Positions 1 through 64,000 of a DNA stretch of 64,000 nucleotides are shown one piece after another (the stretch's first letter is position 1; every line of letters starts with the position of its first letter). The translations under genes and the position numbers were made by a program. The notes under the pieces are model-generated. The model saw nothing but the letters and a program-made list of their open reading frames with translations, was not told the origin of the DNA and did not search any database. The stretch comes from Octopus bimaculoides (taxonomy: Eukaryota), in the NCBI RefSeq assembly GCF_001194135.2, contig NC_068993.1, positions 34,724,058 to 34,788,057 on the forward strand, written 5' to 3'.

Positions 1-13775: not shown

Positions 13776-13810
<35 letters not shown>

Positions 13811-13887
13811 CGGCCATTATTATGATTGACCGTTGACTGAACACTATTCAATTTTTTTTCTCCGTGTTTTTCTCCTTGTCTCCGTAT

Positions 13888-13924
13888 TCTTTCTGTTGAA
13901 GAGCGTAGCTCGAAACGTCAAAGA
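13888..13924 (+). ncRNA. Minimal type-I hammerhead ribozyme-like motif (core variant CUGUUGA) in a Penelope/retrozyme-like repeat (13808-13997)
   Basis: tcttt CTGTTGA a gag-cgtag-ctc GAAA c GTC aaaga: stem I tcttt/aaaga (5 bp), stem II gag/ctc, palindromic stem III ACGU, GUC cleavage triplet; A6->U deviation. Confidence 0.7.
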
Positions 13925-14361
13925 CTTTCCGTATTCCCGAGCGTCATACTAATATATACTTTTGTTATTTACACCACCTGTCCTCGTCTGTTGTTANNNN
14001 NNNNNNNNNNNNNNNNNNNNNNNNNNNNNNNNNNNNNNNNNNNNNNNNNNNNNNNNNNNNNNNNNNNNNNNNNNNNNNNNNNNNNNNNNNNNNNNNNNNN
14101 NNNNNNNNNNNNNNNNNNNNNNNNNNNNNNNNNNNNNNNNNNNNNNNNNNNNNNNNNNNNNNNNNNNNNNNNNNNNNNNNNNNNNNNNNNNNNNNNNNNN
14201 NNNNNNNNNNNNNNNNNNNNNNNNNNNNNNNNNNNNNNNNNNNNNNNNNNNNNNNNNNNNNNNNNNNNNNNNNNNNNNNNNNNNNNNNNNNNNNNNNNNN
14301 NNNNNNNNNNNNNNNNNNNNNNNNNNNNNNNNNNNNNNNNNNNNNNNNNNNNNNNNNNNNN

Positions 14362-14393
<32 letters not shown>

Positions 14394-14845
14394 GTGTATA
14401 TATCCTATATATTATATCCCGGAAAGTTTTCATTTACCAAATTCCACTCACAGCGTAAAGGTCAAGCCAATTCTAAGGTTAAGTTTTAAAATATTGTTGT
14501 GGGTATTGCACAATGTGATTGAAACAAGAACTGCAGGGTAGTGCAGTAAAATTTTAAACACAGTCCCATGCCTCTGCCCTTTGCAAAAGAGTACTTTCCT
14601 AGAGAATCTCTCTTCTCAGCTATTACATCAACTTAGTTTATTGTGGCAAAAGTTCTTAAAATGTTTCTCTGAGACTACTTTGTGTGTGTGTCTGTCTGTC
14701 TGTATATGCGCGTATAAATGTATATGCTTCTATAAATATCCATGTATGCATGTATATGTATGTATGTGTACGAATATATGCGTGTGCATGTGCAAATGTA
14801 CAAATGTGTAGATGTTTTAATTATAACAATCTCATACTCTAATGA

Positions 14846-14945
14846 GTGATGAGAATATTCCTTGTGTAATAAGAACATTCCTTGAGTGATGGGGACATTC
14901 CTTTAGTGACGATAACTTTCCTTGAATGGTAAAATTATTCCTTAA
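14846..14945. repeat. 20-bp minisatellite, 5 units (consensus ~GTGATRRGAACATTCCTTGA)
   Basis: Units start at 14846, 14866, 14886, 14906 and 14926, each with TTCCTT in the same phase. Confidence 0.85.
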
Positions 14946-15084
14946 GCTATAGGTACGTTTCTGGAAATTTTCGGCAGAATGCATGCAGGCTACTCCGAAT
15001 AATTGTAATCCAACCTGACCAAGTTCGATAATTCACATAAGAGATTCGAACTCAGTACCACAAATAAACAGTAATAATCATAAC

Positions 15085-15180
15085 ACTAGAATAAGTACCA
15101 GGCTTAAAAAGATAGGTACTAAAATTCTTCAAGGCGGCGATCCAGCATGGCCACAGACCGAAACAAATAAGAGGCAAAGG
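15085..15180 (+). mobile_element. SINE family B 3' fragment
   Basis: agaataagtaccaggcttaaaaag...aaggcggcgatccagcatggccacag. Confidence 0.65.
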
Positions 15181-15189
15181 AATTTGTGT

Positions 15190-15276
15190 GTGTAGAGAGA
15201 GAGAGAGAGGAGGAGGAGGAGAGGAGGAGAGGGAGAGAGGGAGAGAGAGAGAAAAAGTGAGAGAAAGGGCGAGATG

Positions 15277-15327
<51 letters not shown>

Positions 15328-15855
15328 GCTAATTTGAGATATCATTTACCATTTCAAACTTTAGATCAAGGATAATTTCAATTAAGATCTACCAAACAGT
15401 CATTCATTTAACAATCTTTTTCCTGTCTTGTGATAATTTAAAGAGATGGACTGGGTTGTTTCATGTTAAGTGTCACAAATATAGACACAACGAAGCACTT
15501 CGTGACTATACTAACAATTTAGTCCCCACGGCCATAATTTTTGTGGAAATGCTTTGGCTATTATTGAGCAGCTGAAATATTGGTTTCAAATTTTGGTACA
15601 AGGTCAGAAATTCCGGGGAACGGACTAAGTCGATTAGACTGAACCTAGTGCTCAACTGGTTCTTATTTTCTCGACCTCGAAAGGTAAGTCGACTTCGGCG
15701 GAAGTTGAACTTAGAAGGTAAAGATGGACGAATTGTCGCTAATCATTTTGCTAACGATTCTGCCAGCTCGTCGCCTTGTGGAGCTGGAATATTGATGTAA
15801 TGACTGTGCCTTCACCTCATGTTTGCGTATGACAGAGAGAGAGGGAGAGAGAGAC

Positions 15856-15886
<31 letters not shown>

Positions 15887-16082
15887 CAGAGACAGAGAGA
15901 GAGACAGACAGAGAGAGAGACAGACACAGAGAGAGATAGACAGAGAGGCAGAGAGAGAGACAGACAGAGAGAGAGACAGAGAGGCAGAGAGAGACAGAGA
16001 GAGAGACAGACAGTGAGAAAACGAGAGAGAGAGAGAGGGGGGAGAGACAGGCAGTGAGAATACGAGAGAGAGAGAGAGAGAG

Positions 16083-16113
<31 letters not shown>

Positions 16114-16115
16114 TT
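15190..16115. repeat. Two GA/GACA-rich microsatellite tracts (15190-15322; 15832-16115) around a SINE A copy
   Basis: Direct reading. Confidence 0.9.
15580..15778 (-). mobile_element. SINE family A, diverged
   Basis: aagtcgacttcggcggaagttgaacttagaaggtaaag...gattctgccagctcgtcgcctt. Confidence 0.8.
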
Positions 16116-16269
16116 ATCAATATAAATAATTTGAGACCAAAAAGTAATAATTCACAAACTATCCAATCTGTCTGCCCAGGAAAGAGAATCTGACCCCGGT
16201 TCCAAACTGTTCCTGTTTGACTGTGCTTGTAGCACATCACTTCAATCTTACACATTTTCATAAATTAAG

Positions 16270-16715
16270 TGCATGTAGCTAGAGCAACTACTGCACTCAG
16301 TTTGTCCTACTGGCACATATAGTTGTTCGATGCGATAGTGATGTCGAGGCCTATTGCAACATTGACATGTTTAATGTGTTGATCGTGTATAGCTAGGCCA
16401 ACATGTACTTAGGCTTACATGTACCCAGGCATATATGCAGCTAGTCATACACGTAGCTAAGCCTACGTGTAGCCAGGTCTACATGCACCTAGGCCTACAT
16501 GTAGTTAGATCTACATGTGGATAGGCATATTGTTACATTCAGTTACTCGATGTGGTAGCGATCTGTAGCTTGGGCCTGCATGTAATTAGGGATGCTGGTA
16601 GTTTCGGTTGTTCGATTTAGAAGTCATTATTAGGTTGATCTACATATAGGCCAACTGATGCATTCAGTTGCTTATCATGTGGTCGTGTTTAGATAGGCCT
16701 ACATGTAGCTAGTGA
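16270..16715. repeat. Degenerate minisatellite built on palindromic AGGCCTACATGTAGCTAG-like units
   Basis: Recurring ctacatgtag, aggccta and gtagctag motifs. Confidence 0.6.
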
Positions 16716-17351
16716 TACTGGTACATTAGTAAAAGTTATTTCTTTTACTCTTCCTCTCTCTCTCCCTCTTTCTTTCTTTCTTTCTCTTTCTTCCTCTCTT
16801 TCTCTCTCTCTCTTAGGACTTATATCATTTTCGCTTTAATAAAACTATTAGATACCCCAATATGATGGTCATGTATAACTGGACTTATATACAGCTAGGC
16901 ATCTTGCCACATTCCATTGTTCGATGTGTCAGCTATGATTCTGAGTTAATGAGTTGATATGATCTGTTATGTCAGCTGTTAGAAATACAGTTTTCTATAG
17001 TCAAAAAGGAGCCACGACGTGATTACACTACTTATTAGAAAAACAAACTCCATTAACTTACACTCTTGAAGAGAAACATCATTTTTTTGTTATTTTACTG
17101 AAGTGGAAATATAACAGGGTTTAAAAAGAAAGGCAAGAATAAAACTTAACAAATAATCCACCTGAGAAGTGCCAAGTAAACCTCAACGGTTTATAATAAC
17201 AGTATCGGAAACGAATTCATTTCATAAATTACAACATAAAATTGAATAAAGTTAGAGTATGAGCATTGTAAAAGCAGAAAAACAAACAAAAAATTAGGCA
17301 TTTTAGTAATTGATGAAAAATATGTCTTAATTCTTCCTAGTATAATAATAG

Positions 17352-17515
17352 TGGTTTCAATTTTGGCACAAAGTTAGCAATATTAGAGGAAGCAGTAAGA
17401 TGGTATTATTGACCCCAGGTGCTCCGCTGGTATTTATTTTAGAGACCCAGAAAAGATGAAAAGCAAAGTCGACCTCGGTGACATTTGAACTCAGAACGTA
17501 AAAACGGGCAAAAGG
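17352..17515 (-). mobile_element. SINE family A, 5' truncated
   Basis: aagcaaagtcgacctcggtgacatttgaactcagaacgtaaa. Confidence 0.8.
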
Positions 17516-17546
17516 CCTAATAATAATACTGATAATAATAATAATA

Positions 17547-19372
17547 CTTTATTAGCCACCAGGGCCGAACACAAAGCATAGAGGACGATACACAGACGAG
17601 GGACACTGAGATTAAACGTGTAAACAGCTAACAAACACAACGATTAACAAAGAGATTAAATCAACAACATGCCTCCCCAGTAGTGGGGGGGATTCCACTG
17701 TAAGGTGACCAAAGAGACCTCACGCGCTTTGGACCCCCTAACACCGAAGGCTCCTCAGGAAGGCACCATCTCCTCCCTCTTCCGTCCGGCCTTCAGGCAC
17801 ACACTTAGAGTAGGCCCATTCACGCGGGCCGTTCTTGCCATATTCACCCACTTACTGAGTGACAGTACATCCCACTCCAACAGCAATTTCCTTTTCAGTT
17901 GGAACATGAAAAAGTCAATGAGGCCTTGGCCAAAGACGAAGGTACCTGTCTTCAACCTTTCAATTCCGTCAACCACACAATTTATTTTACCATAGCTACT
18001 AAAGAAAAATTGCCCTCCCCTCCTGGCCAAAGGAAGGAGGCAGAGCGATCTTCACAATGGACTCGGACAATAGCCGGATCCATCCTACACGTGACATTAA
18101 CTGTTCTTCAAAGCTCCACAAGTCAGCAATGCGCTGACACTATACGAGAGCATACAGAACGGTTTCATCGCTCGACGTGCATCTCGGATAAGCCCGAGTG
18201 ACTGCACACCCATGCCTGTAGAGCTTATCTCGATCCGTCAGCACTTCACGGTAGCACTGTCAGGCCAGGGATTTCTGGAAGTTCCCGGACGAAAGTCCTC
18301 CGGAAGAGAACAGCCAGTTGATCCCCATCTCCGACGCCCAGGTCCTCTCCGAACACGTCGTCACTCTTGCCTTCCACTAATCCCCTATAAAACTCCATGG
18401 TGGAACGTCCACCGACCGCATTGTCCGACAGGCCAAGGGTGGTGAGCGCTTGGAGACACTCTAGGTGCCAAGCGCCCCGCCTCAGTCCACGCCTGATCCA
18501 GGACTGTAGCTCCGCCAACGGGACGAGCTACGAAAAAGCGCATTCAATAAACGGCGACCACACCCACTCACCGTTAAGGTATCGCTGGAGATGTCGCAGC
18601 CTCAGCGCATGTCTGCGTATCCTCAGCCACGGCATGCCCAGTCTTCCATGCAATGTGTGCTGACAGCAAATGACCCTCTGACAAGTGGTACCTGTTCCGT
18701 CTACAAGAAGCGAAAGAGCAAACACACCAGCACGTTCAGCCACGAAATAGGACAAGGAATGACAGTCAGACGGTAGTATATGACAGATGAGATGTACGCA
18801 TTCGCCACCTGCACCTGACCTTTCAGGGACAGCTTCTACTCGACCCGTTTCTGGGTGAAACTGGCCGCCCTATCTGTCACTTCACAGCAGTTATTGTCCA
18901 CTTAGAGATCCGGACCGAACCAGATCCCGAGCAACTTAACAGGTCCTGCCGACCAGCGCCCCACCACGCTGTCACTTGGCATGGGTCACTCTTTCCAGAT
19001 GCTGAGCTGCAGGCCCACTGATCTTTTCTGGTTGATCATTGCTCCTGTCACCGCTTCTTATTCCCTTGGGGTTGTGCCGACCATCTCGATTTCCGAGATG
19101 TCCGATATTGTCACAGTGACGTCGTCCGCATACGCTGACACGAATTCCGCATCCCAGTTCACGCGGGATAACCCTCGAAACTTCCAGCCTCCGCAGTAAT
19201 GACTCGAGTGCCAGTACGTAAAAAAAAGGGGTGAGAGTAGGCATCCTTGACGGACTGAAAGTGCGATACTAAACGATACCGAGAGGTGGCCATTTACTTT
19301 GACCAGCGAACAGATGTCGCTGTACATTGCAATGATCCAGCCTCTGAAAACGGGACCGAAATCAGCCCCAAA
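17547..19372 (-). mobile_element. L1-Tx1 clade LINE, 5'-truncated, with RT C-terminal half, ORF2 C-terminus, 3' UTR, AATAAA and (TAT)n tail
   Basis: SVRQGCLLSPL, VSAYADDVTV, KLLGIWFGP, YRLTVIPCP, GRLGMPWL; 3' end gtggctaataaag-tattattatt; frameshifted. Confidence 0.92.
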
Positions 19373-19585
19373 ATGGGACTTTGGTTAACAAACGTCAGCA
19401 CCCACCCCCCTTCCCACACACCTCCAGCATGGCAGCTGGCTTACAAAACGATTTAAATAACAAGATACAGTATAGAACCTTTGAAACAGGTGAATTAGTC
19501 ATAAACTTACAGCGCTCCAGAAGCACACTTCCAGCCAGGCCACAATCATCTGGGATATGCCGGTTCAAACTAGCAAAGAAATAAA

Positions 19586-20222
19586 TGCTAGTCACCCAGA
19601 AATAATAGTCAAGGATTGGAGAAAAAACACTAGCTTACTGATAGACATTGCAATCCCTTCTGATCAAAATATTGTCAAAAAAGAAGTGGAGAAATTGTCC
19701 AAAGTACAAAGACTTAGAAATTGAAGTATTCAAAATGTGGGGCATGAAGTTAAAAGCAATACTAATAATAATTGAAACATTAGGCATGATAAAAAGTCAT
19801 ATGAGCACAAATTTATAAGCTATACCTGGATCCTCAACACTACACATTGTCAAAAAATTGCCCTGCTAGGAACAGCCCACATCCTACACAAGACACTATC
19901 AATTCAATAATATAGCCTAAACAAAACAACCCACAAATACAAGACACACTCTACACAGCATTTACCCAGTGAAATAAGGTCCCACCAGCAAGTCAGAAAA
20001 CAAAAATATTGCACACTCAACACACAATACAAGCAGTAACACAACAAAAGACAGCACCACACCTCGAGGAGAAGAAGCTAACACAACACAGTACCGGGAA
20101 GAGTTCACACGCTCCTAACAGCAGCAAGGAACACACAACACTGCACACGAAGGTGTAGCGGATGATGCAGTAGAAATTTGCCTCAATCTACCAAATACTA
20201 AACAGTTACAGGATAATAATAA
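19586..20222 (+). mobile_element. R4/Dong clade LINE 3' fragment (restriction-like endonuclease domain, AC-rich 3' UTR) ending in (AAT)n
   Basis: HPEIIVKDWRKNTSLLIDIAIPSDQNIVKKEVEKLSK/YKDLEIEVFKMW...KIALLGTAHILHKTLSIQ* (PD..D..K RLE motif). Confidence 0.85.
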
Positions 20223-20680
20223 TTCTTTCTTTATTGATCACAAGGTCTGTAAAACGTCTAGGCTAATACAAAGAGAAAGAAAAGTGGGAATTTACATAGA
20301 AACGTATGAACAATAAATGCAATAACAATTTACAAAAAGAAATATTGGCAAACAAAATCTCTAATAGGGGTTAAATTGCTGCATTTGGACAACCAAGGAA
20401 CCCCACAGATCCCGGGCCACCCTTCTCATCAGGTGCACCATGGCATGTGCTCGTCTCTCTTCCGTCTTCATCAGCCTGCAGGCATCAGCTTAGAGTAGAC
20501 ACACTCCCTCGAGTCATACTCGCCTCACGCTTTCCTTTTCAAATAAAATTTTTAAAAGTCAGTGAGCCTTGGCCGAAGTGGAAAGTGTTTGTCTTCAACC
20601 CTTTCAGACTCGTTCACCACACAACCTATTTCGCCATAGCAACCAGGAAGAGGAATATTGCATGCCTTTACCGACCAAAT
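20212..20680 (-). mobile_element. L1-Tx1 LINE extreme 3' fragment
   Basis: LFLVAMAK.VVW..SLKGLKTNTF..GQG parallels 17750-18030; ends ccttgtgatcaataaagaaagaattattatt. Confidence 0.8.
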
Positions 20681-22789
20681 AACAATAATGGGCTCAAATT
20701 TATCTAATAAAATATCTTAACTCTTTTACCATTAGAGTAATTGTTTAGATTTTGTCACCTTGATGAAATTTTACATTGGCCATTATTGTTTGTATCAAAG
20801 CTTCAATCAAAGAAAGGCAGTGAATTTTTTTAATCTCAATTAACAAAATTATTCAAAAATGTGCGTACATAGACTGGTATTTGTAAATGGATGCATCCAT
20901 TTGTACCATTGATCGTGCTCTTTTCCATGAATGAACGTACCAATTTGTATGAATAGACGTACACATTTGCGTACACATTTGTGGTATGCAGCAGGTGGAT
21001 GTTCACAAAGAAGGGTAGTAGAAAAAGAGAAGTTCGACCTTGTAATATGACACTTTATTCATAAACGATAGATCATTTGCAATGCGTTGCTAAATGTGAG
21101 ATTTTTCTTTAATCCGAGAAAGCTTCTAGTGAATTATTTATGGGTGCTTTGAATTTCTAATGAATTATTTATAAGCTCTGTGAATTTCCCTCTTTGAACT
21201 TGTTTACTTCTTTGGTTTCCTACCTAAAGAATGAAAGAGGAAAACCACGGAGTTAAAAAATATGTACAGTACGCATGTTTTAAACATGCGACAAAGAATT
21301 TAATGTCTCTGTCCTTGACAGCTTTAAGGGCAAGAAATATACGTTTGTATTAACAATATCAGAAATAGAGTAAAATGCACGAGTAAAATATAGTCCTCAG
21401 TCGACACAGTGAAACAATAGGCATAATGGCTATGGCCAAAAAGAGCTGACGTAAGGCAGAACAAAAACAACAAAAAGAGTTGTCTGAGACTATGATTATT
21501 ATTACATTGAATAAATGTTTGCGAATATTAGATTCTATTTAAGTTTAAATAATAGGATACATGACTCCAATATTATGCATTTAAGCTAAACGACTGCCAA
21601 AATAGTTTGATTGCCTCACGTTAGTGATACTACGTTTACATATACCCTTCAGAGAACATCAACATAGTGGTTTGACTTAGTGTAACTAACATCCAAATCT
21701 CCTCCAAACCACACCCAAGCATCAGAAAAAAGAAATAATGCGGAAAATAAATAAATCATTCCAAATAAAACCACAACGACCCCAGTTTTATTCTAATGTT
21801 TTACTTTATCAACCCTGAGAAAATGAAAGCAAAGCTGATCTCGCATGATTTCATCTCAGAACTTATACAGCAAGGTCAGACTCAAAGCATTTCGTCTGAC
21901 TCTCTAACATTTCCACCAATCCATCCCAGTGGACATATTGGATTACGTAGTCCTAGATATACTCTCTCTCTCTCTTTCTGTCTGTCTGAAGGTCTCTTCC
22001 TCCCTCTCTTTCTCTCTCTATCTCTCTCTGTGACCACAAGATAATATGGTCATGCCTGGATTATCTTTGATTATAGATCTGCTCATTCGGGATTGATTTA
22101 GTGATAAATACCAACAAAAGCAACAATGTGCTTCGTGGAGCAAACAACTTTTTCATTAGAAACTCTTAACCACATTTGAAATAGGAATCGCCTGTTTAAA
22201 ATCTCGAAATCTAATTATAGGAATCTCGTAATACAATCATTGTAGCTAGAATGCCATAATCACATAGGTTAGAGAAAGTGATTCTTCATAGTCCTTTTGA
22301 ACCATGGGAGGAGCGAAATCATTCAACTTTAACACAAAACAAACTTGCTAGCTACTAACCCCATCAAATAAGAATGCAAGAATTGAGTTTCCAGTATAAT
22401 ATCTGTAGTATCTATATTGGTTTGTTACGAATATAAACGTTAGTTAGAACACCTATTTATAACCAGTACCTTCATATTAGATATCATTAGTAATTTTGGG
22501 GGAGTTATTGATTATTCAAAATTTACTCAACTCACAGTGTCATGCAGATTATAGAAAAGCTATTTATAAACAATCATGTCTATAAATACTCAAAATCTAC
22601 CCATTCACTCACTCACCTTCAATATAATTCTCTTCCTCCTGCTTTCACTCTCTCTCTCTTTCTTTCTCTTTCTCACCACTCTCTCTATCTTTCTCTGTCA
22701 TTCTTTTTCTGCTTTATTTCTCTCACACCAATATACACACAATCCTGTACACATTAATCTTCAAGCATAAATACAAATACGTACAAACA

Positions 22790-22820
22790 CATATGTGTTT
22801 GTGTGTAAGTGTGTGTGTGT

Positions 22821-22899
<79 letters not shown>

Positions 22900-22905
22900 T
22901 GTGTA
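22790..22905. repeat. (GT)n microsatellite
   Basis: Direct reading. Confidence 0.95.
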
Positions 22906-23391
22906 AGTACGTACGTGTATGTGCAGATAGTTTTATGTATGTATTAAGATTTCTCTCCAGGCTGCTAGAATCCAAGCTATAATCTCGGAGATCTGAGTCT
23001 GCGACACTCCAATTACTAGGTGCAGTTATTTGCGTACTTTCATGTCACCAAATCTCTTACGGAATACAAACAATTGTTGTTTCTATTGTACATTAACTAT
23101 TAAGCATTCTGAATATTTTTATATCAAACATCTTATGATCAAAATACTTATTGATTACAGGTTTCCAATAGGGTGGTCAGATATTTCATTGCATGCCTAA
23201 TAGCAAGTGCAATAGGAGGTATCTATGTGAATAGAGCAGAAAAATTACAGAACGGGATTTTTTTCTCGTTCGAACATACCTTTCCATCACTTTCCATACT
23301 GGCGTTTATATACTCATGAAACACACCCATTACATACATACAAACATATATATATAAATTCATACATATATGCCTACATACATACGTACAT

Positions 23392-23496
<105 letters not shown>

Positions 23497-23699
23497 CTCT
23501 CTTTTACTCTTTTACTTGTTTCAGTTATTTGACTGCGGCCATGCTGGAGCACCACCTTTAGTCGATAAAATCGACACCAGGACTTATTCTTTGTAAGCCT
23601 AGTACTTATTCTATCGGTCTCTTTTTTCCGAACCGCTAAGTTACGGGGACGTAAACACACCAGCATCGGTTGTCAAGCGATGGTGGGTGGACAAACACA
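23497..23699 (-). mobile_element. SINE family B 3' half (young-looking), cut by a gap
   Basis: cttgtttcagttatttgactgcggccatgctggagcacc...cgctaagttacggggacgtaaacacaccagcatcggttgtcaagcga. Confidence 0.9.
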
Positions 23700-24004
23700 N
23701 NNNNNNNNNNNNNNNNNNNNNNNNNNNNNNNNNNNNNNNNNNNNNNNNNNNNNNNNNNNNNNNNNNNNNNNNNNNNNNNNNNNNNNNNNNNNNNNNNNNN
23801 NNNNNNNNNNNNNNNNNNNNNNNNNNNNNNNNNNTGCATGCCTAATAGCAAGTGCAATAGGAGGTATCTATGTGAATAGAGCAGAAAAATTACAGAACGG
23901 GATTTTTTTCTCGTTCGAACATACCTTTCCATCACTTTCCATACTGGCGTTTATATACTCATGAAACACACCCATTACATACATACAAACATATATATAT
24001 AAAT

Positions 24005-24080
24005 ATATATACGACGGGCTTCTTTCAATTCCCGTCTACCAAATCCACTCACAAGGCTTTGGTCGGCCCGAGACTATGTA
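24005..24080 (-). mobile_element. SINE family B middle segment
   Basis: acgacgggcttctttcaattcccgtctaccaaatccactcacaaggctttggtcggcccgag. Confidence 0.85.
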
Positions 24081-24084
24081 TTGC

Positions 24085-26130
24085 ACGATTTCGCTTGCGG
24101 AACGTTGTTTATGATATCCATGTTCACTTCAGACGGATTGTGGAAAAGATCTGCAAAGTGTTCTCTCCATCAATTCATTATCCCAGGAGGATTTTAATAA
24201 CTTCATTTCCATCTTGCAAATTCATTCAAGGGAACATATGATGATGAAGATTGCGGTCCAAAAGCTTGCAGCACTAAACTATATAAACTTTTAATGCCTT
24301 TCCTATCATAGGCTGCCTGTAATTCCCCAGACAAATTCCTCCAAGTGTCTTTAGGCCTCCTGAGTTCTTTTTGCAAGTCTGCTTTCTGAGACTTGTACAA
24401 CTTTTCTAATTGCACTTTGTTCTTAATGTTTGGGTCAAGAAGCTTTTCATGAGTCGACCTCTTTGTTGCTAAAGGCTCATTTATCACTGTATCATTGGAA
24501 TCAAACCAGTCTCGGTGTTGTCTCCTCTTAAAACCTAACACCTCTGAATCTTCAAAATGAACATTGCTGCATCACTTCTGAAACAACTGCAAAACTTGCA
24601 GTTGTTTTAGCCTCTCTACATCATTTTTCTTTGGTACTCGTACACCTGCACTACGAATCTTCTTACGGACCCTTAACTTGAAATTGGCTCTAACCATTTT
24701 GTGATCAGTATCACAATCAGCACCTCACAATACTCTGAGACTACACAAATCTTGTAAGTCAAATTTCCGAGTTAATACAAAGTCAGTCGTGTGACCTGGC
24801 TTTGATCTTGGATTAATCCAGGTAACTTTGTTTCATCTAGCTCAGAACACATTTGTAGCAGATGCAACCCATTGTTATTCATCTTTCCTATTCCATAACG
24901 CCCAAGTGCATTCCAAGCACCATAGTCTCTTCCAACACGTGCATTAAAGTCACCAAGCACAATCAACTTCTCATTCAAAGGGACTGACAGAATACTTCTT
25001 CTAAGCTCCTCATAAAATGCATAGATATTTTCCTCACTTGTTCAAAGTGTAGGAGCTTAGAGAAAACAGTTACAAAACATCCACAAGAAAGAGAGATCCG
25101 GTGTTTCATTATGCGTGTATTTATGTGTTGCGGTTGTTCTAGGTCTTTTAGCAAATCACTTCTAATTACAAACCCAACACCACCTTCCCTTTTTTCTCCC
25201 TTTGGCTTCCCAACCCAGAATAATGTGAAAGCTGCCGCTCTTTCGACAAGATGATCTTCATCTCAAAGTCTTGTTTCAGAAAGAGCTGCAATATCAACAT
25301 TAAGACGCCTTATCTCCTTAGTTACTAGAGCTGTTCTTCTTTCAGGCCTATCTGCTCGATCTAAATGAGTTCTCACATTGCAACAGGTCAGGTTAAGAGA
25401 ATCCTTATTCCTTGCATATTTGTTATCATTGTTTATATCAATTCTTTGTTCATTCCTGCTTAGCCGCAATAAACTAACCAGCAGAGAGAAAACAAACAAC
25501 TTTTAGCGCGCCTTTTCTAGCCCCTTCCCAATATATCAAGGTGTGCAGTATTCTCCTTAAAAGGGCTGCTCAGTCACAGGATTCTCCACCGAAAACAGTT
25601 CCTGTCCATGAAAACATGTTATCGATGTTAAGATAAGAACCCTCCGCCTTATGTGCAGATTTGTAATTGTATGCTTCCAACCGGTCAAGTCTGCATACGT
25701 CGCACGCCTCTATAGCTATAGGACTTTTGAAAAGTGATGATTGCACGAAGATGGTGTTTTGTCGGGGACATCTGTATTTCACTGGATTTCAGTGACAAAC
25801 GCTTGTACAACACTTTTGCCACTCTCTGGGGCAAAATAGTAGATTCCAGTGAGAAGCAAAGCGAGATGACTAGTTGACTGCAGGTTTTATATCGGAGTAC
25901 CTTCTCCTAGGCTTTTCTTCAAAAGGGTACTGCAAGCCAGCAGTGGTAAGTCAATTTGAATTCAGAGCTTTCTTCTCCTATACTGGTTGTCCTAATCACA
26001 GCTTTGTTTCAAAACAGGAGCCCAGTCTTCCCCCATCGACAGTCATTTCTTTCACAGTCCAGCTAGTTAGGGGACTGTCATTACCATGGTGGAGGTTTCA
26101 GCATTTCCCAAAAGGGAGGCCATATTGAGT
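24085..26130 (-). mobile_element. RTE-BovB clade LINE relic: 5' UTR, APE endonuclease and linker; RT absent (3' truncated)
   Basis: CNVRTHLDRADRPERRTALVTKEIRRLNVDIAALSETRL; LIVLGDFNARVG; RRQHRDWFDSND; frameshifted. Confidence 0.92.
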
Positions 26131-26289
26131 GATATATGTTTTCATTGTAATAAATGTTACATTAAAATTATACATGTCTACTACCATTATTTTAGTATAT
26201 ACAACCAGTCTTATGCATCGTAAGAGTTGTCTCAATTTATCTGCAAGACCCTGTATACCAGTAAGCAAAGGCACTCACAGAGGTGAGGG

Positions 26290-26880
26290 GTCGAGAACAC
26301 AGGCTAAAGCTTTCAAAAATAGCATCATTCCCACTTCATCTTTTCAGTGTTTTCAAAACTGCTGCCCTTGAGGTTCTTCTCCAGCTGGGGAACAGGGAGT
26401 AAAGTCTGGACCGTAAAGAGGGTGAGGAACAGTTGTAATGCAGATCTTTTTCAAGTAGTTGGCTACCAGTATGGAATTGTGGACTAGTGCATTGTCTTGG
26501 TGCAGTTACTACCGACTCCAGTGGAAGAGCTCTGGCTTTTTCTGACGAAATCTCTTCCTGAACTCCCACAAAGTGCTCTTTAATGACTGTCTGTCCAAAG
26601 GGAACCCAATGAATGCAGCTGTTTCTTGTGCTGTCTAGAAAAGATTTTCATGTGCTTCCCCGTGAACTTGATTAGCCTGACGTTTTGGGGTCTGGGGAAG
26701 ACAGTGTACTTCCATGTGGCATTCTCCCTCTTGATGTCTGGATCATAACAGTAGATCCAGATTTCATCACAGGTCAACAGAGATTCATGTACACTTGAAT
26801 TGGAGTTAATGAGCGCAACTATCTCTCTGCTGTCACCAACGCTTCAAGAGGAAACAACTGGGATTTACCCTAATTACCTG
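26290..26880 (-). mobile_element. mariner (DD34D-type) transposase relic
   Basis: TCDEIWIYCYDPDIKRE..WK..FPRPQ.VR..KFTGK; LHQDNALVHNSILVANYLKKICITTVPHPLYGPDF. Confidence 0.85.
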
Positions 26881-26881
26881 C

Positions 26882-26932
<51 letters not shown>

Positions 26933-37218: not shown

Positions 37219-38884
37219 GAACGCCCAGGGGCCACATACCAACCAGGTGTCGCTGCCACGATATATAGAGTATCAGTATCTGTTAATATACCGATAACAC
37301 AAACAGCCGCCAAGCTTTAATTTTTTATAACCATTTATACCAGTTGCTATAAATAGTTAGCTGAAAAATCTCCTAGGGGAAGCCAATAAATTCAAATTAA
37401 ATAAATCAATCGATCTATATTATGAGCAACTGTTCCAGGATAATTGTCATGAACTAAAACATTTAGGGATAATGCCGCTCCGAAAATAACATCGCGAAGT
37501 AATTTTGAATAAGATGATGGATATGATCGTGCACAGAAGTGAACACTGTGTTGAAAGTATATATGCAATTTGTGCGTGTATATGCATGAGTGCGTGTGTA
37601 TTCATATGCAATTTATTTCGCATTAACATAAGAGAGTTGGGTGTACATAATAAAGCTACGAATATACAAGCTAGTCAGCATTCAGAAGTATTTATACAGA
37701 GTGCGCATGCATCTCTGACATAACGATTCATGAAATACGTGCTTTCAATGGAGACTACCTGTAAAAGAATGAAGTTGCTCTCTGGTTACTACAGGAGTAG
37801 TATGCCTTATTGGTTGATGACAGACTACGAATATGATGCCTTATTCTTTTAGTATAGTGTTGTTGCTTGGATATTTGTTGGCTGGTTTGTGGTGATGATT
37901 TGTTTCGTTGATGACAGAAAACATGTTTCTTGGGTTGTATAAAAAAGTAACCAAACAACACCCGCGAATATTGAACAAAAGATTTATTCATCGCACATGA
38001 AGTGAAATTGCGTTGATCTGTTACAGATAACAACAGCGATAATTACATACTGAGGGAGAAGAAAAAACCGTCCTGCTTTCGAAGAAGTTACTTATGAGAC
38101 ATTGCATGAGTTTTTACTTCAGCCTATCCAAGAACATGGAGATGTCTGAGCAAATATCTGGAACCGTCTGATGTGGCAAGAATGGGGGCTCATACAGCTA
38201 AGTTGCCTTAACATACTGCAATTAATTACCGCCAAAAGCGACCTTTTATATGACACAAGAAGAAGATTCTAGAAAATTGAATCACACGATGACTCGACAC
38301 TGATTGGTTACTTAGACCGATCACGTGGAGCTGTCATGATGTTTGACCAATGATATAGGGATTCGGTTTTCAATCCCTGCTACAGTATGTAGGTACTATT
38401 TATTAAATGAATGTGACTTTGTGGAAGAGAGAATGTTCAGAAAGCATATGTTAAAATGGCTGGCAAGCGGTATCTAGGTTACTAGGTTGTAGTGTCTGGC
38501 TGACGCGCTATGCCGCTGTCACACTGCTGGTTGCAAGGTCGCCTTGACTGCATAAGTGTCTAGCAACTAAAAAGCGTCACCACTGAGCTGGTGTCGAGCA
38601 AGGCTTTTAGTCATTGACAGACTACAGGCAGCAAGAACTGCTAGATATGTCACTGCTAAAGGCGATTCAATATGTCAATCCATATAGAACTGATCAGTTG
38701 TTCATTGGATGGGAATTCAATTAAATTGATTCAACCATCGACTATAATAAACAAGAGATGCATGTTCGAATCAGCATAAAATATACTTGAAGATATTCAG
38801 GAGAGATTCAGTACATATGTGTGTATATGTAACATGTGCATGCATGTGTGTCTACATACATGTCTATATATGTAATGGTACAAC

Positions 38885-39590
38885 TCGCTGAGGTTGACTT
38901 TGCTTTTCATCCGTCAGGGGTTGAAAAAAAAAGTACCAATCAAGCACTGGGATCGATGTAATGGACTAGTACCCTTCCACAAAATCTGAGGTCCTGTACC
39001 TATAATAGAAAGGATTGTTGTTACTATTATTACTATGCAGAGACCTGGCAGAATCGTTAACATGCTAAAGGCAGCGAGCTGGCAGAAATGTTAGCACGCT
39101 GAGCGAAATGTTTAGCAATATTTTGTCTGCTGTTACGTTCTGAGTTCAATTCCGCCGAGGTCGACTTTGCCTTTCATCCTTTCGGGGTCGATAAATAAAG
39201 TACCAGTTACGCACTAGGGTCGATGTAATCGACTTAATCCCTTTGCATGTCCCTATTTGTCCCCACTATGTTTAGCCCCTTGTGGGCAATAAAGAAATAA
39301 GAAACGTTAGCTTAGCGATATTTCGTCTGTCTTTACGTTCTGAGTTCAAATGTCCTTTATCCTTTCGGGTGTCGATACATTAAGTACCAGTTGCGTACTG
39401 GGGTCGATCTAATCGACTGGCTCCCTCCCCAAACATTTCGGGCCTTGTGCCTAGAGGAGAAAAGAATCGTTAACATGCTGGACAAAGTACTCAGTGGCAC
39501 GTCTTCTGGATTTATGTTCTGAGTTCAAATTCTGCTGAGGTCAACTTTGCCTTCCATCCTTTCAGGGTCGATATAATAAGTACCTTTTAA
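38885..39590 (+). mobile_element. Array of tandem/nested SINE family A copies (tail 1 and tail 2 types)
   Basis: Copies at 38885-39015, 39067-39300 (tail 2), 39301-39464 (tail 1) and an outer copy 39040-39066 + 39463-39590; 17-bp duplication agaatcgttaacatgct at 39050-39066 and 39463-39479. Confidence 0.85.
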
Positions 39591-39839
39591 GCGAATGTAA
39601 TCCTGAGTTTATTCTTAATGTTTCGAAAGTTAACTCCTTTCCTCCGCCAAAGTTGCTAATAATTGCCCTTCTCTAAGAAGAAAAATGTAATGAATTTAGC
39701 ATATAATATATACGGCATTCAGTTCACTCCCGATTTTGCTTCTCAAAATTCATGCTACAGTCATTTTTGAGTTATTTTATTTTAGTCTTCTTTCAGCTAG
39801 AATTTGGATGCAGAAACATATCACATACACGCCCCCACG

Positions 39840-39848
39840 ACACACACA

Positions 39849-39931
<83 letters not shown>
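39840..39931. repeat. (CA)n microsatellite
   Basis: Direct reading. Confidence 0.95.
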
Positions 39932-39934
<3 letters not shown>

Positions 39935-40284
39935 TTCTAGTATGGATTTCATCATTAAAACATTAATGTTAAACTAATAAATTTTTAACGGTTTTCCGTT
40001 AAATTTGAAATGCATCATAAGAATTATAGATGTATTGGGTTTGAATTCATTTAAATGAGACCTTAATGAGAAATAAATCGTGGCAAAATGTAATTAAGAA
40101 TCGTTATTGGTAGACTGGAAATAAAGATTACTTCAATTTACCAGACACACTCGCTTGTTTTCAAAATCTCTTTCTACCCTTATGAATATCTATGGAAAAG
40201 TTAAATTTAACGATTTCTGGTTTCACCTTGTTTTTAAACTTACTGCGAGCAATTGAAACAACAAGTAAGCCTCTTCATGATGGC

Positions 40285-40480
40285 TGAATCTGCAAGAAAC
40301 AGCGACCAAATGGCCTCCAGTCAACACTGTTATCTTAATAAAGGGTGTAGAGACATAATAAGCATTATAGTACTAGTTACAAGATAGATAAAAGAAGGAA
40401 TTACCACCGTTAGATTGCCTTTGATCACGTTTACCCCATCAGGAATGCCAAGGGCTAAAATAACAACAACAATAGTAACA
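40285..40480. mobile_element. Interspersed SINE-like family E, diverged (ends ggctaaa-(AAC)n)
   Basis: Similar to 61000-61215 and, inverted, 60465-60670. Confidence 0.5.
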
Positions 40481-42426
40481 ACAACAACTGTAATTTAGGC
40501 TCAAGGTCAGCAATTTTGAGGACCTAGTCGATACCATCGACTTAGGCAACTGCTTGGCACTTTTATTTTATCGAGCCTGAAGGGATGAATGTCAAATTTC
40601 AACGAGCAAGAATTGAACTCAACATATAGAATCGGGAGGAATGCTGCCAAAGCATTAGTAACAACTTACAACAACGCTTTTCTAATACGGTTACAATGCT
40701 TCTTACCTTTATTGTATACGATCAACAGACAAATAAAATAAACTGTTACTTCCTTATGAATTCATTAATCTACATTAATATAAATGGCAGTACCGGTTGT
40801 GCAGATGGTTAATGTAAAAGGTCTTTTGTACTATAAAAACATAAAATTCATTGACCTTATTATATTCAATAGTAATTGTTTCATTTATGATAAGATACAA
40901 GATGGACGAAAATACATGCTCTCTGAACAGAGTCAGTAATCTAGTTTCGATTCCATGAGGAGAAAAATTCACTTCCATTATTATGTAGTTAACAGTCTGA
41001 AGAACAGCAAAATGATTGTACGATCTTTTGTATGTTTGTATCATTGTGTCTTGAAAACATTTCTCTGGCTGTGTATTCTTAAGAATAAGAGATAACTTGA
41101 AATACTGAATAGCAATCAGAAGTAAAAGAAAACAAACTACCCCCTGTAAAAGATAAAAATCTTTTATACCAATGATCCTGCCGAGGCACAACAAAACAAA
41201 TCACTATTTTTATAATAAAAAGGAAAGAAAAAATAAGTTATTAAGAAAGGTAAGTCGTTGGATAAACACAAGCACGAATTAGTTTTGAATCTTAATAAAT
41301 GATTTCACTTAATTTAGATAATTAATATCATGACAAGATCCTAGTAAGCTTTTACTTACTCCTATCGAGTAAGTAATGTCAAGGATATTAGAGACCAATT
41401 AAAAACGTTTCTACTTAGACACGAGAGACTTATACATTGAGTCACGTGAAAACATTTGTAACGTTCAAACCTACAGTGCAGTATAATTTTCAATTAGAAT
41501 AAAATCAAGACAAATACTACAGGAATTTATGCATTATTCATTTATTTATTTTCTTCGGGATGAGAAAGACATAAAAGAGAAGAAAATGCATGAGTGTATA
41601 CCAGTATTATAAAGTGCAATGCAGCATTTACATTCAATAGTAATTATTTCTTTGCTAGTGAGGAGCGCTAAGAAGAAAATGCCAGCTCTCGCTGCTTAGT
41701 AACGACGTCTTTTGTCATGAAGATTTGGCATTGTATTCGAAGCTGGGCTAAAATCTATTGTGTTTATATGTATAAAGATATATTCATGATGTAAAGTGCA
41801 ATGTTGACAATTACATGAGAAATGCAAGTAAATAGGATTTGTTTTCTTTTACTTTCAGATTCAATAGAAACAAGTAGTCTTATACTACGATAAATTACAA
41901 AATAAACTTATAGATTTGAAACGGAACAGCACTGTAAATCAACTGAAATTAAATATATTATATTGCATTGTCATAAACGACGGTCTTTTATGTATACGAT
42001 CTCAGCTTGTACACTAAATGAGAGACCAGTGAACTGATTTCAAAGTTCGTTCAGATAGGGAAGCTTAAAAAGAACTGGAGACTGAAACTAGTCTTGTTGA
42101 AATTTCCTTTGTGTTTACAGTGAGAGAGTGTCAAAAAAGACAGTAGTTGTACCTGTATAGTATATTTGGTTGATCTTTAATTCATATACACTCGGAGTGG
42201 TGACGCAAATCTATAGATTTATTCTGTAGTATACTATAAAATGATTGCGTCAGTAATTCATTTAAAGAATTACGTATATCTACGAACGTTGTCTCTGTAA
42301 TCTAGAATCTAGTCATTTAGTTAGAAATAAACGTATTATAAACTGTATTTTAAGAACCAGCTGAACACTAGCGTAATTGACTCAGCCTTTCCTGTAAAAT
42401 AGCTATTTTTATTACCATTATTAAGT

Positions 42427-42938
42427 GAGAGAGCAGTGCATGCCATCAAAATGACACTGGGGTAAAATATACGAAGCCCACTCTACCCATCATGACTACT
42501 CGTCTGATAAGGGTACATGCATCGCAACCATATGTGTGCGAGAAGGTGATCTTATGTCAAGATAAACAGCGCATGTTCTTGCAGATATGGCCCAGTTAGG
42601 ATTTTCTTCGGGTTGCCCATCCCACTTAAATGGTCCCTAAGTAAGAGTTGTTTAAGGATGTCGAATGCAACACCCAAGTTTCCAGAAATGAATTAACCAA
42701 ACTCCAAAGACTTCCTCTCAACACATGGCTATGATGCTCCCCCACTACTTCTGCTTGTGATCAGAGATGCACATATTGTCAGACAGTAAGGGACAAGCTT
42801 AACTGATTAAGGTCAAACAACTGACAAACAAATCTGTGGTATTGAGCAGAATATTTGCTGTAGCCCATCTTTTATTCCAAAGCAAAGCATGTACATGTGA
42901 TCAGAAGCCATGAGAGCCACTGCCTGGTACTGCATCAG

Positions 42939-42940
<2 letters not shown>
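42427..42940. mobile_element. Interspersed repeat family C, copy 2, flanked by (TTA)n
   Basis: Colinear with 29240-29775, with a small internal deletion near the end. Confidence 0.85.
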
Positions 42941-42975
<35 letters not shown>

Positions 42976-42976
<1 letters not shown>

Positions 42977-45240
42977 TTAATTGACTTTTTGCTTTGTACT
43001 TGTACAAGCTGGCTACAAGTCTCACCCAGAGACCTCAAGAGATTACAAGTTACAAGTTCAAATTGTTGTTATGCCTCGGGTATCATATATTTGGTTATGC
43101 ACATAGTATTGTTCCAGAGAATATTTAAGAAAACATAAGAAAATTATAAGTTTGTTTTAAAATTTGAGATTACACAGACAGTATTTTACATAGGATATGA
43201 GCAGTTCCTAAGAGCACTATCTTTTGAATTTCTGCCATTTGGGGATTTCTTGGTATCTGAGCTAGGTAGAAATCAGCCCCTTTTGCTATCATTCCTAGGG
43301 CACCTATGACAACAAGTATTGTTTTAACTTTGAGGTTCCACATGTTGCCAATTTCTATTTCAAGATCCTTGTACTTGCTCAGTTTTTGGTAGGTCTTGGC
43401 AGATACATTTATGTCGATTAGGACATATCAATGAGGTGGCATGATTTTTGTCTGAAGTCTTTCAATATAATCTCTAGCTGGTCTTTACAACCATTGGACC
43501 CACGTTTAAATCCTTTTTCTCATTCAGTCAGGACAGATGTTAGCGTTTTATATTGTTAAGCAGGTTATGGGTCTATAATTTTTTGGTTCATTTCTTTCTT
43601 CATTTTTGGAAGTAGGAATGTAACTAGCCAAGAAGGAATCATACTAGGTTGTTGCAAAACATTGTTGTAAAGTTTTGTTAGCTCTTCATGACTCTCTGGG
43701 AAGGCATTCAACCAGAAATTAGGAATTTTGTCCTTTCCTTGAGACTTCCATTTACTTGACTCCTTGAGAGCAGATCATACATCCTCTACCTTGATACTCT
43801 CCCACTCTTGCTCTTTTAAGGAGTCTAAGTCAGCAGATATTCTATCTATCCATTTTATTGTGTGTTTTTTGTTCTGCCCAAATTTTATTCCAAAATTCCT
43901 GTACTCCTTTTGGTGAGACAGATTTTTCTGTAACTGGTATTTTCCCTATATTCTTGTATCAATGTTTGGATTAATTTTGAACATTTTGTTGTCCTTGAAG
44001 AATCTAACGCACTTTTCATACTGTGCTATGCGGGCAGCTTTAGCACATTCCTTTTTCTTGAAAGTTTCTATGGTGGTATCGATGTCAAGCATGGGTTTCA
44101 TATTATACTTTTTCTTTAATTCTCGAATTTTTGTTGGTTTGATACTCTTGTCAAACTTCAGGCTTTTTAAATATTGTATGTCAGACCTAAGTAGCTGAAT
44201 TTGGTGTTGAATACGCTCTTTCCAAGAAGGCTTTTTGTGGGAATGTTGTCGCTTTCTAATCTTTTCACCACATAGAATCATTGAGATTTTCACGGATGCA
44301 TAGTACAGGTGGCTGAGATCTGTATTATCAGCATCATTAGCAAAAATTATATCCTTAAGTGCAAAGCGGATTTTACCAATTACTTTCAGGTTTTGGTTAG
44401 AGTTGCGAACTTTTGGGAAAGTGTCACATTCATTCATACCAGTTTTCCTTAATTTTCAGCCATTCAATTATCATTTAATTGTTTAGATCATTTAGTTCGG
44501 TTGGGTCAATTTCTGTGTCACTTTCTTCATCTATTTGATTTTCATCTGCCTTGGTGTCAATGGATGTTTCAGAGAGTATTTCACTTTGCTTATCAGTTAC
44601 ATTAGCTCTTTCTATCATAACTGCATTTTCATCAGACCTGAGCAGGTCTATAGTTATTTCCTCTGTAGTATCTTCTTTAGCTGCAATTTCGTTCCCTTTT
44701 TTCCTTACTGATTGTTTAATTTGGTCATAATGTTTCTTCTGGCGTTGGCAAATTTGTTACTGTCTATGTAGGGTCTTAGTTCAAGGAGCTTATATCTCCA
44801 GTTCAGTATGAGATTTATTTGTAAGGAAATATATGGCATGATAGAAGACCTTAATAACTTCTTTATTATCTCCCCTAGACCATTCTTCGTTGTTTTTTTT
44901 AGGGGGAGTTGACGACGAGCTTGGATAGTGATCTGTTGGAGTATTCCGGTTGTGGGGTACTTCCAGCTCCTGTGTATCAGGAAGATTTGAACCAGTAGCT
45001 GAGTTTTCGTACTCAGCCTGGTTCCTCACTGGGGTACGCGGCCCTTGTTGATGCGGGTGACGGCGATTCGGTTTGTATTTTGCTTTGTTATCACTGAGGC
45101 ATGACGAGCTTTGATGTTGATATTAGGGGACGATCTGTCTGTTTAGAGCCAAGTTTTTGAGACAAAACCGCCTCCGAGTTCTCTGAATGAAAACATTGCT
45201 CTTAACGTAGCTTCTTAAGGCTAACAGATCTGTATTCATC
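42976..45240 (-). mobile_element. R4/Dong clade LINE relic with N-terminal region, RT domain 0-2 fused to the RLE domain (RT core deleted), 3' UTR ending in (AAT)n
   Basis: KPSWKERIQHQIQLLRSDI...AKAARIAQYEK (N-terminal); WKSQGKDKIPNFWLNAF (RT0); KGFKRGSNGCKDQL|EIILKDFRQKSCHLIDM...KLSKYKDLEIEI...IGALG...QKIVLLGTAHIL (RLE). Confidence 0.88.
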
Positions 45241-45756
45241 TGTATTTATTTTTTTTGTTGATAGATTTATCTCCGGGCATAGTTTTTTGTGGTATTTTTA
45301 AACTTATGAATTGTTGACTCTGTCTGCGTTAAATCAAACAATAAAAAAATTAAAAATTGTTTTGTTATATTTTTTATTTCGTTTGTGAAATTTCACGTAG
45401 TTGTGCAAACATTGGAATGTATATGTAGTCCTATGGGTACTAAAATGCATATATTGTTGTGTAAACATTCGAGTGTATGTGTAATTAATCAAGCTACGTA
45501 CTTACTGTTTTGTTCCACTTATATTTTATAATTTGTAAACTTTCCGATGTTGATTTCGCGTGTGTCTTTCGCATATGTTTCACTGAGACATCGTTCATGG
45601 CAGAAATTCTGCTTTGTATGGCAGTGAAATTTCCTTTTTGTGATTATTTTCGTTAAAAGGCCGCTTCCTCCAAGTCTTCTAATGGCTCCTTTATCCCATT
45701 CTACCGATGTTATTATATTAGATTTGTTTTTGAATGGCGATCACGGTGTAGCACAT

Positions 45757-45893
<137 letters not shown>

Positions 45894-45894
45894 T

Positions 45895-46400
45895 TCATGC
45901 TATACACGAATGTTTTACATCCGGAATCAATATCCTTGATACCATGTCGCGACAAGTTTCCTTAAATATTGAGGATCTTTCTTACAATAGTGCTGATTTC
46001 TGTATTAATGCATTAATGCAACTTCTTGTAGTTACAGCAATCTCAACAAGAGAGCTATTCATTCTGTTGGTGGCGGTACCTTTAACAACTGGGATGACTT
46101 TTGTAGAAATTTTCCACAGTCGTCGTATTTCCCTAGCCAAATCCTGGTATTTTCCTATTTTCTCCTGTTCTTTAACTTCTGTATTCATGTCCTCAGGTAT
46201 AGCCACATCTATGACGGTGCACTGCTTTCTTACTTTGTCAAGAACCATAATATCTGATCTCCTGGTATGAATTCTGAGATCAGTCTGCACGTTAAAATCC
46301 GATAAGATCTTCTATTATCCGTTTTTAATTACACTTTCTGGTTCATGGTCTTACCATCTTCCTACTTTAAATCCTCTTTGCCGTATCATGCCAACAAAGA
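45895..46400 (-). mobile_element. R4/Dong clade LINE 3' fragment (RLE domain) ending in (ACT)n(AAT)n
   Basis: DHEPESVI...KILSDFNVQTDLRIHTRRSDIMVLDKVRKQCTVIDVAIPED...EQEKIGKYQDLAREIRRLWK...IQKSALL. Confidence 0.88.
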
Positions 46401-46569
46401 GCTTCTATGGTGATCATTTGGCCCTGTAGAAATAACATAAATTTCCTTCCATCGCAACCTACCATTTTAAAAGTGATTATATCTAATGCTATATTAGATA
46501 TTGTTGTTTTAATATACGATAACTGAATAAAAACAGAAAAGGATCACGGTTGACCTGAAGTTAAATAAT

Positions 46570-46778
46570 CTTTTCTACTCTAGGCATAAGGTCCGAAATT
46601 TTGGGGGAGGGCTCAAGTCGATTAGATCGACCTCAGTACGCAACTGGTAGTTAATTTATCGACCCCAAAAGGATAAAAGGCAAAGCCAACCTCAGTGGCA
46701 TTTGAACGTAAAGACAAACGAAATACCTCTAAGCATTTCGCCCGGCGTTCTAACGTTTCTGCCACCGCACCGCCAAGC
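46570..46778 (-). mobile_element. SINE family A (tail 1), full length
   Basis: cttttctactctaggcataaggtccgaaatt...aagcatttcgcccggcgttctaacgtttctgcca. Confidence 0.9.
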
Positions 46779-46899
46779 TAAATAATAACAACAACTAGAA
46801 TGTGAAAGTTAAATAACGTAATTTGTTTAAATTCACATAGGTACAGGTAACTTCTGAAATTACACATACACGCACATACATATACATACATACGTACGA

Positions 46900-49205
46900 G
46901 GGATTAACAGCATCGAATGCTTTGCTCAAATCAACACAGCAGTAGTATAGAGCAAGATTCTGTTCAATGCACTTTTCTTGTAATTGTCTGATAGTAAAGA
47001 TACAATCAGCTGTGCCCCTGGAGGAATGAAAACCACACTGAGACTCAGACACTATATTTGGAACTATGAAGGTATTTAAACGTTCTAACAAAATGCGGGC
47101 AAGTGCCTTTCCAACTACAGACAAAAGCGAAATACCACGAAAATGACCACACAGATCCTTTGGCTCCGATTTATACAAGAAAGCTAAAATGGCATCAAAC
47201 TCAATCTTGAGGCACTTTCTCAGTTCTCCAACAGTAACAAATTAATATATTTAAGAGTTCAAATATTTTGTCACCCCTATATTTCAAAACTTCTGCACAG
47301 ATTCCATCAGACCCTGGAGACTTATTGCTATTCAACTTATTCACAGCTAAATAAATGTCATTTAGAGTTGGTTCAAATGTCATCTTTTCTATAACTGGAA
47401 AGTGATCGATTTTTTCTATCGCTCTCATGTCAGTGGATGATGGTCTTTTCAAAAGTGCAGAAAAATGTTCTACCCAGCGCTTGTGAAAAGAAGCAGTGGC
47501 AGTCAGAAGCAAACGTCTATTTGCTGTTGTCGCTGGAGCTATTAAAGAAGATTTGGGGCCATATTCCTCCTTAACATAAGAGTATCAGCTGCTTCACGTC
47601 CCCCTTTTGCTCTATCATTCGACTATTCCTGTTTAATTTTCCTTAGAGCAGTCTGCACTTTCCTTTTCAGCTTTTGTTTGACTTGGGGTTCAAGGACTGA
47701 GAAAGAAGTGCATTGCCTAAGTTCTGTTTTTCTAAAAGTAGATCAAGAATTTTTGCTGATCTACCTGAGAACCAGTCACTGGACGTATGTGATTTAAATC
47801 CCACTGGCGAACTTGCAGCCTGAAATACTTTTGTTTTGAACTCTTCCCATAGATTGTTTGGGTCAAGTCTGATACTTTCTATTGCATATTGGAATCTTTG
47901 AATGTTGATTGATAATTTAAAGCTTGCAACATTTACCCTTTTGGATACCTTAGGACCAGACTGTCGATTTTCAGGCATTATCGAAAAATCTTTTTTCCAC
48001 GCAGTAGACGATGGTTAGTCCGGCTCTCTGCTCCTCTCATGGCCCGAATGGTAGAAACGTCTTTCATATCACGTCTTCTGATCGGAATATAATCTATGAG
48101 ATGCAAGGCTTAGATCTTGGGTGCATCCAGGTGGTTTTATATTTATTTTTCTGCTTAAACAGTGTTAAACAGATTATTCTCAGTATAAAACGTCAAAAGA
48201 GCTACTCCGTTTTTATTACATTTTCCAATCTCATGTCGACCTAAAACAGGCCATGAAACGTAGTCCTTTCCAACTCTTGCATTGACACCTCCGAATATGA
48301 CCAGCATGTCAGAAATTGGTACTTTCCTCAATAATTGTGCTATATCATCATAAAACTGTCCTACAGTTTCATCAGAATGGGACATTCTTGGTGCATAAAT
48401 ACCGACAACGGTAAGAAACCTACATTTTGGTAGTTTACTACGGCATGACATGGTTCGTTCAGATATATCACTAGGAAGCACTGCAATGGAGGATACTAAT
48501 GTATTCTTGAGAGAAAACGCAATACCAGATTCTCTACGCTGACCCTTAGGTATGCCTCTCTAAAAGATAGTGTATCCATAAGTAGGTTCATTTACTTGAC
48601 CATCACCAGAGAGACGAGTTTCGGAGAGCGCATCTATATCAAGGGAATATTTCATAAGCTCACATGCAATAAGTGCAGTACGCCTTTTTGGCCTCTTGTT
48701 GAAATTATCATCAAGAAGTGTGCGCACATTCGAACAGCCAAAATTCAAAGGATGTCTATTTTTACTTCTTGAAGATTGTTTGACTACAGTGGCAGGATGA
48801 CGTCTGGACCAAGTCTCTGATATACTGGGACAAATGCCGAGCCAGACCTGTTCCCCTGACGTTCCCAACCCTTTTTCTTTTTTTTTTTATTTGCTATTTA
48901 CTGAATCTGTTTGAGACACTCTAGAGTAAGTTACAAGTGCATTTTTAGGTTTCTGCCAACCAACCAATCCAATGATTTTACTAAGACTTGGTGTACAGGA
49001 ATTATCTGTGCAGATGAATAATTTTCAGTGGGTGTAGCTTGCACTGCAATACCCCACCTATTGGCCCAAGAAGACTTTCGACGGTGTGACATGAAAATTG
49101 ACAAAACCAGGAACTTCCAAGGCCTCAGGTTTTATTTCGGAGATTTTCTTCTCCTAGGTAGATTACCAACAAGGGTTAAAGGGCTGCTACCTGCCCATAG
49201 GGTAA
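46900..49205 (-). mobile_element. RTE-BovB clade LINE relic: 5' UTR, APE endonuclease, RT domains 0-3; 3' truncated
   Basis: CSNVRTLLD..RPKRRTALIACEL..DIDALSETRL; KSPGSDGICAE; RGISLLSVVGKALARIL; ESQCGF..RGTADCIFTIRQLQEKC; VDLSKAFDAV, then runs into a microsatellite. The 5' UTR motif cctaggagaag...ctccga.ataaaacc is shared with the 24085 copy. Confidence 0.92.
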
Positions 49206-50212
49206 GCTAANNNNNNNNNNTATATATATAATAGGTGTTTAAGAAACTAGAAATCAGAAACTCATCCGAGTGTGTGAGCATGTATAAACATATTTTTTCC
49301 TGTGTATCATATTCTACAGATTTGGATAATGTATTAACATTTATCTTCTTTTTAATTCGGCTTAATTGTTTACATTTTCTTAATACCCTATTTTACCAAA
49401 TTTTTGCCTTCATATGGGGAATTACATTTTGTCCCAATTCAGTTCTTTGCTACATTATTTGTGCTACTCCATGTAGCGTTGAAAACCCATTTCATATTTA
49501 GAAATATCTTGGCTTCAACGATTACATGAACTAACTGCGTACGTACGTTTTTAAAAGTGTTTTTGAACTTATTAATGTATTAATATACATATAATGCGTA
49601 TTAATTATATAGCTTATAACTGACTGACAAAAACGCATAAGGATTACTGGCTGTAATACCTATGACCGTAAATCTACTTGGTGCAGGCTGACCTCGGGTT
49701 AAAAAACAATGAAAGCATTTGCTTAGAAGTGGGTTGATTTAGGTGATGAAATTACCTTTGCCAATCAAATAATTTTATAGCTAAACATAAATAGTTTTTA
49801 TTAGCACATAATATTTAAAGAACCTTCTTTAATGAGTCAACTTCAGAGGATGATTTTATTGTTATCAAACAACTTTTCTAACACAAACTTTAAATGTTTG
49901 AATTGAACTTCGTAAATTTCAATAATCTACAAACATTGTTTTCACATATGCTTCTTTTATACATGCATCTATATTTATCAGTAGTTGCAACGTGTCACGT
50001 TGGTATGGCAATAAAATTTTGCAGTTGTCATCAGTTGCTAACCCAAGTAATGATGTTATATTTTGTCTTTGTTCAAGACACAACAGTCAGGCAAACCTGT
50101 TTGTAATTATGTTCCATCAGTAAGCACAGCTCTCCTTTGTGATCAACAGTAATAGCATAATTTACCAATGAAAAGTGTAATAGTTAACTTCTTAACTCAG
50201 ACTACTAGTCGT

Positions 50213-50436
50213 CTTAAATTCTCAACCGGGATCGCTGTGCTCAAAATATTTTAATGCACAAAATAATTTTAACAATGCACAAAATATTTTAACAAATTTT
50301 TTTATACAATTTTTAATAATATTTTATTACAAAAATATGATGTGATTTTTTTAAAACACTGAATGGCTATGAGAGTCCAGTACAATAAAATAGATGTCAA
50401 ACTGGTTCAAAGGCAAAAAATGGTTGAGAACCTCTG
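50213..50436. mobile_element. hAT-like MITE remnant
   Basis: Right TIR ggttgagaacctctg (50422-50436); left partial ttctcaacc (50219-50227); resembles CAGTGGTTCTCAACC hAT termini. Confidence 0.45.
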
Positions 50437-51735
50437 TCTTAGATTCTGCTGTTCTCTTTATGATAAACCAATGTTTGTTAGTCTGTAATATTAATTTCAA
50501 ATTCACGTATAGATCAGAGATCATCTTGTTTCAAGAAGTTAACTTTTTGATACACGATATTCAGACGATCAGAATTATACATCTACCTCATTGCAACTAT
50601 GTATTCTGCTATAATCTATTTCTCGAACAAACAGCTGTAGTAAATTAAACTACTTCATTCGAGGCTTTATCATTTAGATAACATATATTATATAGCTAAT
50701 CAAATAAGCATATTTCTTTAATACAGAAATCACTGAACTCTATAAAGCAAATAATAGGACCCGAAATTGTGTTATATTTTTATATTTCCGACAGAGCTCT
50801 TTTGCTTCACTTTATCTTTCGTATTTATGATCTGAAACGAATCAATAAACTACACAGAAGTGGATTCTCCTCGATAATTTATAAAAAAGGTAGTCTTCGT
50901 TGATGATCTCATGATCTATTACGGTCCATATAATGAAACATCATACACGATGTTGTATGATATTTAATTATGACAGCGAGCTTTTATTGATTTGATATGT
51001 TTAAATATATCCCGATGAGACTCATTATTTCTTGCGATATAGATTATAATTACAATGTGTCCGTTTTTTAGATCTCTCAGTAGGTTTTCTGCCATAGGAG
51101 CTTAATTAAAGCACTATGAATTAATACAGATATATATTCTTCAAGAAGAGAAATTATTTTATTACATCAGCGTCTCCTGTTCTTAATGTTCACTATATTT
51201 TAAAAATCATAAACGTAGAGATGGTAAACAAATGTTAATTTGGTCACTGTATTACTTTCGGCAGATGAACTTAGCTCACATTTTTCGGGTTCAAATCAAG
51301 CAGTAAAATCTTCAGTGTGGTGGAATCAGTTGGACACTGGGCCAAATGTTTTTTATGTCTTCTAGTCGTTCATTATTTTGTTTTCTAATATAAGACAAAA
51401 TATAAGAAATCATCATTTTACCTAGAGCATTAAAGTTATTCAGCTGATGAACATGTCCTTTAACTTTCAGGTTTCATATCTAAGTAACAATTAACGATCG
51501 AGTTGGATAAAGATAAAATTAAATAAGCCTTGGCTAATAGCAGAGTGTAGCCTTATATTTAAACATCTCTTGCGTTTTACATATTCCAACTAGATTACCT
51601 CCAGCATTAATATAAGACACTAAAGACATATTCTTATTTAGTAAGTAGCTTACACTGATTGGATAACATCATCTGTAGTGAAGCTTGCTGTTGATTCTTG
51701 CAGCACCTTCCGACTTCATTCTTTATTAACATTCG

Positions 51736-51837
<102 letters not shown>

Positions 51838-53264
51838 AGTCACTTCTTTTATCATGTCATGGATCTTGTCGGAGCGAGTATAATGTTTAGAATGTAAAAG
51901 TGAGTAATTAAAGATTATAGACGAATTTTGAAATCCATTAAACAAGCTTCTTCAAAACTATTTCAACTTTAGTTGCGGTATGGTTGCGTTGAATTTAAAA
52001 TAATAAGACTCAAGAAATCAATTTCCCTACCAGACAGTAATTATTTTCTTTTGATAAAGAAGACATTTATAAGTGCGAGACGGACGGTTTCCATACGCTT
52101 CCAACACAGAATGAATATCATAGTAGCGTTTATCAACAACAGATCAAAACTTACTTATTCAATGATTATGTTTCAGAATATTGCTGCACTTGAACAGCTC
52201 AACATGACCTTAGTTTAATTTTCATCATACCTCTGTTTTTCCTTTCTTTTTTTCAATTCTTCCCGATTTCATTATTCAGTATAGCAAATAAGTATATATT
52301 ACTATATAAATATTTCTGTGAATGAGCGGCCTTTAACAAAGTTAATTACTTTACCTTTCCTCATCAGAATTATACATCATAACATGATTGAAAAAATGTC
52401 ATTTGTGACAGCTATAGTTTTCTGAGGTCTTTTGAAACGTAAATGAAATGCTGACTGGAATGGAAATCAGATTTGTGATCATTATAGAAGTATGGACATC
52501 ATGATCAAAAATACAAATACATTATTGAGCTTTATGTGGATGATCGTGATATTCCTTGATACGAATATGTAAGTTGTTTTAATAGCATAGTCTAACTGTA
52601 GTCGGGTTCACTGATGTTTTATCTGCTACAGTACTGGACAATAACAAAGAAAGGGCTGCTTCGTTTCCCTTCAGACCTATTCTGTCTGTTTTATAGTCTG
52701 AGAATCCCCACTCTCAAAAAGCTGACTACGTTACACTGCAACAGAATCTTAAGTTTGACTAATGCTTCGTTGGTAAATCCTACAGCATTAATTTCGATCA
52801 ACAGAAAAAACTTACAAACCCTAAGTGTGATACTCTGAGGATGTATTCATTGTCGCCGCCCTGTTAACCTCTGGGAAAGACTAAAGTTAGGTCTCAGGTT
52901 ACTGGAGTGCAGATATATCTGTGACAGATGCCGATCTTTATTCAATTAAAACTACTCAATTTTTTGAGGAATGTACTGTCGACGTTAATTTAACCAGGAA
53001 AAAAACGAATATGCTTAACTGTTTCCAGGATTAGTACAAAGGTATATATTTAGTGTGCCGTCCTAAATAACACAGTCGAGATTTGAATGTAGAAATATAA
53101 AGGAACATAATTAAATACTAAAAGAGAGTATATCCTTCTGACTTTATTATGAACTAGCCTTATGAGAATCGCTCGTAGAGTAATTGATGTGTTTGGTAAA
53201 GTTACAGCAAAATACAGTGTTTGTGATTGCTGATTGAGAGATGAGCGTAATATTATTTTACTGA

Positions 53265-53440
53265 AGGGCGTCGAGCTGGCAGAATCGTTAACACACCGGG
53301 TGAAATACTTAGCGCATTTCGTCTGCCGTTACGTTGTGAGTTCAAACTCCGCACTGGGTTCTATGTAATCGACTTAAACCCTTTGTCTGCCCTTGTTTGT
53401 CCCCTCTATGTTTAGCCCCCTGTAGGCAATAAAGAAATAA
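53265..53440 (+). mobile_element. SINE family A with tail 2 and an internal deletion
   Basis: ggcgtcgagctggcagaatcgttaac...gagttcaaactccgc|actggg...atcgacttaaaccctttgtctgcccttgtttgtcccctctatgtttagccccctgtaggcaataaagaaataa. Confidence 0.85.
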
Positions 53441-54278
53441 ATATTATATTACTTTTTTTTATTAGTCATGAAATTCTTCATTCGTAAATCTAGACTTGCC
53501 CGGATTAGCACTTTCTATCAGCATAGTACTGTTTGTCTGTTGAGTCATTACATTCTAAAGAATCTCATTTTTTTCCTTACAGAGAAAAAAATATAGCGCC
53601 AGCACAACTATATATCGAACAACTACTCATCTTTTGTTTCTTACAGAGAAAAAAATAAACCACAACTATGCATATACTATGCAGAAGCACACACAAAAAC
53701 CGGGTAAATGCTTCGAACATATCCATGTATGTATAAATACATGCATACACACTTTCTTTTCTGGGTGTCAATAGAGAGACAAACGAACCCTGCCTAGCTC
53801 AATCGTTCATCTTACACATCACAGTTACATATCATGTTAGCTGATCCATCAGCCAACTCTATTTTGTGATTTATTATTATCTTGTTCTAAATTGCCGCTG
53901 AGTTGGTTAATTCTTAATAACATTTCTTATGTCACCGTTTAGGTTTCTGCTTTCTGGTTTAATATTACATCAAACTTCCAGTGTCTAGGTCAAGTGACTC
54001 GTTTTGTGCGTTCGCATATCTGTCTCTATAACTTTATGTTCTGATGCATCATATTCATGTTATGTGTCTCTTCTTTAAAACTACTTGTTCTTATGTCTTG
54101 ATTTTTTGCCTCACATGTAACTATAATTCCATTCCCGATTCGTTCGATTAATGAACCGTTTGACTGAGATACAATGACATTTGATATCAATCCCTGTTCA
54201 GCAGAATTATTGGCAGTTATTAAACAAATTTGCCCGAATTCTTGTCTGTTGCTTCGAATATTGTTTTAAGTAGCTATA

Positions 54279-54430
54279 GATGCAGGCATGGCCAAGTGGT
54301 TAACAAGTTAACTTTGGAACCGTCAGATCCCGGATTCGATCCCACTGCGTAGTATATTACACAGATGCTTTTACCATAGCCTTGTGAGTGAATTTAAGTA
54401 GGAGGAAACTGTGTGAAAGCCCGACAGATC
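54279..54430 (+). mobile_element. SINE family B 5' half, diverged
   Basis: gcaggcatggccaagtggttaa...cggattcgatcccactgcg...gccttgtgagtgaattt. Confidence 0.7.
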
Positions 54431-54879
54431 AACTGTACATGTAATTCAAAAATCCAGCTTTGTAACGCATCTGTGGAAAACTTAGCCACTTCAAACGCTA
54501 ACTCAATGAACAACTTGTCTAATCTATAGAACGCCCTTGGCGTGTGACTGTGAAAACCGATATAAGAGTTTTTCATCAAGGCAAGTCGATTTAAAAGTCT
54601 ATCATCATTGTGAACTGACCGAATTGGTAGAGCATCAGACAAAATTTCTTATGGTATTTGTTTTCATCCTCTTTTTACATTTGACGTTCGAAACGTATTA
54701 GGGAGCGGCTTAGCTTTGTAATCCCTTCAGAGTTCGATGAAATAATCCCTCGTCAAATTACTGGTATCAATTTAATTGATGCCACATACCGTGACTACTC
54801 ATCCCCACCACCACCAAATTAATAATGAAATTACTCGCAAGCAAAAAATCGATCTTATTAGACGTTCTCATAGACGAAA

Positions 54880-55400
54880 TAGTGTGTGAAGATGTAGGAG
54901 ACTTTACCTATTTGAGCACACTCAACTAACCACAATGAAATTTAATCATTGACTGAGTAAGCAGCACTGAACCAACTAAGTATAATTACAAGCAGCAAGA
55001 AATTCACTCTCTCAGAAGAAAGCAGATATTCTACAAATTAAGTGTGCTTTCCATACTGATCTGCAATAGTGAAATGTGGCTACTGAGACCCAGACGAGAA
55101 GGAAATATAACACCTTTGACATATACTTCTTTTGCACGACTCTTGGAAACAAAGAGAAGATTTTGTTCAGTAAAGGTCATACTAAAATCTAAAGAATTGA
55201 AACGATATCTCTATGGGATTTGGAAAAATAGAAAGATTCTCATTCAAGGCCTTTAAATTCATTCTCTCAGTGGACCCTAGCAGATGTGTGAAAGAGAGAT
55301 CGATGCAAAATGAAAGGAAACCAGACAATACAGAGAGCTTTATATCTGACAGGTTAACTGGCGACGAAACCACAGAAGAATTAATCATTACAGTGTTCTA
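54880..55400 (+). mobile_element. Old RTE-like LINE fragment (post-RT/thumb region)
   Basis: EDVGDFTYLST and IFYKLSVLSILICNSEMWLL resemble E.V..F.YLGS and VLS.LLYGSETW.L. Confidence 0.5.
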
Positions 55401-56042
55401 ACAGTCTCATGTTTCCCACGATGCCTGAACCACTTGCAAATTAAGGACAAATTATGTTAAAACTCACATATCAAGGAGACAATAAACAGATAATGCGTTG
55501 AAGTCTAATATTATTTCACGACTGAAATTTAATTTATTCACGGATATTGTCCTTTCCTTTTCGACTGCTAATAATTGTTGCTGTAAATAAATTTGTTTCA
55601 GACCTGTCTGAAAGAAAATATGAAAAAATACAAGCGAGAATATGTGAAGTCTAAAAGTTAACGGAAAACGCAAAGAAAACAAATATTTCTTTGTAATATA
55701 TTCGAGTTCTTTAGGTTTATTTCAGAAAATTAAGAAAACCTATACAATATGTTGGAGCTATGTTCAAATGTAACACCACACTCCGAAGATTCTTCATTAA
55801 AGCTAATCTACCAAAGTTTAGCCAGATTAAAAGTCGTGGTAGGAGAACGTTGAAAACTTGATGAGAAAAGAAACAAGCAATTCAGGAATGGGTGAATATA
55901 TTTATGATACCGAGAAGACAATCTTGGGGTGTTTTTGAATGTAAGTTTTAATAACTGACGTTGAAAGCTAGCGACATAGACAGGTGAAATGCCAACCACT
56001 GTAGGAAGCCCTCTAAATATGTAACATAAAAATTCTGTTTTT

Positions 56043-56052
56043 ATGTGTGCGT

Positions 56053-56137
<85 letters not shown>

Positions 56138-56155
56138 CGCGCGAGCGCGTGCGTG
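56043..56155. repeat. (GT)n microsatellite
   Basis: Direct reading. Confidence 0.95.
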
Positions 56156-58039
56156 TGCTTGTAGATGTGTGTATATTATTTTTAACAGGAAGAAAGCGAC
56201 AAGAGTAACGGAAGAGATGAGAGTTTCGTGCATAACACTTATGAAGTGCACGTGTATCTTCATTGAGCTCTATTTATCCTGTTTGTTCTCCCAGGCCTGT
56301 GCGCGTGCGTGTGTATAACAGTATATCAATGTGTAAGTGGATGAAGAGAGTTATTGACCTCATCGTTAAAAATAGGTAATCGAATTTACCTTCTTCTGTA
56401 CACATCCAAGTAACCGTTGACGTTGGATATCAAACTGACCTAAACATAAAGACTGAATGAAAATACCTTGTAGACACAAAGCCCGCACTAATTATGGGTG
56501 TGGTATTAGGCAGCCTATCGACACTTGTATTTGAAGGATATTTATTTTAAGGATCCCAATAGCGAGGAACAGCAAAGATGACTTCAGGGACGTTTCAACC
56601 CAGAAATTAAAAGAGTGAAACAAAATACTTCAGACATTTCTGCTATTCTGTAATTTATGCCACTCCACCGCATTTGCAAATGCAGTTATGGATTTCATTT
56701 CTATAAATGAAGTTAATGGTTCAGAAAGCGATAATCTTCTTAGCAACACCACATCTTAGATGCTTAGCCATTTAATCAGGTATGTTAACGTATAAATGGC
56801 TACATAAATTAACATACCTTGACGAATTTATTTTGCCTTTCCCCTCACATCTCATGTAATGAACATCGGGAACGGACATCGAATGTTTTTCGTTCTTTCT
56901 ATCTATCTACCTATCACCTTCTTAGTAGGTGTACATATGCAGATGTGTCTATACACACGCACAAATTATTCATCCCCTAACCATACGATTATCTACTTTT
57001 TGTTTCCTTCTGATATAAGTAGCAAAAAGAAAAAAACAATGTCTGGAAGACGCACAATGTAAGAGCGCACCTTTGATGCAAGTGCAAGTTTGATGAAGTG
57101 TCACTCTAATGTCTAAAACTGCAAACGTTACGTAGATTTTCACTTCGAATTTTTGCGTAAACTGGCGTCGCAAGCAGTGTTGGTGCAGAAACATCTGTAC
57201 TATTGTAGTTTTGTCAGTATTTAAACAGCCTCATGCAGATATAATTTTTTCACCTGTGGACCAAAAAGAACTTTCGTGTTCCAAAATAAATATCATTCTA
57301 CACGAGCTGGCACAACGATTGACCTTTGTCAAATGGTACGGAGTGGTATTTGAGCAAAATTAAATTCTGCTTAGGTATCTTTTATTGTTTTGAAAGACGG
57401 AAAACTGCCACAGGATGTGGTTTCCACATATCTCTCTAGCAAGACTCTCTCAACTGCCCAGATTGCTTCTTATTTTGTTGTCGATGTTCTCTTCGTAGAA
57501 CAACAGATTAAAATGTATCTGATATCTTTATTTCTAAATTTTTGTAAGAATTTGTGTTTATATTCTGTTGATTATTCACGGTGGTCTGCTCTAAGCTTGC
57601 ATTATACACTTCAAGGGTTTAATTATTTTGCATTGCATTTTCTGTGTGAAGAATTCTATGGTTCCCACTTCCGTTAATCTGTTGAGAGAACCGTTCAGTA
57701 CTTCGAGTGTTATGTTGCTGTGCTGTTTGTTATACAGACGATTGATGTCAGAATACACAGGCTTACGAAAGAACGTAAAATACCAATCAGAGTAGAGTGT
57801 CCTCCTTTCCAGATATTTTGAGGCAGGAGGATTTTGCATTTTTTTTTCATTGGACTATACTGATAATAAGTGGAGTTAATCTACTATTTCCAGTAGTAAC
57901 TTTTGGTTTATCACAGATTAAAGTGCCTACTAATGTACACCAACTTCTAGTCAATTCGGTCGGGTAAAAAGTTTTCGGGGTGATAGTGTGCATAAATACG
58001 AATTAAATTATAAATAAGTTTATGAAACCAAAAGAACAT

Positions 58040-58201
58040 TCTTTTCTACTCTATGCACAAGGCCCGAAATCTTGCGGAAGGGGTCAGTCGATTAGATCGA
58101 CCCCAGTACGCAACTGGTACTTAATTTATCGACCCCTAAAGGATGAAAGGCAAAGTCGACCTCGGCAGAATTTGAACTCAGAACGTAAAGACAGACGAAA
58201 G
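58040..58201 (-). mobile_element. SINE family A (tail 1), 5' truncated, close to consensus
   Basis: cttttctactctatgcacaaggcccgaaat...gtcgacctcggcagaatttgaactcagaacgtaaagacagacgaaa. Confidence 0.9.
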
Positions 58202-59017
58202 AACCAAAACAATATTGTGTAGTTCTTCAATCAATCATCAGCTGCCTTTTATGTGTTGTATATGTGTAGATATGTATAAGTTGAACGATCCCAGTGGCTA
58301 TGAGAATATGAATCCTATTTTACATTGCGCTGATTAGATACTGGGAATGGAATGGGTGACTTGGATCTACAAAAGCCAAAGTTATATGCGAAAACATTTA
58401 TCCCATATTCTTTAGGCTAAATACTCAACAGTTTAGATAACAAGTGATACGATAAATACGATATTAAATGACACTCTTTGATCACTTCCAAAGCATACCA
58501 TTACTATTGGCAGTAACTGACTCTGCTCATCCTGCTAGCTCTGTACATTTTTTGGCCAATAAGTCGGTTTTGTTTTTTCTACTAACTCTCCATAAGATCC
58601 AAAATTCAAACACAATGTCCAGAAGGTTGAAACTAAGAAACGTTAAATATTAAAATACTCGAAAAGAAGGAAATAAAAAAAAAGTAAATATCAAACAATA
58701 AACAGCAAGGGAGGTTTTGACAGATGTTAAAGAGCAAAGGAAATTTAGGATGAATGGATTTCAAATCAAAAGAAAATGTTAAGGTTTTGAGCACTTCAAT
58801 AGTATGCTTACGGTTCAATAATTAGTCGCTTTTTCTATTTCACATGCTTTTCTGATTCCTTTTTCCAATGCATATTATTCAATGCACATTTTGAATGCAC
58901 ATTTCTAATGCATAGCATAGTCACTATGATTTTGCTGCTTTGTGTAAAGTTGATTATTATTACATCGACCGTGGTTTCAATTTCCTTGCAGGTGTTAGCT
59001 GTTAGTCGCTGAACATC

Positions 59018-59049
<32 letters not shown>

Positions 59050-59050
59050 C

Positions 59051-59099
<49 letters not shown>

Positions 59100-59276
59100 N
59101 NNNNNNNNNNNNNNNNNNNNNNNNNNNNNNNNNNNNNNNNNNNNNNNNNNNNNNNNNNNNNNNNNNNNNNNNNNNNNNNNNNNNNNNNNNNNNNNNNNNN
59201 NNNNNNNNNNNNNNNNNNNNNNNNNNNNNNNNNNNNNNNNNNNNNNNNNNNNNNNNNNNNNNNNNNNNNNNNNNNN

Positions 59277-59318
<42 letters not shown>

Positions 59319-60464
59319 CATAATACAAATGAACTGATCTTTATATAAACTTATGCTGGTATTTACACAACGCAGGCATTGACTGACATTTACACAAACA
59401 CGCTTATTCAAATACGTAAATACTGACTCGTATGTACTTACACAAACCGAAATATATAAATACTATACAATACAAACCACGATACAAATTCAAATATCAA
59501 TACCCGCATGAATTTAATCGCAGGCTGATGCACCAAAGCTTACAAACACGTGCATATACAAAGAAATTTACATGTACACATTCATATATAATTGAGCTAT
59601 GTATTTTGGGGCCACCACAAATGAATTCATTTTTTAGTGTATCGCGTGGCAATCCCCATCGTTCTAATAATAGACATTGAATGATATCTTAAAATGTGGA
59701 AGAAAGCCCAAACCCAAAGATTAGCCTTCGATATGAGACCTGGCATGAATATTTGAACTCTAAAAAACATGTTGAAGAAATCGATGGTGACAAAAATTGG
59801 GCGCTAGACTAAGTTTATGAACATGTACAAAGTTTGGATCGATGACAAGAGATTCTTGTCCAAGGTGTCGCCTTACAGGATTGAATCTGGATTGACATTA
59901 CTAAAAAGCAAATATCCTAAATACACAGTCATGCCTATGCACCTAAAGAATTATTTGTAAATTGTACAGTGTTTTTGCTACGTACAACGTACCAGTTTAC
60001 AACTAAGCAAATAGGGCTGCTACACATGTTAGCTAAAGCATATGCATTGCTGATGACAGTATACAATCAACGATCATTTTGCTCGTAAGCAAAATGGAAA
60101 CTCCTTAAGCCATTAATGTATTAATATAGCAGCAGAAAAACCTCATCTTCATATAATTTATCAAGGGTGGTGTGACAGGATTGTTAACAAAGGGTCAAAA
60201 CTGAAGGCTCTAGGTGTAAGTACTATTTAATGACCCCGCTTGCAGTTTCGGCTTTGCGGGAGCTTTCCAATGCTTACAAGCACTCAAAATTTTATAAAAC
60301 CAAAAGCTGTATGAACGTGACAGCATCTTAACAAATCTATAAATCAGTAACCTTGCTGTGCATTTTTCTTTAAGTAGGATATAAAATCTTTACAGTATCT
60401 AACAGAAGTATTGTGAAAGAAGCGATAGATTACCGGAGGAAGTGTTTTGGGGTAGTTAGCCTAT

Positions 60465-61215
60465 GTTATTATTTAGCCTCAAGTCAACTTTGATCATGCA
60501 TACATGATCAAAGGCACTCTAGCCATGGCCATTCTGTTTTAATTTGAAGCTACAATATCAAGTGTCATTTGCTCTGTGTTTTGTGGCGGGGAGGGAGTTT
60601 CTAAGACGGTACGGTGTGATTTGCTATTTCTTACTGACTGATCGACCATGTAGAAGCTTCCTTGTTGGCTGGTAAAGCATTTTCTACCATCCAACTCATT
60701 GGAGCTAACATTGCCTTTAGTCTTTGCGCTATCAGCAAAATAATGAACAGGAATTTATTCAATCGATTTAATCTTCAACTACAACAATTATAATTCCCTG
60801 GCTGTAAATAATTCATAAATGTGTAGCCTTGTGGCGATCGTAACTATAGGCGGTGTGTCTGAAATAGCTCGTTCCGAGCCATTTGCACCAAAGCCTCTTA
60901 CATCAATCTTATACCATTCTTCTCGACATTTCAGCTATAATCACCTCAACAAATAAATGCTACGCAAAATGGAGCGAAGGAGTGAGGCACTATGTCATTG
61001 TTCGACCAGCTAGAAATAATAACCAAATTTCCCTTAAGTTACATCCGGTTGCCTGAAAAGAAAAAAGTAAAAGATACATTAGATAGTGTAGATTTTCTGA
61101 AAGAGACAAAGAAGATGATCACAGCTGGAATGTATTTTATGAAAGAGCTGTTGGAGTCAGGAAGGCTGACCTGGTGCTAACATCAACTGCAAAGCAACAG
61201 AAGTAACAACTGCAA
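60465..61215. mobile_element. Inverted pair of SINE-like family E copies (60465-60670 and 61000-61215)
   Basis: gttattatttagcctcaagtcaac...gatcaaaggcactctagccatggccat mirrors atgatcacagctggaatg...ggctgacctggtgctaacatcaac. Confidence 0.5.
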
Positions 61216-61893
61216 CAGCAACAACAACCAACAGTAGTAGCAGCAGCAGCAGCAGCAATAACCATGCACTAAAACTTTTTACTGAATTCTTTCTTTCCCA
61301 TAACCTGCACCTTCTCATAGGTCATTGCTCTTACCGACAATTTTTTTTTCCTTTGGTCCTCCTCGTGTCATACAAAATTATTCCGCATGAAAGCACAATT
61401 TTTTCTGTTACGTATAGGACTAATGTTCTAAAATATATATTCCAAGATTAAGCATTCAACGGTCGTAGAGTGCGAGATGACTTTCTCCTTTGATCTGTAA
61501 ATGTTTACGGTCAGCCTCATTGTTGTACCGTTAAATAAGTATCAAAAACTTTTCAACTGCTCGAATTTTATTGAAACTATTTTGAGTTGAATTTGGAAAG
61601 AAAATAATAGAGTTATAACATATGTACGTAACGCATGGAAGTTTGCTTTAATAAATCAATTCTTTGCAGAATTCAAGCCTATCATTAACAAAGTGATAAG
61701 GCTTTTTGTTGTGTGTCAAAACAATTCCCGCGACCTCTGAATATGTGCTTATACGAATGCAACTCTATGCGCATATATGTGGGTGCATATGTCAAAGTAC
61801 TCACACATACGTAAAGAGTGCACGTCTCTTCGGTGCACAGTTGTGATTATTTTTTTATGAATGTATACATGTGTATATTGTATGCTCGTTTAT

Positions 61894-61951
<58 letters not shown>

Positions 61952-62029
61952 TTCATAGATGAGAATCAGATATTCTCCGTATAAAATACACTTAATAGTG
62001 CTCAAGAAATTTAAACTTGAGCGGGTAGA

Positions 62030-62196
62030 GAAGTAAAAATAGGGATAAGCAAGTTAGACAGATCAACATGTAAAGCGTATATTAAATACATGAATACATA
62101 TTGAATACATATACATATATACATTTTTTGTATTTTATGTATTTAATATACTTTATATATTGATCTGTCTAACATGCTTATCCCTACATTTACTTC
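62030..62196. repeat. Short foldback/MITE-like inverted repeat (arms 62030-62098 / 62128-62196)
   Basis: gaagtaaaaatagggataagcaagttagacagatcaa mirrors ttgatctgtctaacatgcttatccctacatttacttc. Confidence 0.85.
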
Positions 62197-62857
62197 ATAT
62201 ATGTATATATATATATATATATATATACAACAGCTATTGAATATAGTAGATAAGATCCGGGCTATACATGTTTTATAGCGAGTAGAACCTCAGAAGTGGA
62301 TGTATATCGCAGGCTACTCTTCATGCCCAGGATATCTTGAGTAAATGAAAGTTTACGTTGTCGCAAGGAGGTACATGTTAAAGCATGGAAGATTCAATCA
62401 GAATGTGTAGAGAGCACAGTAGGAGAGGCGACTATAAATATAGAGAGAAATAAGTATAAAAAGAAGGAAAAAAGAAGAAAATAGAAGAGAGTCAGAGGAA
62501 TGGGGAATTTAAGCAAAGTCATCTGATCGGTAGTATTTTGGCTGAATCATAGAAATTAGGAAGGAGAGTGATATTTGAACAAATACAATGTGGAGGGAAT
62601 AGGGTACGGTAATATTTTTGATCAAGAGCTAGAAAAAAAAAGGGTGTATGAAGAAAACAAACTAGAATGGGGAAAATTAGGCACGGTCATTTGAGCGATA
62701 GTATTCGAAAGGGTTGTTTTACTCGAACTACAGGAATTAGCAAGGGGAGTGGTATTTTAAAAAATAATGTGGAGGGAAGAAGGTGGGGAAATATTTTTCG
62801 TCAAGGGGGAGAAAAAGTACATATGCATGAAGAAAGCGAGAAAGAATGGGGAAGAAT

Positions 62858-62906
<49 letters not shown>

Positions 62907-63379
62907 TAGATGCCTTGAGTATAAAAAATTCAATAGAGTAGTTTTGTAGTGCTTTGAAAATATTCTTTGTTCCAGTAAATGATTTGGACTTGGAGGGGAT
63001 GAAAATGTTTTGTTCTTTTGTGGAGAATTTCAGAATTTTCAAGATTTCATATAAATATTTTCCTACGTAATTGTATATATCAACTAAGAAATTGAGAACT
63101 ATATATATGACTGTCGATTACAATATTATTTATATCTAAATTTTTATAAATTGTCGCTTAAAGTTCCATTTCTACGCAGACAGTGAACAGTAAGAACCAA
63201 TATTTTTATATTGATCCAGAAAATAGTTTAGCCATACTAGCCACATAGGAACAGAACTCAAAATGTGTGCTGCTTTCACATGATGGTGATGCTGCTGTAG
63301 ACACAGTAATATAGACCATATTCTAAGAAAAGCCACCTGACTGACTAAAATGAAATTGCTTACAAGCGTCTTCCCGCCT

Positions 63380-63700
63380 CTTCACCACAGACGTGCTATG
63401 TCATCTCGCTATCGTTTATCACTCTACTACATTGTTCTCCGCTCGAGATGCTGATTGATCTGGTGCTGCGTTTACACAAGCTCTCTCGACTCAGACGTCT
63501 CTCCTATCGTAATCGATATTCAATCCTCTCCAGACCTGCACCATGTCCTGTCCTTCCCTTCCAAAATCTTTCCACAATGTCAATCTTCACTCAACATGGA
63601 TTTTCTTACTGCTTGCAATAATTTAAGCGGAATGTTATCAATAACAGGTCTCAGCCAGTCCAAGTATACCATAGTCACAACGCCCTCCTTCATATCAATA
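63380..63700 (-). mobile_element. Very old RTE-like LINE 3' fragment
   Basis: Weak resemblance to the RTE C-terminal RRLRWYGH...VEG.RGRGRP region on the minus strand; many stops. Confidence 0.3.
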
Positions 63701-63871
63701 AATATATCTTGCTAATGTTCTTAATTTCATTCGTTTCTAATTTTATTTCATTGATACTTCATATCTTTTACATTTTCTTTTCTTTCTTTTCCAGTCAACT
63801 GGTTGAATTAAACAGCTGTACATATCCAAATAATTTGCGACAAAGATTGTGAGATCTTCGACAAGACAATC

Positions 63872-64000
63872 ATGGGTATTCCACTAACTGGCGCTAACCT
63901 TTCGTTGAACAGTTCCCTGATGAAACAATCGACTGTACCCACAGAAGAATCAACGCTCAACTACACCCTATCAATGCAAGAAGACGTTGACAATATAGGT
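63872..64000 (+). CDS. Candidate start of a host-gene coding exon (N-glycosylation-rich N-terminus, possibly a membrane receptor such as a GPCR); continues beyond the window
   Basis: Strong polypyrimidine acceptor ttttctttttctttctttttccAG (AG 63793-63794); in-frame stop 63809-63811; context acaatcATGG; MGIPLTGANLSLNSSLMKQSTVPTEESTLNYTLSMQEDVDNIG open to the window end with sequons NLS, NSS and NYT. Confidence 0.4.
   Translation, partial: MGIPLTGANLSLNSSLMKQSTVPTEESTLNYTLSMQEDVDNIG

Follow-up and report, generated by a model that had tools for sequence, protein, structure and literature searches.

A SINE family of Octopus bimaculoides probably shares its 3′ end, including a small covarying hairpin, with a LINE of the L1 superfamily

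SINE A, a short repeat of Octopus bimaculoides, probably carries at its 3′ end a copy of the 3′ end of a LINE of the L1 superfamily, probably of the Tx1 group, and would be mobilised in trans by that LINE; from comparisons between sequences, this reading is given a probability of roughly three in four. Homology of the two termini, covariation in a short stem, L1-type protein domains in the LINE, enrichment of (ATT)n and one target-site duplication were observed directly. That a SINE and a LINE can have a tail in common has long been known (PMC3747384), and the octopod pair appears to be a real, stringent-type SINE/LINE pair with an L1-type partner, in a class that is already known; its main interest lies in the small covarying hairpin, which is reused across several SINE families. 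Unless another source is named, the coordinates refer to the window, a stretch of 64,000 nucleotides (contig NC_068993.1, positions 34,724,058 to 34,788,057, forward strand).

A self-search of the window, which is AT-rich (G+C 37%), returned about 19 copies of SINE A, a repeat of approximately 250 bp that is short, dispersed and multicopy and that, in the copy at 53264, is flanked by a target-site duplication. By eye, its head contains a B-box-like GAGTTCAAATTCC, an A-box-like GAGCTGGCAGAA and acceptor-like ends (GGCGG...CCGCC); neither ARAGORN nor Rfam returned a tRNA match for this head. The body bears at least three types of tail (tails 1, 2 and 3), and tail 2 is present in only two of the approximately 19 copies of the window, which run beyond body position ~181 into a tail of 68 nt. 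One of these copies (39063–39300, plus strand; body 39063–39232, with the tRNA-like head) lies within a tandem SINE A cluster (38886–39600), and its tail, at 39233–39300, is composed of 42 pyrimidine-rich nt, a hairpin GCCC-cttgt-GGGC (39275–39287) and then AATAAAGAAATAA; the other (53264–53440, plus strand) has an internal deletion, and the hairpin of its tail, at 53373–53440, reads GCCC-cctgt-AGGC (53415–53427), with one pair broken. Two further copies of SINE A with tail 2 are found in a 110-kb stretch of O. bimaculoides (L001). The coordinates of both tails had been correctly given in an earlier note on the window, together with a tail string that proves to be a hybrid of the two copies and matches neither: the copy at 39233 reads ...ccctttgcatgtccctatttgtccccactatg..., with 'ccactatg' and without 'cctctatg', and the copy at 53373 reads cttaaaccc...ccccctgtaggc, with 'ttaaac' and 'cctgtagg' and without 'ttaatc' and 'ttgtgg'. 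The two LINE 3′ ends quoted there are exact.

The LINE family occurs in the window as fragments on the minus strand. The copy at 17547–19420 is 5′-truncated and decayed; a single frame interrupted by stops leads from the RT palm (YADD) through a CCHC zinc knuckle to the ORF2 C-terminus, Pfam detects RVT_1 weakly, and the 3′ UTR, about 200 nt long, contains a hairpin GGCC-ctggt-GGCT (17566–17554) ahead of the element terminus ...AATAAAG. Next to it lie an (ATT)n-like 3′ repeat (17518–17546, minus strand) and then a 5′-truncated SINE A copy (17513–17347). A second element of the same family is a short 3′ fragment (20223–20703, minus strand) with a degraded hairpin AGAC-cttgt-GATC (20248–20236) and the terminus AATAAAGAAAGAA followed by (ATT)3, and a third (2226–3318, minus strand) comprises the 5′ and middle parts of ORF2, with an internal deletion and no 3′ end. 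Homologues of the window ORF2, among them one from Argonauta hians, carry RVT_1 (PF00078) and zf-RVT (PF13966), and the full-length ones also an APE endonuclease domain, Exo_endo_phos (PF03372); in the Argonauta copy (L002), ORF2 is preceded by an ORF1 (476 aa) that contains a CCHC knuckle. For P0070, a full-length homologue approximately 42% identical to P0003, the best solved relative is human L1 ORF2p (E = 9e-69, aa 6–854), and the next family is R2 (E = 5e-16). Because of the predicted APE, RT and CCHC domains, and because a full-length homologue comes closest, among solved proteins, to human L1 ORF2p, the window LINE is assigned to the L1 superfamily. The name Tx1 or L1 stands on none of the protein database matches; within the superfamily, the LINE probably belongs to the Tx1 group, on the circumstantial basis of the site-specific insertion of its relatives, described below, and of the listing of L1-Tx1 in Octopus vulgaris, where it is the sole L1-type class among the recently active LINEs (PMC13282606).

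Seven LINE 3′ UTRs, from at least four sources, can be aligned without a break between the stop codon and a shared terminus ...GGCCCTTGTGGCYAATAAAG(AAATC)(ATT)n, and the last 30–35 nt of these ends align with Octopus tail 2 and with the tails of two Argonauta SINE families. In this terminal region common to the LINE and tail 2, a hairpin (4-bp stem, CTTGT loop) is followed by an A-rich end (AATAAAGAAAT) and then by (ATT)n. The similarity is significant in both directions. An nhmmer profile made from LINE ends only recovered all four Octopus copies of tail 2 (E = 3.6e-4, 4.1e-4, 1.6e-3 and 0.025) and the Argonauta SINE tails (E 3e-6 to 1e-4); its two weakest matches are copies of tail 1, and the first unrelated match did not come before E = 5.8. 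A profile made from SINE tails only recovered, in turn, the LINE ends of L002 (E = 7.4e-9), of L004 (E = 7.9e-7) and of the window at 17574–17544 (E = 1.5e-3). Octopus contributes about 175 kb and Argonauta 22 kb to the DNA sampled (about 205 kb in the profile searches), in which other LINE clades are barely represented. In a comparison of the tail-2 consensus with 12,652 genomic segments of 75 nt, all scores of 19 or more belonged to tail-2 copies, and the next best to the two LINE 3′ termini of the window; the null of this scoring was 7.3 ± 1.9, and the LINE ends scored 19–25.

The extent of this similarity is narrow. With profiles trimmed of AATAAAG and of everything 3′ of it, the cross-matches between LINE and SINE were not significant (E 0.04–1.3), and neither was the similarity between the LINE 3′ UTRs and the 42 nt that precede the hairpin of tail 2 in 18 pairwise shuffle tests, the lowest of which (Octopus versus LINE w1) gave p = 0.036 uncorrected. 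The motifs 'ttaatc' and 'cctctatg', which the earlier note had counted as shared, were ruled out as evidence of homology, given the lack of significant similarity in the 42 nt before the hairpin; its view that tail 2 and the LINE 3′ end are related is upheld for the terminal 30–35 nt, by the two-way profiles, the rank, the Argonauta termini and the covariation of the stem, and not for those upstream motifs. On these alignments, homology between LINE and SINE appears demonstrable for the terminal hairpin and the A-rich end only. No Octopus LINE subfamily with the exact version of tail 2 or tail 1 was found in the approximately 175 kb of Octopus DNA, and scans of a metagenome collection without octopus DNA for the tail motifs gave 0 matches and then 2 bacterial chance matches. 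The derivation of the tail from the LINEs of the window, also put forward in the earlier note, holds as to the family, whose 3′ terminus is the one shared, but not as to the copies, which are decayed, 5′-truncated relatives and not the donors themselves.

The hairpin was assessed on an ungapped alignment of 37 nt from 34 termini, which are related copies and represent few independent events. On this alignment, the module has a stem of 4 bp that closes a 5-nt loop (CTTGT, >90% conserved) and is followed by an A-rich end. The arms of the stem read GGCC with GGCC or GGCT in the LINE, GCCC with GGGC in tail 2, GGGC or AGGC with GCCT in tail 1, and TGGC with GCCA in tail 3. Compensatory double changes that preserve the pair affect three of the four stem pairs across the LINE and tails 1, 2 and 3, and 87.5% of the stem cells are paired, compared with 69.4 ± 2.6 after shuffling (0 of 500 shuffles reached the observed value) and with 17–46% when the partners were slid. 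RNAalifold, unaided, folds the same hairpin, although the 4-bp stem is weak, at about −3 kcal/mol. A longer outer helix of U-rich and A-rich strands around the hairpin appeared in five of six single-sequence folds and was rejected, being unsupported on the alignment. The covarying hairpin would thus be a conserved RNA structure of the shared tail, for which the evidence is good and not overwhelming, because the covariation events are few and the copies related.

Tails 1 and 3 contain the same hairpin module as tail 2. Tail 1 is exemplified on SINE A at 39412–39467 (plus strand; CCCTCCCCAAACATTTC, hairpin GGGC-cttgt-GCCT, then AGAGGAGAAAAG), with more copies ending near 9537 (plus strand) and near 961, 4863, 46569 and 58038 (minus strand), and tail 3 at 15576–15612 (minus strand; hairpin TGAC-cttgt-ACCA, then AAATTTGAAACC), with more copies near 4698–4745, 8421–8437 and 17347–17371 (minus strand). 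The LINE that matches tail 1, whose identification the earlier note had suggested as a check, is a related one: a profile made from Octopus tail 1 only recovered the 3′ UTR of a LINE with an ORF2 approximately 42% identical (L013/L014, from a eukaryote in ENA assembly ERZ21867824) at E = 5e-5, with 27 of 32 positions identical over the aligned stretch CCCTTCCCCCAAAACTCCAGGCCTTGTGCCTA, and every further match of this profile is a LINE end or a SINE tail. A third family in ERZ21867824 has the terminus ...AGGCCTTGTGCCAAATTTG, which resembles tail 3. One body with several tails implies that tail exchange took place, as the earlier note had supposed; and since the counterpart of tail 1 lies in the 3′ UTR of related LINEs, the swap would have been between subfamilies of one LINE lineage, from which SINE A apparently took its tail types, and not between clades. 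Tail 2 itself appears to predate the split of Octopus and Argonauta, because a profile made from Argonauta only finds Octopus tail 2 (E = 0.002–0.005).

In Argonauta, two different SINE families, one with the SINE A body and the other with a different short head, have tails that hardly differ from a LINE end, tgtgtcGGCCcttgtGGCTaataaagaaatctatt. At L002 12014–12290 and 12424–12655, the Argonauta LINE is followed by a second, 5′-truncated 3′ fragment of 230 bp from the same family, and the own terminus of the full copy in L002 is a variant with a 4-nt loop, AGCC-aggt-GGCT, and with AAGAAAG in place of AATAAAG. The second, very short SINE-like repeat of Argonauta, located at L002 215–330, 1946–2034, 5118–5207, 13880–13967 and 14228–14350 (minus strand), has a head with a B-box-like 'ggttcaatc' and the LINE-type tail also found in the SINE A-like family.

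In ERZ21867824, the related LINE P0184 (L015–L024), with about 42% ORF2 identity and a host G+C of ~50%, lies at one fixed 17-bp site in all 10 copies; at their 3′ junctions, near 5665, the terminus ...ACAAAGAAATAAAG is followed by TTAAGTTAACTCCAGCC..., or the copies form head-to-tail arrays with that 17-mer as spacer. The insertion of this LINE is site-specific, and target specificity of this kind is known for Tx1-group elements (PMC4494074). A tRNA-like SINE of ~140 nt from the same assembly (L019 5677–5820; single copy seen) ends in the hairpin CGGC-cttgt-GCCA, is flanked by a 15-bp duplication, TAAGTTAAYTCCAG, and occupies exactly the same target site as the neighbouring LINE.

The octopod elements are associated with a simple repeat. 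As stated in the earlier note, (ATT)n follows LINE and SINE A ends: it was found 3′ of the LINE ends w1, w2, L001 and L004 and of most SINE A ends, and one LINE with intact ORFs has >24 (ATT) units at its 3′ end. Upstream of the SINE heads, (ATT)n-like sequence reached the threshold in 8 of 30 anchors, against a background of 1.9%, and a stricter threshold in 4 of 30 (P = 7e-5). The copy of SINE A at 53264 is flanked by a target-site duplication of 14 bp, read from the sequence on the plus strand, with the 5′ copy AATATTATTTTACT at 53249–53262 and the 3′ copy AATATTATATTACT at 53440–53453 (combined form AATATTAT(T/A)TTACT). No (ATT)n was found at the 5′ junction of the LINE copy 17547–19420, and the octopod (ATT)n may be the insertion target, the own tail of the element, or both.

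SINE A copies also stand head to tail, with only (ATT)n-like remnants between them, at 38886–39600 (plus strand) and at L001 31591–32062 and 77965–78450, and it looks as if younger copies had used the 3′ repeats of older ones as insertion sites. Another SINE family (…ggcaccttgggcaagtgtcttctactatagcc…, CORE/Ceph-like) occurs directly 3′ of a tail-2 SINE copy at L001 53440–53519 (minus strand) and again in the window at ~1880–2000 (minus strand).

From these observations we infer recognition of the SINE RNA by the LINE protein and mobilisation in trans, and the same holds for the placement of the LINE in the Tx1 group. SINE A would be a non-autonomous retroposon of octopods. Its partner would be a LINE whose ORF1 bears a CCHC knuckle and whose ORF2 combines APE endonuclease, RT and a CCHC domain. 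The RNA module shared by the two would comprise the hairpin (4 bp, G+C, with a loop of the C(U/C)UGU type), an A-rich segment of 10–15 nt (AAUAAAGAAAU) and (AUU)n. By 'stringent' 3′ recognition, the ORF2 protein would pick out this module on the RNA of the LINE itself, and SINE RNA with the same module would serve as a template in trans. Its target-primed reverse transcription, at sites that are AT-rich or contain (ATT)n, would then leave duplications of the target site about 14 bp long. Tail 2 would be an ancient version of the module, older than the divergence of Octopus and Argonauta, and tails 1 and 3 would be versions from related LINE subfamilies.

Among the alternatives, the one that best withstands the evidence, although improbable, is that tail 2 has its true partner in another, unsampled LINE clade, and that the L1-type LINE merely has a short terminal box that is convergent or was exchanged. 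RTE, CR1 and Dong-R4 LINEs are abundant in Octopus genomes (PMC13282606, PMC8967140), the search extended over ~200 kb only, and no source was found for the 42 nt that precede the hairpin; nevertheless, nothing else in the sampled DNA matches the tails, and the module, which recurs in several independent SINE families of two or three hosts, is shared with one LINE lineage only. A reversal of direction, in which LINE copies would end in a SINE fragment inserted into their 3′ end or recombined with it, is very unlikely. SINEs do often insert in the (ATT)n tails of other elements, as does the SINE A fragment at 17513, right after a LINE, yet the seven LINE copies that align from stop codon to terminus do so without any SINE body, the Octopus LINE has a hairpin variant (GGCC/GGCY) unlike those of the Octopus SINEs, and the module is present on LINEs with intact ORFs. 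Chance or convergence between two pyrimidine-rich ends, each with a polyadenylation-like AATAAAG and an AT-rich microsatellite and without common origin, has the least to recommend it: the loss of significance without AATAAAG and the 3′ remainder, and the lack of significant similarity upstream of the hairpin, are what it would predict, but it is hard to reconcile with profile matches specific to LINE ends and SINE tails in both directions, none of them false in ~205 kb, with the LINE ends as the top non-self ranks among the 12,652 segments, with the near identity of LINE and SINE termini in Argonauta, with a covarying stem around a conserved loop, and with the recurrence of the module in LINE 3′ UTRs of the other host (ERZ21867824).

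Derivation of the SINE A tail from an L1-type LINE, the favored reading, has its closest precedents in maize (ZmSINE2/3 with LINE1-1_ZM) and Chlamydomonas (SINEX-3_CR with L1-1_CR), where the conserved 3′ end of an L1-clade LINE and a hairpin are also shared by a SINE; these pairs are the few known exceptions to the 'relaxed' poly(A) recognition by L1 (PMC3472496, PMC3747384). They belong to plants and green algae and have poly(A) ends, whereas the octopod pair is from an animal and ends in (ATT)n. The remark in the earlier note that sharing of 3′ ends is rarely reported for the L1 clade agrees with the literature, in which the pairs found were these two (PMC3472496). The eel pair UnaSINE1/UnaL2 (Kajikawa & Okada 2002), as it is presented in later papers (PMC3747384, PMC4494074), is alike in that the 3′ end of the SINE copies that of the LINE and in that a stem-loop stands just before the terminal repeats, (TGTAA)n in eel and (ATT)n in octopods; according to the same accounts, the eel partner belongs to the L2 clade, while that of the octopod pair, known from sequence alone, belongs to the L1 superfamily and has a stem of only 4 bp.

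The crocodilian SINEU/Tx1-Mar system (PMC4494074) resembles the octopod one in that a Tx1-group LINE was inferred to mobilise a SINE and in that an insertion preference is common to both elements. The link there is a shared target, the Mariner-N4 transposon, and here a shared 3′ module; moreover, no LINE source was found for the shared 3′ region of SINEU-1, and those SINEs have snRNA-derived heads and poly(A) tails (PMC4494074). Repeat-associated ends are also a property of the Tx1-group elements Kibi, with (TC)n, and Koshi, with (TTC)n (Kojima & Fujiwara 2004, as cited in PMC4494074), and the Drosophila I element ends in a trinucleotide-type repeat, (TAA)n (PMC3747384). As cited there, Kibi and Koshi target microsatellites, whereas the octopod (ATT)n may be either target or tail, one LINE 5′ junction being without it.

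SINEs make up ~12% of the Octopus vulgaris genome (PMC13282606); the papers on octopus repeats list L1-Tx1 and leave SINEs mostly 'unclassified', and none of those searched names a LINE partner for octopus SINEs (PMC13282606, PMC8967140). Linking a major SINE family with a LINE of L1/Tx1 type would account for what drives its amplification and for the clustering of its copies at (ATT)n, and an animal case with a small covarying hairpin bears on the choice of template by L1-type reverse transcriptases. More tentatively, and with belief and doubt leaning slightly to doubt, the data may be taken to reveal an animal L1/Tx1-type lineage with stringent 3′ recognition through a tiny hairpin (RGGC/GGCC stem, CUUGU loop) and an A-rich end, conserved from octopods to LINEs with ~42% ORF2 identity and captured by at least four independent SINE families; the families counted are SINE A of Octopus, in three tail versions, two SINEs of Argonauta and one of ERZ21867824. 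If true, this lineage would make it possible to test in an animal the proposal that the L1 clade ancestrally recognised its 3′ ends by their sequence.

Two further observations concern coding sequences. ORF2 of the window LINE family is found inside a protein from a metagenome-assembled genome labelled Herbaspirillum and inside an "AMP deaminase 2" gene model of O. bimaculoides (P0006, P0012), the former probably by contamination and the latter probably as a chimeric model. The other large ORFs of the window gave no Pfam match, except for one further RT fragment, at 46795–47710 (minus strand; RVT_1, E = 3e-13), which derives from a different, more distant LINE (23% identity to P0003) and has a SINE A copy (46608–46764) directly downstream.
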